The notes under the pieces: generated by a model
Told to the model about the DNA's origin: nothing
The model's input: the letters and a program-made list of their open reading frames with translations, nothing else
Databases searched by the model: none
Made by a program: the position numbers and the translations under genes
IMG/VR virus record: IMGVR_UViG_3300027419_000014
DNA from: a virus
Length of the DNA: 40,579 nt
Direction: 5' to 3' (one strand)
Shown: in pieces, positions 1 through 40,579 of the stretch
Numbering within the stretch: the first letter of the stretch is position 1
How the letters are laid out: every line of letters begins with the position of its first letter

Positions 1-127
1 ATGTATCATAGACAAAAAGTGAGCCGGCCTGATCTTTTGCACCGTTATATTGTGCTAAAGAATTAGACTCTATATATGATCTAGTTGCAGCATTATATGT
101 GTCTCCATTTACGCCTGGTAAATCGTG
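1..127. repeat. Terminal duplication copy 1 (identical to 40453..40579)
   Basis: Base-by-base comparison of the two window ends gives an exact 127/127 match. This is the overlap expected from assembling a circular or terminally redundant molecule. Confidence 0.95.
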
Positions 128-775
128 ACAATCAGAAAGAGAACCAATTGAACGTGCAGGAGATCCTCCATATAAAGACCAGCATAACGCCGCAATAAGA
201 GGATTATGGTAAACATCTGTGCTTGTCCCGACTGTGGTATAAGCATTTGTTATTATAGATATTGTTCTGGAATTAAGAGTAAGAGCTCCACCGAGAAGAA
301 GTTCAGCCGGCAAAGTCCCATCATTTGCCATTGAAAATGAATGAAAAAATATTTTACGGAGTGCAGGAGTACACCATCCAGAAGCAACAACGCAATCAGC
401 AAGGAATGTAACTGAATCTGTTAATCCATTTGTTTGTGAAGCTACACTCAAAAAACTCCATGAACGCGGACTATAATTTGCTTTTGTTAGCATTGCTGTA
501 GTTAAAGCAGTCCCGCCGGTGCTTAAAACATAAACCTGGTCATCTTGAACGCTTCCGGCAAAAGCAGTTTCAAGAAATTTAATAGTACCAAGAGCCGTTG
601 GATTAGCCGCCGAAAACGCCGCAACCATAGCTGAAGTTACTCTGATAAGTCCTGAATTGGAATCAGGAGTATATCCAGTAATAGTTTCCCGTGTGGCTAC
701 AACCATGCTACGGGGCAATGCACCAAGCGCGCCGGTTGTTGCCTGTGAAACAACTTGTATAAAATTACTTGCCAT
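1..775 (-). CDS. Tail sheath protein, N-terminal part (ORF wraps the window junction and continues at 40452..40067)
   Basis: ATG at 775 on the minus strand. Hand translation (MASNFIQVVSQATTGALGALPRS...) stays open to nt 1. After collapsing the 127-nt duplication it is in frame with ORF 40067..40450, giving 1161 nt and 386 aa. It lies immediately upstream of the tube, chaperone and tape-measure genes. The ORF track misses it because it is split. Confidence 0.6.
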   Translation of the reverse strand, partial: MASNFIQVVSQATTGALGALPRSMVVATRETITGYTPDSNSGLIRVTSAMVAAFSAANPTALGTIKFLETAFAGSVQDDQVYVLSTGGTALTTAMLTKANYSPRSWSFLSVASQTNGLTDSVTFLADCVVASGWCTPALRKIFFHSFSMANDGTLPAELLLGGALTLNSRTISIITNAYTTVGTSTDVYHNPLIAALCWSLYGGSPARSIGSLSDCHDLPGVNGDTYNAATRSYIESNSLAQYNGAKDQAGSLFVYDT

Positions 776-785
776 TTAAAGCACC

Positions 786-1331
786 TCAATCTTCAAAATT
801 TATGCTATCCTCAACAACTTCCATAGCTTTATCAATTGGAACATACTCCATTTTATCCGTAATTACATGAGATACCACGGTCTGACATTTAAAAATTAAA
901 CCTTTTTGTAATATCTCAAGACCACCTTTAAAAGTAAATTCTGGGGTCTCATCGTGATTTAAAACATTTGCTATTCCTGACCAGATTAAATAATCTGGTG
1001 AAACGATTAATTCTCTTGCAGTTTCATATGGTATAAATAAAGCTGCATCGTTTGATCTTTCATGTTTTGCAGCTGTAAAAAAGTTCATGTAATAATCAAA
1101 ATCTGTTAAAGTCCCGCTTCTTACGCTTCCATTCGGCTGTCGTTTTGTTACTCTATAAGTTGATTGAATATAAGGATATTTAACCGGTTGCGCTACAGTA
1201 CCATATTTATAAATCGGGCAAGTAATATCTTGCGCAATTAAAGCAGTGTTTAACACCTTATTCATTTCATAATATTTTTCATTCAGTGTCATTTTCTGCG
1301 CCTGAAATTGGCATTTCATCACATGTCGCAA
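786..1331 (-). CDS. Hypothetical virion protein; possible tail completion/terminator protein by position
   Basis: 181-aa ORF directly upstream of the sheath gene. It overlaps the preceding ORF by 53 nt, so an internal Met (M14 or M23) may be the real start. No motif recognised. Confidence 0.3.
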   Translation of the reverse strand: MRHVMKCQFQAQKMTLNEKYYEMNKVLNTALIAQDITCPIYKYGTVAQPVKYPYIQSTYRVTKRQPNGSVRSGTLTDFDYYMNFFTAAKHERSNDAALFIPYETARELIVSPDYLIWSGIANVLNHDETPEFTFKGGLEILQKGLIFKCQTVVSHVITDKMEYVPIDKAMEVVEDSINFED

Positions 1332-1656
1332 TTACCGTATTATTACTATTTTCTTCAACAGGTGACCAATCTATAACCCTATAAACTTTATCTCCGTGAG
1401 TGATTGAATCTGGTTGGCCTACAGGAGCCGAAGGAATTACAATTGTTACCCCGCCCGTTACTATAATACCAGCCTTTTCAAGTCTTTGAATATCATTTGC
1501 CTGTAAAGCACCAACCGAAGCAGGACTAATTATATATACCGGCGTTACAACCGCTGAACCGTCACCCGCCGAATCGTCAAAAGTAGGATAATTTAGAGTT
1601 ACAGTTTCACTTGATATTCTGTTAGCCGTCAATCCCTGCATCCCCCTTGTTTTCAT
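1279..1656 (-). CDS. Putative head-tail adaptor / head-closure protein
   Basis: 125-aa ORF between the connector-like gene and the tail genes. Size and position are typical of neck proteins. Confidence 0.35.
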   Translation of the reverse strand: MKTRGMQGLTANRISSETVTLNYPTFDDSAGDGSAVVTPVYIISPASVGALQANDIQRLEKAGIIVTGGVTIVIPSAPVGQPDSITHGDKVYRVIDWSPVEENSNNTVIATCDEMPISGAENDTE

Positions 1657-1976
1657 CAGTAACCGGCACCGGACATTAACAATTTAGCCTGTCTTCGTTC
1701 TGTCATTCTGCGTCTAAATCTTTCTGGATCATTTTGAGAAAAAGAAGTTGTTACGCCATTTTGTGAAACGCTTTGAACTTCTGGGAATTTATTATCAACA
1801 GCCAATTTATAACAGGCTGTATCGAGTATCTGTTCGATATAATCATTTTCGGGATAATTCCCAGGCTCTACCTCTCTTTGAGCTGAGAGAAGGTACTCTG
1901 TTATCTCATCAACACTTACGGCTGGATTTGCCAGCCGTAAGGTCAAAGAGGTTATAAAATCAGAGAGAGCGTACAT
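1656..1976 (-). CDS. Putative head-tail connector protein
   Basis: 106-aa ORF immediately after the major capsid gene, sharing 1 nt with the next gene. The call is positional. Confidence 0.35.
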   Translation of the reverse strand: MYALSDFITSLTLRLANPAVSVDEITEYLLSAQREVEPGNYPENDYIEQILDTACYKLAVDNKFPEVQSVSQNGVTTSFSQNDPERFRRRMTERRQAKLLMSGAGY

Positions 1977-1982
1977 GATAGC

Positions 1983-3467
1983 CTATGCGTGTACATCAAA
2001 AACAAGATCAAAAACCTGACCCCGCTGTATAACCATCGGGCCGCCAAAAGTAAGGCTTGCCGCATAAGATGATCTTTGCTCACTTACTACACCTGTAGTT
2101 ACTCTAGGAGTAGCTGTCGCCATAGGAGAAAGAACACCTTTTAAACCTGTAGGTGCGCCGTGTACAACTGCAACAATGTGATTGTACTGCTGAGTACCCA
2201 GAGAGTTTATTCTTGCGTTGAGAAGACCTGAAGTTTTAATTTCAATGTCCCCAATAGTTCCACCGACTGCAAGTTTAAGAGCTTCGCCGAGAGTTCTGTT
2301 AAATGTTCCAGTAGAAAGATATTGAACCAATATCGCATAAAGTCCGGTAGGAACATAAAGAACAACTTTTTTACTAGTTGCTACGTTTGTTAGGGCAATC
2401 AGATTAAGAAGTCTGACAATATCCTGGTAAACATACATTGGGTTTGCTGCTGCTGACAAAGGAGCAATAAGAGCCGCATCATCTGCCGGTTTGTAATTGT
2501 AATTTTTAATCTGCTGTACAAGTTTAGTCGGATTTGAAGCCCAATCGGCAGCTGTAGCCAACGCCGGAGAAGCTGTTCCTGCTGTTCCCAGAGCAAGCAT
2601 AATTGAAGGTGAAAGTAACCCATATTGTCCGGTCTCGCCGTCAAAAGCAGATGCGCCTGTACCGTCTATAAATATTCTTTCAACTGCCTGCATAATCTGC
2701 TGATCAATAACGCTGAAAAGCTGATTCTGGAGAATAAACCCCGCCAGAGCTGGAGCGATTGAGCGAGCATAACCCATAAGAGCCTGCTGCTGTTCGTTTT
2801 CAATTATAAAGCCCTGTGATTCTGTATGAGCTGTTTTAAACTCATTGATAAGAGAGATTTGAGCCAGATTGTTAGAATATGTTCTGTCGTCTCCATAAGG
2901 ATTAAGATCTCCAAGTCTTCCTTTAGATGAACCACTTGATTCTACACGGGGTATTCTGAATCTTGAAATCGCCCCAGCGGAAGCCGCTACTTCTGCGGAA
3001 AGCTGAACCGCGTCCCCTTCCTCAATAAAAGACTGAGTAAAAGTCAATTGTTCAAAAAGCTGTTCTGCAAGTTGCTGAAGTCCTGCAAATTGGTCATATC
3101 CGGGATTTCCAAAATATGCATTAAGTGCAGTGGCTTCGGCAGTCTCAAAAGAGCATCCGGCCTTCATTGCATTTTGTGCGATTGTATTAAGCTTGCCACG
3201 GAGTCCATGTGCCATATCAACAATATGGTCAATTGAAGCACCGCCAAATTTTATTTGTAAACTTTTAAATGCGTCATTGTGACCTTTAGAAACTGGATTC
3301 GCCACATCAAGAAGAGCATTATGCAATGCAATATATTCTTTACGTCCTGCAATTTCATTAATAGGAGCAAGCCCTTCTGTTCTTTTTGAATCCGCATAAC
3401 CATTTCTGATTACAAGCCAATTCCTGAAATTCTGTTCTGCTATTTGCTGAGATGTTATTTTTTTCAT
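1983..3467 (-). CDS. Major capsid protein (probable)
   Basis: 494 aa and one of the largest ORFs of the head module. It follows the scaffold and decoration-like genes and precedes the connector genes. No motif verified by eye. Confidence 0.55.
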   Translation of the reverse strand: MKKITSQQIAEQNFRNWLVIRNGYADSKRTEGLAPINEIAGRKEYIALHNALLDVANPVSKGHNDAFKSLQIKFGGASIDHIVDMAHGLRGKLNTIAQNAMKAGCSFETAEATALNAYFGNPGYDQFAGLQQLAEQLFEQLTFTQSFIEEGDAVQLSAEVAASAGAISRFRIPRVESSGSSKGRLGDLNPYGDDRTYSNNLAQISLINEFKTAHTESQGFIIENEQQQALMGYARSIAPALAGFILQNQLFSVIDQQIMQAVERIFIDGTGASAFDGETGQYGLLSPSIMLALGTAGTASPALATAADWASNPTKLVQQIKNYNYKPADDAALIAPLSAAANPMYVYQDIVRLLNLIALTNVATSKKVVLYVPTGLYAILVQYLSTGTFNRTLGEALKLAVGGTIGDIEIKTSGLLNARINSLGTQQYNHIVAVVHGAPTGLKGVLSPMATATPRVTTGVVSEQRSSYAASLTFGGPMVIQRGQVFDLVFDVHA

Positions 3468-3479
3468 TGTTTACCGTCC

Positions 3480-4019
3480 TTATATCACTAAACTTGTAAG
3501 ACGGGCAAAACAATAGCCTGACTTAAGTTGATTAGTTGTCTGCTGGCCGGGTGTAGTGAAAAATACATAACCAGGGAAAGCAACATTACCGGAAGATGTC
3601 AGAGTAAGAAGTCCGGCTGGAGTTACATAAGAAACTTTTCCAGATACAGGATTGTAACTTGCAAGCATTGGGGCTGCTACAACCGCATCGAGGTCTATAA
3701 TCATAGCCGCCATATCACCGCTTGAATATTCACCAACTGTCTGATTAATTGTTGCACTTGTCTGAGAAGCAGCTTCCAGAAAGCCTACTCCAATTATAGA
3801 ATAAGTATTTGTGCCATCATTATAAGCAGCTGCACCAAGAACAATTTTCATTCCTATGCCGACAAATTCCTGAAGCGTTACAACTGATCCTATCGGGGCT
3901 GTAGTTACTCCTGCACCTGAAGGAATTACAAACGGTACATTATCAACTCTGCGAATGTCAAATTGTACCGCGCCTTTTTTCGGGTTTGTTTCCCCTATTC
4001 CAAGTGTTATACCGGGCAT
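3480..4019 (-). CDS. Hypothetical head protein (decoration or minor capsid candidate)
   Basis: 179-aa Gly/Ala/Thr/Val-rich ORF between the scaffold and capsid genes. Confidence 0.3.
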   Translation of the reverse strand: MPGITLGIGETNPKKGAVQFDIRRVDNVPFVIPSGAGVTTAPIGSVVTLQEFVGIGMKIVLGAAAYNDGTNTYSIIGVGFLEAASQTSATINQTVGEYSSGDMAAMIIDLDAVVAAPMLASYNPVSGKVSYVTPAGLLTLTSSGNVAFPGYVFFTTPGQQTTNQLKSGYCFARLTSLVI

Positions 4020-5212
4020 TAGAACACCTCCGAAGTATGTGAATTAGCCGCACTATCCGGCTTTTTTTCTACCATTTCCGCATATTTCGCATTGACCGCT
4101 ATAATACGGGCTGCCGGGTCAATTTCCTTAATCCCTAGCATATTTGCAAGAGATACAAAAGAAGGTGTTTTTGAACCGAAGTCGATATTAAGAGCAGTAC
4201 CTACAGCCGCTACAAGAGCCTGTGTTGGCTTGGCATTTTCAAGAGTAGTATCTTCTTTGCTATCCTTTGATTTTTTTTCTTTTCCCTCTTCCGCTTCTTC
4301 TTCTGGTGTTTCCTTACCTTCATAAGCTGCGTTTTCAGCTTCTTTTTTCTTCATTTCTTCATTTTCATCTTCAAGGTTTTTTACCTTGTTCTTCAGTTCT
4401 TTAATCTCGTCTTCTGCATTGCGAGCAGCCAGTTCTTCCTTGACCGCATTTTTAACGATTGCGGCTATTTGTTCGGGGGTCATTTCTGCCATACGTTTTT
4501 CCTCACTTTTAGAATCCTCACTTTTATAAATTCCGTCAGTATTTACTACTACGGCGTTATTCACTGGAACAGTATTTCTAACTTGTATTTTATTTTCGGG
4601 ATCTCTTACGCTTTGTGTTAATGCTATATGAGTTACTTTTAAATCATGCGCAATCGCGTTGTATTCCTGTCCGTCTGGAGTTACACCTGATTTTACTTCA
4701 GCTATAAAATCAATAAAAGCACTTGCTCCAAATTTATCTTTATCAATATTTTCATTGATATAATCAACTTGATCTTTTCCTTTAACAACTCCGTCAAGTA
4801 TAGCCGCCTTCTTAATTTCATCATAATGAACTGTAGAAGCCCATCCGTCTATTTTTTTATTTTTTTCATTCGTTGTTGCGCCATGTCCAACTCCTACCAC
4901 AAAAGGAGCGAGTTCAAGATTTTTAAGAAATTTTTTAGATGAAACTTCCTCTGGAGGATAATAAAGATGAATATTTTTACCGGCAAGTCGCGGGTCATTT
5001 ATTTTAAGTTCTTCGGGAGTATAATTTAAAACCCCAACATGTAAAGCTGGTACGGTAATTTTTAATGATGCTATTCTTTCGGAAGTATCATTTTTAACAC
5101 TATACCGAATTTCTGGAATTCGTTTTGTATACTTTCGTTTAACCGGTTTTGGGGCAGGTTTATTTAAAATTCGTCTGATTATTGATTGTATATTCATAGT
5201 TTTTAATCTCAA
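4019..5212 (-). CDS. Scaffolding protein, possibly a protease-scaffold fusion
   Basis: 397 aa with a globular N-terminal half and a highly charged Glu/Lys coiled-coil C-terminal half (EEKRMAEMTPEQIAAIVKNAVKEELAARNAEDEIKELKNKVKNLEDENEEMKKKEAE...). It sits between the Mu-F-like and capsid genes. Confidence 0.45.
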   Translation of the reverse strand: MRLKTMNIQSIIRRILNKPAPKPVKRKYTKRIPEIRYSVKNDTSERIASLKITVPALHVGVLNYTPEELKINDPRLAGKNIHLYYPPEEVSSKKFLKNLELAPFVVGVGHGATTNEKNKKIDGWASTVHYDEIKKAAILDGVVKGKDQVDYINENIDKDKFGASAFIDFIAEVKSGVTPDGQEYNAIAHDLKVTHIALTQSVRDPENKIQVRNTVPVNNAVVVNTDGIYKSEDSKSEEKRMAEMTPEQIAAIVKNAVKEELAARNAEDEIKELKNKVKNLEDENEEMKKKEAENAAYEGKETPEEEAEEGKEKKSKDSKEDTTLENAKPTQALVAAVGTALNIDFGSKTPSFVSLANMLGIKEIDPAARIIAVNAKYAEMVEKKPDSAANSHTSEVF

Positions 5213-5554
5213 CTATTTCCCGCGCCTAACCTTTTCGTCTTCAGCAATTCTTTTTGCTCTATCTCTGCCAATATCCCTGTTAATTTGTTTATCTCTTTGT
5301 ATGGCTAATAAAATGGATCTCTTAAATTCCTCATCAGACATTCCATATTTTTTATTATCAAATCCGAAAGGGTCTTTTTTCTCCATTTCATCATATAGTC
5401 TCAAGAGTTCGGTGTCTGATTTTGCATTCTTTGCAGAAAGTTTTTCAATTTTATTTTTTAATTCTTTTATTTCTCTATCTCTGGAGTTTCCTGCTAATAC
5501 TTCTTTCACTGCGTTTCTTGCTATTGCCGTCAACTGTTCAGGGGAAATATCCAT
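5213..5554 (-). CDS. Small coiled-coil protein, paralogous to a segment of the scaffold
   Basis: 113 aa. PEQLTAIARNAVKEVLAGNSRDREIKELKNKIEKL closely matches PEQIAAIVKNAVKEELAARNAEDEIKELKNKVKNL in ORF 4019..5212. Confidence 0.35.
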   Translation of the reverse strand: MDISPEQLTAIARNAVKEVLAGNSRDREIKELKNKIEKLSAKNAKSDTELLRLYDEMEKKDPFGFDNKKYGMSDEEFKRSILLAIQRDKQINRDIGRDRAKRIAEDEKVRRGK

Positions 5555-5608
5555 TTAAAATCTCCTTTGATTATTTAATGTTACTAATTTCTTATTTTGT
5601 AGCACTTG

Positions 5609-6361
5609 TCAAGCATTTTTTTCATATACAGTGTAATTACGTAATACTTTTTCTCTTTCTGGTGCTATTTCTGCCATACACCGGCAACCAAAATCCGTCC
5701 CTGCATTCCCTTTATGTTCCTTGCCGTATTTTGTAATTGTAGTTGGAGGATCTGCAAACAGAAAACATTTACCGTCAAGCTGCATGTGTGTGTTTCTTAC
5801 CCGTTTATCTTTTTGAGTTCGCCAGAAATATCTATCACTAAAATGTTGAATAATACGCTCATTTATTCCAGTTCCCAAATCATAAGCATTTTCCTCCCCA
5901 TGTTGTTTTGCCAAGTCTTCAAAATTATCTTTAAATGAAAAGACCTTGTAAACAGTTTCATTCTCTTTAGCATCATAAAGCTTATCAATAACCTTTTGAG
6001 CATCTTTCTTGTCTTTAAGTTCTGCGAGGGCTTTTTCAACTAGGTTATTTTGCTTTTCATTTGCAATTACTTTTAAGGTACTTTTAAGTGCTTCCTGTTT
6101 TCTAAGCCATTCGGTAACCCAACCATCCAACGTGCCTCTGTAGACATTCATACCTTTCTGTCTGTAATGCTTTTCAAGTTCGTGCCGGTATTCACGGGAA
6201 AAATGTAAAGCATGTTCGTTATAATCCCATTCTGCTTCCTGATCGGTTGAATCCGTCCAGATAGTATAGGCATAACGGGAAACTGCATTTCGCCATCGAG
6301 GAGCGAGTTTTTCAAAAATATCAATCATCTTCTTTTTCTTTTTTAAATTTTGATAATTCAT
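5609..6361 (-). CDS. Phage Mu F-like / SPP1 gp7-like minor head (morphogenesis) protein
   Basis: The C-terminal motifs WRTQKDKRVRNTHMQLDG and GNAGTDFGCRCM match the conserved R-x-x-H...DG and CRC signature of the Mu F family. The gene lies near the portal. The start could be 6361 or the Met at 6328. Confidence 0.7.
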   Translation of the reverse strand: MNYQNLKKKKKMIDIFEKLAPRWRNAVSRYAYTIWTDSTDQEAEWDYNEHALHFSREYRHELEKHYRQKGMNVYRGTLDGWVTEWLRKQEALKSTLKVIANEKQNNLVEKALAELKDKKDAQKVIDKLYDAKENETVYKVFSFKDNFEDLAKQHGEENAYDLGTGINERIIQHFSDRYFWRTQKDKRVRNTHMQLDGKCFLFADPPTTITKYGKEHKGNAGTDFGCRCMAEIAPEREKVLRNYTVYEKNA

Positions 6362-6512
6362 TTATAGCCAATACTCCTTGGCAAGCATGTATTCCAAATC
6401 TGAAAGATTCGGTAGAAGTATCATTTTTTGTCCCGTGATATTCTATCCATTTATTCCAAGCGTCTACCAATAAATCACTTATTTCTTTTAATTCTTTAGT
6501 TTTAATATTCAT
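6321..6512 (-). CDS. Hypothetical protein
   Basis: 63-aa ORF between the ferritin-like and Mu-F-like genes. Its stop overlaps a candidate ATG of the next gene. Confidence 0.3.
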   Translation of the reverse strand: MNIKTKELKEISDLLVDAWNKWIEYHGTKNDTSTESFRFGIHACQGVLAINELSKFKKEKEDD

Positions 6513-6518
6513 TTAATT

Positions 6519-6845
6519 TTATTTCATCTCTTCTACTTCTTTTGAGCCGTTTATATTCTCTTGTTTATATTCAGGGTCTAAATCCTTTAAAAGAGATTCA
6601 AACTCGCCTATATGTGTTTTTTCTTCTTTGATCACATCCAATAATACTTTTTTAACCAATGGATTTTCTGCCATATCAGCCAAAGAAGTATAAAGATTTA
6701 TTGCGCTTATCTCTGATGCAATAGCCGTTCTCAATATTTGGCTGCAATCAGTAGAACCGGATTCAATTTCAGTAGTAGTAGATAAGTTTAAAAATGATTC
6801 TTTTACTGCGTTCTTTATAGTCATTGTTAATAAGTATTCATTCAT
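6519..6845 (-). CDS. Ferritin-like / rubrerythrin-like half-domain protein (EncFtn-type)
   Basis: 108 aa. ILRTAIASEISAINLYTSLADMAENPLVKKVLLDVIKEEKTHIGEFESLLKDLDPEY carries E45-x6-Y52-x22-E75-x2-H78. This is the two-helix di-iron motif and spacing I recall for encapsulated ferritins. Confidence 0.5.
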   Translation of the reverse strand: MNEYLLTMTIKNAVKESFLNLSTTTEIESGSTDCSQILRTAIASEISAINLYTSLADMAENPLVKKVLLDVIKEEKTHIGEFESLLKDLDPEYKQENINGSKEVEEMK

Positions 6846-6857
6846 GCCATTCCTCTT

Positions 6858-8468
6858 TTAAGATAATGGGCGAGTAAGAATTGATTTTTTACTTTCACCT
6901 GATCTAGGATTATCTTGAATTTCTTCAACTTTAACTAATTTTACATCTTCTGATAGAAGTCCTTCATCTTTAAACGCTTTTTCAAGTTCCGGATAACTTG
7001 CCATTCTTATGAGCGTTTCTACTTTTTTACTGTTTAAATCTGCTTTTTCTTGTTCTGTCTCATCATATATATTTTCAAATACAATGTCAAATTCATCTTC
7101 TTCAATTCCCATTTCTGATAATTCTTTATCATACTGGATCATTGTATTGACCATAAATCTAAGTAAAGGCTCTATCATATTTACTTGATACCGAGAGTTA
7201 ATATTTTCGTTAGTACTTGCAATTTGAAAAGCGGCTTGGCTATACGCTGCATTGCCCCCTCCAAAGAAGTATTCCGGCGCGCACCCGGTGACAGAACCTA
7301 TAAAATCTTTAAAAACTGTGGCAATATCCGCTGTACCTGGAGAAATATTATTATTTAATATGTCGAGAGTCATTCCTTTAGCTTGCTCAATCGGGGTACT
7401 GACACCCATAGTCTGCGAAAGTCTGTTTAATTGAGCTTTCATTTTTGCAAGCATTGTATCAGTACTTATTTCTCCTTCCATTTTTTCAATTATAATTTGG
7501 GAGCGAACAAGCAAAATTTTAAGAATATGAACGTATAAATTCCATGCTTCTGCAGCTGTTCTTAACTGAGGGAGTCTGTTTAAACCTACCCCAAAAAGAG
7601 GCTCAAATCCAGGGCAAGTAAAAAATGCCGAAACTCCATGTTTAAGCTGTGCCCCCATGCAGTAAATGTCCCCCACTTTCATAGGAGAATAAGGCTGTGT
7701 AACTCCTGAATAAGAGCTACCCATTGCATAAGCAAATTGAGTGTCATTAAAAACATTGAAGGTCACGGAGTCCCCCCGCTGAATAGGTACTACGAGAGAA
7801 CCCCGCGGAGAGAGGAGGGAATAAAAGAGGGCATCTTTAATAACGTGTTTTATTTTACGCTTATGAATTAAAGTTTCAACTGCTTCATTAAATTTCTTAT
7901 TCTTGGTCTCGATTGTAGGAAATTTCTTTAAAGCTATTGATAAAGGTCTGTCAACCATTTCGGCCAGTGTCGGCATTGCAAGGTAATCTATATAATTTAT
8001 ACGGTAAGGGGAATAATCAATATAAGACATGAGGGTTGAAGGATCACCAGTCACATTGATCTTTACCGCACCGTCTGCAAAAACTGAGTTAAAAGCCGAT
8101 GTGAATTTACTTTCTGCTACCTGACTTGCTTTAACCAGTTTATCTTTTAAATCTTCTGTAGCGTTTATAATTTCTGTGATATATGGTTTAAATTCACCAC
8201 TTTTTATATTCTTAACCCGATCATGTTCCCGCTGCGCATAGGCATATACAAGATTATTCTGATTTATATTATTATTGCTGTTTTGGCTGTTTTTTATTTC
8301 TTGAAGTTCCCGCATTGCGCTGTTTATAATTCCATCGATATTGTGGACTTCAAAGGCGTTTCTTATTTCAGTTACAAGCTGTTTATTCTGTACAACTTCA
8401 TTTTCGGGAAGTAAGGCCAGTTTTTCTACAGCGTCAACCATTAAGGATAGCTGTTTATATGCGTTCAT
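6858..8468 (-). CDS. Portal protein
   Basis: 536 aa and the largest ORF of the head module. It lies upstream of the Mu-F-like gene, and its size and acidic C-terminus are typical of portals. Confidence 0.65.
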   Translation of the reverse strand: MNAYKQLSLMVDAVEKLALLPENEVVQNKQLVTEIRNAFEVHNIDGIINSAMRELQEIKNSQNSNNNINQNNLVYAYAQREHDRVKNIKSGEFKPYITEIINATEDLKDKLVKASQVAESKFTSAFNSVFADGAVKINVTGDPSTLMSYIDYSPYRINYIDYLAMPTLAEMVDRPLSIALKKFPTIETKNKKFNEAVETLIHKRKIKHVIKDALFYSLLSPRGSLVVPIQRGDSVTFNVFNDTQFAYAMGSSYSGVTQPYSPMKVGDIYCMGAQLKHGVSAFFTCPGFEPLFGVGLNRLPQLRTAAEAWNLYVHILKILLVRSQIIIEKMEGEISTDTMLAKMKAQLNRLSQTMGVSTPIEQAKGMTLDILNNNISPGTADIATVFKDFIGSVTGCAPEYFFGGGNAAYSQAAFQIASTNENINSRYQVNMIEPLLRFMVNTMIQYDKELSEMGIEEDEFDIVFENIYDETEQEKADLNSKKVETLIRMASYPELEKAFKDEGLLSEDVKLVKVEEIQDNPRSGESKKSILTRPLS

Positions 8469-8956
8469 ATTCTGTGCTCCATTATATTATTTAACCGTGC
8501 GAACTCACAATGATATTTAAGAGCGGCGATATTATAAGCAATAGCAGCTTGATCTTTTGTTTTAAATGATCCTAGATAAATATCTTTAAAATTTATACAA
8601 ATTTGTGACCTCCATTTTTTAACTGCTTTATTAAAATAAACTCCCTTATATCCCGAAGTATTATTACTTTTTTTCATTGCATTTCTACTATTTTGTGCAA
8701 TTGTAGATTCTCTTAAATTCAATCTCTGGCAATCAAGTCCATTACCGTTAATATGATCTGTCATATTAAAACCTGTTAACTGCCTATGAAGAGCTATCGT
8801 ATATTGCTTTCTATTTTTCGTAAAATTACGAACTAAATAAAATGTATTTCTGTTTTTTTGTATTTTCCATTTGTATTTTTTAAATTCTTCCCAATCTTCG
8901 TCATCAATTAAGACTTCATGCCTTCCATGGTTTTTACTTTCAATTATAAATATCAT
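8465..8956 (-). CDS. HNH-AP2 homing endonuclease
   Basis: DHINGNGLDCQRLNLRESTIAQNSRN is an HNH_3-type motif. It is followed by GYKGVYFNKAVKKWRSQICINFKDIYLGSFKTKDQAAIAYNIAALKYH, an AP2 DNA-binding domain. The gene overlaps the portal start by 4 nt. Confidence 0.75.
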   Translation of the reverse strand: MIFIIESKNHGRHEVLIDDEDWEEFKKYKWKIQKNRNTFYLVRNFTKNRKQYTIALHRQLTGFNMTDHINGNGLDCQRLNLRESTIAQNSRNAMKKSNNTSGYKGVYFNKAVKKWRSQICINFKDIYLGSFKTKDQAAIAYNIAALKYHCEFARLNNIMEHRI

Positions 8957-8957
8957 T

Positions 8958-9416
8958 TTAATCCTCTATTTCATAAGCAAGATTTTTTAGCATAAGTCCT
9001 GTATCGTATAAAGGCTTGCCAACACCTTTTGATCCTTTTAATTCTTTCGCCCTTGTAGTTGACGGCGCGTTTCCCTGTAATTCTGAACCGCTTTTAATAA
9101 TTCTCTTTGCTTCAGCGATTGACTGCTGACCGATTGCCGTTAAAAATACCCGTTCTATTTGTTTAAGATCTCCCTGATTATAAAGAGCATAATTCTTGAC
9201 ATTTTCAAGATAAGCCTTTGCATGTTTTGCGATTTCTTCCGAAGACAATATTTTTTCAGCGGCTATCTGGAAAATAGGCCGGGGAGGGATAGTTTCTGTC
9301 CCGTAATTATTATAAGCCATAACATCGCTTAATTTAGTACCGTCTTCATATGTTGCGGCTTTAACGCCAAGTCGGACTTCCATTAATTCATTACCGTTGC
9401 CCCTATAATATGTCAA
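8958..9416 (-). CDS. HK97 gp10-like neck/tail-component protein (tentative)
   Basis: 152 aa. YGTETIPPRPIFQIA resembles the GT..iP.RPf signature of the HK97 gp10 family. Confidence 0.4.
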   Translation of the reverse strand: MTYYRGNGNELMEVRLGVKAATYEDGTKLSDVMAYNNYGTETIPPRPIFQIAAEKILSSEEIAKHAKAYLENVKNYALYNQGDLKQIERVFLTAIGQQSIAEAKRIIKSGSELQGNAPSTTRAKELKGSKGVGKPLYDTGLMLKNLAYEIED

Positions 9417-9675
9417 CCCTCACTATACTATTTATTCCAGTTGCCATAATATAAACATCAATTCTAGAACTGGAAGAAATTATTTCTAAATTTGTATTCT
9501 GAAAAATAAGGACACCTTCACTTTGCTTTGTGGGTGCTACCCCCCCTGTTATTTTATAAGTATAAAAATATTTATTTGTCTCAAAACCTGTTTTCCTGAT
9601 ATTCCCGCTAAGAATGCTCGTCGCAACTTTTGTCCATACTTCTTTTGTGCATGTTGCAAATGTTGGATTTGCCAT
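9403..9675 (-). CDS. Hypothetical protein
   Basis: 90-aa ORF, co-directional and tightly packed with its neighbours. Confidence 0.3.
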   Translation of the reverse strand: MANPTFATCTKEVWTKVATSILSGNIRKTGFETNKYFYTYKITGGVAPTKQSEGVLIFQNTNLEIISSSSRIDVYIMATGINSIVRVDIL

Positions 9676-9700
9676 TATTTACACCTATTCCATTCCATGA

Positions 9701-10258
9701 TTATAATATCTCTATTGTAAAATTTCTTGATGTAACGTTATTAGAAATTGAGGCTGTACCCCATTTATAAGTTACATCGATTATCTGATCTATTGTAGTA
9801 TCAATTGTAATATCCGTTGCGCCTTGTAGTACCCTGAAAAGTCCCGCGCTTGCAACCGTAATATCTTTAAAGAATGTTTTAGCAGCTCCTGCGATTTTTC
9901 CAGTTGCACCGATTTCTCTAATGGTAAAATATCCTTCAAGGTCATAATAAATATTTTGCCCTAAATTAGTCAAAGTTATTATACTCGATAAAAGCTCGAC
10001 CGCATTCATTTTAAATTTCAATGTTGCTGTTGGAGTTCCCGTATCCCCTAAAATGCCATAAGATTTTATCTTGATAATATCGCCAACTTTTAAAGTATTT
10101 GCCGGTATTGTTCGTGATCCGCGCGCGCCCGTATCATTAAACATGCTTGTTTCAATATCGGAATTTGATAAAATCTTATTAGCAATTTGAGCATAAATAA
10201 ATTTATACCCTTCAGTAATTTCTACGGTAACTATATCCATTAGTTTATTATCTCCCAA
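9701..10258 (-). CDS. Hypothetical protein (virion-module)
   Basis: 185-aa ORF overlapping the upstream ORF by 19 nt. No motif recognised. Confidence 0.3.
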   Translation of the reverse strand: MGDNKLMDIVTVEITEGYKFIYAQIANKILSNSDIETSMFNDTGARGSRTIPANTLKVGDIIKIKSYGILGDTGTPTATLKFKMNAVELLSSIITLTNLGQNIYYDLEGYFTIREIGATGKIAGAAKTFFKDITVASAGLFRVLQGATDITIDTTIDQIIDVTYKWGTASISNNVTSRNFTIEIL

Positions 10259-10566
10259 GATCCTTTGATATAGACATATACGTCCCCGTCAGTAGTTGTA
10301 GTTTCAATTTCATAAAGATAATTTAAGGCGTCAATATCAATAATCTGTTTATCAACTACGATCAATCCGGGGGACGCCTCATCAAGAGTCAAGCCCTCTC
10401 CATTTATTAAGGTTAATGTAGCCGGAGCATTTTCAGAAAATTTCAATTCCATTTTAGCGGAAGCTATAGAAAGAGGTAAACCGTTTTTTGTTATTAAAAA
10501 ACCTATGCCCTCAAAGGTCGTTCCCTTGATTACTGAATCTATAACTTTTATAATATACTGTGCCAT
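10240..10566 (-). CDS. Hypothetical protein (virion-module)
   Basis: 108-aa ORF downstream of the methyltransferase gene. Confidence 0.3.
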   Translation of the reverse strand: MAQYIIKVIDSVIKGTTFEGIGFLITKNGLPLSIASAKMELKFSENAPATLTLINGEGLTLDEASPGLIVVDKQIIDIDALNYLYEIETTTTDGDVYVYIKGSWEIIN

Positions 10567-10601
10567 ACAATACCTTTTTCACGCTTATTTTTAATTGTCA
10601 A

Positions 10602-11204
10602 CTATAATTTAATGATCTTGCCTATGCCCCAAAATATATCACTTATCTTTTCCGGTTTATCTCTAAGAAAATCATCGCAGGCAACTTTAACACCGGGGAG
10701 CATCTCGCCTTCCAGATCGTGTATGAGGATAATCCCGCCTTTAGACATCTTATGATAAACCTTATAAAAGCTGTCCATTATAGATGAATAAAAGTCCCCG
10801 TCAAAAAAAGCAAAACATATTTTATCCGGATATTGTTCATCGGGTATATCGCAAAACCAGCCTTTATGAACGACTGGACATTCAAGACCGGCATCGGCAA
10901 AGGTCTGTTCAAATTCATGCTGCTCTTTCTTCATGTCGCCTTGTTTACAAAGATCGCCGTCAATTTCTAGCGGTTCTGGGAGTCCTTGAAATGAATCGTA
11001 CACATGAAAAGTTTTATCTGAATTCATAGCATCCAGTAGGCGTCTGATATATAGGGAGGTTGTTCCGATATTACAGGCGAGCTCTACTGCGTCACCCGGT
11101 AGAGTTAATGTCTCAAGCAGATTATCAAGAATATACATTACTTGAGGGATGTTTACCAGCGGTGAAATTGTCTCTTTATTTCCATTTATTATTTTATAAA
11201 TCAT
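10602..11204 (-). CDS. TylF/macrocin-type class I SAM-dependent O-methyltransferase
   Basis: GDAVELACNIGTTSLYI is SAM-binding motif I. The protein also has HVYDSFQGLPEP and FAFFDGDFYSSIMDSFYKVYHKMSKGGIILIHD, as in TylF-family methyltransferases. Confidence 0.6.
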   Translation of the reverse strand: MIYKIINGNKETISPLVNIPQVMYILDNLLETLTLPGDAVELACNIGTTSLYIRRLLDAMNSDKTFHVYDSFQGLPEPLEIDGDLCKQGDMKKEQHEFEQTFADAGLECPVVHKGWFCDIPDEQYPDKICFAFFDGDFYSSIMDSFYKVYHKMSKGGIILIHDLEGEMLPGVKVACDDFLRDKPEKISDIFWGIGKIIKL

Positions 11205-12575
11205 TTATATACCTTCGTTATAACTATTTAAAGTTGTTGAAAAATGATGTTTTGCATAGCATTTTTCTGATCCAGTATAATTATCCCCAGAAAAATGTTC
11301 TCTTTGGAAAAACCACGACGGGAATATTTTAACATTCTGAGCTGTCTTTTTATACATCTCCCCTACATATTTATTACCGGTTTTTCTGAACGGTTCCATA
11401 TCTCCCGTAATACCGTCTTTTTTTAAGCCGTCAATCAGTTCTTTAGCAAATTTAGAACCCTTTACAGCAGCCAAAAGAGGTTGAATAAATCCCGGTCTTG
11501 ATTTCTCATTTTCCCAAAATGAATATGAATCATATTGATCTGTAAATAATTCATTTATCGGTAATAGACAGGTAGTATCCGCATCCATAAAGACACCGCC
11601 ATATCTAAATAATATTTCATACTGTACCACGTCTTTAAGTCCATGCCACATTTTTTTAGTGTAATAATAATCAACAAGTTTCTGATTTTCCCATTTTTCA
11701 GCAAATATTTCTTTTTCTGTCCATAGCCTGTATAAAAAATCTGGATTTTTTTCTCTCCATGTCTGCATCCATTTTAAAGGGGCGGGATTATCTGAAACCC
11801 ATAATTGATGAATCTGTTTTGGAATTACAAATTTCTCATTATCAATAAATTTATAAGCTTCCCTATTAAGTCCGTTATGGCCTACAAGTGAGGGCTTATG
11901 GTCGTTATGATCTATCAGTGAGGGTATAGGGAATATCATCTGAAACTTATTTTTCATAACCCACAAAGAAATCCTTTCATCATCATGGCATTCTGTTAAT
12001 GTGTCATAAAATTCGAGCATGGATTCGATTTGATTAGTCGGCAAGCAAACTGCAACTCCCCCACGGTTACGGCCTTCCAGCTGATAACCTTGAATTTCAA
12101 ATTGTCTCATCTTCGCTGCGTCGTATTCAGGCCGGATAAAAAAGTTATACCCATACACCGGACGGCAATGTGATATTCTCTCAGACTCCATGTCTGTTAT
12201 AAACTGTTCAGCCCGTTCTTTAAACCGATGGCAGATGATAGCATCATCCTGGATAACAACGTGGAAATCCGATTTTGGGTCGTGCATCATCCATGCAGCT
12301 TTACAATTTTCTATCAGATTGTTTTTCTGATCGATTGAAAAAGGAACTTCTCCAAGTTTTTCTCGTAAATAAGGAAAGTTTTTTGATCGGGAAGGATGAG
12401 CCATAACGGAAATAGAAAGTTTAATTTTCGGTATTTTCGGAGAGTCTAATTCGATTATATCCCCTAAATCTAAATGCATTTTTATAATAGCATATGGATA
12501 TTTATTTTCAGGGATATAATCACCATATTTATATTCGTTAAAGTTTTTTTCTTTATTGTTCCACATTAAATTCAT
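11205..12575 (-). CDS. Two-domain glycosyltransferase (GT-A-like N-half plus DXD sugar-binding C-half)
   Basis: The N-half has ISVMAHPSR...VVIQDDAI. The C-half has IPKQIHQLWVSDNPAP...LFRYGGVFMDADT, which is typical of the Gly_transf_sug (OCH1/capsule type) DXD family. Confidence 0.6.
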   Translation of the reverse strand: MNLMWNNKEKNFNEYKYGDYIPENKYPYAIIKMHLDLGDIIELDSPKIPKIKLSISVMAHPSRSKNFPYLREKLGEVPFSIDQKNNLIENCKAAWMMHDPKSDFHVVIQDDAIICHRFKERAEQFITDMESERISHCRPVYGYNFFIRPEYDAAKMRQFEIQGYQLEGRNRGGVAVCLPTNQIESMLEFYDTLTECHDDERISLWVMKNKFQMIFPIPSLIDHNDHKPSLVGHNGLNREAYKFIDNEKFVIPKQIHQLWVSDNPAPLKWMQTWREKNPDFLYRLWTEKEIFAEKWENQKLVDYYYTKKMWHGLKDVVQYEILFRYGGVFMDADTTCLLPINELFTDQYDSYSFWENEKSRPGFIQPLLAAVKGSKFAKELIDGLKKDGITGDMEPFRKTGNKYVGEMYKKTAQNVKIFPSWFFQREHFSGDNYTGSEKCYAKHHFSTTLNSYNEGI

Positions 12576-12585
12576 AAAATAAAAT

Positions 12586-13950
12586 TTATCTCCTTTTCAG
12601 AATATTCAATGCTTTGACATATTCAGCTATTATTTCAGATGTTCCTAAAGCTTCCACTCCCCCGGCTAAACTATCCGCTTCATCATCATGGTCAACATCC
12701 TTATGATAGCGTGAAACTCCGATACTAAAAGCCTGCTGCGTTCCCTCTAATATTCTCATACTTTCTTTTTGCGATGTTATTGTTGCCATGATTCTTTCAT
12801 GCTTATTTCTACTTTGATGTTTCCATGTCCACAGGTTTTTAACTTCATATTTAGCTTCGTCCTGTTTAAAAGCATCTATAAAGAATATAGTTGAATCCCC
12901 TAATTGACTTTCAAATACGGTTTCTATTGGAGTATATATATTTAAAAAGTCAAGCATTTCTATTCTTATCTGATGATCCGCAATAGAATGTTGCCAGCTC
13001 ATACCGGTAAATATAATTAAATCTTTACTTACGCCCACAATAGCCACAGATGTTCTATCAGTACCTTTCTTTTCTGAAAAGCTTGAATCTATAAAAGCAA
13101 GGCAATATTGGCAATCCCATAAGGGAACCGACATAAAAGCCCCCAGGGTTTCCCTGTCTTCTACATGCTTTAACATGTAGTTACACATCCATTCAGAATT
13201 TGGCAATCTTCCTTGCCGAGCAGCAATTTCTTTCATTTCATTCTCGGATAAATTTACAGTCCCAAAGGGGAATTGGCGCTCTTCAAATATTTCTTTTGGA
13301 AATATTGAAAAAACATCGCTTTCATGCCAGGGTGTGCCGGATAAACGAGTCTGCCCTAATGGATCAATAAGATTGTCTAATTCTTGGAAATAAGCAATAG
13401 TCCATTTTCTTTCTGCTGCGCTGTATCTATCATCTATGGTAACAATATCGTCCGACCATATATAATCAAAGTGCGCTCCGGTTATAGAAGCTCCTACTCC
13501 TACCGCTGACATAGAAGGATCAGGAGTAATTGTACGTTTAAAAGAAAAATTAGTACGTTCCGATGACCATATTTTTGTTGAGGCATTAACTATTTCCCAT
13601 CTTGAATATAAGTATAAACGAATAACATCAGAGGTAAGCATATGTGTTTGAATGGTTTTAAGTATAGCAGAGGCCAAATCCCCCGTTTTTCGCACTATAA
13701 GCAACCTCATATTCGGGTAGCAAAAAAAAAGCAAAATCATAGCTACGATTCCGCTTGTTGTTTTATAACTACCTCTATGGGCTTGTAATACGTCAAACTT
13801 CTTATATTTTAAGAAAATCTTTATCCATTTACCGTGAGTTTCTGTTAATTTATCATAGCCAAGTAAATGACCGAATTCATGGGGATTTTCTAACCAGTCA
13901 TCTAACGCGGATACATGATCAATCTTTTGTAGTGATGCCATGTTTTTCAA
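12586..13950 (-). CDS. terL: Terminase large subunit
   Basis: 454 aa. It has a Walker A-like AHRGSYKTTSG, a Walker B-like FDYIWSDDIVT and a C-terminal nuclease-like AFIDSSFS...DHDDEADSL. It directly follows terS. Confidence 0.85.
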   Translation of the reverse strand: MKNMASLQKIDHVSALDDWLENPHEFGHLLGYDKLTETHGKWIKIFLKYKKFDVLQAHRGSYKTTSGIVAMILLFFCYPNMRLLIVRKTGDLASAILKTIQTHMLTSDVIRLYLYSRWEIVNASTKIWSSERTNFSFKRTITPDPSMSAVGVGASITGAHFDYIWSDDIVTIDDRYSAAERKWTIAYFQELDNLIDPLGQTRLSGTPWHESDVFSIFPKEIFEERQFPFGTVNLSENEMKEIAARQGRLPNSEWMCNYMLKHVEDRETLGAFMSVPLWDCQYCLAFIDSSFSEKKGTDRTSVAIVGVSKDLIIFTGMSWQHSIADHQIRIEMLDFLNIYTPIETVFESQLGDSTIFFIDAFKQDEAKYEVKNLWTWKHQSRNKHERIMATITSQKESMRILEGTQQAFSIGVSRYHKDVDHDDEADSLAGGVEALGTSEIIAEYVKALNILKRR

Positions 13951-14509
13951 GTACGGATTTTACAGCGGTATCCTGATCATTCAGCATATCAAATTTAACG
14001 CTTACTTTCTGCTCTTTCATTCCTAAAATGCTTGTAAGTTCAGCAAGAGAACCTTTTTTATCATGGAGCTCAATTTCAATTATATCAGTGGCGGTTGTTA
14101 CTTCCTCATCTTCAGAATAGCTTTCTTTAATCCTTTTTATCTTAATTTTCTTTATAGCCCTGGTATCTATCTTATCAAAGTCCCTGGGAATTAACATACC
14201 ATCTTTATATTCCATGACATTATTTATATCAGAATAACCGAGGGCTTTTAATTCATCGAAAATAGAACCAATCTCTTTTTCCTTTTCGTTCCATATTTCA
14301 TTGATTTTTTCCTTAATTGCCTCTCTTATGTTAGTATTTGTTAGTAATTTGCTTGCGTTTACTTTGGCAGTATCATAATCAATAGGTGATTCATCACTAT
14401 CATAAGCCTCTAAATATGCCTTAGTAGCTACCCTGCACCGGATGTAATTAAGAACAAAGTCCTTTTGTCTATCGTTAAGTTTATCAAATGCTTTTATATC
14501 TTCAGACAT
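13919..14509 (-). CDS. terS: Terminase small subunit
   Basis: LNDRQKDFVLNYIRCRVATKAYLEAYDSD...KVNASKLLTNTNIREAI matches the Terminase_2 N-terminal HTH pattern. The gene lies immediately upstream of terL. Confidence 0.75.
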   Translation of the reverse strand: MSEDIKAFDKLNDRQKDFVLNYIRCRVATKAYLEAYDSDESPIDYDTAKVNASKLLTNTNIREAIKEKINEIWNEKEKEIGSIFDELKALGYSDINNVMEYKDGMLIPRDFDKIDTRAIKKIKIKRIKESYSEDEEVTTATDIIEIELHDKKGSLAELTSILGMKEQKVSVKFDMLNDQDTAVKSVLEKHGITTKD

Positions 14510-14510
14510 A

Positions 14511-14663
14511 TTATATTCCTTTTAATCTTTTAGCAGTACCGATCAAATCATAAAAATTAAGATGAGTATAACCGGATATTTTATGGCATTCCGGTTCAAG
14601 TATATATCTGACATAGTATTTAGTTTTAAGTTCTTTTAATCTGTTCAATTGATTTTCAGACAT
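14511..14663 (-). CDS. Small hypothetical protein (50 aa)
   Basis: Hand-translated as MSENQLNRLKELKTKYYVRYILEPECHK...KRLKGI. Its stop lies 1 nt before the terS ATG, and its start overlaps the stop of the upstream micro-ORF. Confidence 0.3.
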   Translation of the reverse strand: MSENQLNRLKELKTKYYVRYILEPECHKISGYTHLNFYDLIGTAKRLKGI

Positions 14664-14799
14664 TTTTAACATCACTCTCAATTTTGTTCACAATAGATTC
14701 ATAATATTCTCTACAAAATATTCTTGCAAATGACGCTCTTAAAATAGACGACCAGGTAATTTTAAAATTTATTTCAACTGTTAATTTATCTATCTTCAT
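14656..14799 (-). CDS. Small hypothetical protein (47 aa)
   Basis: Hand-translated as MKIDKLTVEINFKITWSSILRASFARIF.... It overlaps both neighbouring micro-ORFs in the manner of translational coupling. Confidence 0.25.
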   Translation of the reverse strand: MKIDKLTVEINFKITWSSILRASFARIFCREYYESIVNKIESDVKNV

Positions 14800-14932
14800 T
14801 CTTAACCTTTTTCATATAAACGTATTTATTAGCTTTAGAGCAATAAGACTTGATTCTCTTAGCATTGCTATATCTGCGAAATTCAGCTTTACATTCAGGG
14901 CATTGGTAAATGTTTATTTCTGATTCAGCCAT
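14786..14932 (-). CDS. Small zinc-ribbon-like protein (48 aa)
   Basis: Hand-translated as MAESEINIYQCPECKAEFRRYSNAKRIKSYCSKANKYV..., with a CxxC motif. Confidence 0.3.
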   Translation of the reverse strand: MAESEINIYQCPECKAEFRRYSNAKRIKSYCSKANKYVYMKKVKNEDR

Positions 14933-15028
14933 TACGATAGCATCCTTTTATAATATATTATATACTACAAAATAAACATTCCAGCAAAAAGAAAAATAAA
15001 AAATATTACCCACTCTAAAAACATCATA

Positions 15029-15175
15029 TCAATACTTCTTTCCGTGCTTATATTCTGTTATCTTATAACCATTTTTACAACCAACTATTTTTGGATTATC
15101 TTTTAATATACAAATCGGTTTAATAAAAGCACAATTTCTACAAACATTGTACAATCCACCATTTTTACCGATCAT
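15029..15175 (-). CDS. Small Cys-rich protein (48 aa)
   Basis: Hand-translated as MIGKNGGLYNVCRNCAFIKPICILKDNPKIVGCKNGYK.... Its start overlaps the stop of ORF 15172..15372. Confidence 0.3.
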   Translation of the reverse strand: MIGKNGGLYNVCRNCAFIKPICILKDNPKIVGCKNGYKITEYKHGKKY

Positions 15176-15372
15176 ATCTTATTCCCTTTATCATCATATC
15201 CGTAATTATAAGCCTTGTTTAATAGCTCAACGCCATGAATTAACAAGTCTTCAACTTCTTTTCCTGTATGATTCTTTAAATTAAAAAACTTTTTGGTAAA
15301 TATATCCTTTTTACTTTCTGTCTTAAAGTAAATCATTTTAGGGTAATATTTATAATCTGATGGTTTTTTCAT
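15172..15372 (-). CDS. Hypothetical protein
   Basis: 66-aa ORF with an AAGGA ribosome-binding site. It begins 13 nt downstream of the tRNA-like gene. Confidence 0.35.
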   Translation of the reverse strand: MKKPSDYKYYPKMIYFKTESKKDIFTKKFFNLKNHTGKEVEDLLIHGVELLNKAYNYGYDDKGNKI

Positions 15373-15385
15373 AATTTCCTTTTAT

Positions 15386-15488
15386 TTGCAGGGGAGGGAG
15401 TCGAACCCTCACACAAAAAACATTTACAAGGCGAAGATTACAACCTTTATATTTGTTTTTTGGCGTTTCCCAATTGCGCCACCCCGCA
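15386..15488 (-). tRNA. tRNA-like gene with canonical acceptor, D- and T-arms but about 30 extra nt in the anticodon arm; identity undetermined
   Basis: Hand fold of the minus strand. The acceptor stem is UGCGGGG/CCCUGCA. U8 is present, the D-arm is GCG/CGC with a GGG loop, and the T-arm is GAGGG-UUCGACU-CCCUC. 51 nt lie between the D- and T-arms, forming an 8-bp A-U stem plus an inner hairpin. No CCA is encoded. Confidence 0.5.
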
Positions 15489-15501
15489 TTTTAATTGTTA
15501 T

Positions 15502-15618
15502 TGAGAGAGACAGGATTTGATACCTGCATGAGACATTAATTTGACTTCTCTTCCTATCATGCGACCCACTGCCGGTCTTTTTTCAGGGTAGGCGTCTTTA
15601 CTCTTCCGCCACTTTCTC
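15502..15618 (-). ncRNA. Second, more degenerate tRNA-like RNA
   Basis: The acceptor is GAGAAAG/CUCUCUC with one A.C mismatch. U8 is present and the D-stem is GGCG/CGCC as in the neighbouring RNA. The T-stem is GCAGG/CCUGU with an 8-nt loop UAUCAAAU. 63 nt replace the anticodon/variable region. Confidence 0.3.
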
Positions 15619-15752
15619 AATAATTCTAGTATCGGGTCATGCACCAGAAAACATGTCAAACAAGACAATAATTATAGGAGGTAAATAATATTGTCTTCCA
15701 CCCTATAATTAACAAAATATTATTTATAATAAAAAGTCAAGAGTTTTTCTTA

Positions 15753-15780
15753 TTGACATTTAAAAATATTTAATTATTGT
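15753..15780 (+). promoter_or_regulatory. Candidate sigma70-type promoter for the plus-strand cassette
   Basis: TTGACA at 15753..15758, a 16-nt spacer, then TATTGT at 15775..15780. A GGAGG ribosome-binding site precedes the ATG at 15801. Confidence 0.4.
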
Positions 15781-15800
15781 CTGCTTGGAGGTTATGAATT

Positions 15801-16043
15801 ATGAGTAAAGCAAAAGATATGTATTTAAAAGTAATGGGAAATATTGATTCATCTTCGATGACTGGGGAATCTATTGAAAATTATGTTGAAGAACTAGAAT
15901 CAAATAAAAAAGAATTGATAGAATTCGCAAGAGATAATTTAAAATCAATTTGTATCAATTGCAGTAATAATGTAATAAAAAATTGCTTATGTGAAATGAA
16001 GCAATATAATATGAAAATACTTAAAAAATATGAGGCCGAATAA
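15801..16043 (+). CDS. Hypothetical small acidic protein, first gene of the plus-strand cassette
   Basis: 80 aa with a GGAGG RBS. Its stop shares one nt with the next start (TAATG). Confidence 0.4.
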   Translation: MSKAKDMYLKVMGNIDSSSMTGESIENYVEELESNKKELIEFARDNLKSICINCSNNVIKNCLCEMKQYNMKILKKYEAE

Positions 16044-16567
16044 TGAATGAAACTTGCCAAAAACTTCACGATACCCTTATAGACTTAGATCAATTCAATC
16101 CTGATTCTCTTCTGGTAAAATCTATAATGAATGTAAGAAAATGTAATCAGGATTATGCTCTTCAACTCGCTGGGAAACATTGTAATATGATATCTACTTA
16201 TGGAATACTTTTTGCTCTCGATTATATTTCAATGAGCTATGAAGACTTTTATTCGTTGTGCTTTTTAAAAGGTTATTGTAAAGAAAACGGATATTTATAT
16301 TTAACAAAGCCAAAATTATTTACAGCTCTTGAAATTTCAGCTAAATTGATAGAATGCCCGTCTTTGCCTGATAATATTCAACCTGAAGAACTCTATCAAG
16401 TCCCTATCAATAATAAGCATCATTGGACAGCTTGCGGCGTTGACGATGATCTGTCTATACTTCTTTTTGACACTCATGCCGGTTATCGTGGAGAATACGG
16501 CGGCGAAATGACATCCGCTTTTAAAGTTCATGGAGATAAACCGGATTATTATAATCATATATTTTAA
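16043..16567 (+). CDS. Hypothetical protein with papain-fold (C39/C58-like) cysteine-peptidase-like motifs
   Basis: 174 aa. QLAGKHCNMISTYG gives Q-x5-C, and KHHWTACGVDDDLSILLFDTHAGY gives H...D-x-x-x-G. This arrangement resembles clan CA peptidases. Read by eye only. Confidence 0.3.
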   Translation: MNETCQKLHDTLIDLDQFNPDSLLVKSIMNVRKCNQDYALQLAGKHCNMISTYGILFALDYISMSYEDFYSLCFLKGYCKENGYLYLTKPKLFTALEISAKLIECPSLPDNIQPEELYQVPINNKHHWTACGVDDDLSILLFDTHAGYRGEYGGEMTSAFKVHGDKPDYYNHIF

Positions 16568-17077
16568 TTATTTAACCTCTGGATTATTTTTTTTCAGGGC
16601 TTGAATAGTTTCATAATATTTTTCAAGTATATCCTTAATAAGCCCTTCAGAAAAATATTTAAAATGATTTGAATGCATTTCTTCTATTTCATCAATTAGA
16701 ATCTGTAGTTCTGATTTGCGGATGTAACCTTTTTCTTCAGCATTTATTTTTATAATACTATAAAACATTTCGGGTATACAATCTTTAAAAATTTCGTCAA
16801 ATTGTTCTACAGTCATTTGAAACTTTTTCTGTTCGCTCACTATCTGTCCGGTATTTGTTATGTGTTTTTCCATTTTTTTCTCCACATGTCTATTTTTTAT
16901 AGCACCAGATTTTATATCCTCAACAAAATGTTCTACCTTTGATACAATTTCAGGATCGGAAATATCTTTCATGCCTATAGGTTCAAACAATTCTCCGTCT
17001 TTACAGAGCTTTTTACAATCTATACCAAATCTACTAAAAGCTATGAGATGATTACAATATTTACAACGTCCATCCAT
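16568..17077 (-). CDS. Hypothetical protein with an N-terminal Cys cluster
   Basis: 169 aa beginning MDGRCKYCNHLIAFSRFGIDCKKLC. It is the last gene of the radical-SAM operon and abuts the convergent plus-strand gene with no spacer. Confidence 0.4.
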   Translation of the reverse strand: MDGRCKYCNHLIAFSRFGIDCKKLCKDGELFEPIGMKDISDPEIVSKVEHFVEDIKSGAIKNRHVEKKMEKHITNTGQIVSEQKKFQMTVEQFDEIFKDCIPEMFYSIIKINAEEKGYIRKSELQILIDEIEEMHSNHFKYFSEGLIKDILEKYYETIQALKKNNPEVK

Positions 17078-17113
17078 TAATTTACCCCTCCTGACAAAAT
17101 ATTCATTATGTCT

Positions 17114-17251
17114 TTATTTCTCATAAATCCTTTTCCCACATTTACAGCACTTTTTAAACCAAATCATATTATATTGATTATTTTTTGGTCGCTCAAACCA
17201 ATCATCATAAACATGGATACTGCAGAATAATTCCTTTATAAGCTGTATCAT
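17114..17251 (-). CDS. Small Cys-rich protein (45 aa)
   Basis: Hand-translated as MIQLIKELFCSIHVYDDWFERPKNNQYNMIWFKKCCKCGKRIYEK, with an AGGAGG RBS. Confidence 0.3.
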   Translation of the reverse strand: MIQLIKELFCSIHVYDDWFERPKNNQYNMIWFKKCCKCGKRIYEK

Positions 17252-17272
17252 CTCATCCTCCTATCATAATCA

Positions 17273-18181
17273 CTATTTTGTCAGTTTATACTTTGCTGAA
17301 TATTCGTCATTATACTTATAATCTTCCCACCAGACAGAATTGAAAACAGAAGTTATATTTACCCACCGACTAAATCTTTTTTGTTCTTTTGTTGGTTCTT
17401 CATTAGTTTTAAAATTTCTGTATGGCTGGCAAAACGGTTCGCAGTATAATCCTTTAATTTTTTTGACTCTTTCCATTGCTTCTGGAACTTCTTTAACAAT
17501 CGTATAGACAAAATACCGTGACGGTCTGACATTTCTCCATCTTAAATTAGTTACTGCTTTTTGCAATGATTCAAATGAAAATTCGTTATCACAAGCCAAT
17601 CGAACTGGATGAAGCCATTTAACTTTAGACAATAGTTTTGCCATAGAATCATCAATTAATCTTGAATCCAGTCCTTGATTAAAATCTACCTTTATTTTTA
17701 ACTCAATTATCTTCTCAATCTGCTTAATCCCGTAGTCGCTTGCTAGTACGTTGTTGTCCATTAAAACCGCAGATTTGTGTTCGCCAATAAAATGATCAAT
17801 ACTTGAATAGGATTTTATAGTTCCCTCTTTTTCTGGCACTATACACCAACTGCATTTATTTGGGCACCCTCTAGTCAAGAATCCATAAGCGTGTTCGCAA
17901 TCATATAAAGAATAATCTGGAATCATATTGTCTATTTCTTGGGGCAATTTAGATTTTATATTATATCCAGTTCCTCCGATTATTGTTTCACCAAAACAAG
18001 TAAAATTTATATTTGTATCGTGAGTAAATGTAAATACCTTAGATTTATAAACATTGTTATACCAAGAATTTTCTTTAACAAATTCCACAGTATCACCAAA
18101 AGATTTATGATAAGCACTTATTTTCATAAGTGCAAGATTAGGGAAATTTTTATTGTCTACATCTATCAATCCTATTTTCAT
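17273..18181 (-). CDS. Radical SAM enzyme with an N-terminal Rossmann/B12-binding-like domain
   Basis: LTRGCPNKCSWCIVPEKEG carries the CxxxCxxC [4Fe-4S]/SAM motif at about residue 105. The N-terminus MKIGLIDVDNKNFPNLALMKISAYHKSFGDTVEFV resembles the N-domain of class B radical SAM enzymes. Confidence 0.7.
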   Translation of the reverse strand: MKIGLIDVDNKNFPNLALMKISAYHKSFGDTVEFVKENSWYNNVYKSKVFTFTHDTNINFTCFGETIIGGTGYNIKSKLPQEIDNMIPDYSLYDCEHAYGFLTRGCPNKCSWCIVPEKEGTIKSYSSIDHFIGEHKSAVLMDNNVLASDYGIKQIEKIIELKIKVDFNQGLDSRLIDDSMAKLLSKVKWLHPVRLACDNEFSFESLQKAVTNLRWRNVRPSRYFVYTIVKEVPEAMERVKKIKGLYCEPFCQPYRNFKTNEEPTKEQKRFSRWVNITSVFNSVWWEDYKYNDEYSAKYKLTK

Positions 18182-18214
18182 TTTATCCCCTTTACTGTCA
18201 TAACAGTTTTTTTG

Positions 18215-18340
18215 TCAAACATGATTTTTAAACTCGTAAATAGTTCTTTCTATTTGTTCTTGATGACGACAATCTAAATTACCACATTTATAACGAACCC
18301 GGATTAAAACACCGTTTTCTTTATCTAATAAACGGTTCAT
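18215..18340 (-). CDS. Small Cys-containing protein (41 aa)
   Basis: Hand-translated as MNRLLDKENGVLIRVRYKCGNLDCRHQEQIERTIYEFKNHV. It starts 2 nt after the upstream stop. Confidence 0.3.
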   Translation of the reverse strand: MNRLLDKENGVLIRVRYKCGNLDCRHQEQIERTIYEFKNHV

Positions 18341-18341
18341 C

Positions 18342-18677
18342 CTATGCCCACATTTTATACAAATCATGTTTTACACCTTTATTTTTGATAATATATTTAT
18401 GACATGCTAAATCATGCGAATGTTGCTTTCTGATCTCTTGGCATTCTGAACAAAATTGAGAATGCTTTTCAGGAGGTCTTAACTTGCATTCTTTGCAATA
18501 TTTAAACTTTTTGTTAGCAAGATAATAACTCCGATTATAAGTCTTAATATGTTCTTTGTTATCAGCTTTCCATTTTATTTGTTTTGCTGTTGCCATGTCT
18601 TTTATCACATTGTTTTTCTTCATCCCAGAATTGACCCGCTTGATCTTTTGGTGAACATGGATTATCTTTTCTATCAT
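18342..18677 (-). CDS. Basic zinc-ribbon protein
   Basis: 111 aa containing KYCKECKLRPPEKHSQFCSECQEIRK. It overlaps ORF 18562..18768 by 116 nt, so an internal Met (MKKNN or MATAKQ) is the likely start. Confidence 0.4.
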   Translation of the reverse strand: MIEKIIHVHQKIKRVNSGMKKNNVIKDMATAKQIKWKADNKEHIKTYNRSYYLANKKFKYCKECKLRPPEKHSQFCSECQEIRKQHSHDLACHKYIIKNKGVKHDLYKMWA

Positions 18678-18768
18678 TTAATAGTTTTGAATAATTTTCA
18701 TGTTGCGCTCGACCATTTGACAGGCTCATCTTATAAGCGTCATTCCAACATTTTTCACATGCACTCAC
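18562..18768 (-). CDS. Conserved-looking small phage protein (CxxCW...PC motif)
   Basis: 68 aa: MSACEKCWNDAYKMS...NPCSPKDQAGQFW. It is the first gene after the promoter box. Confidence 0.4.
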   Translation of the reverse strand: MSACEKCWNDAYKMSLSNGRAQHENYSKLLNDRKDNPCSPKDQAGQFWDEEKQCDKRHGNSKTNKMES

Positions 18769-18792
18769 CTTAATACCTCTCTTTATTTATTC

Positions 18793-18833
18793 AATATATT
18801 TTTATTATCGGAATAAGTCAAACATTTATTTAC
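18793..18833 (-). promoter_or_regulatory. Conserved promoter box, copy 1
   Basis: On the minus strand: GTAAATAAATGTTTGACTT, with TTGACT as the -35, a 17-nt spacer, then TATATT. The 19-nt core AAGTCAAACATTTATTTAC (plus strand) is identical at 21243 and 28535. Confidence 0.55.
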
Positions 18834-18850
18834 TGTAACGATAAAAAATT

Positions 18851-19255
18851 TTAACCAAAGAATGTGCAACGGATGAGTATTTTTTTATTCTTATTTTCTC
18901 TTGATATTCCATTAAAAACTTTTGGCGGTTCGTTATAGCCGACAACATTATAATTATCATCTGGAATACATTTAAAGTTTTTAAGAGCATCAAGAAAAAA
19001 TTTATCTACTATTGCAATAATATTTCCCGTGTCGAACAATCCAGAATTATGCGGGAATATTGTGTAATTAACATTTAATCGCCTGGCTTTAATATTCCTT
19101 AATTCAGGATATAAAGCAATCAAATTATTTTTAAAATTTATCTTAGCGTCATTTAATATATAAAAATGTGCGTTCCGGTATACGTTTAAATTCAATTGAA
19201 ACTTTTTACCACCGACAAAAACAAAATCATCAATTAAAATATCTTTTTCAATCAT
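18851..19255 (-). CDS. rusA: RusA-like Holliday junction resolvase
   Basis: 134 aa. GLFDTGNIIAIVDKFFLDALKNFKCIPDDNYNVV fits the RusA D...D..D..DDN acidic catalytic pattern and size. Confidence 0.5.
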   Translation of the reverse strand: MIEKDILIDDFVFVGGKKFQLNLNVYRNAHFYILNDAKINFKNNLIALYPELRNIKARRLNVNYTIFPHNSGLFDTGNIIAIVDKFFLDALKNFKCIPDDNYNVVGYNEPPKVFNGISRENKNKKILIRCTFFG

Positions 19256-19449
19256 GGTCTTCTCACAACAGGAAGCTGAAAGAATTCAGGTGGCGGTGTT
19301 AAAAGTTTAATCTGTGATTCTACTGTCTGCATAGTCATTTTTAATTCTTTAAGATCTTGCATTTCTTTTTCTATTTTGATTAACATTGAACTCATTGATA
19401 TAAGCATACCAAATATAATAAAAGTTAAATAGAATTGTATTTTTTTCAT
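19252..19449 (-). CDS. Small membrane protein
   Basis: 65 aa with an N-terminal hydrophobic helix (FYLTFIIFGMLISMSSMLI). Its stop/start overlaps both neighbours. Confidence 0.35.
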   Translation of the reverse strand: MKKIQFYLTFIIFGMLISMSSMLIKIEKEMQDLKELKMTMQTVESQIKLLTPPPEFFQLPVVRRP

Positions 19450-19718
19450 TTTTCCCTCGCTATAATCATTCCATCAGCATGAATATATCTTGCTTGTTGT
19501 CGAGTTATTTTATATACGCATTTTTGAGTAATTCCATTATTGCATTCTATTTCATAATTACCAGGTGCATTCATTATTTCGTATATATCACCATCGCTTG
19601 CATGTGCCGCAAAATAATCACGAAGAGACATACCGATAGTAACGTCATCACCTGATCCAAAAGGTCCATTGCTATCTGTTACTGGAAACGCGGGACCACC
19701 ATTTTTTTCTTTACTCAT
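19446..19718 (-). CDS. Conserved hypothetical phage protein
   Basis: 90 aa. GGPAFP...GMSLRDYFAAHA is a motif I recognise as recurrent in phage early regions. Function unknown. Confidence 0.45.
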   Translation of the reverse strand: MSKEKNGGPAFPVTDSNGPFGSGDDVTIGMSLRDYFAAHASDGDIYEIMNAPGNYEIECNNGITQKCVYKITRQQARYIHADGMIIAREK

Positions 19719-19856
19719 TGCTTAATCCTCTCCTGAAGCTGTTTTAAATCACAAACTATTTGACTGTTAGATGGATCTGTTTTATCTATAACTGTTGTAT
19801 TTTTACGCACATAGAATATTAAAATGTAACTCCGATTATTAAAGATATACAAGGAA

Positions 19857-20021
19857 TCATTTTTCTATAAACCCAAACCATGTAATAGTAAGTTGAAAAA
19901 ATAAAAAATCAATATATAAAGTTAGCTCTTCAGTGTTTAAGTAAATATCTGGTATAATTTCAAAAATATTAGGTTTTATAAATTGTATTTCTGTCACAAA
20001 TGGTATTATTCTTATTGTCAT
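19857..20021 (-). CDS. Small hydrophobic protein (54 aa)
   Basis: Hand-translated as MTIRIIPFVTEIQFIKPNIF...FQLTITWFGFIEK, with an AAGGAG RBS. Confidence 0.25.
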   Translation of the reverse strand: MTIRIIPFVTEIQFIKPNIFEIIPDIYLNTEELTLYIDFLFFQLTITWFGFIEK

Positions 20022-20022
20022 T

Positions 20023-20139
20023 TCATTTCTCCTTTTTACATCCGATGCATAAATCCTGATTGCTTATAATACTATCAGATTCTACTTTAAATTGTTTATT
20101 ACATTTCTTACATGTAAAAGTACGAACTTGATAAGTCAT
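20023..20139 (-). CDS. Zinc-ribbon micro-protein (38 aa)
   Basis: MTYQVRTFTCKKCNKQFKVESDSIISNQDLCIGCKKEK has two CxxC pairs. An ATGA overlap links it to the upstream gene. Confidence 0.35.
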   Translation of the reverse strand: MTYQVRTFTCKKCNKQFKVESDSIISNQDLCIGCKKEK

Positions 20140-20258
20140 TTTTTACCACAACTATAACAAACATTACCTTTCACATAAAACGAATTTCCGCATTTCGGGC
20201 ATTTGCATTCTTCGCCTTTTTTTACATCTTTGTAATTTAGTGTTTTATCATAACTCAT
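20136..20258 (-). CDS. Zinc-ribbon micro-protein (40 aa)
   Basis: MSYDKTLNYKDVKKGEECKCPKCGNSFYVKGNVCYSCGKK has two CxxC pairs. An ATGA overlap links it to the HTH gene. Confidence 0.35.
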   Translation of the reverse strand: MSYDKTLNYKDVKKGEECKCPKCGNSFYVKGNVCYSCGKK

Positions 20259-20497
20259 CTTTTACCTACTCTTTCAATCCCTTTTAAATCATCCAGGATT
20301 AACTTGTAAATTCTTACCAGCTTATCAGGCTTTAATTTAATCCGGTCATTGAGAATGTAATTTACATACTGTTTGCTTTCGCCTATTATCTTAGCGTAAT
20401 AGCTTTGTTTTTTAGACAGCTCTGTTTTAACTTCTGTTTCCATTTCTTTTAAATCTTCAATGGAGTTTTGTATTGTGGTAAGATCAAATTCTTTCAA
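20255..20497 (-). CDS. Small HTH (XRE-like) DNA-binding protein, TTG start
   Basis: 80 aa. KKQSYYAKIIGESKQYVNYILND resembles a helix-turn-helix. The start is a TTG codon 7 nt after AAGGAG. Confidence 0.4.
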   Translation of the reverse strand: MKEFDLTTIQNSIEDLKEMETEVKTELSKKQSYYAKIIGESKQYVNYILNDRIKLKPDKLVRIYKLILDDLKGIERVGKR

Positions 20498-20511
20498 TTA
20501 TATCTCCTTAT

Positions 20512-20547
20512 TTTTCCTAAGTAAAAATTTAATTTTACTTAGGAAAA
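20512..20547. repeat. Perfect 15-bp inverted repeat with a 6-nt spacer
   Basis: TTTTCCTAAGTAAAA (20512..20526) and TTTTACTTAGGAAAA (20533..20547) are exact reverse complements. The repeat lies between the repeat-protein stop and the HTH gene RBS. Confidence 0.9.
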
Positions 20548-20552
20548 TAACA

Positions 20553-20903
20553 TTATTTGATACCGCCATAGCCAGAGCCATCGCCAGAGCCATCGCCAGA
20601 GCCAGAGCCATCGCCATAGCCAGAGCCATAGCCAGAGCCATAGCCAGAGCCAGAGCCATCGCCAGAGCCATAGCCATAGCCAGAGCCAGAGCCAGAGCCA
20701 TCGCCATAGCCAGAGCCATAGCCAGAGCCATCGCCAGAGCCAGAGCCATCGCCAGAGCCATCGCCAGAGCCAGAGCCAGAGCCATCGCCATAGCCAGAGC
20801 CATAGCCAGAGCCAGAGCCATAGCCAGAGCCATCGCCATAGCCAGAGCCATCGCCATAGCCAGAGCCATCGCCATAGCCATAATTATTTTTTATTTCTTC
20901 CAT
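20553..20903 (-). CDS. (Ser/Asp/Tyr)-Gly dipeptide-repeat protein
   Basis: 116 aa: MEEIKNN, then 53 X-Gly dipeptides with X = S, D or Y only, then GIK. Its ATG overlaps the stop region of the upstream gene by 13 nt. It is the only one of the three open frames with non-repeat termini. Confidence 0.5.
   Translation of the reverse strand: MEEIKNNYGYGDGSGYGDGSGYGDGSGYGSGSGYGSGYGDGSGSGSGDGSGDGSGSGDGSGYGSGYGDGSGSGSGYGYGSGDGSGSGYGSGYGSGYGDGSGSGDGSGDGSGYGGIK
20565..20882. repeat. 53 tandem hexamers GCCA(GA/TC/TA)
   Basis: Read directly from the sequence. There are 318 nt of uninterrupted GCCAGA/GCCATC/GCCATA units. The array is a GC-rich island in an AT-rich genome and is open in several frames on both strands. 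Confidence 0.95.
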
Positions 20904-21193
20904 TCTGGTACAGCCTTTATTGATTTTTCAGCAGCCTTGCTAACTGTTAAAATCTCAATCGCTTGTAATAATTCAACTTCTTTTACAGGCATAGGAAATT
21001 TACAATTCAGAGGGTCTTTTGTTCCTTCTTCTGCAAGTTGGGATAATGAAGCTGCTCCTGACCAATACCATATTCTACGGGCATTAGTTAAAACAACTTC
21101 TTGACCTTTTTTACTTTTAAGATTTCCTGCAAAAACTCCGGCTGAATATGTTCTTACTATTACATATTTACCTGTCACTTTTTTTTCTGACAT
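20891..21193 (-). CDS. Conserved hypothetical phage protein
   Basis: 100 aa. YVIVRTYSAGVFAGNL...VVLTNARRIWYWSGAASLSQLAEEG is a motif I recognise from other phage genomes. Function unknown. It is the first gene after promoter box copy 2. Confidence 0.5.
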   Translation of the reverse strand: MSEKKVTGKYVIVRTYSAGVFAGNLKSKKGQEVVLTNARRIWYWSGAASLSQLAEEGTKDPLNCKFPMPVKEVELLQAIEILTVSKAAEKSIKAVPEWKK

Positions 21194-21220
21194 TTCACTT
21201 TCTCCTTTTTTATATTAAAC

Positions 21221-21261
21221 TATTTAATCATAACATATTTAAAAGTCAAACATTTATTTAC
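21221..21261 (-). promoter_or_regulatory. Conserved promoter box, copy 2
   Basis: On the minus strand: GTAAATAAATGTTTGACTT, a 17-nt spacer, then TAAATA. It precedes the AAGGAG RBS of ORF 20891..21193. Confidence 0.55.
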
Positions 21262-21277
21262 ATAAAACATAAAAAAA

Positions 21278-21628
21278 TTATTTATCTGAGCAATCTGTAA
21301 GGCATCCGGTTTCTGATATTATTTTATCTATAAGCTCATCACGCTCGACCGACATTGTAAAAATATTAAAATGTGAATTACACGGACTTGAGCAAGTAGA
21401 CTTCAAATTTAATTCATTATCAAGAATATAATCTCTTACCCATTTTCGGCCACGGTCTTTTTTATGCTTCTGCCAGATATATTGCATCACATGGTTTTCA
21501 GATTGTTTGCCTTGTCTTATACAGTGGGCTAACTGAGGAGTACCATATTTAACTATATGACCGCCGCACTTCTGGCAGATAAATCCATCACGGACAAATA
21601 TTTTATATCTGAACTCTTCAGTAATCAT
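21278..21628 (-). CDS. HNH endonuclease
   Basis: 116 aa containing FVRDGFICQKCGG...LAHCIRQG...NLKSTCSSPCNSH, which gives paired Cys plus His/Asn in an HNH arrangement. Confidence 0.55.
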   Translation of the reverse strand: MITEEFRYKIFVRDGFICQKCGGHIVKYGTPQLAHCIRQGKQSENHVMQYIWQKHKKDRGRKWVRDYILDNELNLKSTCSSPCNSHFNIFTMSVERDELIDKIISETGCLTDCSDK

Positions 21629-21984
21629 TTTAATAAATCCTGATCTTGATGTTTATTCCCAATTACGGATGAAATACTGCATTGGTATTTTCCTAAAATA
21701 CCATTTGCAATCCATGATGATTCAAGCCATTTAACAACAACATTAAAACTTTCATCTTTAATTTTGTCAGATGCAAGAATGGGATAAGTTTTTAATATAT
21801 CTCCTTCATAAATCTTTTTCCCGTTTTTATCGTAAAATCCAGTAAATTGTTCGGATTTGTTCCAGTCAAAAACATAACACCCAACTTTTCCATTAAGATA
21901 ATATAATCCGTTTATAAAATAAACAAAATTATTTATATCTTTTATATAATATCTAAATTCTTTCTCTCTCATTTCAGAGTTCAT
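21625..21984 (-). CDS. YopX-family protein
   Basis: 119 aa. FRYYIKD...GLYYLNG...TGFYDKNGKKIYEGDIL matches the YopX signature. Confidence 0.55.
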   Translation of the reverse strand: MNSEMREKEFRYYIKDINNFVYFINGLYYLNGKVGCYVFDWNKSEQFTGFYDKNGKKIYEGDILKTYPILASDKIKDESFNVVVKWLESSWIANGILGKYQCSISSVIGNKHQDQDLLK

Positions 21985-22262
21985 TTTGTTTCTCTCTTAA
22001 TAAACATTTCACATACTCCATGCAATCCGCAAACACTTGCTTTTGGTTCTTCATATGCAAAACAAGTACATACATAAAACTTTAATGATTGACCACAATT
22101 GCAAGAAACATTTAATTTATCTTCTTTTTTATCATTGACATGACAGCAATGTTTGTATACTTCTAATTGATTAGCACATTGACAACAACATCCCCACCGA
22201 CCAAATTCTTCATCTAATAAATTGCAATCAGTTCCATTAACATAATAAAATTCTATTTTCAT
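21981..22262 (-). CDS. Cys-rich hypothetical protein
   Basis: 93 aa with more than 12 Cys (GRWGCCCQCANQ...CCHV...CNCGQ...CTC). Its ends overlap both neighbours by 4 nt. Confidence 0.35.
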   Translation of the reverse strand: MKIEFYYVNGTDCNLLDEEFGRWGCCCQCANQLEVYKHCCHVNDKKEDKLNVSCNCGQSLKFYVCTCFAYEEPKASVCGLHGVCEMFIKRETK

Positions 22263-22729
22263 TTTAACACTCTCCTCCGAAGAGCTTCATATTCTTTATT
22301 ATCAGTCGGTTTAATATATCCTTGTAAATCTAAAAATAAAAATCTTTCACAAAATTCTAAAAATTCTTTAGTTTCTTTTTTTGTGAATTTACCCATTGAA
22401 GGAATTAACGCATAATGCCCGTTATCAAGCTGCCATATCTTACCAGTGCCTTGATGCTTATCCGGTATCTGGTTATACTCCTCATACTCGTAGAACGCTG
22501 TACCGTTAATCTGGTGCAGATAGCGTGGCTTGAGAACAAAATCATGGACATACTGAAAATTAATTTCGCCCATAGCTTCACATATAGCCGGGAGGATTAT
22601 CCCCCGGTAAAGTCTATGCTGTGCGTATGATATCGAATCAGGTGCAAAATTTAAACATTTACCATTGCGTATTTCAGCACGACATATATTATTTTTTTCT
22701 TTTGAACATTCTGGGCATTCTGTTTTCAT
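22259..22729 (-). CDS. Hypothetical protein (replication module)
   Basis: 156 aa with an N-terminal CPEC...C motif. Tightly coupled to its neighbours. Confidence 0.4.
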   Translation of the reverse strand: MKTECPECSKEKNNICRAEIRNGKCLNFAPDSISYAQHRLYRGIILPAICEAMGEINFQYVHDFVLKPRYLHQINGTAFYEYEEYNQIPDKHQGTGKIWQLDNGHYALIPSMGKFTKKETKEFLEFCERFLFLDLQGYIKPTDNKEYEALRRRVLK

Positions 22730-23313
22730 ATCTTCATATCTCTCGTCATATCATCTATTATCTGCAATGGCTTATCTCTGTTATCAACAATAGCCTGGCA
22801 GACTTCTTTATCTCCAATAAATAAAGGTTGCTTTTCAAACTTTTTGCTACTATCGCCATACATTATCTTTATACTTTCATTTGGATCAATTATAACTTTG
22901 CAATAAGCTGAAATAAAATTATTACGGTGGATGCCCTCCAGAGATTGACCTTTGTTTTCGGTTGCTCTTTGGCAAAAATTTATCCATCCCCCCATTGATT
23001 GTAAAGCCTTGTATGCCCTATAATCACTTATAATTACATTATCAAGACTATTACCTGTTTTACAAATATTGTCATACCATGCGGAAGCGAGAGATTCCAT
23101 GTTTAATCTCGGGAAGAACTCTTCAAAGTCAGCCGGAGAAGGCGGTGTTTTGAATTTAGGATTAACCTTTATTATTATAGTCTTGAATACGTTATCAAGT
23201 TCTGATTCTTTAAATCTTTCCTGTAAATATAAATAAGTCATATCTTCAAGTTTTTCGGATGCGTAATCTCCATATATTTCTATAAGTGCGGCAATAAATT
23301 TTTTATGAGCCAT
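22726..23313 (-). CDS. Hypothetical protein (replication module)
   Basis: 195 aa, directly downstream of the replisome organizer. No Walker motif seen. Confidence 0.4.
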   Translation of the reverse strand: MAHKKFIAALIEIYGDYASEKLEDMTYLYLQERFKESELDNVFKTIIIKVNPKFKTPPSPADFEEFFPRLNMESLASAWYDNICKTGNSLDNVIISDYRAYKALQSMGGWINFCQRATENKGQSLEGIHRNNFISAYCKVIIDPNESIKIMYGDSSKKFEKQPLFIGDKEVCQAIVDNRDKPLQIIDDMTRDMKI

Positions 23314-23977
23314 ATTTATTATTTAACCTCTCTAAAGTTTTATTAAATTCAGGATTACTTTTTTTAACAGTTGAGATAATAGGCTTTTCTTTATCCCGCG
23401 CGTGCCATCCCCTGACTGCAGCTTGCCAGTCTTTCATTTTATTCTTACCGACCATCCAGCCCTTAGACTCGTAGAAATTCATAAAAGTATAAATATTTAT
23501 AGAGTACCGGTTTTCATTGCAGTATTCTGCTATTTCTTCATGTGTGGGGGGAGTAAAGCGTTTACGCTCGCCCTCTTCACTATACTTACCTAACCTATCC
23601 TTACCTAACCTATCCTTACCTGTGGCGTCCATTGGTATGACAACTGGTATACCAGAATTTAAACTCTTTAATTCTTCTTTGTAAATCTCTAAATATTTTG
23701 AAGGAGTGTATCTATCAGACCGGATTAAATTGTTTTCTTTCCAGTCCAGTATTACTAAAACTCTATCATCGAATACATGAACGAAGTGTTTAGCCTGTAA
23801 TATTTTGAGGTCATCCGGTTTACTTTCTGTCATTCTCATAATTGTGAAATGTTCACAGAATCCGTCATCATCCGCATTCATCCCAAGGTGAAAATATAAA
23901 TTCTGCGAACTTTGAGGCATCATTATAAATAAACTTGAATTGGTAATTGACTTTGAAAACATCCGCTTAGCCGCCAT
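23303..23977 (-). CDS. Phage replisome organizer / DnaD-like replication initiation protein
   Basis: MFSKSITNSSLFIMMPQSSQNLYFHLGMNADDDGFCE is typical of the replisome-organizer N-terminal domain. The C-terminal WQAAVRGW region is DnaD-like. The gene contains iteron-like repeats. Confidence 0.55.
   Translation of the reverse strand: MAAKRMFSKSITNSSLFIMMPQSSQNLYFHLGMNADDDGFCEHFTIMRMTESKPDDLKILQAKHFVHVFDDRVLVILDWKENNLIRSDRYTPSKYLEIYKEELKSLNSGIPVVIPMDATGKDRLGKDRLGKYSEEGERKRFTPPTHEEIAEYCNENRYSINIYTFMNFYESKGWMVGKNKMKDWQAAVRGWHARDKEKPIISTVKKSNPEFNKTLERLNNKYGS
23585..23621. repeat. 2.5 tandem copies of the 15-mer CTTACCTAACCTATC
   Basis: Read directly from the sequence: 23585..23599, 23600..23614, and a partial third copy to 23621. 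In the protein it encodes GKDRLGKDRLGK. Confidence 0.9.
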
Positions 23978-24140
23978 TTATTTAACCTCTGACCATGTTT
24001 GTCTTATATAATTCATAACACATTCAAAACTTAACCCGGTTGAATCCTGCATATATTGAATCATCATTTCTGTTGACATATCTGTTTCATTTGCGTAGTC
24101 TTCAGCTTCTTTTAATTTTTTCTTTGTAGATTCTTTCATA

Positions 24141-24731
24141 TTATTTCGCCTCGAAGAGATTTAAAATAAACTGCCTGCCTAATCCTGTCCACAGTCTATC
24201 ATAAACAATTTTACCAGAATCAAGCACAGTTTCTTTTATGCTTGTATAATTTTTATCTGAATAATCAGAATATAAAACCCATGTTCCACTTTGTTTGTAT
24301 TGTATTTTTTTATTATGCAAAAAATTATTTAATTCCTGTGCGGATTTTAAATTTAATTCTTTACTTATTTCTGTAGTGGTGTAGAGTTTATTAAAATCAT
24401 GTACAAGAATTTTAACTTGATTTTCTGCTTTTTCTTTTTGTTCTGTTAAAACTTTTATTCGGTCAAAAAGTATTTCTTGAGCTTGCATTATTATTAAATC
24501 TTTTTCAAGCTCAGTTTTTGGAAGGTCGACAATGTTGTCGAGGTCTTTTCTTCCACTTCTTTCAATCTGGTATTTTATAAGTGTTACCTGTAATTCATTT
24601 AAGAATGTTTTTTTACCTTTGGTAGTAGTAACCATTTTATCAGCATGTCTTTGTATAGTTCTTTCGCTTACATTAAGAGCTTCAGCAACTTCTTTTATAG
24701 TCATAGTTTTTTCTTTTGCAAGATCGTTCAT
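24141..24731 (-). CDS. Antirepressor-like protein (N-terminal HTH plus KilAC/ANT C-terminal domain)
   Basis: MTIKEVAEALNVSERTIQRHADKM is an HTH. The C-terminal QSGTWVLYSDYSDKNY...LWTGLGRQFILNLF resembles the KilAC domain. Confidence 0.6.
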   Translation of the reverse strand: MNDLAKEKTMTIKEVAEALNVSERTIQRHADKMVTTTKGKKTFLNELQVTLIKYQIERSGRKDLDNIVDLPKTELEKDLIIMQAQEILFDRIKVLTEQKEKAENQVKILVHDFNKLYTTTEISKELNLKSAQELNNFLHNKKIQYKQSGTWVLYSDYSDKNYTSIKETVLDSGKIVYDRLWTGLGRQFILNLFEAK

Positions 24732-24860
24732 TTGATACCGCCTTAAATAAAAAAAGGGAACTCTCTGTCATCCTAGCCGATTAACAGAAAATTCCCTTTT
24801 CAGAGTTTTTAAGATTACTCACATCCGGCTAGGTAGTGTCAGTAATCTTTAATATAATTA
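24732..24860 (-). promoter_or_regulatory. Structured 5' leader with two long hairpins, complementary loops and a terminator-like U-tract
   Basis: Hairpin 1 pairs 24811..24819 with 24841..24849 (9 bp). Hairpin 2 pairs 24752..24768 with 24784..24800 (17 bp including 2 G.U on the minus-strand RNA) and is followed by U7. The loops carry CCUAGCCG and CGGCUAGG. Confidence 0.5.
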
Positions 24861-24891
24861 CATCTATTACTAATATACTTAAAATGTCAAT

Positions 24892-24918
24892 AAAAATAAA
24901 CCGGGATATTTCACCCGG
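24892..24918 (-). terminator. Rho-independent terminator candidate
   Basis: On the minus-strand RNA: CCGGG-UGAAAUAU-CCCGG followed by UUUAUUUUUAUU. It lies 8 nt after the stop of the micro-ORF at 24926..25060. Confidence 0.5.
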
Positions 24919-24925
24919 CAATATT

Positions 24926-25060
24926 TTATTTATTTATCTTTGCACAAACAGTACAACGGCATTCTCCCTCTTTTGATGTAGAGTTATGAACTCTCATGGA
25001 GAGACCGTACTGTTTATCCTGGTACTCGTTTTTACAACTACATTTTATTATTTTTGTCAT
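24926..25060 (-). CDS. Zinc-ribbon micro-protein (44 aa)
   Basis: Hand-translated as MTKIIKCSCKNEYQDKQYGLSMRVHNSTSKEGECRCTVCAKINK, with an AAGGAG RBS. Confidence 0.4.
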   Translation of the reverse strand: MTKIIKCSCKNEYQDKQYGLSMRVHNSTSKEGECRCTVCAKINK

Positions 25061-25096
25061 TCAGAATCTCCTTATATTTTAATTTATTAATACGCT

Positions 25097-25417
25097 TTAA
25101 AATGGTACGTCGTCATCTGAGAACGGATTTTCTTCAAAACTATCCGGCCCGTGATCTTTTGAATCTGTCGATTTATCCGGTTTATTTCCATCTGATTTTT
25201 TGCTGTCATCACGCGGTTCAAACATTGAAATTATTACAGATGATTTATTTTCAGGGTTTGGGCATCCTGCGGGGTTAAAAGTCCTGTTTAATAATATAAA
25301 CCGTCCCCCATCTTCTTTTTCCATAACCGCACCGACATTTTCATATTTGTTTTTTGTCGTTCCTTCACGGTCAACATAGCTTGAAACTTTAACTGATAAG
25401 TCATAGACTTTTTTCAT
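25097..25417 (-). CDS. ssDNA-binding-like protein with a bacterial SSB-type acidic tip
   Basis: 106 aa. The C-terminus is ...EENPFSDDDVPF, close to the DDDIPF tip of bacterial SSB. It is preceded by a disordered Ser/Asp/Lys linker and sits in the recombination module. Confidence 0.5.
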   Translation of the reverse strand: MKKVYDLSVKVSSYVDREGTTKNKYENVGAVMEKEDGGRFILLNRTFNPAGCPNPENKSSVIISMFEPRDDSKKSDGNKPDKSTDSKDHGPDSFEENPFSDDDVPF

Positions 25418-25430
25418 AATTCAAGACTCC

Positions 25431-26093
25431 TTATTGTGTAATTAAATTCTTTGCTGTCTCTGAAACTTGTTGACCTTTTGGAATAATCCTTATTACTGGA
25501 TATATGCTCTTTGAATCCGGTTTTTTTGAAGTTACTTTTTCAACTATTAAATCAAAAGGAATCCCTACAACTGATCCGCGTTTTTCTTTCACAAAGTCGA
25601 ATGTAGAAATTATTTCTTTGATTGAACTTTTTGCACCATGTGTGTCAAGCTGCCATACTCCAAGAGCCGCTTTAAATTCAGTAAGAAGAAACCTTAAAGT
25701 TAATATTTCTGTCCACTCTGATTCTGCCTTCTTTGCAGCTTTTTCCATTATGTCCGGCATATCAGATTTAAGATAAAGGCTGTACTCTTCTTTTTCTTTG
25801 TTCCATAGTCTGAATTGTTCGCCATCTCCGTACCCATAAAGCTTTTTGCCTTTCCACAATTCAAATCTCTGGCTGCATACATCCGAAATATCATCAGAGA
25901 GAAAAAGTATTTCAAGCTTTTTAGGCTTGTCAAACATTGATTCAAACATATCGGAATAATCCCCAGAGGCCTTAAAATAATCCAGAGACACAGGAAATTC
26001 TTTCCCGTTCTTTTCCCGTTTTTCTCCTACTCTGATTTTACCAATTATAGTCATCTTTGTTACAGGCTCACGCCCTTTTATACGTCCGTTCAT
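25431..26093 (-). CDS. Hypothetical protein; candidate single-strand annealing / recombination partner by context
   Basis: 220 aa, between the nuclease and SSB-like genes. No Walker motif or known recombinase motif recognised. Confidence 0.25.
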   Translation of the reverse strand: MNGRIKGREPVTKMTIIGKIRVGEKREKNGKEFPVSLDYFKASGDYSDMFESMFDKPKKLEILFLSDDISDVCSQRFELWKGKKLYGYGDGEQFRLWNKEKEEYSLYLKSDMPDIMEKAAKKAESEWTEILTLRFLLTEFKAALGVWQLDTHGAKSSIKEIISTFDFVKEKRGSVVGIPFDLIVEKVTSKKPDSKSIYPVIRIIPKGQQVSETAKNLITQ

Positions 26094-26110
26094 AAAACCC
26101 CCCTTTTTAA

Positions 26111-26386
26111 TTATTTTATTTCTATATAATCATCGTTTAAACATTCACATATTTCGTCAAGTTCCCGTTTTCCAACTTCAAACCATACACCGTTTGTTAA
26201 TTGTTCCTTTCCGTGATATATGCCCATGTTCACCTGTCTTCCTGCAAAAGAAGGCTTAAAAAACATTGAACCTTTTCTCGGTACAAATCCGGTTTCTCGC
26301 GTATACAGATACTTTGTATCAAGATTATAAAATATCGTGCAACTATTGTTTTTCTTGGGTACTATCTTTATTAAATTATCTGCCAT
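26111..26386 (-). CDS. Hypothetical protein
   Basis: 91-aa ORF, co-directional and closely spaced with its neighbours. Confidence 0.35.
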   Translation of the reverse strand: MADNLIKIVPKKNNSCTIFYNLDTKYLYTRETGFVPRKGSMFFKPSFAGRQVNMGIYHGKEQLTNGVWFEVGKRELDEICECLNDDYIEIK

Positions 26387-26395
26387 AAAATACCC

Positions 26396-27403
26396 CTAAA
26401 ACGCCGGTTCATTATTTATTTTTATGCTTTCCAGTATGTCATCAAATAGTCCTTTTTCATTCATAAAGTCAACCGGAATATCAATGTCGAATCCGATTTC
26501 AACCGGTTTAAATTCTGAATATTTTTCTTTTTCAGCAGTGATTTGTTTATTAAAAATGTTGACATAATGATCCCACAGAAATAGATTTTTATTATCAGTA
26601 TTTTCTTTCAATGAGTAAGGGGGAACATGATTTTTTAAAGGCATCCGAAAATCTTTTGAATAAAGATCGAATACTCGTTCAACTTTTAAATCTGGATAGC
26701 TTAAATTCCATGCCTGTTTTAATCCTTCTAGCTGAACAGCATGAGCGATGTATTCATTGTAACCGGTTTTAAAATCGACAATAGCAATTACCTTTTCGCC
26801 TTTGATTGTCATATAACACGCAAGATCAAGAGTCCCTGCGTATTTTTCTTGCTCATTGAAAACTGTCATTTCCACTGCAATCGGTTTAACTTCATAATCT
26901 TTTAAAAACCGCACGAATCCGAATAGATCCTTTTTAATGTCCCGTCCTTCTCTCTGATACCACTTATATCCGGAATAAAAATCCATGTTGTTTTCTTCGT
27001 AGAAAAACTTCATTTCTGGAATTAAAAGGATATCATCCAGCGTAAATTTTTTACCCAGGATTATATCCTTATAACAGGCATGAATAAAAGTCCCGTAGTT
27101 TGCTGAATCTTCCAGAAATTGAGAGCAGTATTCAAGGCCATTCACGGCATACCATTTTAAAAGCCCGTAATCAGTCGGCGCACATGATGAAATTATACTT
27201 GTAACCGATGGAGCGATAAATGTTTTTTGTTGTATAATCTGATCATCGTCTTTGAACTCTTCGACTTTTAAATAAAATCGGTTTGACTTTTTGTCACTTC
27301 TGAACACCATATATTCAGGTTGTCTGATATATTCAGTATTCAGGTATTCCGGTATAATCTGTTTTAAAACTTCGTCTTTTATTTCTATAAACTTTTGTGT
27401 CAT
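26396..27403 (-). CDS. PD-(D/E)XK family nuclease (recombination exonuclease candidate)
   Basis: 335 aa. AGTLDLACYMT...KVIAIVDFKTG...AHAVQLEGLKQAW gives a D...D-x-K...Q-x-x-x-(L/Y) arrangement typical of RecB/Cas4-like nucleases. Confidence 0.55.
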   Translation of the reverse strand: MTQKFIEIKDEVLKQIIPEYLNTEYIRQPEYMVFRSDKKSNRFYLKVEEFKDDDQIIQQKTFIAPSVTSIISSCAPTDYGLLKWYAVNGLEYCSQFLEDSANYGTFIHACYKDIILGKKFTLDDILLIPEMKFFYEENNMDFYSGYKWYQREGRDIKKDLFGFVRFLKDYEVKPIAVEMTVFNEQEKYAGTLDLACYMTIKGEKVIAIVDFKTGYNEYIAHAVQLEGLKQAWNLSYPDLKVERVFDLYSKDFRMPLKNHVPPYSLKENTDNKNLFLWDHYVNIFNKQITAEKEKYSEFKPVEIGFDIDIPVDFMNEKGLFDDILESIKINNEPAF

Positions 27404-27412
27404 AACTCCCCC

Positions 27413-27619
27413 TTAATGTAATAAAGCCATAAGATTTTCTGCTGCGCCTTCAACGCTTTTATCTGTCCCTGTATGGCAAGATAGACAGAGTTTGCTATCA
27501 AACATATCTCGCCACAATTCGAGTGTTCTTTCCTGCATATTTGTACGAATTTCAAGAACTGCAGTTTCTGTACATTTAATGCAGTTGTACTTTAATAGAT
27601 TACAAACTTTTCCCATCAC
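27413..27619 (-). CDS. Small Cys-rich protein
   Basis: 68 aa with CNLLKYNCIKC...CLSCH. Confidence 0.3.
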   Translation of the reverse strand: MMGKVCNLLKYNCIKCTETAVLEIRTNMQERTLELWRDMFDSKLCLSCHTGTDKSVEGAAENLMALLH

Positions 27620-27807
27620 TCACCTCTCATAGATTTTATTACTACTATTTCAGATTCTAGCTCTTCAATCTGTTTTAATAAAGCCGTATTTTTTTCTAAA
27701 AGCTTAATATTTATTTCTTTTTGCCTGTGCAATTCAAAAAAACAATCTTCTTTTACTATCCACCATGTAACAATTGAAAATACTATTCCTGTTATTAAAT
27801 AACTCAT
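27616..27807 (-). CDS. Small membrane/coiled-coil protein
   Basis: 63 aa with an N-terminal hydrophobic helix (LITGIVFSIVTWWIV) and then a coiled-coil-like tail. Confidence 0.3.
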   Translation of the reverse strand: MSYLITGIVFSIVTWWIVKEDCFFELHRQKEINIKLLEKNTALLKQIEELESEIVVIKSMRGE

Positions 27808-27945
27808 TTGTTATCACCTTTCCAATTAGTACAAATCCAGACATTATTTATATATTTATATCCCCCATTACAGTTATGATAATACATGCCATTTTCAAGC
27901 AATATAGTTTTATTACAATTCCAGCACCCATTATTATTTTCAACT

Positions 27946-28332
27946 TCACTCATTGTTTTTCATCTCCTCTACGGCTGTTATTATCTGATCGTAGTATTCA
28001 TAAACAAAGCCGTCATCAACTGGAAATTCTTTTTCTGAAACAAGTTTTTTTGCTTTATTTATACCAAGAATTTGTTTTGCAAATTCATCCGTTTCGACAT
28101 ATTCAAACTTTTTAATAACCAGTTTGGCATTTTCATTTTTCCAGTCGCACTCAGCTGGTTCTGGAGGGTAACAATCTTCTAGCCGTATTGAATATACTCC
28201 CTTATCTGCCGGGATGAATGAAACATCTTTAATCTGGATATAAAGATTATTTCCTATTTTTATTTCGACTTCTGGAATTATTGTTTTTGATGACATATCA
28301 TTTAACCTGTAAATCATATGCTTCGTCAACAA
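27946..28332 (-). CDS. Hypothetical early protein
   Basis: 128-aa ORF, the second gene after promoter box copy 3. Confidence 0.35.
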   Translation of the reverse strand: MLTKHMIYRLNDMSSKTIIPEVEIKIGNNLYIQIKDVSFIPADKGVYSIRLEDCYPPEPAECDWKNENAKLVIKKFEYVETDEFAKQILGINKAKKLVSEKEFPVDDGFVYEYYDQIITAVEEMKNNE

Positions 28333-28480
28333 TCTCTTTTATGCTATAAGTATAGGCAGTTTTGCAGTCTTTATAAAATTCATTAAGACTGTCAACGGCT
28401 TTGTTTATCAGTGAGTCAGATATTCTGTTCATGCTTATTTCACATTTCAAAGTATTTCTGATTTCTTTTTTAGTTTTCAT
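28298..28480 (-). CDS. Hypothetical early protein
   Basis: 60-aa ORF with a GAGG RBS. It is the first gene after promoter box copy 3. Confidence 0.35.
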   Translation of the reverse strand: MKTKKEIRNTLKCEISMNRISDSLINKAVDSLNEFYKDCKTAYTYSIKEIVDEAYDLQVK

Positions 28481-28512
28481 TGTATAACCTCTTTTGTTTT
28501 AATTTTAAATAT

Positions 28513-28553
28513 ACTATAATAATACTATCGGAAAAAGTCAAACATTTATTTAC
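28513..28553 (-). promoter_or_regulatory. Conserved promoter box, copy 3
   Basis: On the minus strand: GTAAATAAATGTTTGACTT, a 17-nt spacer, then TATAGT. It shares an extended match (TATCGGAAnAAGTCAAACATTTATTTACT, plus strand) with copy 1. Confidence 0.6.
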
Positions 28554-28582
28554 TTTTATTATAAAAAAGTTAAGTTTTAAGC

Positions 28583-28610
28583 AAAAAAAATCCCGGCTTT
28601 TTACACCGGG
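28583..28610 (-). terminator. Rho-independent terminator closing the late/lysis operon
   Basis: On the minus-strand RNA: CCCGG-UGUAAAAAG-CCGGG followed by A-U8. It lies 37 nt after the stop at 28647. Confidence 0.6.
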
Positions 28611-28646
28611 CAATGGGAGAGTGTTTATGAAAAAGTTTCCGTAACA

Positions 28647-28991
28647 TCAAATTATTTTGACAACTTTTGAAAATATAAAAGCAGCTATCCCTAAAAATGC
28701 TAATCCAATAAGCCAATAAGTTAAAGTCCCTGCGCCGGCTTTATGGCTTTCAGAGATTACTTTCTTTTCGAGGATTACATTTTCTTTTTGAATCTGAATC
28801 GCATTTTTTAATCCGGATTCTGCATGTTTTAAAATTATCTTTTGTGCAGGAGTTAAATTTGGGTCTTTTTGCATGGTATTGAGTTCTTCTACTGATAGTT
28901 TTAAATCTTTATCTGGTTGAATAGTTGCACATCCTACAAAAAAAACAACCATAAAAATACTTATTGAAAAAATAATAATTAAATATTTCAT
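28647..28991 (-). CDS. Lipoprotein with a C-terminal transmembrane helix (unimolecular-spanin-like topology)
   Basis: 114 aa. The signal peptide and lipobox are IFMVVFFVGC|ATIQ. The C-terminal helix is LTYWLIGLAFLGIAAFIFSKVV. It is the last gene before the terminator. Confidence 0.4.
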   Translation of the reverse strand: MKYLIIIFSISIFMVVFFVGCATIQPDKDLKLSVEELNTMQKDPNLTPAQKIILKHAESGLKNAIQIQKENVILEKKVISESHKAGAGTLTYWLIGLAFLGIAAFIFSKVVKII

Positions 28992-29209
28992 TTTTTTCCC
29001 CTTAATGATTTACAGTGGTTATTTTCATGTTCAGTTTCTAGTACAATCAATCTATCATTGTGGTTTTCGACACATTTTTCTAATTTATTCATTTTGCGAT
29101 TATCGTTACTGCGTGCACCATGCCAGATATAGACGACAAGACCAACAACAGCAGCAAGAAGCGAAGTAATAAGGAGGTAAAATCCCTGGGTAATAAATCC
29201 TTTATCCAT
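28988..29209 (-). CDS. Single-pass membrane protein (holin or i-spanin candidate)
   Basis: The track ORF 28988..29287 overlaps the upstream gene by 77 nt. The Met at 29209 (MDKGFITQGFYLLITSLLAAVVGLVVYIW...) starts 1 nt after the upstream stop. The protein has one TMD followed by a charged tail. Confidence 0.35.
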   Translation of the reverse strand: MDKGFITQGFYLLITSLLAAVVGLVVYIWHGARSNDNRKMNKLEKCVENHNDRLIVLETEHENNHCKSLRGKK

Positions 29210-29210
29210 T

Positions 29211-29438
29211 TCATTTCTCTTCCCCTTCTGTCGATTCAATCTCGGAAGTATCAGATGGTGACTGGATCTGGATGTCAACTTCAGCACCGGCAGCCTTGAG
29301 TTTTATTTCTTTGATTTTTTTTATAATTTTGTAAGTGAAAAATCCTGAACCGATGACAATAATAACAAGAAGTAAAAGAACAACAATTATAATGATATTT
29401 TCCATTGTTGATCCGAGAGTTTCCAGATAAGCAAACAT
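29211..29438 (-). CDS. Single-pass membrane protein (holin candidate)
   Basis: 75 aa with a GGAGG RBS. It has one strongly hydrophobic helix (IIIIVVLLLLVIIVIGSGFF) and an acidic C-terminus. Confidence 0.4.
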   Translation of the reverse strand: MFAYLETLGSTMENIIIIVVLLLLVIIVIGSGFFTYKIIKKIKEIKLKAAGAEVDIQIQSPSDTSEIESTEGEEK

Positions 29439-29474
29439 TAGGAAACCTCCTTTAGTTTAATTTATCTTAAAAAG

Positions 29475-29502
29475 CACAATTGTGTTAATGTGTAAACACA
29501 TT
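29475..29502. promoter_or_regulatory. Two adjacent palindromes (operator candidates) in the divergent intergenic region
   Basis: CACAATTGTG (29475..29484) is a perfect 10-bp palindrome. AATGTGT-AA-ACACATT (29487..29502) is a perfect 7+7 inverted repeat. Both share the TGTG/CACA half-site. Confidence 0.4.
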
Positions 29503-29578
29503 TTTTAAAAAAAATTACATTTTATCTTGACTTTTATTTTAAGCATCTTATTTTATAATAAATAATTAAGGAGGGTTT

Positions 29579-30250
29579 ATGAAAAAAATAATTTTAATTT
29601 GTTTAATTTCTATATATTTTATGGGATGCCAAGATAACGACGAACAAGCAATATGCTTTAACCCATATCTTTTAAAAGTTGTTTTTGAAGGAGACTCGCA
29701 ATCTGTTTTATTAAGCCAGGAAACCGATAAGATTATAGGTTATTATAATAATGGTATTGCTGGGAGTGGTACTGTTAATATAATCGATAGAATAAAAATA
29801 ATGAAAAACATGGAACCCGACATAATAGTCTTAACAATTGGAACAAATGATATGAAAGATATTGTAAATATTCCACAAGGTGAGACTATTACTGAATTTG
29901 AAGAAAATTATAAATACATAGTTAAAGAATATAAAAAAATTACAGATAAAATTATAGTTACCTCTATTCAGCCTGTAAATTCAGATTTATTTTTATCAAC
30001 TTACGGGCGAACATATCAAATTGTTAGAAATGATGTAATTATACAAATGAACGATATAATAAAATCAATAGCTTTTAATGAAAATATAATATACATTGAT
30101 GAATGGAAAGAATTGTATGATCCTACAAATAATATTTTAAAATATATATATGATAGTGGAGATGGATTACACTGGAATAATTCAGCATGTAGATTACATT
30201 TAAATAATGTAATTATTGCAATAAAAAATTATAAAAATACTGCTCCATAA
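29579..30250 (+). CDS. Secreted SGNH/GDSL-family hydrolase lipoprotein
   Basis: AAGGAGGG RBS. The signal peptide and lipobox are LICLISIYFMGC. SGNH block I is FEGDSQS, block II NNGIAGSG, block III GTND and block V DGLHWN. Confidence 0.7.
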   Translation: MKKIILICLISIYFMGCQDNDEQAICFNPYLLKVVFEGDSQSVLLSQETDKIIGYYNNGIAGSGTVNIIDRIKIMKNMEPDIIVLTIGTNDMKDIVNIPQGETITEFEENYKYIVKEYKKITDKIIVTSIQPVNSDLFLSTYGRTYQIVRNDVIIQMNDIIKSIAFNENIIYIDEWKELYDPTNNILKYIYDSGDGLHWNNSACRLHLNNVIIAIKNYKNTAP

Positions 30251-31119
30251 TCAAAAATAATTTTTACCGGCGGAGTATAATCAAAATTTATCCGACTTAT
30301 CCCGTTATACGTTCCACCAACGAGTATAATTGATTCCATCGAAACGATTAAATTATGATAATAAAGATATTTTCCTTTAATACTTAATTCTGTCCATGCG
30401 ATCCCATCAGTGGAATAAAATATATTATTGACTCCGCCATAATCATTACCCCCGCAAACAATCCACATTTTATTATTATATATTGCACCTCTTTGGCCAT
30501 ATCGCTCTGTAAACTGTCCGATACTTATTTGACTCCAATTAATCCCGTCTGAACTTCTCCAAACATCATTTACATAGGCCGTATTTGCTCCAGCTATGAG
30601 ATAAATATAATTATTATAAAATAACACTGATGAATATTGTCTTGCTCCGTAAGCACCAGCTCCTATATAAGTCCAATCAGACCCGTTTGAACTATTATAT
30701 ATATCACCATTATTTACTCCCCTATTTGGAGCTTCACATCCTCCGAATATCCATATTTTATTATTAAAAACAATTAAATTAATAGCATGCAAAGGATATA
30801 TAGATGGAAGTGATCCTGAATTTACCCATGTAATCCCATCACTTGAACTCCAAATTATTGGATCATTAGTAATCCCTGTACTTCCCCCAAAAATCCACAT
30901 CTTATCATCATATACACAACCCGAAATAAAAGATTTTGCTGGAAACGCTGTAGTCGCAGCTATTTGAGTCCAGTTAATTCCATCGGTTGAATTCCATACA
31001 TCATTATGACGTGAAGCATCACTACCACCAATAATCCAATGTAAGTTGTTAAAGTATAAATAACAAGCTCCTGTCCGGCTATAGAATTGATTAGATATTT
31101 GTTCAAATACTATACTCAT
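30229..31119 (-). CDS. Kelch-type beta-propeller protein (distal tail / receptor-binding candidate)
   Basis: 296 aa with five or six repeats of the pattern hhhhGG...NDVW.S.DG..W. Examples are WIIGGSD..DVWNSTDGINWTQ, WIFGGST..IIWSSSDGITWVN and YLIAGAN..DVWRSSDGINWSQ. It is the last gene of the fibre block. Confidence 0.6.
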   Translation of the reverse strand: MSIVFEQISNQFYSRTGACYLYFNNLHWIIGGSDASRHNDVWNSTDGINWTQIAATTAFPAKSFISGCVYDDKMWIFGGSTGITNDPIIWSSSDGITWVNSGSLPSIYPLHAINLIVFNNKIWIFGGCEAPNRGVNNGDIYNSSNGSDWTYIGAGAYGARQYSSVLFYNNYIYLIAGANTAYVNDVWRSSDGINWSQISIGQFTERYGQRGAIYNNKMWIVCGGNDYGGVNNIFYSTDGIAWTELSIKGKYLYYHNLIVSMESIILVGGTYNGISRINFDYTPPVKIIFDYGAVFL

Positions 31120-31120
31120 A

Positions 31121-32200
31121 TTATAAACTTAATTGCCATGATTTTGTCGATATCCCAACTATAGACTGGCTCATTGCAGAAATTTTCCAAAAAATTTGTT
31201 GATTGGAATCGACAATTGCAGTAGGTTCTGCTTGTGCTAATCCATATACTCCAGCTACAGCACTATCATAGCAAGCCGCACACGAATTTATATTCGATGA
31301 ACCAACATCAGCCTCAAAAGTTGATCCAACTTGTAAAAATTCTGTATTAGTAGATTGCGCAGTGTTCGCTTGCAATTTTACGATCATTTTTACCATAGAA
31401 CCTATGGGAGCTGAGACAGTGAGTAAATTTCTATTCACATTTCCAGCTGCTGCCCCAGGTCTATCAGCAATTACTGTTTTATAGATACACTGGAATAAAT
31501 CAACAGTCGGTCTGCTAAATTTTGATGGAATAAATTGTGTTGAGGCATTTGTTAAAGCCGCACCAATTATTCTTTTTTTTGTATATCCAGTCGGCATCGT
31601 TGGCGAAGTAGAAGATAGTGACATTAGATAATCTACTGCTGATGTTGTAGGATTTAATATTCTATAAAAATAATAAACTTTTGAAGCTGCAAAAGTTCCG
31701 GTATCCAACATTCCATTTCCAGTACCTGCGGCCCAAGAGGAGCTAGTTTTTGACATACCTACTACATCCGCAATCCATTCCGTTGAATCATCACTCCAGT
31801 GTTTTCCAACTCCAAAATCCATAATAGAATTAGGAGTCCCTACATTATTTGATATACTTCCAAAAGATTCTCTCAAAGAAGCTATTCTTGAAAGAATTTG
31901 AGTATAGGTCGCTTTAACCGAAGGGATAAGAGTATCAACAATGCTTGAGAATGTTCCATCTGTTGATATTTTCACACCACTATCTTTAAGTATTTTTCCA
32001 GTTATACCGTCAAAAAGCGCAATATCACTATCAACACTTGAAGTAAGAACTTCTATTTTTGAAGATTCTAGGCTTGAAAAATTTGACCATATTTCAGCGT
32101 TATTTGCTCTAAGATGATCTCCACGGGCAGCAGCTGTATCACTAAATAAAGGTGTAGGATTAGCCGGTAAACTTGGATCTGTAGGATATGGTAAGCTCAT
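31121..32200 (-). CDS. Tail fibre protein
   Basis: 359 aa, downstream of the baseplate genes, with Ser/Thr/Ala-rich beta-type composition. The call is positional. Confidence 0.45.
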   Translation of the reverse strand: MSLPYPTDPSLPANPTPLFSDTAAARGDHLRANNAEIWSNFSSLESSKIEVLTSSVDSDIALFDGITGKILKDSGVKISTDGTFSSIVDTLIPSVKATYTQILSRIASLRESFGSISNNVGTPNSIMDFGVGKHWSDDSTEWIADVVGMSKTSSSWAAGTGNGMLDTGTFAASKVYYFYRILNPTTSAVDYLMSLSSTSPTMPTGYTKKRIIGAALTNASTQFIPSKFSRPTVDLFQCIYKTVIADRPGAAAGNVNRNLLTVSAPIGSMVKMIVKLQANTAQSTNTEFLQVGSTFEADVGSSNINSCAACYDSAVAGVYGLAQAEPTAIVDSNQQIFWKISAMSQSIVGISTKSWQLSL

Positions 32201-33288
32201 TTTTGCCTCACATCGGTTATAGTATATTCTACTTCTGATACAATCAGAGTAAATGTTTTATTCACGGGCTTAACCCTGCGTAATAATTCTATCAATGTTG
32301 CAAGTGCGACCGTTCCACCCGCTATTTGTGTAACTTCAATTGTAATTTCATCTGTAAATATAGCAATTTCCGACCATGTAGAAAAAGTTCCATACCCTTG
32401 GCTTAATCCCGTAACAGGAGGAGGTACTTGGGAATCAATCGCATATGTAACAGTTGTAGGATTAGGTGCCCATACTGTAATAGCTTCGGGATTAGGCCTT
32501 GCTCCTGCTGGATTAACAAGGCCTAAATCTATATTTGGCATTGAATTTTTTCGCCACGCCACTCCATCACAATAATAAATACTGCCACTATCTCCTGTGC
32601 TGTCATCATTAACAATAGCGACCGTTCCCGCTGAAGGTATAGCAATTGGAATATTAACAGAAAATACATAAGCATTATTAAAATCAGTTACTGGTCGAGG
32701 TGCACACCAGACAATATTTCCACCTGATAAATAACCTCTTGAATAAGATACAGCAGAAGCCGCTTTTTGTGTCCATCCAGTAGGAGTCGCCCATGCACGT
32801 GGAATATATATTGTATCCGCTGGAGTTGCCGGACTTGATGCCGTAGAATAAATTAAAAATCCAGTATCCATTAATGAAGATATTAAATTCCCGGCTGTTA
32901 TTCCATTTCCGATCATTGTAAACCAAGAAAATGGGGGCAAACTCAAAGTCTGTATAATCATTGATATATTATAAATTGTGCTAACACTCCATGCACTTGA
33001 CAATAATCTATATAAATAAGCTGCTTGATTATTAGTCCCCCCAAAAAATCCCATTCCGTAAAGAGTTGTCAAATATTCTAGCCATGGAGTACGAGGACTA
33101 TCCGGATGATTATATAACCAAGGTGTTAATAATAATTGCTTCATATTAACTGAATCATTCGCACGTTTCGAAAGTATATTATTCCACCATAAAACATAAT
33201 CTTGGGTAGACTGCAAAGCCTGCGCGGACAGGTTAAAATATCCTGGAGGTGTAAGATTGGCAACTGTTAAAGCTGAAACTACATCCAT
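32197..33288 (-). CDS. Baseplate-distal tail protein (gpI/XkdU-position)
   Basis: 363 aa, immediately after the baseplate J-like gene with a 10-nt overlap. Confidence 0.35.
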   Translation of the reverse strand: MDVVSALTVANLTPPGYFNLSAQALQSTQDYVLWWNNILSKRANDSVNMKQLLLTPWLYNHPDSPRTPWLEYLTTLYGMGFFGGTNNQAAYLYRLLSSAWSVSTIYNISMIIQTLSLPPFSWFTMIGNGITAGNLISSLMDTGFLIYSTASSPATPADTIYIPRAWATPTGWTQKAASAVSYSRGYLSGGNIVWCAPRPVTDFNNAYVFSVNIPIAIPSAGTVAIVNDDSTGDSGSIYYCDGVAWRKNSMPNIDLGLVNPAGARPNPEAITVWAPNPTTVTYAIDSQVPPPVTGLSQGYGTFSTWSEIAIFTDEITIEVTQIAGGTVALATLIELLRRVKPVNKTFTLIVSEVEYTITDVRQK

Positions 33289-34682
33289 GCCACTACCGCC
33301 AGAGTAACATTTATATTTGCCGGATCTATAAAAGTAAACCTGTCAAAATATGAAGTATAATCAGAAAATAATTCATCATTTTCAAAATCAATAAAAGTTT
33401 TTGCGCCTCCAATTGTTAATGTGACTAGTGATTCTCCTACAATTTGAGGATCTATAACAACTGTCATAGATGGTACAGAATCAAAAATAATATTTGGAGT
33501 ATTTGCCATTGTGTCAAGATCGTTAACAAGCCCTTGAATAGTTCCTACTCCAAAAGCAGGAGATATGGTACCCGCCTGTGCATTTACCCCGGTAATAGCT
33601 ATTGTTGTTACAACCGGAGGATTTATACCATCATCATAAGTAATGTCAGTATTCCCATTTATACCAGAAAGTAACTGCATTAGACGGTTAATAAAATAAA
33701 CCGCAAAATCGTTCGCCTGTGTAATAAGTTCGGCAGTTGTCGCATTGCTTGAAGCTCTGATATTTATAGTAATTGTAAGAGTAGTTTCAACCGGCTGTGC
33801 TACTGTAAAATAATAACTTAAAGGCACTCCTGCATTTAATACAGATCCACTCATAACCACATGTAAAGAACTTCCGGTATTTTGAGAATTTACAAATTCA
33901 AGTCTTTCAGAAAGTATTTGAAATATTTGAGCTATCTCCGCAGCCCCCGCCAATATTCCGCTAGGAGTTTTAACGATTAGATTATACCCATTTGCCGGAA
34001 CAGGAACAGGAGTATTTAACCCGACTTGAGTATTATTTACATAAATATAAGCATCAGGATAATATTTTTTAACTTCTGTTTCGACTGCTACCGATCCATT
34101 TTGCGTTCCGTATTGTGTTTTTTCACCGGTGATACGGTTTAAATAAATAGCGTCACTTTCTGCATCTGCACCAGATAAAAACGGTAAAGGATTAATAGCC
34201 GTTAAATCCGCAAGACCATCAATTATAAAAGACTGTCCTGAGGGGATATTTCCAGCAAGTCCTTCTTCCATGGCAGTTATAGATACATCTAAAGTCCCGC
34301 TTGATCCAGGTACAATTAAAGGCAATGATCCTGTTTCATACTGTTGTCCTGTGGAGGCTGTACATATATTTTCAGCAGGTATAGTTATTGGCAATGCTGT
34401 TGGATTTGTTACTACAATATAACCACTAGCTGCAATTTCATCTTTACGCGGATTATTTGGATTCATTAAATCAATCATTGTGCCAATTGGAGACATAAAC
34501 AACGCCATTGTCTCACCGTTATTTTCATCTATATTGACGCTGGCCTGTGCAAACATATTCGCCAGAATAAGCTCCGGAGGGTTTCCGGGAGCGAAAACAA
34601 TAGATGCCGGCGCATCTGCAATAATTTCACTTAAAGCAGTGTCCAGAGTAAGGGGAGTGAATACACCATTAGTAACGGGCAT
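33279..34682 (-). CDS. Baseplate J-like protein
   Basis: 467 aa and the largest baseplate ORF. Its position after the gp25/W-like gene matches P2, Mu and PBSX modules. Confidence 0.5.
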   Translation of the reverse strand: MPVTNGVFTPLTLDTALSEIIADAPASIVFAPGNPPELILANMFAQASVNIDENNGETMALFMSPIGTMIDLMNPNNPRKDEIAASGYIVVTNPTALPITIPAENICTASTGQQYETGSLPLIVPGSSGTLDVSITAMEEGLAGNIPSGQSFIIDGLADLTAINPLPFLSGADAESDAIYLNRITGEKTQYGTQNGSVAVETEVKKYYPDAYIYVNNTQVGLNTPVPVPANGYNLIVKTPSGILAGAAEIAQIFQILSERLEFVNSQNTGSSLHVVMSGSVLNAGVPLSYYFTVAQPVETTLTITINIRASSNATTAELITQANDFAVYFINRLMQLLSGINGNTDITYDDGINPPVVTTIAITGVNAQAGTISPAFGVGTIQGLVNDLDTMANTPNIIFDSVPSMTVVIDPQIVGESLVTLTIGGAKTFIDFENDELFSDYTSYFDRFTFIDPANINVTLAVVAWM

Positions 34683-34690
34683 GATATCTC

Positions 34691-34999
34691 CTAACTAACC
34701 ACAAACATACCGTCTGCACTTGACGATATACTTTGAGGTTGATAATATTTTGTAACTATGCGCTTTATATCTGCGACTTTATCGTTGTTACTCGTTGAAA
34801 GTTTCCAAATTAGAGGGTTCCTCCCATACTGATCATCAACAAAATATGATTGTTGCTCACATCTGCACTCGCTCATAGCGTCCTGCTCAAGGCTTTCAAT
34901 ACCAGAAACTTGTTCAGATAAACCGGTTGTAGGATTAAGAACTATATCACCGTTGCCGTCAAGTTTTATTGCCATATCAATATTTAACTTCCATTTCAA
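34691..34999 (-). CDS. Baseplate wedge protein (gp25/W-like, tentative)
   Basis: 102 aa, between the spike-like and J-like genes. Size and position fit. Confidence 0.4.
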   Translation of the reverse strand: MKWKLNIDMAIKLDGNGDIVLNPTTGLSEQVSGIESLEQDAMSECRCEQQSYFVDDQYGRNPLIWKLSTSNNDKVADIKRIVTKYYQPQSISSSADGMFVVS

Positions 35000-35162
35000 T
35001 AAATTTCATGGGAAAAAATTTACGGTATAATCTTATAAATATATTTTTATCAGGCATTATTATTTCTGCGCATTCTCCATTTAATTTTTTGTGCAAATCT
35101 TTTTCATTACGCGCTATTTCCCATTTATTTTTATTTAATCTTTTAAATCTTATAACTTTCAT
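34977..35162 (-). CDS. Small basic hypothetical protein
   Basis: 61-aa ORF filling the gap between the spike and wedge genes. It overlaps the wedge ORF by 23 nt. Confidence 0.2.
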   Translation of the reverse strand: MKVIRFKRLNKNKWEIARNEKDLHKKLNGECAEIIMPDKNIFIRLYRKFFPMKFIEMEVKY

Positions 35163-35172
35163 TTATATCCCC

Positions 35173-35685
35173 TTAATCCAACTTATGATTCTGTGATAAA
35201 TTTGAAGATGACCATTCAACATATGGAGGGACTTGAGGGAAAGGAGCGATTCCTCCCAAGTCTACAACTCCACCAGAAGGAGCAACACCCGTTGCTCCCC
35301 ATGTACGAAGGGCTTTAATAGATGCGTCCACATTCTTAGCCCATATTTCAGTAGGATCTCCAAGAACCATTTTATTTGTCCCAAGTCCAAGAGTCATTTT
35401 ACCTTTAACTACCATGTCGCAAAGAGTCGTAAATAGTTCCGCGAATGTGGCTATTATTACCGGGTTTGACCCGCCATTATCATCAAAAGACCTCACAGAA
35501 CTATGATCAAACGGGTTTATGCTTTCTGCGCATAATACAATATCATTTACAACCGGGACAATATGATTTGCCGATAATGCTAAAATATCAGGTGCTGATT
35601 TACCATCATTACGGGTGTAAAAAGGTGATACAACCCATGTTCCCGTTTCCGTACCAGCTTGTTTAACTGTCGCGCTATAGATCAT
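35173..35685 (-). CDS. Baseplate spike / gpV-like protein (tentative)
   Basis: 170 aa, sharing 1 nt with the hub-like gene. The call is positional. Confidence 0.4.
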   Translation of the reverse strand: MIYSATVKQAGTETGTWVVSPFYTRNDGKSAPDILALSANHIVPVVNDIVLCAESINPFDHSSVRSFDDNGGSNPVIIATFAELFTTLCDMVVKGKMTLGLGTNKMVLGDPTEIWAKNVDASIKALRTWGATGVAPSGGVVDLGGIAPFPQVPPYVEWSSSNLSQNHKLD

Positions 35686-36845
35686 TATAATAACCCCGAT
35701 GCTTCATATATAGCAGTCTCCATTAATCCATCTACTCTGAACTGACTCATGACCCAATTATTTGAAGATGTTACTTCACATATAGATTCTTGTCTACTCC
35801 ATTTTATTAAATATCTTATAATCCATGCATCATAAGAATCATATACTTTTTTTAAAACAGTAGAAGGGGGAGCCGGATTTTTAACCAGTCCCCCGAAAAA
35901 TTTACTTTGAATATCATTATAGATAATTACTTTATTAAAAAGTTTACAATCAAATATAGCCGATTTAAATTTTATATTTGCATAATTTTCTACACCTAGC
36001 CCCCAAGCCATATAACCAACTGATCCGAGAAAAGAAAATTTAGCAGGTTTATAATCTAATTGTTTAGGCGCGCTGGATTGGCCTTCATTATAAAATTTAA
36101 CTATATTTTTTGAATAATCTATTGTATAAACTAATCTGTTTTGCAAGCATAATTCTGATAAAAGATTATTCAATTTCATCGGAGGAAATATTTTTTCTGT
36201 AGCTGGGATCATTGTGGGGTGAGACATGAAACTATAATCAGCGGTCATAGAAGGATTTAATTTATTAAGAAATTTATCCATTTGAGATTTAAAAGAAGAT
36301 TTTTTGTCGATTTGTACCGCTACTGCTCCTTTGATAAGAATATCGTCAACCATTGCGCCATGCAAAACCATTGTTATAAGTGTTCCGTATGTATCAGGAT
36401 AAAGAGGAGCGGCATATACAATAAATTTTCTTGATATTGTATTTTCATCTGCGCCTTTTACAACCATGGCTGCATATGTAATATTTGTTTTTATATTAGG
36501 AATTTTAAAATTAGGGTCACTCATTTGAGATATGCTATTCGCCGAATTATTAAAAGTAGGAGCAAAAAAAAGTATAAGCTCTGCAGAGGGGGATTTAATA
36601 CTAGCTGAAAATTTTGATTTTAAAGCTGATCCTAATGGTATTCCTATGTGTTCAAATTGAGCGGAATATTCGCACGAAAATACTTTTAAGCTGCTGATAG
36701 ATACACTCGGATTTCCTTTAATCGTCGGAACATTCTTCATTACTTCTTTTTGTATTTCTTTTGTACTAAATCTGTCATCGCTGCTCATTGCATCAATGAC
36801 AACAATTGGAAAAAGAGATCTATTGAACGTATAAAAAATTAACAT
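35685..36845 (-). CDS. Baseplate hub / late-control-D-like protein (tentative)
   Basis: 386 aa, in the position of P2 gpD, Mu gp44 or PBSX XkdQ. Confidence 0.4.
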   Translation of the reverse strand: MLIFYTFNRSLFPIVVIDAMSSDDRFSTKEIQKEVMKNVPTIKGNPSVSISSLKVFSCEYSAQFEHIGIPLGSALKSKFSASIKSPSAELILFFAPTFNNSANSISQMSDPNFKIPNIKTNITYAAMVVKGADENTISRKFIVYAAPLYPDTYGTLITMVLHGAMVDDILIKGAVAVQIDKKSSFKSQMDKFLNKLNPSMTADYSFMSHPTMIPATEKIFPPMKLNNLLSELCLQNRLVYTIDYSKNIVKFYNEGQSSAPKQLDYKPAKFSFLGSVGYMAWGLGVENYANIKFKSAIFDCKLFNKVIIYNDIQSKFFGGLVKNPAPPSTVLKKVYDSYDAWIIRYLIKWSRQESICEVTSSNNWVMSQFRVDGLMETAIYEASGLL

Positions 36846-37153
36846 TAGTAATCTATCCGATAAAATATACAGTTTTCATCCGTTATTCTTAAAGAAGGAA
36901 TTGCCCCTGTAGAAAACAGCCCGCAAAATATATCTCTCCCTGGCATTGCATAAACATAAGCAATCTGTATATCTTCGCCAGTTGAAGAATCATATATTAA
37001 AACTTTATCTCCATTATCATCTGTAGAATCATATTCCCATGTAGCGACCGCTCCGTCCTGACATTGTATTGAAGACCGGGTACCCTGCGCAGGAGTTGGG
37101 AAAGAAAATTGTGTTGTTATCAATGTTTCATTTATATTTTTCCAATTGCTCAA
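36845..37153 (-). CDS. Hypothetical tail protein
   Basis: 102-aa ORF, translationally coupled to both neighbours. Confidence 0.3.
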   Translation of the reverse strand: MSNWKNINETLITTQFSFPTPAQGTRSSIQCQDGAVATWEYDSTDDNGDKVLIYDSSTGEDIQIAYVYAMPGRDIFCGLFSTGAIPSLRITDENCIFYRIDY

Positions 37154-37830
37154 AATAAACCCCCTATTGTTGAGCCAACACTTGCAAGGGGACTTACAAT
37201 TTCTCCAGCAATAGCAGAAACAGCACCGGCAAGAGTTGAAACATTTCGAGGTGTAAACTGTTCCCTTATCCTTAATTTTAGAATAATTCCGTCTTTTCCC
37301 CCCTCGTGTGATGCCTCAATATCTTCTATATACCATGCTGAAGAAAGATAAGGGGTAGCTTGCTGTAAAACTCCAAGAGAAAAATAATTGCTTAAAATCA
37401 TAATTGGTTGCATATTATTTTTCATTTGGACAAGAGATGATATTTGAGAAGAGACATAACCAGTAGTTAAATTAGATAAATTTGGTAATATTGCCCCATA
37501 TGATGCTATAGAATTTATTATAGCTGCAATTGCTGTCAAAGCAGTTTGAACAATTTTAAATAAATCGGGATTCTTCCCGTCATGTTCTGACATTGCCAGT
37601 GAAAGCTCCATTGTTGATGGCTGAATAACCGAACGGGTTTTCATTTCACCAACTTGAGTTAATGCGCCCGGTAAATTAGCAGATGCATGCATAGTTTCTT
37701 CAGGGATTTCACATAAACAAAAAAGCGGAGTCGGCGCGCCCGGGCATGGCATACCAATAATTACTGCTGAATTAACAAGAGAAGTAATCGCATTTGTAAT
37801 AAGAGTCGCTGGATTTAAAGTAAAACTCAT
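37150..37830 (-). CDS. Hypothetical tail protein following the tape measure
   Basis: 226 aa with a 4-nt overlap with the tape-measure gene. It sits in the position of XkdP or a DNA-circulation protein. Confidence 0.3.
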   Translation of the reverse strand: MSFTLNPATLITNAITSLVNSAVIIGMPCPGAPTPLFCLCEIPEETMHASANLPGALTQVGEMKTRSVIQPSTMELSLAMSEHDGKNPDLFKIVQTALTAIAAIINSIASYGAILPNLSNLTTGYVSSQISSLVQMKNNMQPIMILSNYFSLGVLQQATPYLSSAWYIEDIEASHEGGKDGIILKLRIREQFTPRNVSTLAGAVSAIAGEIVSPLASVGSTIGGLF

Positions 37831-39008
37831 TTATCAAACCTCGGAATTGTTGGTCTATATTCCGACGGAATATGAAGTTTATCCATAACCGTATTAGCTG
37901 TATCAACCATTTTTTTAATAGTTTTTGGAAATTCTGCGAGTGCATTTGTAGCCGTAACGATCGCCCCAGCAAATTGAACCCCTGTATCGACTAATTGTAA
38001 TTGCATTTTATTTAAAGATTGATCCATAGTTTTAAAAGTTGTTGCAGCATCACCGGCTGTCGTAGCTTGAAACATTCCAAAAGTCTGAGATTCCGCTCTA
38101 TTTTTAAAACCTGCATTTGTTTCTTGACCGACTTGGCCTTCTTTGCTCTGGATTAGTTCACTATTATTTTTTAATAACGAAGTTTGTATTATTTGCGCCA
38201 CAGATGGAGGTAATCCAGCTGTTTGATTTGTAATTTGCTGTAGCATCCATCCCTTATCTGTTCCTGTTGATTCCCAATTACCAGAAGCAACCCTGCTAAG
38301 AGCTGCGGTATCTTTTTTATCTACTAACTCATTTAAAACATCTTGCATCGGTTTTTTTATTTTACCAAAAGAACTGGAAATTGCCATAACCAACTGAGCA
38401 TGTTCCGAATTTGACATGCCTCCTTTATTTACTTCATCCCCACCGTAATATTTAGTAGTTGAATTTCTAGCAGAAAGTCCATATGCTCCTTCTGCTGATT
38501 GTTTCGCCATTGTAAGCGCACCGGATGCCATGTCTACCATAGAATTAGTTATATCAGATAAACCTTTAGGGAGTTGGCCCAAAGTATTTCCTAAAACTGA
38601 AATACCCGATAATGCAGTACCCAAACCGGAACTTGCAGACTTAATAACATTTAAAGGATCAAATGTCGCTGCTGAACTTGCAAAATCTTTTGTTGCATTA
38701 CCGAACTGTTTTGCTCCATAAGAAAACTTGTTAATATTTTTTTCTTGCTGTTTATCTTCTTTTTTTTGTTCAGGATTCGGCTGCGTGGAAGATGTTGTAA
38801 TTTGTGCTTGACCCGTAATCCCAGCCATACTTGCCATTGATTTAACCGAAGACATAGCTTTTGAAATATTACTTTTACCCATATCAATAACAGGTTTAAG
38901 CTTTGAAAGATTGTTAGCTTCCTTTTTTACTTTAGCAATATTGGATAGGACAACATTCTGCCCTTTAACTCCAATACTAACAAAAAATTCATCTAAAGTC
39001 CCTGCCAT
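37827..39008 (-). CDS. Tail tape measure protein
   Basis: 393 aa, Ala/Gly/Ser/Thr/Gln-rich, directly downstream of the frameshifting chaperone gene. Confidence 0.6.
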   Translation of the reverse strand: MAGTLDEFFVSIGVKGQNVVLSNIAKVKKEANNLSKLKPVIDMGKSNISKAMSSVKSMASMAGITGQAQITTSSTQPNPEQKKEDKQQEKNINKFSYGAKQFGNATKDFASSAATFDPLNVIKSASSGLGTALSGISVLGNTLGQLPKGLSDITNSMVDMASGALTMAKQSAEGAYGLSARNSTTKYYGGDEVNKGGMSNSEHAQLVMAISSSFGKIKKPMQDVLNELVDKKDTAALSRVASGNWESTGTDKGWMLQQITNQTAGLPPSVAQIIQTSLLKNNSELIQSKEGQVGQETNAGFKNRAESQTFGMFQATTAGDAATTFKTMDQSLNKMQLQLVDTGVQFAGAIVTATNALAEFPKTIKKMVDTANTVMDKLHIPSEYRPTIPRFDK

Positions 39009-39108
39009 ATTTTAGCTTTCCTTTCCAGTCTTTCAATTTCTTCAGAATCAATCCTTTCAGCTTCAGTATAAGACAAAATATTTGTAACGATCAAAAAATC
39101 ATAATCGA

Positions 39109-39579
39109 TTATAGATATGGGGTAAAAAAAAAGTTCTCCGCTATCTGTGAAAGAAGCTGTATAACTTCAGCGTCAACCCCAGAAAAATCTTTAGAAATGG
39201 GAACTGCGCCTATTGTAATACATCTCTGAGAATTAAGTTCTTCAAGAGCCGACATTATAGAATATTCTCGACAACGTGCAATCCTTAAGCTGTTATTAGG
39301 TTTGTTGATCGTATAATTTACACTATCATATGTAAAAGTAACTTTATCCTTATTATACTCTACAATTTCAGCAAGTCTGCACACTGAAATTTTTTTTCTT
39401 AATTTTTCAGATTCAGGAGCAGTTGACTTTAAAAGATTAAGCCAGTTTCTTTCTGCTTCTGTCGGGGCTGAAGTAGTTCCATCCCCGATCTCAATACTAT
39501 TAGCATCTATAAGCATAAGCCTTTCTCTTGATATTTTTGGTAAATCATTGTCGTTTATTCTTTTATCACCAAAAATCAT
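39109..39579 (-). CDS. Tail assembly chaperone (short form); -1 frameshift extension to 38993
   Basis: 156 aa between the tube and tape-measure genes. A run of 9 U (plus-strand A run at 39124..39132) lies 4 codons before the stop. The -1 frame stays open for 43 further codons. Confidence 0.55.
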   Translation of the reverse strand: MIFGDKRINDNDLPKISRERLMLIDANSIEIGDGTTSAPTEAERNWLNLLKSTAPESEKLRKKISVCRLAEIVEYNKDKVTFTYDSVNYTINKPNNSLRIARCREYSIMSALEELNSQRCITIGAVPISKDFSGVDAEVIQLLSQIAENFFFTPYL

Positions 39580-40055
39580 ATTTCAGCTCCTGTCGAAGGA
39601 TCAACCACCGCAACATCTCCAAAATCTATTTTAGCAGTGACATATCCTTTTCCCCGTGCGACTGAAGGAATAGGAGGAGTTTTGAAAAAACATCTTTGAT
39701 GTCGGTGTATTCTCGCACCTTCTAGGGATGCGGTATCATACTTATAATAAAAATCAAAGTTGAATATTTTCTGAATCCGAGCCTGTCCCCATGACAAGAG
39801 CTTATCATAATCAGTGCCCAAAAGAAATGTCACATCCCTTTCTCCAGCCCTGGGTAAAGATTGCATTACAACATCCCTTGTCCCATCGGCAGACATAAAC
39901 CTCTCACCTCTTTCAGTTTTCATGGTTATTTCTCCGAGAAGTTCATCCTCATTATACATCGTATCTCCTGAAAAAGAGATAGTTTCTCCTGACATTGGAT
40001 CAGTAAATGTTGCGATACACTCACCAATCGATATTGATAATGATTCCTGTCCCAT
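39576..40055 (-). CDS. Tail tube protein
   Basis: 159 aa, between the sheath and chaperone genes. Confidence 0.5.
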   Translation of the reverse strand: MGQESLSISIGECIATFTDPMSGETISFSGDTMYNEDELLGEITMKTERGERFMSADGTRDVVMQSLPRAGERDVTFLLGTDYDKLLSWGQARIQKIFNFDFYYKYDTASLEGARIHRHQRCFFKTPPIPSVARGKGYVTAKIDFGDVAVVDPSTGAEI

Positions 40056-40066
40056 TTACTTACCTC

Positions 40067-40579
40067 TTAATTAAAATTAAATAGAATTGTTGCATAATGA
40101 GTTGCTGAAAAAGGTCTTATTTGACCCACAATACTTCCTACTGGAATTATACCTTGACTCTGCCAAGACGGATTAAGTCCATCAATCTGAGTTTTAGATT
40201 TCATAATCAATGTATAATCGGCCTTATTAGTTTCATCAGTTGAAATTACTCCCAGGCTCCATAAAATTCCAAGTGCAGTATTAACAAGAGAATAAAGTTT
40301 ACCAACTCCCTTCATACTTGCTTCAAGTCCGGTCTGCCCAGCAGCCTGAAGAGCATTCCTGCAAAATACAGTTACATAATCGTCAATATAATCCTCTGCA
40401 ATAATTGATTCTATTTCCGGCGTTGTCGGGGGATTAACAGAGCTGTTCATATATGTATCATAGACAAAAAGTGAGCCGGCCTGATCTTTTGCACCGTTAT
40501 ATTGTGCTAAAGAATTAGACTCTATATATGATCTAGTTGCAGCATTATATGTGTCTCCATTTACGCCTGGTAAATCGTG
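40067..40579 (-). CDS. Tail sheath protein, C-terminal part (continuation of 775..1)
   Basis: The track ORF 40067..40450 is open upstream through 40579 in the same frame. Nt 40453..40579 duplicate nt 1..127, so this is the 3' part of the wrapped 386-aa ORF. Confidence 0.6.
   Translation of the reverse strand, partial: HDLPGVNGDTYNAATRSYIESNSLAQYNGAKDQAGSLFVYDTYMNSSVNPPTTPEIESIIAEDYIDDYVTVFCRNALQAAGQTGLEASMKGVGKLYSLVNTALGILWSLGVISTDETNKADYTLIMKSKTQIDGLNPSWQSQGIIPVGSIVGQIRPFSATHYATILFNFN
40453..40579. repeat. Terminal duplication copy 2 (identical to 1..127)
   Basis: Exact 127/127 match to the window start. Confidence 0.95.

Follow-up and report, generated by a model that had tools for sequence, protein, structure and literature searches.

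A half-ferritin of the encapsulated-ferritin fold encoded in the head-assembly operon of a tailed phage

Results

Gene Organization of the Head Module

The DNA analysed here, called the window, is a stretch of 40,579 nucleotides (IMG/VR virus record IMGVR_UViG_3300027419_000014) with the complete genome, of about 40.45 kb, of a tailed phage. A previous inspection of its letters, the sequence-only reading, had singled out the open reading frame at 6519..6845 as a gene for a half-ferritin (Ftn) of the encapsulated-ferritin (EncFtn) type. The open reading frame is real, and the peptide quoted in that reading was found letter for letter in its translation; the gene is on the minus strand, a detail omitted there. 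The genes and features of the locus are listed below, where L002, L003, L004 and L011 denote related contigs.

12586..13950, minus strand: terminase large subunit (phrog_38, E=4e-32)
6858..8468, minus strand: portal protein, 536 aa (phrog_146, E=6e-10, and a weak PF06381 match; 73-85% identity in L003, L004 and L011)
6852..6855, minus strand: GAGG ribosome-binding site, 6 nt before the Ftn ATG (read directly from the sequence)
6519..6845, minus strand: half-ferritin (EncFtn-fold) gene, 108 aa, ATG start (open reading frame list, Pfam, PDB, Foldseek, dN/dS)
6789..6839, minus strand: phage-clade-specific N-terminal helix, residues 3-19, containing KNAVKE; candidate capsid-loading peptide (AF2 model)
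6747..6788, minus strand: linker, residues 20-33, probably flexible (low model confidence: block mean pLDDT about 54, residues 21-23 below 50)
6525..6746, minus strand: core domain, residues 34-107, with helices 34-58 and 62-89 and a short C-terminal one, 91-107; holds E45, Y52, E75 and H78 (AF2 model, alignment to 5n5e)
6321..6512, minus strand: small open reading frame (orf63), 63 aa (phrog_13916, E=8.6e-6), variable in relatives and probably an insertion at the Ftn/Mu-F junction
5609..6361, minus strand: Mu-F / SPP1 gp7-like minor head protein, 250 aa (PF04233, E=6.6e-9; phrog_324, E=2.4e-12; TIGR01641 match below cut-off)
5213..5554, minus strand: orf113, coiled-coil protein, 113 aa, probably scaffold-like (RNAVKE at residues 13-18)
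4019..5212, minus strand: DUF2213 / Pa193_gp24-family scaffold-like protein, 397 aa (PF09979, 24.9 bits against a cut-off of 22; phrog_530)
3480..4019, minus strand: head-module protein, 179 aa, at the usual position of the decoration protein (synteny; 68-96% identity in L002 and L011)
1983..3467, minus strand: putative major capsid protein, 494 aa (gene order only; 82% identity to the L002 homolog)

The two flanking genes are of the kinds first proposed, a portal gene by its phrog_146 match and a Mu-F-like gene by PF04233, and they place the Ftn gene inside the head-morphogenesis operon. The stop codon of the portal gene, read directly, is at 6858-6860, 12 nt upstream of the Ftn start. On the other side, orf63, which the sequence-only reading had missed, lies between the Ftn and Mu-F genes; it had no homolog in any other locus compared, and in L011 its position is occupied by an HNH-like open reading frame.

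Further along the operon, orf113 is paralogous to the C-terminal portion of the DUF2213 protein (52% identity, E=1e-7), in which KNAVKE at residues 253-258 is followed by a coiled coil. The DUF2213 family is annotated as a protease in PHROGs and described as a scaffold in PMC11456595. No family match was obtained for the 179-aa protein in Pfam, PHROG or NCBIfam, nor for the 494-aa protein in Pfam, PHROG, NCBIfam, the PDB or GenBank phages, and the single-sequence AF2 model of the latter failed (pLDDT 34).

A survey of related head modules found the portal-Ftn-Mu-F order kept in four related contigs (L002, L003, L004 and L011) at 65-94% identity. Values of dN/dS for Ftn were between 0.10 and 0.22, similar to those of the adjacent structural genes. 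The gene has a conserved position in the head-assembly operon and is under purifying selection, and we read it as a late gene. The head module had no DNA-level match in GenBank phages, and no further members of the window clade were present among the metagenome-contig matches listed. A genome scan gave no prophage copy and hence no host.

Fold and Family Assignment

When the protein was compared with the PDB by phmmer, the best match was the EncFtn of P. furiosus (5n5e; E=8e-17 at 50% identity). Matches were also obtained to 2e0z, the PfV fusion protein (E=8e-16), and to EncC (E=1.8e-6), the former bearing out the likeness to the Pyrococcus virus-like-particle fusion domain that had been noted in the local sequence. 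The AF2 monomer, with block mean pLDDT values of 85-98 over residues 31-108 (10-residue blocks), was superposed on 5n5e by Foldseek with an rmsd of 1.0 Å across 74 columns (50% identity, target-normalised TM 0.73), and nearly all of its top 50 Foldseek matches were EncFtn-family structures. Both helices predicted at the outset are present in the model, plus the third one at residues 91-107. Profile comparison and modelling together confirm the product of 6519..6845 as an EncFtn-fold half-ferritin, in line with the original claim on its fold.

Profile searches returned the EncFtn and Rubrerythrin families. The two best NCBIfam matches were both encapsulin ferritin-cargo families; NF058679 (63.7 against a cut-off of 90) and TIGR04535 (52.6 against 125) scored below threshold, as did the EncFtn-specific PF22277 (20.6 against a curated threshold of 27). 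The only model whose cut-off was passed was the general Rubrerythrin one of Pfam (PF02915; 46 bits against a cut-off of 22.8), through an alignment that spans profile positions 2-61 of 137 only.

Three other identities were considered and rejected. That of a rubrerythrin, which has a full four-helix di-iron bundle in a single chain and usually a rubredoxin domain, fails on the coverage of half the profile, the lack of a rubredoxin domain and the presence of two long helices in 108 aa. A classical ferritin or Dps, in which single-chain four-helix bundles make up a closed 12- or 24-mer, is discarded by the half-bundle topology, the matches to ferritin and to Dps (NCBIfam, E=0.004-0.008) being marginal, and a chance helical protein by the E-value of the 5n5e match together with the conservation of all the ligands.

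Encapsulin cargo is loaded by means of a C-terminal targeting peptide. Inspection of the C-terminus of the window protein, ...ENINGSKEVEEMK (...NGSKEVEEMK), which is part of helix 3, found no GSLK-type targeting peptide, as the sequence-only reading had also observed, and an HMM made from PfV-type shells gave no match to an encapsulin shell gene in the window or in the viral loci.

Ferroxidase-Centre Residues

The spacing E45-x6-Y52-x22-E75-x2-H78, on which the half-ferritin had first been recognized, is correct by direct count. In the alignment to 5n5e these residues correspond to E32, Y39, E62 and H65, and Glu32, Glu62 and His65, with Tyr39, are the ferroxidase-centre residues in R. rubrum numbering (PMC5012862). 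All four are invariant in the 30 distinct viral copies (30/30), and across 102 family members each of them either never varies or is conserved to 90% or more, in such a way that the metal ligands are kept among homologs. The acidic residues of the "entry site" are serines here (S44 and S47). By homology, two copies of the protein would pair, and each chain would contribute E45, E75 and H78 to a di-iron ferroxidase centre, Y52 lying alongside, so that both ferroxidase activity and this oligomeric state are predicted for the window protein. In EncFtn proteins, metal-dependent dimers build up an annular decamer.

The N-Terminal Helix and the KNAVKE Motif

The N-terminal helix was modelled with block mean pLDDT values of about 66-78, and KNAVKE lies inside it at residues 11-16 (6798-6815). 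The motif occurs three times in the six frames of the window, each time in a head-module protein, and the longer pattern [KR]NAVKE-x9-EI[EK] is common only to Ftn, orf113 and the DUF2213 protein. KNAVKE is kept across the clade with codons that differ at wobble positions, and the N-terminal extension as a whole is under constraint, with pN well below pS. In nearly all the cellular relatives the match begins no earlier than about residue 27-36, and the N-terminal helix is largely missing from them.

In Smith-Waterman comparisons against all 71 window genes, the similarity of the N-terminal segment to the scaffold-like proteins was not significant, since 153 of 500 shuffles did as well as the best real alignment, and the small subunit of the terminase scored the same as the scaffold-like proteins. 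Because of this shuffle test, the motif was downgraded from a targeting signal to a lead, and the helix may have a role in capsid loading. When the window DUF2213 protein was compared with Pa193 gp24 through the PDB, only coiled-coil noise was obtained, so the KNAVKE helix could not be placed on the capsid-binding hairpin of gp24.

Ftn Domains Fused to Head Proteins in Other Phages

The C-termini of portal proteins point into the capsid interior. A portal with a C-terminal Ftn domain (P0274) was found in nine contigs, in a module of the same architecture as that of the window (L021/P0274); P0133 and P0349 are additional portal-Ftn proteins, and in L128 the portal is followed by Ftn and topoisomerase IB. 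In L022 and P0152 the architecture is Ftn(-NUDIX)-DUF2213, with Ftn at the DUF2213 N-terminus, and L028 also carries Ftn fused to a structural or other effector domain. One and the same Ftn cassette, linker included, has changed places between the portal C-terminus and the DUF2213 N-terminus in two phages with portals of 76% identity. Close relatives of the fused portals have no Ftn domain at all, among them P0275 at 79% identity. The DUF2213 family includes Pa193 gp24, a scaffold-like protein that has been seen inside the capsid (PMC11456595).

In the cultured Eggerthella phage LE2-3, the Ftn domain is part of LE23_74, a 948-aa protein whose gene has that of an ArdA-domain protein on one side and the genes for cement and capsid on the other. 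Domains fused to Ftn or encoded next to it include NUDIX, InPase, Prim-Pol, topoisomerase IB and ArdA, and some viral homologs start with MKKTLNFDDFLNE, which closes with an L-x-E resembling the cleavage motif of gp21. The archaeal Ftn-Linocin_M18 fusions P0092 and P0130 fall in the same sequence subfamily. The phages with these fusions are only distantly related to that of the window.

Free-Standing Viral and Cellular Relatives

About two thirds of the viral homologs examined are encoded in non-structural or unidentified contexts. The closest relative outside the clade (L127) adjoins a DNA ligase gene, and other free-standing viral copies are accompanied by an endonuclease and a methyltransferase (L014), SbcCD (L018) or an ATPase (L019). 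A T4-like loading by capsid-targeting sequence (CTS) was considered for the copies in L012, L023, L014 and L013, whose neighbours gave no informative PHROG matches.

The closest cellular relatives are half-ferritins that stand alone, and no shell gene lies in their vicinity. The word "encapsulated" therefore names a fold family rather than a lifestyle that has been demonstrated, and a protein of this fold can do without a compartment.

Discussion

We consider packaging inside the capsid the most likely reading of these data because Ftn is fused to portal and DUF2213 proteins in other phages. To its complete form, in which the half-ferritin is built into the procapsid, is kept inside the DNA-filled head and oxidises Fe(II), we give roughly even chances. 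The protein would enter the procapsid as an internal protein and remain in the head once this is filled with DNA, and its N-terminal helix and flexible linker may dock it on the scaffold-like proteins or on the capsid interior; related phages would reach the same placement covalently, with Ftn on the portal C-terminus or the scaffold N-terminus. In the head, or beside the DNA at ejection, the oxidation of Fe(II) would limit Fenton damage to the genome in a Dps-like protective function. Packaged capsid cargo was already an idea of the sequence-only reading, and the portal and scaffold-like fusions found elsewhere give it strong indirect support, whereas packaging of the free-standing window protein itself is something that we infer.

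It is possible, although rather unlikely, that the gene is an auxiliary one (a moron or AMG) whose product is not packaged, and that it was inserted by chance at the portal/Mu-F junction. A soluble half-ferritin made late in infection would then buffer Fe(II) or oxidative stress in the cytoplasm, for example on behalf of iron-dependent enzymes of the phage, which does encode a radical SAM enzyme. Many viral homologs are indeed free-standing beside DNA-metabolism or unidentified genes, as the cellular relatives are, the Ftn/Mu-F junction takes insertions (orf63 and the HNH-like open reading frame of L011), and the N-terminal motif lacks statistical significance. However, Ftn holds its exact position, tightly coupled to the portal gene, across relatives in which synonymous sites are near saturation, and the clade-specific N-terminal extension is constrained. 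Independent fusions to a portal C-terminus and to a scaffold-like N-terminus are hard to explain for a domain that works in the cytoplasm. Another possibility, which we hold to be unlikely, shares the packaging step with our preferred reading and differs only in the site of the chemistry: the protein would belong to the polyvalent or portal/Mu-F-associated repertoire, be ejected with the DNA and act in the new cell against iron- or ROS-dependent host responses. The Ftn gene adjoins a gene of the Mu-F / SPP1 gp7 type, its partners in other phages are typical of polyvalent proteins, and domains fused to portal or Mu-F were concluded by Iyer et al. to be packaged and injected (PMC5512222). On the other side, ferritin-like domains go unmentioned in the main text of that survey, the window protein is single-domain and not polyvalent, and a domain fused to a portal or vertex scaffold would need proteolytic release before ejection, for which no protease or cleavage site was identified in the window phage.

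A module for assembly with no redox function is very unlikely. Here a metal-dependent dimerisation or oligomerisation domain would organise the portal or the scaffold, its ligands being kept to hold the dimer. Metal binding drives the assembly of EncFtn, in such a way that the H65A mutant is monomeric (PMC5012862), and the domain is tied to proteins that oligomerise, the portal as a 12-mer and a scaffold fragment as a pentamer. Against this, P0275 does without the domain in spite of its close identity to the fused portals, so Ftn is dispensable for assembly; the invariance of Y52 along with the ligands fits catalysis, and all the characterised members of the family are active ferroxidases (10.1101/431494).

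Compared with the EncFtn proteins of Family 1 encapsulins (PfV 5n5e/2e0z, R. rubrum Rru_A0973, and EncB and EncC of M. xanthus), the window protein shows the same half-ferritin fold of two helices followed by a short third one, and identical ferroxidase-centre residues and spacing, and in both cases the domain is tied to a shell system of the HK97 lineage. In contrast to them, it is accompanied neither by a targeting peptide nor by a shell gene, so that the "shell" would be a phage capsid that packages a genome, and the tether in phage relatives is the portal or the scaffold instead of the shell protein. It also differs in its extra N-terminal helix and linker, in the serines at the entry site and in scores that stay under the curated thresholds of the HMMs specific to EncFtn.

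With the polyvalent and portal/Mu-F effectors described in the main text of PMC5512222 it shares a place in a portal-terminase head module with Mu-F as a neighbour, homologs fused to portals with NUDIX, InPase-type and topoisomerase domains, and the same kind of architecture from which packaging was inferred there. It differs from the effectors of that text in being a solo domain and in a chemistry of metal redox, theirs being an attack on nucleic acids, proteins or nucleotides. Phage T4 loads its internal proteins by an N-terminal capsid-targeting sequence (PMC9026906), and like them the window protein is small, non-essential-looking and provided with a short N-terminal helix that resembles the scaffold-like core proteins of its operon, although this likeness is not significant and no T4-type prohead protease was identified with confidence in the window phage. 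A DNA-binding protein of the ferritin-like kind was detected in virions of phage G (10.1101/2024.12.16.628780), a precedent for a protein of the ferritin superfamily in a phage particle with the same proposed role of shielding DNA from iron chemistry; Dps, however, is a full four-helix bundle that forms a closed 12-mer cage, whereas the window protein is half a bundle and unable to store iron on its own. As for Pa193 gp24, a member of its family is encoded downstream of Ftn in the window and, in relatives, carries Ftn at its N-terminus, but Ftn itself lies outside the DUF2213 family.

Encapsulins are regarded as domesticated capsids of HK97 phages. Descriptions of the cargo proteins that define them had come from the cellular side alone; neighbourhoods of phage type were left out on purpose from the main encapsulin census (PMC8346489), and a 2025 preprint went no further than to speculate that cargo-like proteins encoded by phages might co-assemble into procapsids. 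We found no description of a half-ferritin among phage head genes in the searchable literature, in agreement with the suspicion of the sequence-only reading that one in a head-assembly operon was new. An evolutionary link to encapsulin cargo systems can be hypothesised. In its boldest form, genome-packaging phage heads would be encapsulin-like iron-oxidising compartments, the partnership of EncFtn and shell would be ancestral to head modules or exchanged with them, and the lineages with Ftn tethered to the portal, to the scaffold or to an N-terminal peptide of scaffold-like type would be living intermediates between HK97 procapsids and cargo-loaded encapsulins. This is distinctly doubtful; if it were true, the equivalence of scaffold and cargo that has been proposed would gain direct support from genetics.

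The fold of an encapsulin cargo, with its catalytic residues intact, is thus present in three phage settings, as a conserved gene of the head operon, in portal fusions of several lineages and in a fusion to a capsid-internal scaffold-like family, which would extend the list of proteins packaged by phages by one domain. It raises the questions of whether real virions hold redox enzymes in the head and whether cargo loading is evolutionarily tied to scaffolding, and it suggests that in anoxic, iron-rich habitats virions are under selection for protection from iron and Fenton chemistry. These data suggest that the capsids of real viruses are able to hold the enzyme cargo known from their look-alikes in cells.

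The Ftn gene and its operon

The half-ferritin ORF (Ftn) that the sequence-only reading had placed in the head-assembly module exists, contains the peptide quoted there, and lies between a portal and a Mu-F-like gene, as proposed; its position on the minus strand and a 63-aa ORF (orf63) had been left out of that description. The head module is composed as follows:

6858..8468, portal gene (phrog_146)
6519..6845, minus strand, Ftn ORF, 108 aa, ATG start
between the Ftn and Mu-F genes, orf63, 63 aa
5609..6361, Mu-F/SPP1-gp7-like gene (PF04233; TIGR01641 score under cut-off)
5213-5554, orf113, 113-aa coiled-coil protein, downstream in the module
4019-5212, 397-aa DUF2213 (Pa193_gp24-family) protein, after orf113
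after the DUF2213 gene, 179-aa protein
last of the four downstream genes, 494-aa protein, putatively the major capsid protein, judged by position alone

The Ftn ATG is preceded by a GAGG ribosome-binding site 6 nt upstream, and the TAA stop of the portal gene lies only 12 nt 5' of it, so Ftn is tightly embedded in the operon. The presence of terminase, baseplate wedge and exonuclease genes confirms that the window belongs to a tailed phage, and since nt 1-128 recur at 40452-40579 and the JGI contig shows a circular permutation with respect to it, the genome is complete and circular (or terminally redundant), of ~40.45 kb. Almost every gene is on the minus strand, the cumulative GC skew declines steadily along the whole length, the GC content is 30-40%, and no tRNA genes were detected in the window.

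Other features of this genome were also recorded. An HNH homing-endonuclease gene (8465-8956) is immediately upstream of the portal gene, and a TylF-type methyltransferase (PF05711) and a glycosyltransferase (PF04488), encoded between the terminase and head genes (10602-12575), may modify a virion component; the TylF gene is kept in L003, a clade relative. A radical SAM protein is encoded at 17273-18181 (phrog_9298, E=1e-91), and a radical SAM gene is also found near Ftn in the viral contig L027; phage iron-sulfur enzymes may be linked to half-ferritin. The orf113 product and the C-terminal coiled-coil portion of the DUF2213 protein are paralogs (52% identity, E=1e-7). This portion starts directly after internal Met codons (RMAEMTPEQ...), an arrangement reminiscent of nested protease/scaffold genes like lambda C/Nu3, so initiation within the gene may yield a scaffold product of its own.

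Identity, fold and ligands of Ftn

Ftn was assigned to the ferritin-like superfamily of Pfam, with 46 bits for Rubrerythrin, over the cut-off and with half of the profile covered, and 20.6 bits for EncFtn-like (encapsulated ferritin) against a cut-off of 27. The best match among PDB sequences was the P. furiosus EncFtn domain (5n5e, E=8e-17), followed by the PfV Ftn-encapsulin fusion (2e0z, E=8e-16) and then by M. xanthus EncC and EncB, which bears out both the EncFtn-type identity and the proposed likeness to the domain fused to the Pyrococcus virus-like particle protein. An AlphaFold2 model built on a 66-sequence alignment was confident over the core, where the mean pLDDT per 10-residue block was 85-98 (residue 31 onward), with helices at 34-58, 62-89 and 91-107 and a separate N-terminal helix (3-19), residues 20-33 being a low-confidence linker. 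Almost all of the top 50 Foldseek matches to PDB were EncFtn-family structures, the best of them again 5n5e (rmsd 1.0 Å, 74 columns, 50% identity).

Residue counting gave the E-x6-Y-x22-E-x2-H spacing of the sequence-only reading exactly, as E45, Y52, E75 and H78, which align in 5n5e with E32, Y39, E62 and H65, the ferroxidase-centre residues defined in R. rubrum EncFtn (PMC5012862). Across 102 diverse family members, each of these positions is either invariant or at least 90% conserved, and none varies among the 30 distinct viral copies collected (30/30), free or fused, down to ~33% identity. At the acidic entry site, where R. rubrum has E31/E34 and the family consensus A/D, the window's clade has S44 and S47. 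The identity of Ftn is solid; it matches EncFtn in fold, sequence and catalytic residues. It differs from EncFtn acting as encapsulin cargo in that it carries no C-terminal targeting peptide, as had been noted, has no adjacent or fused shell gene (an HMM of PfV-type shells had no match in the window or the viral loci), and scores under the curated cut-offs of the encapsulin ferritin-cargo families that are its top two NCBIfam matches.

Conservation in the head module

The identical Ftn protein was found on five contigs of 20-50 kb, and the portal-Ftn-MuF order is kept in the window's own clade (L002, L003, L004 and L011), with Ftn identities of 65-94%. Pairwise dN/dS values for Ftn were 0.10-0.22, the same range as for the portal, DUF2213 and 179-aa genes, with synonymous sites near saturation in these comparisons; Ftn is under purifying selection. 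The Ftn/Mu-F junction is variable, being occupied by orf63 in the window, by an HNH-like ORF in L011 (4916-5474), distinct from the HNH gene upstream of the window's portal, and by nothing in other relatives; the Ftn gene is constant in the clade, unlike the small gene beside Mu-F. Small mobile genes seem to insert preferentially at junctions in this head operon.

Fusions of Ftn in other phages

Scans of IMG/VR yielded 31 viral loci with an Ftn domain, and a single weak match was found among 50,697 GenBank phage records. Several of these are striking fusions of the Rosetta-stone type. The protein cluster P0274 (L021, L033-L035), found on nine contigs from independent samples, is a 583-aa protein with a complete DUF1073-type portal and a C-terminal Ftn, in a module (TerL, portal-Ftn, Mu-F-like, DUF2213, ~171-aa protein, PF09950 capsid protein) that shares its architecture with the window. 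Portals of this family typically measure ~483 aa, and Ftn is missing from the closest relative (79% identity), so the domain is an add-on to this portal. Clusters P0133 and P0349 are also portal-Ftn proteins, and in L128 (4456-7161) a single 902-aa frame joins a Pbunavirus-type portal (9b41, E=4e-35), EncFtn (5n5e, E=9e-24) and a type IB topoisomerase (2f4q, E=2e-20). Portal C-termini face the capsid interior.

The DUF2213 proteins of L022 and cluster P0152 carry Ftn at their N-terminus, alone or together with NUDIX. L021 and L022 are related phages, with portals 76% identical over 487 aa and Ftn cassettes 66% identical that share the linker RTDANL, and the cassette is at the portal C-terminus in one and at the N-terminal end of the DUF2213 ortholog in the other, so a tether to some protein inside the capsid seems to be all that Ftn requires. 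Pa193 gp24, of the DUF2213 family, was found in mature virions by LC-MS, and a helix-turn-helix of it was resolved bound inside the capsid at the five-fold vertices (PMC11456595). Ftn is also alike in architecture to packaged phage proteins associated with portal or Mu-F. An effector domain joined to portal or Mu-F is the accepted mark of phage proteins that are packaged and often injected (PMC5512222); neither ferritin nor rubrerythrin is named in the main text of that paper.

The L022 portal (L022:1693-3831) carries in place of Ftn a different ~220-aa C-terminal extension, acetyltransferase-like by eye and without a match in NCBIfam; cargo domains appear to be exchanged with particular ease at the portal C-terminus. 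The motif HPRRDDGKF at the junction after Ftn in L128, similar to HPRDEEGKF in the L022 extension, may be a linker or processing site. Further partners of Ftn are NUDIX plus phrog_1250 (L028), LigD Prim-Pol and InPase. In the cultured Eggerthella phage LE2-3 (L032, MW679026; 4426-9196), the Ftn domain is within a 948-aa protein, between an adjoining 621-aa ArdA antirestriction-domain protein and, just downstream, the genes for cement and capsid; both proteins resemble polyvalent proteins that are packaged or injected.

Cellular relatives and the N-terminal extension

The half-ferritin family is very large (2,916 representative clusters at E<=1e-3), its members being mostly free-standing, of 93-150 aa, and some with signal or Tat peptides. 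The nearest cellular relatives, 47-60% identical, belong mostly to Methanosarcinales, DPANN archaea and Patescibacteria. With an HMM of limited sensitivity, a PfV-type shell gene was found within 8 kb at 0 of 80 cellular loci, and such free-standing relatives without a shell imply that "encapsulated" names a fold family and not a lifestyle. The N-terminal signal peptide or Tat-substrate annotation of the cellular clusters P0007 and P0185 implies exported, non-encapsulated half-ferritins.

In nearly all cellular relatives the match begins at around residue 27-36 of Ftn, so the N-terminal helix region is essentially confined to the phage clade. This extension contains KNAVKE (residues 11-16), and the expression [KR]NA[VI][KN]E has exactly three sites in the six frames of the window, at the N-termini of Ftn and orf113 and at residue 253 of the DUF2213 protein, directly after an internal Met and ahead of the coiled coil. 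The spacing NAVKE-x9-EI[EK] is common to the three, and the motif is kept in clade homologs with codons that differ at wobble positions. The extension resembles the N-terminal capsid-targeting sequence of T4, which attaches to the scaffolding core before being cut off after L/I-x-E (PMC9026906). When residues 1-33 were compared by Smith-Waterman with all 71 window genes, the similarity was not significant (153 of 500 shuffles reached the top score, and the small terminase subunit tied for it), so a loading peptide is a lead only. The Ftn proteins of L013, L014 and L016 begin MK(K/T)TLNFD(D/E)FLNE, whose final L-N-E resembles the T4 gp21 cleavage motif L/I-x-E, and in L012 and L023 T4-type portal or Gp23 capsid genes are within 2-3 kb of Ftn; these may be CTS-type internal proteins.

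Possible roles of Ftn

The most likely role of Ftn, at about even odds in our judgement, is that of a capsid-internal di-iron protein protecting packed DNA. It would be synthesised with the head proteins and built into the procapsid, its subunits would pair via the ferroxidase centre, and it would oxidise Fe(II) close to the packaged genome, or next to it during delivery, in a Dps-like protective role. The fold, the ligands, the place in the operon and the purifying selection of Ftn are shown, as are the fusions in its relatives, whereas packaging of its free-standing form, its oligomeric state, its catalysis and its protection of DNA are inferred. Most of the remaining viral loci count against a capsid-internal location, as their neighbours are non-structural or unassigned (endonuclease, methyltransferase, SbcCD, ATPase, radical SAM), and the closest relative outside the clade (L127, 56% identity), with the same D47S change and an N-terminal extension, adjoins an NAD-dependent DNA ligase gene. 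A late ferroxidase that stays in the cytoplasm and is not packaged is an unlikely but serious alternative. Slightly less probable is an injected effector active in the host, which would share the packaging step with the capsid-internal protein, and a purely structural module for metal-dependent oligomerisation is improbable.

The searchable literature yielded no report of an EncFtn-type protein that is encoded in a phage head module or joined to a portal; the main encapsulin census left out phage neighbourhoods by design (PMC8346489), and a 2025 preprint merely speculates on phage-encoded cargo-like proteins co-assembling in procapsids. A protective role of a capsid-internal Ftn would plausibly suit virions in anoxic, iron-rich habitats, where its nearest relatives live.

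Follow-up and report, generated by a model that had tools for sequence, protein, structure and literature searches.

Known tRNA-like RNAs and their relation to the locus

Phage tRNA genes are now recognised as weapons against tRNA-cleaving immune systems, and non-decoding phage tRNA look-alikes such as rnaC and rnaD of T4 have been without explanation for decades. The RNAs rnaC (species 1) and rnaD (species 2) are stable, are encoded in the tRNA cluster of T4 and have no known role (PMC3014915). The two RNAs described here, RNA1 and RNA2, resemble them as small non-coding RNAs in line with phage tRNA genes, and rnaC additionally has a canonical T arm (CCGGG-UUCGAAU-CCCGG) beside its 3' end as well as long internal hairpins. 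However, there is no sequence similarity to rnaC, which lacks both the Leu-type D arm and the T loop UAUCRAAU discussed below, and, unlike RNA1 and RNA2, which are predictions, the T4 RNAs have been established by experiment as stable species. One hypothesis raised in a preliminary description of the locus was that of a new class of small phage RNAs akin to the stable RNAs of T4; with the T arm of rnaC included in the comparison, it is the one that fits best.

The engineered “tRNA scaffold” of Ponchon and Dardel demonstrates that acceptor, T and D arms suffice for the processing and stability of inserts in E. coli (PMC3753655). Its architecture matches RNA1 and, more loosely, RNA2, but the scaffold is man-made and reveals what such an architecture is capable of, not what natural RNAs do. 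In tmRNA, too, the acceptor and the T arm are kept, an anticodon is missing and the two halves are separated by a large insert; in contrast to RNA1 and RNA2, however, its tRNA-like domain has no D stem. The YrlA RNAs, attributed to Chen and colleagues (2014), are said to be non-decoding, to mimic T and D arms and to occur in some phages too; reportedly it is the Ro/Rsr-binding stem, on the “anticodon” side, that holds their termini, and the stem resembling an acceptor is closed. RNA1 and RNA2 differ from these in having their termini at the acceptor stem, and no Rsr-like gene was found among the scanned proteins.

Defence nucleases cleave tRNAs in the variable or anticodon arm and are countered by phage tRNAs, for which the pairs T5 tRNA-Tyr/retron-Eco7, T6 tRNA-Tyr/Septu and T5 tRNA-Lys/PARIS are examples (PMC13096335). 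Like these anti-defence tRNAs, in which an altered variable/anticodon region matters against the nucleases (PMC13096335), RNA1 and RNA2 are tRNA-shaped and altered in this region. The anti-defence tRNAs, however, decode and replace or outnumber the cleaved host tRNA, whereas neither RNA1 nor RNA2 can decode, to judge from their predicted structures.

RNA1, a tRNA body with an expanded arm

The window, i.e., the whole stretch of DNA that was analysed, comprises 40,579 nucleotides and encodes both RNAs on the minus strand, at the positions and with the stems and loops given in the preliminary description, all of which agreed with the sequence. RNA1 (15386..15488) is a tRNA-shaped RNA of 103 nt. 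Its acceptor stem UGCGGGG/CCCUGCA (15482-15488 and 15387-15393) consists of 7 bp including one G.U and is followed by U8 (15481); the unpaired discriminator A lies at 15386. The D arm (about 15462-15480) has the stem GGCG/CGCC, which corresponds to GCG/CGC by tRNA numbering, and a loop in which A14, A15 and G18G19 (as GGG) are present, and the T arm (15394-15410) reads GAGGG-UUCGACU-CCCUC. With G18G19 in the D loop and the 7-nt T loop UUCGACU the elbow is canonical. Between D and T arms lie about 51-52 nt, and the place of the anticodon arm is taken by an expanded arm (15415..15461). Here an 8-bp A-U stem (AAAAAACA/UGUUUUUU) surrounds 31 nt with internal loops, an AAGGU/GCCUU helix and a 10-nt loop (UGUAAUCUUC), so that sequence and fold give an interrupted helix of about 16 bp closed by 10 nt. 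The string UUGUAA occurs twice in the expanded arm, and neither its sequence nor its fold contains a 5-bp stem with a 7-nt loop.

The minimum free energy (MFE) fold of RNA1 is a cloverleaf with one long arm (-32.5 kcal/mol, z = -2.5). When introns were allowed in ARAGORN, a check that had been proposed in the preliminary description, RNA1 was the sole match in the 40.6-kb window at the default threshold, and the same setting (-i) returned 0 matches in 40 dinucleotide-preserving shuffles. The 3' half of RNA1, namely its last 24 nt, has an exact counterpart in three phage tRNA-Met(CAU) genes. Judged by these features, RNA1 is a complete canonical tRNA body of the tRNA(CAU) type. Homologues of RNA1 were not found, its D arm as an exact pattern is absent from IMG/VR, and selection on this singleton is not demonstrable because it has no homologue.

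RNA2 and its relation to class II tRNA-Leu

RNA2 (15502..15618, minus strand) is 117 nt in length. Its acceptor stem GAGAAAG/CUCUCUC (15612-15618 and 15503-15509) has 7 bp with one A.C mismatch, followed by U8 at 15611, and an unpaired A serves as discriminator at 15502; CCA is encoded by neither RNA1 nor RNA2. In the D arm (15591-15610) the stem is GGCG/CGCC and the loop GAAGAGUAAAGA contains no GG, i.e., it is devoid of G18G19. The T arm (15510-15527) reads GCAGG-UAUCAAAU-CCUGU and its loop is extended to 8 nt by an inserted A. The assumption that both RNAs have a normal tRNA elbow consequently holds for RNA1 only; for RNA2 the aberrant T loop had been noticed previously, whereas the loss of GG in the D loop had been missed. 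About 62-63 nt separate the D from the T arm, and this interior (15528..15590), which stands in the position of the anticodon and variable arms, proved hypervariable in alignments between relatives. Folding predicts two hairpins therein, and shared k-mers revealed that UGAAAAAAGACCGGCA is common to the RNA2 interior and a leader hairpin element of related phages. In MFE folds that included the flanks, AAUAA (15497..15501) on the 3' side pairs with UUAUU (15619..15623) on the 5' side, which results in a closing helix of 12 bp (5 extra pairs, P = 0.05).

The D arm of RNA2 (GUGGCGGAAGAGUAAAGACGC) belongs to the Leu type, GUGGCGGAAG-N(3-7)-AGACGC, and among the matches listed 17 of the 18 phage elements of normal size with such a D arm were called tRNA-Leu by ARAGORN. 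RNA2 further shares U8, G9, the 7-bp acceptor, A73 and the 5-bp T stem with class II tRNA-Leu. It differs from these tRNAs in the missing anticodon stem-loop, the missing G18G19 and the T loop of 8 nt. Taking the D arm as diagnostic, we conclude that RNA2 descends from a class II tRNA-Leu and that the two neighbours, a tRNA(CAU)-type body and a tRNA-Leu body, are two unrelated things. Leucylation in E. coli requires G18G19 and the contacts between D loop and T loop, and neither the anticodon nor the variable arm (PMC9976931). The E. coli-type leucine identity set consists of A73, G18G19, A15-U48 and the tertiary pairs of D loop and T loop (PMC9976931); RNA2 has A73 but lacks G18G19 and has an altered T loop, so that the set is incomplete.

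As had been supposed, neither RNA is an ordinary decoding tRNA. ARAGORN with default settings (no introns) predicted 0 genes in the window, Rfam searches of the window at gathering thresholds had no match, and the tRNA model was absent even at E<=10. A hairpin that would complete a standard cloverleaf with a 7-nt anticodon loop was seen neither in the sequences nor in the folds of RNA1 and RNA2. A permissive Rfam search returned 14 bits (threshold 47) for the tmRNA model against 17 nt of the RNA1 T arm. When the window was searched together with 20 related loci, no family was assigned to RNA1, RNA2 or their relatives, and genuine tRNAs and tmRNA were found elsewhere; the L021 copy of RNA2 scored 19.3 bits on the tRNA model with a 69-nt insertion, the curated threshold of RF00005 being 29 bits. 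RNA2 was reported by ARAGORN at the relaxed -ps90 threshold only, at which shuffles give 1.2 matches per window, and this match alone is not significant. That RNA2 is real follows from its homologues and their covariation.

A recurrent RNA class with the T loop UAUCRAAU

We defined a class by a Leu D arm, an 8-nt T loop UAUCRAAU on a 5-bp stem with a 7-bp acceptor abutting, and an insert of >40 nt between D and T arms; RNA2 has all of these features. The class comprises at least 10 copies on at least nine phage contigs, with six different acceptor stems. Besides RNA2 it includes copies on L013, L020 (two copies), L021, L081, L100, L102, L108 and L127, and more distant relatives of RNA2 are located on L062, L067 and L068. 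The search for homologues was thus successful for RNA2 (at least nine contigs including the window) and remained without result for RNA1. U8, the Leu D arm, the invariant T loop and usually A73 are shared by the members; their D loops are mostly without G18G19, L081 being an exception in which the GG dinucleotide is kept. All copies of the class are expanded, with a total length of 94-180 nt, whereas 18 of the 23 copies with a canonical T loop measure 80-87 nt among the matches listed. The association of the T loop UAUCRAAU with expansion is significant by copy (Fisher P = 3e-5) as well as by lineage (P = 0.012).

Conservation is confined to the tRNA-like part. Between phages the RNA2 scaffold is 92-100% identical and the interior about 50%, with 75-82% for the neighbouring gene at the DNA level. 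The region between D and T arms varies from 42 to 126 nt across the class, its sequence is unrelated even among close relatives, and an insert motif common to the members was not detected. Within the three stems 99.3% of the cells are paired, a percentage which is partly built in as the members were picked by acceptor and T-stem pairing, and compensatory changes occur in 8/15 pairs. For the acceptor stem of the RNA2 family they were observed in four of seven pairs. This level of pairing and covariation was reached by none of 500 shuffles, and slid registers gave 36-50% pairing. Member selection does not account for the compensatory changes or for the repeated appearance of UAUCRAAU. Pairing of the flanks is characteristic of the GAGAGAG subgroup, which includes RNA2; it adds 5-12 bp and leads to closing helices of 12-19 bp. 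The extension covaries, with 12 extra pairs in L068 (P = 0.0014) and six in L062 (P = 0.0008). The L062 relative has a length of 72 nt with a plain hairpin in the middle; like the L011 leader, in which only a minihelix remains (see below), it points to selection on the top half alone.

In each of the ten contexts inspected, which comprise seven family members and three distant relatives, the element occupies an intergenic position and points in the same direction as the flanking genes. In L081 and L108 ACCA is encoded after the acceptor stem. Genuine tRNA genes are found no more than 20 nt from two relatives: the second L020 copy ends 3 nt before a tRNA-Gln, and the L068 relative precedes a tRNA cluster by 10-20 nt. 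Descriptions of UAUCRAAU-class RNAs were not found in the literature. The class most probably represents a recurrent and hitherto undescribed family of phage RNAs which, as indicated by the D arm, derives from class II tRNA-Leu. It is defined by a signature of Leu D arm, T loop and variable insert and can be searched, aligned and tested. Standard tRNA finders and Rfam miss these elements, so that they are currently unannotated in phage genomes.

Searches beyond this set yielded little. A blastn comparison of the locus and the related leaders with 50,697 phage genomes returned nothing, the 3' end of RNA2 as an exact pattern is absent from IMG/VR and GTDB genomes, and a promoter anchor search led to one contig in the metagenome collection. 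TerL relatives from IMG/VR (about 62% identity) are without the RNAs, and the one ARAGORN match among them falls in coding sequence. Matches to a 17-mer of a neighbouring pseudoknot element were almost all due to chance. A home-made “acceptor plus T arm” descriptor gave about 1.5 false matches per shuffled window and was used as a pointer only.

Genomic setting

The RNA pair is located directly upstream of terS and terL and after replication and RusA genes, which gives no support to the earlier assignment to an early polycistronic RNA; by gene order the locus has the position of an untranslated late/packaging operon leader. The first downstream ORF (15172..15372, minus strand) encodes 66 amino acids, its product has no family match, and it is the first in a series of small ORFs leading up to terS (13919-14509) and terL (12586-13950). 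Between RNA1 and this ORF lies a spacer of 13 nt (15373..15385, minus strand) with the Shine-Dalgarno sequence AAGGA, and a scan of positions 14400-16200 predicted no terminators, neither here nor elsewhere in this range. In L020, a homologue of the ORF directly follows the leader RNAs. A stretch of 32 nt (15752..15783), identical in four related phages, is situated between a divergent gene pair and the RNA leader and contains a TTGACA-16-TATTGT match on the plus strand (15753-15780); it probably serves as a promoter or operator. The leader is scrambled by recombination, and its modules come and go between relatives.

Among 50 scanned proteins of the window, no reverse transcriptase, integrase, Rsr, RNA ligase or CCA enzyme was detected with PHROGs; for ten of these 50, those adjoining the RNA locus, Pfam was searched in addition. 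A partner protein did not emerge either, for no ORF family is common to the neighbourhoods of different lineages.

Possible function of the RNAs

Our preferred reading, to which we assign a probability of roughly 0.45 and which is therefore tentative, is that RNA1 and RNA2 are non-decoding tRNA derivatives in the leader of the packaging operon, which would be excised by host tRNA enzymes and whose top half would be the working part. Both RNAs would be co-transcribed with the downstream genes. The 5' end would be cut by host RNase P and the 3' end made by an RNase Z-type endonuclease and then by the CCA-adding enzyme, all of which would read only the acceptor/T-arm half. Besides freeing small stable RNAs, processing may in this way cut the mRNA back to a point 13 nt ahead of its first start codon. 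Such tRNA-like handling is plausible because of the co-oriented intergenic contexts, the adjoining tRNA genes, the encoded ACCA and the lack of a terminator between RNA1 and the ORF. Having no codon pairing, the RNAs would be kept out of decoding. The conserved top half (acceptor, U8, Leu D arm, T stem and usually A73) would be the part under selection; most likely it would mimic a tRNA and thereby keep a tRNA-binding factor of the host occupied, such as a tRNA-targeting defence nuclease or toxin, or a synthetase, and the lower half would be free, or driven, to change. Contacts of G18G19 with the T loop are normally used by RNase P and by E. coli LeuRS (PMC9976931), and tRNA-type recognition of RNA2 is not assured because its elbow is without them. 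The flank pairing in the GAGAGAG subgroup is moreover unusual for tRNA precursors; it could hinder RNase P or RNase Z and might point to excision by RNase III or to a role in cis instead. Should the family bind a host factor, the tRNA scaffold would have an equivalent in nature, and RNA-based manipulation of the host would gain a new class.

A more specific version, in which the tRNA-Leu-derived UAUCRAAU mimics, and perhaps RNA1, are decoys or baits and constitute a widespread, unrecognised phage counter-defence, appears plausible to us, although unlikely. The remodelled elbow would keep the mimics off the ribosome, and the hypervariable lower half would bait or inhibit nucleases directed at the anticodon or variable arm (OLD, Septu, PARIS, retron-type effectors); alternatively, toxins acting on the acceptor end might be the target. 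The fast turnover of the inserts could then be read as the trace of an arms race.

To the same unlikely degree, the RNAs may be pure processing punctuation, in which RNase P/Z signals separate the leader from the mRNA and the released RNAs are functionless. The signals would determine where the packaging message begins and how stable it is or how well it is translated, comparable to the punctuation model of mitochondrial tRNAs, and phages would be shown to use host tRNA enzymes to shape late messages. The short, terminator-free distance from RNA1 to the start codon fits with this, as do the unconserved interiors and two related loci: L023 has a truncated tRNA-like 3' end before a homologue of the ORF 15172..15372, with the same spacing as that of RNA1, and in L011 the homologous place in the leader retains only an acceptor plus T-arm minihelix. 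For this purpose, however, an ordinary tRNA or a minihelix would be enough, and punctuation explains neither why the non-canonical T loop UAUCRAAU is invariant, together with the D loop, across six acceptor lineages nor why relatives reside in tRNA clusters with no ORF directly downstream.

The inserts themselves would be functional, as phage-specific aptamers, RNA mimics or antisense RNAs, if the tRNA part were a mere carrier of cargo. This is improbable in our view, even though the architecture with an insert in place of the anticodon arm is that of the engineered scaffold (PMC3753655), folding predicts hairpins in the inserts and the inserts differ even between close relatives. Members have no insert motif in common, and the window inserts show no significant complementarity to the phage genome, the only stretches of at least 12 nt in which the RNAs match the window being A/T runs. 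Besides, part of the RNA2 insert resembles a recombined fragment of a neighbouring leader element instead of a designed module, and the 72-nt form in L062 has almost no cargo.

Quite improbable is a role of RNA2 as a cis-acting leader element (antiterminator, riboswitch or mRNA stabiliser) that stays in the nascent transcript unreleased. The long, covarying closing helix of the GAGAGAG subgroup would suit such an element, and RNA2-type RNAs occur shortly 3' of the conserved promoter region in five loci; a terminator-like hairpin is present upstream in the window and BoxB-like hairpins are present in related leaders. Other members, however, are without the helix extension, have A73 and sometimes an encoded CCA, and adjoin tRNA genes instead of promoters. 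There is no match to an Rfam riboswitch or leader family, and the central region, in which a ligand pocket would be expected, is unconserved.

We judge it equally improbable that the RNAs are degenerating tRNA genes, i.e., remnants of a phage tRNA cluster which have taken up insertions and are on their way out. RNA1 as a singleton, the scrambled leader and the normal tRNAs at equivalent places in relatives are compatible with decay. In the case of RNA2, decay is contradicted by a near-perfect scaffold in a diverged background and by stems that covary across lineages (8/15 compensatory pairs, at least nine contigs), in agreement with the earlier expectation that it is not a decaying pseudogene. 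In RNA1 every nucleotide of the tertiary interactions and perfect stems are kept, an argument which is weak for a single sequence.

Functional tRNAs with an intron, which would splice itself out or be excised by an enzyme of phage or host, are hardly conceivable: ARAGORN can force an intron model, and in some other Leu-type phage elements the inserts measure 180-230 nt and may be group I introns, but the inserts considered here (28-126 nt) are too short for group I and match no intron family, their removal gives no 5-bp stem and 7-nt loop with U33 and R37, the sole spliced solution (anticodon AAA) has an all-A-U stem, U37 and an intron at 34/35, and across the family the inserts are not bordered by conserved exon sequence. 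An intron core or a bulge-helix-bulge motif was likewise absent.

Other identities considered

Several further identities were rejected. An attP remnant is incompatible with the complete 5' and 3' halves in both RNAs, and an integrase was not seen. The flank pairing had suggested a MITE or another DNA element with terminal inverted repeats, but the elements are always co-oriented with transcription, their tRNA-like ends are asymmetric and the extension is absent in most lineages. A retron msr/msd was dismissed as there is no reverse transcriptase, and YrlA or another bacterial Y RNA on account of the opposite topology and the missing Rfam match. tmRNA was rejected because RNA1 and RNA2 have a D stem and are without a tag reading frame, pseudoknots and G3.U70; tmRNA calls by ARAGORN over both RNAs at -ps70 are low-threshold artefacts. 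A phage-encoded tmRNA does exist in L068, where it is part of the tRNA cluster next to the distant RNA2 relative.

Genomic context of RNA1 and RNA2

The window represents the genome of a tailed phage, derived from JGI metagenome 3300001866, in which nearly all genes are located on the minus strand. In the direction of transcription, genes for an exonuclease, an anti-repressor, a DnaD-like loader, RusA and a radical-SAM protein (17273-18181, minus strand; phrog_9298, E = 1e-91; 1.7 kb upstream of the RNAs) are followed by a short divergent plus-strand pair and by a gap of ~430 nt, which contains RNA2 (15502-15618) and RNA1 (15386-15488). Beyond this gap five small ORFs, terS, terL, a glycosyltransferase gene and portal and head genes are encoded. 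Based on this gene order, and as the interval from RNA1 to the first ORF (66 aa, 15172-15372) has no predicted terminator, the RNAs lie in the leader of a packaging/late operon; the transcript, which the preliminary description had regarded as early, is not evidently so.

A 32-nt stretch, CAGACAATAATTAAATATTTTTAAATGTCAAT (15752-15783), is identical in the window and in the related phage contigs L013, L020 and L021, with 75-82% DNA identity in the adjacent gene, and probably acts as a divergent promoter or operator. A strong hairpin of ~16 bp (UAAUUAUAGGGUGGAAG...CCUCCUAUAAUUA; 15668-15712, minus strand), followed by a U-rich stretch, lies between this promoter region and RNA2. It is missing in the related leaders and could be an attenuator or a terminator. 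One hint at the host, albeit a weak one, is the binning of a related 5-kb contig with a Spirochaetota MAG.

RNA1 and RNA2 are non-decoding tRNA-derived RNAs

Default searches with ARAGORN and Rfam yielded no match in the whole window. The checks suggested in the preliminary description were run with permissive settings: the Infernal-type comparison with Rfam returned only a 14-bit tmRNA match to the T arm of RNA1, and intron-permissive ARAGORN called RNA1 with an AAA/U37 model and RNA2 only at -ps90. Ordinary tRNAs are ruled out by the curated thresholds, and tmRNA, intron-bearing tRNA and YrlA-type Y RNA, the topology of which is opposite, were likewise rejected for both RNAs. They are non-decoding phage RNAs of tRNA origin in which the decoding arm is absent. 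Their closest natural analogues are rnaC and rnaD, two stable RNAs encoded in the tRNA cluster of T4 to which no role has been assigned (PMC3014915). In rnaC a canonical T arm adjoins the RNA's own 3' end.

RNA1 (15488..15386, minus strand) reads UGCGGGG-U-GGCG-CAAUUGGGAAA-CGCC-(48 nt)-GUGU-GAGGG-UUCGACU-CCCUC-CCCUGCA-A. The elements first described for it are borne out by the minus-strand sequence, namely the 7-bp acceptor stem with one G.U followed by U8, the GGG in the D loop, the textbook T arm, the 8-bp A-U stem around 31 nt that include AAGGU/GCCUU and a loop of 10 nt, the two UUGUAA copies, the lack of an encoded CCA and the spacing of 13 nt from the ATG at 15372. A cloverleaf with one long arm was predicted by RNAfold (-32.5 kcal/mol, z = -2.5). 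With introns allowed and at the default threshold, RNA1 was the sole ARAGORN call in the whole window, and 40 dinucleotide-preserving shuffles gave none. In the only "spliced" model the anticodon reads AAA, its stem consists entirely of A-U pairs, position 37 is U and the intron lies at 34/35; the replacement of the anticodon arm is without any 5-bp stem with a 7-nt loop. Since the last 24 nt (T arm and acceptor 3' strand) are identical to those of three IMG/VR phage genes called tRNA-Met(CAU) by ARAGORN, the body of RNA1 is of the tRNA(CAU) type, and all core and elbow nucleotides are kept (U8, A14, A15 with U48, G18G19, U54U55C56, A58). Homologs of RNA1 were found neither in IMG/VR nor in a phage genome collection nor in 1.6 Mb of fetched phage loci, and as a singleton RNA1 is real as a structure only. 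In the related contig L023 a homolog of the 66-aa ORF is preceded, at an equal distance, by a tRNA-like 3' end, at which point the contig is cut.

Relatives of RNA2

RNA2 (15618..15502, minus strand) reads GAGAAAG-U-GGCG-GAAGAGUAAAGA-CGCC-(62 nt)-GCAGG-UAUCAAAU-CCUGU-CUCUCUC-A. ARAGORN detected it only at the relaxed -ps90 setting, at which shuffles gave 1.2 matches per window; as the match alone could be chance, the case for RNA2 rests on its relatives, located via the divergent 174-aa gene and terS. Close copies are present in L013, L021 and, twice, in L020. The proposed search for homologs in related phages thereby revealed a kept scaffold: within the window group the first 12 nt are 92-100% and the last 26 nt 96-100% identical, the DNA of the neighboring 174-aa gene is 75-82% identical, and the interior of 46-87 nt has ~50% identity, which amounts to no real similarity. 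A genuine tRNA-Gln(UUG) (Rfam, 61.9 bits) begins 3 nt past the second L020 copy.

More distant relatives in L062/L071, L067 and L068 keep a GAGAGAG acceptor stem and the D arm and differ in their T arms. The L062/L071 element comprises just 72 nt with a plain hairpin as its middle, and those of L067 and L068 have 170 and 175 nt, the latter 10-20 nt upstream of a cluster with four tRNAs and a tmRNA (56 bits; L068 2766-4765).

Within the GAGAGAG subgroup, pairing of the flanks extends the closing helix by 5 pairs in the window group (P = 0.05 against shuffled flanks), 6 in L062 (P = 0.0008) and 12 in L068 (P = 0.0014). As the flank sequences differ among these three, the extension covaries; it is absent in the other lineages and in the L020 copy abutting tRNA-Gln. 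Such pairing is unusual for tRNA precursors and leaves room for RNase III excision or a cis role of these elements.

The UAUCRAAU class

Judged by its sequence, RNA2 derives from tRNA-Leu and is part of a wider class. A scan of IMG/VR for the D-arm motif GTGGCGGAAG-N3-7-AGACGC gave at least 119 loci, of which only those closed by acceptor and T stems were retained, because a pattern of this size should, by our own estimate, match ~100 times by chance. Among the matches listed, ARAGORN called 17 of 18 normal-size elements (80-87 nt) tRNA-Leu, so that the D arm is diagnostic of tRNA-Leu. The odd T loop of RNA2, UAUCAAAU or UAUCGAAU, occurs on different stems in L081, L100, L102, L108, L127 and the window group. 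The class with this loop (UAUCRAAU), the Leu D arm, a 7-bp acceptor stem and an insert of more than 40 nt comprises at least 10 copies on at least nine contigs with at least six different acceptor stems. Among the matches listed all of its copies are expanded (94-180 nt), whereas 18 of 23 copies with a canonical T loop are of normal size (Fisher P = 3e-5 by copy, 0.012 by lineage).

Nine of the ten listed copies were aligned along the scaffold; L013, with its inserted D loop, was excluded. Standard pairs occupy 99.3% of the cells in three stems, a percentage that is partly built in because members were chosen by acceptor and T-stem pairing; this choice imposed neither the compensatory changes, found at 8 of 15 pairs, nor the T loop that the copies have in common. 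None of 500 shuffles reached these pairing and compensation values, and slid registers paired at 36-50%. Invariant are G1-C72, G7-C66, U8, G9, the D stem, GAAG and AGAC within the D loop, G53-C61 and the T loop, and A73 is present in eight of the nine copies. The D loops of the class are mostly without G18G19, and ACCA is encoded past the acceptor stem in L081 and L108. The "top half" is conserved and covaries, and the "bottom half" is hypervariable.

The elements sit in a leader or beside tRNA genes. All ten contexts (seven family members plus L062, L067 and L068) are intergenic and in the orientation of the flanking genes, and no protein family common to the neighborhoods of different lineages was found. 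The UAUCGAAU-class element of L127 (IMGVR_UViG_3300037067_009374; oriented 6836-6986) lies between QueC-like and GTP cyclohydrolase/QueF-like genes, inside a 7-deazaguanine (queuosine-type) biosynthesis cluster. No element of the class reached any Rfam threshold, and since the literature search found no description of such RNAs, the class is apparently undescribed.

Proposed function

The acceptor/T-arm half of a tRNA is the part recognized by RNase P, RNase Z and the CCA-adding enzyme. In E. coli, engineered chimeras that retain the acceptor, T and D arms undergo correct processing and are stable whatever insert replaces the anticodon arm (PMC3753655). Because the processing enzymes read this half and such engineered chimeras are processed, we infer that RNA1 and RNA2 would be cut from the operon transcript as stable small RNAs, and this cleavage would also shorten the mRNA to a point just ahead of the first ribosome-binding site. 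In the UAUCRAAU class selection seems to act on something beyond a cleavage signal, as the family keeps a specific non-canonical elbow invariant. We favor a tRNA mimic, which would engage a tRNA-binding host factor without entering translation.

A putative decoy role against tRNA-cutting defenses is a timely idea: class II tRNA-Tyr is cleaved in its variable arm by Septu and retron-Eco7, tRNAs lose their anticodon arms to OLD, and defenses of this kind are countered by phage tRNAs (PMC13096335). Leucylation of RNA2 appears doubtful from its nucleotides, as E. coli LeuRS ignores the anticodon and variable arm and needs A73, G18G19 and D-loop/T-loop contacts (PMC9976931), of which RNA2 keeps A73 only.

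Further tRNA-like elements

The related leaders of L020 (878-995, minus strand) and L021 (3482-3599, minus strand) contain a third tRNA-like RNA, 118 nt in length. It has the acceptor GGCCAUU/ACUGGCC and a canonical T arm (GGGGG-UUCGAUU-CCCCC), is without a D stem and gives a weak tmRNA-domain match (23.6 bits). At its place the related contig L011 carries only an acceptor and T-arm minihelix (923-965). A conserved pseudoknot-like element, GCCUUACCCUUACAGAACGAACACUGAGAGGCUGAAAGAAGGGUGAC, is found in L020 (~800-860, minus strand), L021 (~3400-3465, minus strand) and L011 (985-1050), followed by a boxB-like hairpin (GCCGG-GAAAGA-CCGGC), and a fragment of this leader element, UGAAAAAAGACCGGCA, is contained in the interior of RNA2 in the window. 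The phage contig L024 encodes two tRNA-like genes (9316-9402 and 9568-9667, minus strand) with a common acceptor stem (AGUCAGG) and T arm, differing D arms and odd anticodon regions; the Rfam tRNA model matches the two genes at 45 and 35 bits.

A second recurrent class with the Leu D arm, mostly of 92-116 nt, reads GUCACUG-U-GGCGGAAGUAGAAGACGC ... GAGUGG-UGCRAUY-CCACUC-CAGUGAC and occurs in at least 12 contigs (L082, L086, L088, L094, L110, L113, L140, L147, L148, L154, L169, L179); ARAGORN called none of its elements, and the three compared with Rfam (L082, L088, L094) gave no match. L156/L175 (306-nt element) and L179 (13453-13727) carry tRNA genes of the Leu type whose inserts measure 180-230 nt and may be group I introns in tRNA-Leu.

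Follow-up and report, generated by a model that had tools for sequence, protein, structure and literature searches.

Organization of the X-Gly locus

The locus lies on the minus strand of a 40,579-nucleotide stretch of viral DNA (IMG/VR record IMGVR_UViG_3300027419_000014), the whole of which is here called the window. Its centerpiece is a 318-nt array (20565..20882, minus strand) of 53 hexamers that follow each other without interruption and are of only three types, GCCAGA (26 units), GCCATA (15) and GCCATC (12). TRF detects periods of 12, 18 and 30 in it, the best being the 30-nt one (score 473, 89% matches), which amounts to a higher-order periodicity of 10 aa. The array stands out as an island with a GC content of 0.62 as against 0.346 for the window. 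It occupies most of a gene (20553..20903, minus strand) whose 116-aa product reads MEEIKNN-(X-G)53-GIK*, with four codons making up the entire repeat: Gly is GGC at all 53 positions, a single GGT following the array, and X is Ser (TCT) 26 times, Tyr (TAT) 15 times and Asp (GAT) 12 times. The array encodes a free-standing polypeptide that consists almost wholly of X-Gly and is predicted to be disordered.

The 53 units of three types, the codons, the termini of the ORF and its GC-rich setting, as listed in an original prediction made from the DNA alone, were each correct on rechecking. That prediction had further singled out the (S/D/Y)-Gly reading as the true coding frame; every frame is open across the array, and this is the sole one conserved in about 140 loci that use different codons for it. 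The product is also acidic, Tyr-studded and predicted to be disordered, as had been surmised: its net charge is -12, and the repeat is devoid of Lys and Arg. It has no signal peptide, and nothing beyond about seven residues precedes the repeat that might serve as a leader peptide. Searches with Pfam, NCBIfam, PHROGs and PADLOC assigned it to no family, the sole match being a sub-threshold, spurious and composition-driven one to TrAA12. No other X-Gly protein is encoded in the window.

Upstream of the polymer gene, and overlapping it by 13 nt (20891..20903), is a gene on the same strand (20891..21193) for a 100-aa protein with a net charge of +7 and its own strong Shine-Dalgarno (SD) sequence, AAGGAG. 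Previously noted as a conserved hypothetical, it can be identified as a member of the DUF6948 family (Pfam PF22253; E = 8e-33, 112.9 bits vs a cutoff of 27, covering profile positions 1-85 of 85), and the overlap too was confirmed. A promoter box (21221..21261, minus strand) lies ahead of it, with a -35 element TTGACT (21249..21244), a 17-nt spacer and a -10-like TAAATA (21226..21221). As had been proposed, this box is the second of three copies: a 19-nt core, GTAAATAAATGTTTGACTT, is found at three places, all on the minus strand (with 5' ends at 28553, 21261 and 18833), each copy presenting TTGACT, a 17-nt spacer and then TAnAnT, and the full 30-mer of the box is unique within the window. Going by this consensus, the box is likely to be the promoter of the cassette in the window.

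Directly after the stop codon of the polymer gene, and before the SD sequence of the next gene, lies the perfect inverted repeat of the original prediction (20508..20547, minus strand), with 15-bp arms at 20512-20526 and 20533-20547. As RNA it would fold with -18 kcal/mol (z = -4.6). It is AT-rich and has no U-tract, and no canonical intrinsic terminator was called; nor does it behave as a repeated operator, its half-site being found nowhere else in the window. Each of the three closest relatives has a hairpin after the X-Gly gene, and at loci L001 and L167 it is equally strong and in the same position, with unrelated sequence. It is not a general feature of the cassette: across 119 loci the sequence following the X-Gly stop has the same folding energy as control windows. 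Beyond it is an 80-aa ORF with a TTG start (20255..20497, minus strand), which is context outside the conserved cassette and shows a weak match to HTH_3 (E = 7e-4, 20 bits, under the 23-bit Pfam cutoff).

The two-gene cassette across phages and prophages

An X-Gly ORF immediately follows the DUF6948 gene in 142 of 145 related loci from viral contigs, cultured phages and prophages of many phyla (73/74 viral, 5/5 GenBank-phage and 64/66 genome loci). By this conserved gene order, the X-Gly ORF is one half of a two-gene phage cassette, with DUF6948 first, that is conserved across phyla. Homologues of DUF6948 form 7196 clusters at 90% identity, and the protein remains 53-73% identical even between phages of widely separated phyla. 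At some loci there are two or three X-Gly genes in tandem, and at some Tyr is swapped for Phe or Trp. The cassette resides in an accessory-rich early region, with YqaJ exonuclease, SSB, RecT/Erf, RusA, Gp157 and YopX as recurring neighbors, of which RusA and YopX flank it within the window. No modifying-enzyme family recurs among these neighbors and none of them is conserved; the pair alone travels together. Cultured carriers include Pectobacterium phages Ymer and Koroua, Ralstonia phage NK-7, Iodobacter phage PhiPLPE and phages of Vibrio. A nucleotide search with the 4-kb region against 50,697 GenBank phages returned no match, and the phage in the window is thus without a close cultured relative.

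The overlap between the two genes has an unusual construction. The ATG of the X-Gly gene (20903..20901) combines the last base of a Glu codon with the TG that opens the conserved Trp codon (20902..20900) at the C terminus of DUF6948, whose stop codon, TAA, follows at 20893..20891, and the X-Gly start occupies the same position, -13, in 109 of 140 loci. A purine (A or G) precedes TGG in 141 of 150 non-redundant DUF6948 genes. Where a Val codon precedes TGG it is GTA or GTG in 67 of 71 cases, vs 53% elsewhere (p = 5e-14); where the codon is for Ile it is ATA in 33 of 36, vs 20% elsewhere (p = 2e-19). An SD-like 4-mer is likewise enriched upstream of the X-Gly start (44% vs 17%; p = 6e-14). These biases argue that the start codon inside the DUF6948 Trp codon is, together with the SD-like motif, under selection. 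Since the start of the polymer is embedded in the last Trp codon of its partner, the two genes very likely share a transcript and are coupled in translation. The repeat lies in the -1 frame relative to DUF6948, and a programmed -1 frameshift fusing the two was therefore considered; it is rejected as the main route because the ATG/GTG start and the SD-like motif are themselves selected, and may at most yield a minor product.

Turnover of the array

Within a locus, nearly one codon is used for each residue of the polymer. Between loci the codons vary, Gly being GGC, GGG, GGT or GGA and Ser being TCT, TCC, AGC or TCG, and GC content spans 0.27 to 0.66. Because the S/Y/D and Gly residues persist while the codons change from locus to locus, selection operates on the protein. 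Array length, for its part, differs even between near-identical phages: the polymers of loci L011 and L012 have 31 and 67 aa, respectively, next to DUF6948 genes of identical DNA, and an independent 40.8-kb assembly, 99.8% identical to the window upstream, has 45 units vs the 53 seen here. Thus, the single-codon usage within loci, taken with these length differences, points to an array whose DNA rapidly expands, contracts and homogenizes while selection holds the dipeptide register and the S/Y/D alphabet. This bears out the earlier suggestion of DNA-level expansion or homogenization. The conserved amino acid pattern, the array-specific codons and the copy-number variation among close relatives mark it as a protein-coding tandem repeat subject to concerted evolution.

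The same 40.8-kb contig departs from the window inside the array, both in unit number and in everything downstream, which puts a junction between near-identical contigs there, be it a true mosaic boundary or an assembly chimera. Short-read assemblies of close relatives frequently break at the array. The concern that the array might be a chimera or an assembly collapse was resolved in part: the array, itself far beyond chance, is not chimeric in kind, since comparable arrays are present in 142 of 145 related loci, and its exact unit number in the window remains uncertain.

Other explanations for such a tract were also considered. A role for a G-quadruplex or another DNA structure is rejected, the choice of Gly codon being unconserved. 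For the same reason, the cis-acting DNA element entertained in the original prediction found no footing, with no DNA motif conserved between loci. Targeted hypervariation, by a diversity-generating retroelement or otherwise, does not fit either: variation in the X codons affects their first two positions (T/G and A/C) without being specific to adenine, and no reverse transcriptase showed up among the ORFs annotated near the array.

Structural predictions for DUF6948 and the polymer

DUF6948 is confidently modelled as a Sm/LSm-like barrel of five strands with two helices (AF2, pLDDT 90.6). A Foldseek search of the model against the PDB recovered only Sm/LSm-fold structures among the top 50 hits, at borderline E-values of about 1e-3 and TM scores of 0.5-0.75 (TMq 0.5-0.6). 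An extra helix is inserted between strands 3 and 4 of the model, and the N-terminal helix typical of Sm proteins is missing. The assignment is one of structural similarity: neither LSM nor Hfq Pfam models match DUF6948 at E <= 0.01, and a DUF6948 profile search against all PDB chain sequences gave nothing at E <= 1. Invariant residues include R14, R40, W44 and K65, within the motif ARRIWYW. One simple explanation for the pairing would be plain electrostatic attraction between a basic barrel and an acidic polymer. This holds in the window (+7 and -12) and fails as a family rule, since DUF6948 is not consistently basic: its net charge across loci has a median of +1 and is positive in only 59%.

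The polymers are negatively charged in 99% of cases (median -9), with Lys and Arg nearly absent. Their composition is dominated by Gly (0.43-0.47) and Ser (0.17-0.22), with 10-13% Asp and very little Gln (0.003) or Asn (0.023). The median aromatic fraction is 0.14, falling below 0.05 in only one of 123 polymers, and the shortest polymers have just 22-31 aa. This acidic and aromatic composition is, as the comparison across loci indicates, a family-wide constraint.

Although the two proteins are normally encoded separately, we found a natural fusion, P0136, of DUF6948 with a 100-aa X-Gly tail, which argues for a functional linkage of DUF6948 and the polymer. In its model the barrel has a pLDDT of >90 and the tail, without secondary structure, one of 43-54, in line with the disorder predicted for the free-standing polymer. 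Such fusions are rare (1 among the 120 X-Gly matches listed), and no DUF6948 homologue exceeds 129 aa among the 120 matches listed. The X-Gly module is also fused, at either end, to DUF7666, DUF6745 and one unnamed domain, recognizable by KVYxIDD...FAHGETL. Its attachment to such unrelated domains suggests that the role of the repeat is more generic than serving one partner.

Possible functions of the cassette

We tentatively posit that the polymer serves a Sm-like protein that binds nucleic acid as its disordered, acidic and aromatic 'tail in trans', acting early in infection; we give this reading a probability of roughly 0.35, its mechanism being our inference. Here, the polymer would be a multivalent chain that acts in trans by binding the conserved Arg- and aromatic-rich surface of a nucleic-acid-binding and probably ring-forming DUF6948 barrel. 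Such binding might tune, compete with or cluster the binding of RNA or ssDNA by the barrel, during the early recombination and replication phase of the infection. If the two proteins do cooperate in this way, they would furnish a minimal, genetically tractable model for the tuning or clustering of a barrel that binds nucleic acid by a repeat that is disordered.

A possible, if rather less favored, alternative is that the polymer is a condensate scaffold or tag, wherein Tyr, Phe or Trp are the stickers, Gly and Ser the spacers, and Asp tunes solubility. It would form a membraneless compartment for recombination and replication, perhaps with oligomeric DUF6948, to which the X-Gly fusions are targeted. 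The composition fits the grammar of prion-like low-complexity domains, with aromatics almost always retained and Tyr replaceable by Phe or Trp. The predicted disorder of the tail, the loci with two or three tandem X-Gly genes and the occurrence of the module at either end of several unrelated small domains are also in keeping with it. However, the window has a single X-Gly protein and hence no obvious clients, some polymers are very short, and the strong negative charge with hardly any cations speaks against condensation of the polymer with itself, save in the presence of divalent ions or a basic partner. In a bolder version, a DUF6948 ring and the sticker-spacer polymer would together set up either a compartment without a membrane or a multivalent scaffold of nucleic acid where the phage recombines and replicates early on, with the X-Gly fusions to DUF7666, DUF6745 and the unnamed domain as portable targeting tags of a pan-phylum, previously unrecognized system. 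We regard this as doubtful; if true, it would represent a simple and widespread prokaryotic-virus counterpart of the eukaryotic low-complexity-domain condensates.

Unlikely, too, is an anti-defense role of the type favored by the original prediction, which read the locus as an acr-aca-like operon with a terminal HTH protein and a possible acidic nucleic-acid mimic. In such a scheme the mimic would block a host restriction or defense protein, and the HTH protein would repress the operon. The scheme has in its favor a precedent in Hfq, where an acidic disordered peptide mimics nucleic acid (PMC5606850). The acidic product, its probable early expression from its own promoter and the accessory-rich early region are likewise compatible with it, and the layout in the window, where an HTH-like ORF comes after a small unit transcribed early, does recall acr-aca operons. 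Yet a homologue of the HTH ORF occurs near the cassette in none of the 172 loci examined, the sole HTH-like cluster among the neighbors is confined to five of 165 loci, and no other neighbor is conserved, so that the operon as originally conceived finds no support. Moreover, no NCBIfam or PADLOC match links the cassette to known Acr/Aca or defense families. Anti-defense genes track specific host systems and anti-CRISPR genes are typically narrow in distribution, whereas the cassette is highly conserved across phyla, to an extent atypical for such genes in the case of DUF6948. Ocr, ArdA and other known mimics of DNA have a folded structure whose surface charge is patterned, unlike the disordered chain predicted for the polymer.

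We consider it quite improbable that the polymer is a slippery decoy for host AAA+ proteases or unfoldases, i.e. a Gly-rich chain that stalls or titrates ClpXP, Lon or FtsH, with DUF6948 as its handle or chaperone. The extreme Gly content, the low complexity and the early-region location would fit, as would the attachment to several unrelated small proteins if the module were a cis-protective tag; the Gly-Ala repeat of EBNA1 and glycine-rich stop signals offer an analogy. However, such a decoy leaves unexplained the strict S/Y/D alphabet, the aromatics and the obligate pairing with DUF6948. More improbable still is a substrate for post-translational modification by a radical SAM enzyme, glycosyltransferase or kinase, akin to a RiPP precursor or to glycosylated Ser-Asp repeats. 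The chain is certainly rich in Ser and Tyr, and the window does encode both a radical SAM protein (17273..18181) and a glucosyltransferase-like protein (11205..12575), from which this idea had originally been drawn; but a radical SAM homologue is near the cassette in only one of 80 loci, no enzyme family recurs nearby, and no leader peptide extends beyond about seven residues. Finally, that there is no functional protein here but a recombination hotspot, structured DNA, an assembly artifact or a spurious ORF could be argued from the breaks in assemblies, the divergence of the near-identical contig within and beyond the array, the openness of all frames and the inconsistent annotation of the gene in GenBank, and is already disfavored, to the point of being scarcely credible, by a protein frame that is conserved where the DNA is not, a start codon and SD motif under selection, in-frame fusions to folded domains and the presence of the array in nearly all loci.

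Relationship to known systems

The closest parallel to the preferred reading, a chain acting in trans on a Sm-like barrel, is Hfq, in which the acidic C-terminal domain of the Escherichia coli protein attaches to the basic Sm core, acts as a nucleic-acid mimic and tunes RNA binding (PMC5606850). In the Acinetobacter version, which likewise has an acidic tip, GGFGGQ repeats are functionally required, and the number of repeats matters (PMC11617691). Both systems would thus couple a Sm-type barrel, predicted in the case of DUF6948, with a Gly-rich or acidic disordered chain. Unlike in Hfq, the chain of the cassette is phage-encoded and normally a separate polypeptide, very probably coupled via translation, seldom a fused one; it adheres to a strict two-residue register with an S/Y/D alphabet, and in sequence DUF6948 resembles neither Hfq nor LSM proteins. 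Among eukaryotic Sm proteins, SmB, SmD1, SmD3 and LSm4 bear Arg-Gly dipeptide-repeat tails, which are basic, methylated and read by Tudor domains. They share with the cassette the combination of a Sm fold, predicted here, with an X-Gly dipeptide repeat; in the cassette, however, X is Ser, Tyr or Asp, and the repeat is acidic and a separate protein.

Other resemblances concern the polymer by itself. The Gly-Ala repeat of EBNA1 from Epstein-Barr virus is similarly a virus-encoded Gly-X low-complexity tract with strongly biased codons, but it has a Gly/Ala alphabet, lies inside a large protein and acts on the eukaryotic proteasome and translation, whereas the phage polymer is free-standing. With the prion-like [G/S]Y[G/S] domain of FUS (reviewed in PMC9534829) the polymer shares a richness in Gly, Ser and Tyr, about 13% regularly spaced aromatics and predicted disorder; it differs in lacking Gln/Asn enrichment, in having Gly at every second position and 10-13% Asp, and in belonging to a prokaryotic virus. 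The glycine-rich peptides described by Iyer and Aravind in 2010 (PMC2938197) consist of collagen-like tripeptide repeats associated with dioxygenases and have no relation to the X-Gly polymer.

We found no paper on the DUF6948 and X-Gly pair, nor any that mentions DUF6948, and searches for DUF7666, DUF6745 and fibroin-like or glycine-rich/tyrosine phage proteins likewise yielded no relevant paper; the cassette is new to the literature searched, as a previously unrecognized gene pair. As DUF6948 is absent from that literature and the repeat gene is often overlooked by gene callers or put in the wrong frame, existing annotation effectively hides the pair. Nevertheless, a polypeptide consisting of little else than X-Gly, of the kind ordinarily dismissed as low-complexity noise, is here under protein-level selection in at least thousands of phage and prophage genomes of many phyla, and is tied to one highly conserved, predicted Sm-like partner through a start codon inside the last Trp codon of that partner. 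On the practical side, the array disrupts short-read assemblies.

The inconsistent annotation of the repeat gene in GenBank records extends to its name, the homologue in Ralstonia phage NK-7 being called a 'fibroin heavy chain-like protein'. The heavy chain of Bombyx mori fibroin does have alternating Gly-X with Ser and Tyr among X, but silk fibroin has Ala at most X positions and is a secreted protein of very large size that forms beta-sheet crystallites. The phage polymer is Ala-poor (only 17 of about 2480 X positions across loci), Asp-rich and without a signal peptide, and the resemblance is compositional rather than one of homology.

The X-Gly polymer gene and its partner

The 53 contiguous hexamers that fill 20565..20882 comprise GCCAGA (26), GCCATA (15) and GCCATC (12), a recount in exact agreement with the three-type array of the original prediction. 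On the minus strand they form the body of an ORF (20553..20903) reading MEEIKNN-(X-Gly)53-GIK*, in which X is Ser (TCT, 26), Tyr (TAT, 15) or Asp (GAT, 12) and all 53 Gly codons are GGC, followed by a single GGT 3' of the array; translation thus bears out the frame and codon usage proposed earlier. The array is also, as foreseen, a GC-rich island in an AT-rich genome (GC 0.62 against 0.346 for the window). Tandem Repeats Finder reports periods of 12, 18 and 30 nt, the best being 30 nt (score 473, 89% matches), so that a higher-order repeat of about 10 aa is superimposed on the hexamers.

Pfam, NCBIfam, PHROGs and PADLOC contain no family that includes this polymer gene. With the anticipated 13-nt overlap, it follows a 100-aa ORF (20891..21193, minus strand) whose product is a full-length DUF6948 protein (PF22253, E = 8e-33), a domain catalogued in Pfam for which no paper was found in the searchable literature. 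A homology search with DUF6948 yielded 7196 clusters at 90% identity, and we compared loci from 80 viral contigs, 5 GenBank phages and 80 genome contigs, with relatives 33-91% identical. Where at least 150 nt lie downstream of DUF6948, an X-Gly ORF follows immediately in 73 of 74 viral, 5 of 5 GenBank-phage and 64 of 66 genome loci (142/145 overall), a pairing that we regard as obligate. DUF6948 homologues occur in cultured phages of Ralstonia, Pectobacterium/Dickeya, Vibrio and Iodobacter and in a Chlorobiaceae phage; the five GenBank records with the downstream ORF are Ralstonia NK-7, Pectobacterium Pappous, Iodobacter PhiPLPE, Chlorobiaceae CV-1-33 and uncultured MW202898. Prophage-like carriers, on large contigs or complete chromosomes, include Acidobacteriota, a Manganitrophaceae MAG, Planctomycetota (Kuenenia), Bacteriovoracaceae, Alphaproteobacteria, Oscillospiraceae, Opitutales, Cyanobacteria and others, and some matches come from CPR and archaeal bins, into which phage contigs may have been mis-binned.

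In GenBank, the X-Gly ORF of PhiPLPE (EU876853, ~1170..1400) is unannotated, that of NK-7 (2153..2566) is named 'fibroin heavy chain-like protein', and that of CV-1-33 (MT192033, 2789..3034) was apparently called in the wrong frame as gene_25, whose annotated Ala-Met/Ala-Leu repeat (MAMAMAMAL...) represents an alternative frame shared with the window array. Tandem X-Gly genes, three after DUF6948 in locus L038 and two in L057/L060 and L013, each carry their own short N-terminal motif (e.g. METIIG...) and constitute amplification of the polymer at the level of the gene.

The embedded start codon

In 109 of 140 loci the polymer gene starts 13 nt before the end of the DUF6948 stop codon, its start codon being made up of the last base of the codon preceding a conserved C-terminal Trp and the TG of that TGG. 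Of 150 non-redundant genes, 141 have A or G as the base before this TGG. A pre-Trp Val is encoded by GTA or GTG in 67 of 71 cases, whereas these codons make up 53% of the Val codons at other positions of the same genes (p = 5e-14); for a pre-Trp Ile, ATA is used in 33 of 36 cases, compared with 20% at other positions (p = 2e-19). At a distance of 5-20 nt upstream of the start, 44% of genes have an SD-like 4-mer, compared with 17% of control windows (p = 6e-14). Together, these biases of start base, codon choice and SD-like motif support independent initiation of the polymer, coupled to the translation of DUF6948. The window's polymer gene has a weak internal SD (AAGG), and coupling therefore probably dominates there. 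Frameshifting as the main route to the polymer is argued against by the biased start base and the upstream SD-like motif.

Selection on the encoded polymer

The loci range in background GC from 0.27 to 0.66, and their codons differ by locus: the dominant Gly codon is GGC, GGG, GGT or GGA, Ser is encoded by TCT, TCC, AGC or TCG, Asp by GAT or GAC and Tyr by TAT or TAC. The great majority of X positions are Ser (898), Tyr (691) or Asp (554), followed by Asn (82), Phe (51), His (41) and Cys (37). Since the alternative frames encode products that vary with the locus (Ala-Met/Leu, Pro-Gly-Thr-Gly, Arg-Leu and others), the S/Y/D-Gly frame alone is conserved, and comparison across related phages upholds it as the coding frame. 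The codons of these common X residues are all one mutation away from Tyr TAY. Ala, though one step from both Ser and Asp, is rare at X (17), Lys and Arg are nearly absent from the polymers and Glu is rare; we argue that the rarity of Ala and the near-absence of Lys and Arg reflect selection on residue identity.

Within each locus nearly one codon is used per residue, and array length varies between close relatives, being 31 aa in L011 and 67 aa in L012 despite identical DUF6948 DNA. The DNA-level expansion or homogenisation invoked originally was therefore the right reading, but the process is held in check by strong purifying selection for the polymer that the array encodes. An independent assembly, L172 (ENA ERZ27247097, a 40,832-bp contig), is 99.8% identical to window 23693..20613; its array has 45 units against the window's 53 and ends in (Ser-Gly)7-Cys, and the sequence downstream is unrelated to the window, the next 346 nt being absent from it and encoding a Cys-rich ORF. 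This divergence within the array is either a mosaic recombination junction or an assembly chimera. The independent short-read assemblies L168, L169, L170 and L171, which come from close relatives and carry P0001, all break off at most a few bases from the DUF6948 stop, where the array starts. The array is thus an assembly breaker, unit counts in metagenomic contigs are unreliable, and the window's exact number of 53 is provisional.

A predicted Sm-like barrel and a chain predicted to be disordered

AlphaFold2, with a 45-sequence alignment, models DUF6948 as five strands and two helices (pLDDT 90.6). The top 50 Foldseek matches in the PDB are all Sm/LSm-fold proteins (E ~1e-3; TM 0.5-0.6 query-normalised, up to 0.75 target-normalised), including spliceosomal Sm, Lsm1-7/2-8, archaeal SmAP and chain C of the NatC complex, which we take to be its Sm-like subunit Naa38. 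Searched against viral models, it matches best to other members of its own family and to uncharacterised phage proteins; two weaker matches are labelled Sm-like. As no sequence-level link to LSM/Hfq in Pfam or to any solved structure was found, we call the modelled fold Sm-like and claim no superfamily membership. Invariant residues include R14, R40, W44 and K65, within the motif ARRIWYW. The protein of the window is basic (+7, pI 9.6); the family median is +1, so that it is not consistently basic.

The 123 complete polymers are 22-163 aa long (median 86), carry a net negative charge in 99% of cases (median -9) and have a median aromatic fraction of 0.14, with Phe or Trp replacing Tyr in some loci. 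A homology search with the repeat protein recovered X-Gly stretches joined to DUF6948 in P0136 (203 aa), to either end of DUF7666, to DUF6745 and, at the C-terminus of the stretch, to an unnamed domain of ~80 aa (...KVYxIDDxPT...AKG...FAHGETL...) with no Pfam match (P0121, P0122, P0167); this last fusion stands right after DUF6948 in six loci, such as L160 and L130. P0136 offers a classical fusion-based indication of functional linkage between DUF6948 and the polymer. In its AlphaFold2 model the barrel has pLDDT >90, and the tail, at 43-54, is devoid of secondary structure, consistent with disorder. The acidic, Tyr-studded chain once envisaged for the window thus recurs across loci, its disorder being a prediction.

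Genomic context of the pair

The HTH ORF next after the polymer gene, like the window's other cassette neighbours, has no homologue near the cassette in the other loci examined, and the commonest neighbour families each occur in at most 14 of 165 loci. These are recombination/replication genes (YqaJ-type exonuclease, SSB, ATPase, RusA, Erf, RecT, Gp157, YopX, methyltransferase). With no other gene conserved around it, the pair behaves as a mobile cassette inside the early recombination/replication module.

The promoter box predicted for the window is present in three minus-strand copies (28513..28553, 21221..21261 and 18793..18833), with the 19-nt core GTAAATAAATGTTTGACTT and the arrangement TTGACT, 17 nt, TAnAnT. 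Each of the three probably heads an early or middle transcription unit of its own, which for the copy at 21221..21261 probably begins at DUF6948; the third copy lies just downstream of a RusA-like gene. The expected perfect 15-bp inverted repeat has its arms at 20512-20526 and 20533-20547, in a hairpin (20508..20547) of -18 kcal/mol as RNA (z = -4.6) that was not called as a canonical terminator. Long perfect hairpins also stand 3' of the polymer gene in L001 (~4520..4562; -25.3 kcal/mol, z = -7.4) and L167 (~2969..3006; -16.7, z = -6.1), which with the window form the three closest relatives; their sequences are unrelated, so that position is conserved rather than sequence. Folding energy after the polymer gene shows no enrichment across all loci, and we read the hairpin as a clade-specific RNA 3'-end or processing structure rather than an operator.

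Possible roles of the polymer

We propose, with a probability of about 0.35, that the polymer works with the Sm-like barrel as a disordered, acidic and aromatic partner, which would modulate or cluster nucleic-acid binding by the barrel. The nearest precedents come from eukaryotic Sm proteins, which bear Arg-Gly tails, and from Hfq. In Hfq, the acidic C-terminal domain acts as a nucleic-acid mimic that binds the basic Sm core (PMC5606850), and the number of GGFGGQ repeats in Acinetobacter Hfq matters for function (PMC11617691).

A more doubtful alternative casts the polymer as a condensate scaffold or tag. Action as an anti-defence nucleic-acid mimic is unlikely; the TTG-start HTH ORF (20255..20497, minus strand) is indeed present, with a weak, sub-threshold HTH_3 match, but it is only a local neighbour of the cassette, and the acr-aca-like operon first suggested therefore falls away. 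We consider it improbable that the polymer is a slippery decoy for AAA+ proteases, and still more so that it is a PTM substrate. The lack of any protein function is the least credible, given the conserved reading frame. The remaining probability we leave to an explanation not yet imagined.

As far as our tools can tell, four features have gone undescribed: the obligate pairing, the start codon embedded in DUF6948, the conservation across phyla, at the protein level, of a three-letter dipeptide polymer, and its reuse as a fusion module. The defining features of the known systems considered were not found in the cassette, which may one day be classed as a split form of 'Sm-like protein with a low-complexity tail'.

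Other features of the phage genome

The window represents the essentially complete genome of a tailed phage, with most transcription from the minus strand; it has genes for large terminase, portal, protease and baseplate J, and others for a DnaD-like loader, exonuclease, Ant, RusA, YopX, a radical SAM protein and a protein resembling glucosyltransferases; no close DNA-level relative was found among GenBank phages. In the tail and baseplate region, a Kelch-repeat beta-propeller gene (30229..31119, minus strand) adjoins one of the few plus-strand genes, for a GDSL-family lipase or acylhydrolase (29579..30250). The window has no tRNA genes; its close relative L167 carries a tRNA-Gln (anticodon TTG) at 3132..3202, ~170 nt downstream of the X-Gly gene. 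Within the DnaD-like helicase-loader gene of the window (23303..23977), a 15-nt tandem repeat, CTATCCTTACCTAAC, present in 2.8 copies (96% matches) at 23580..23621, could be an iteron or replication-origin element.
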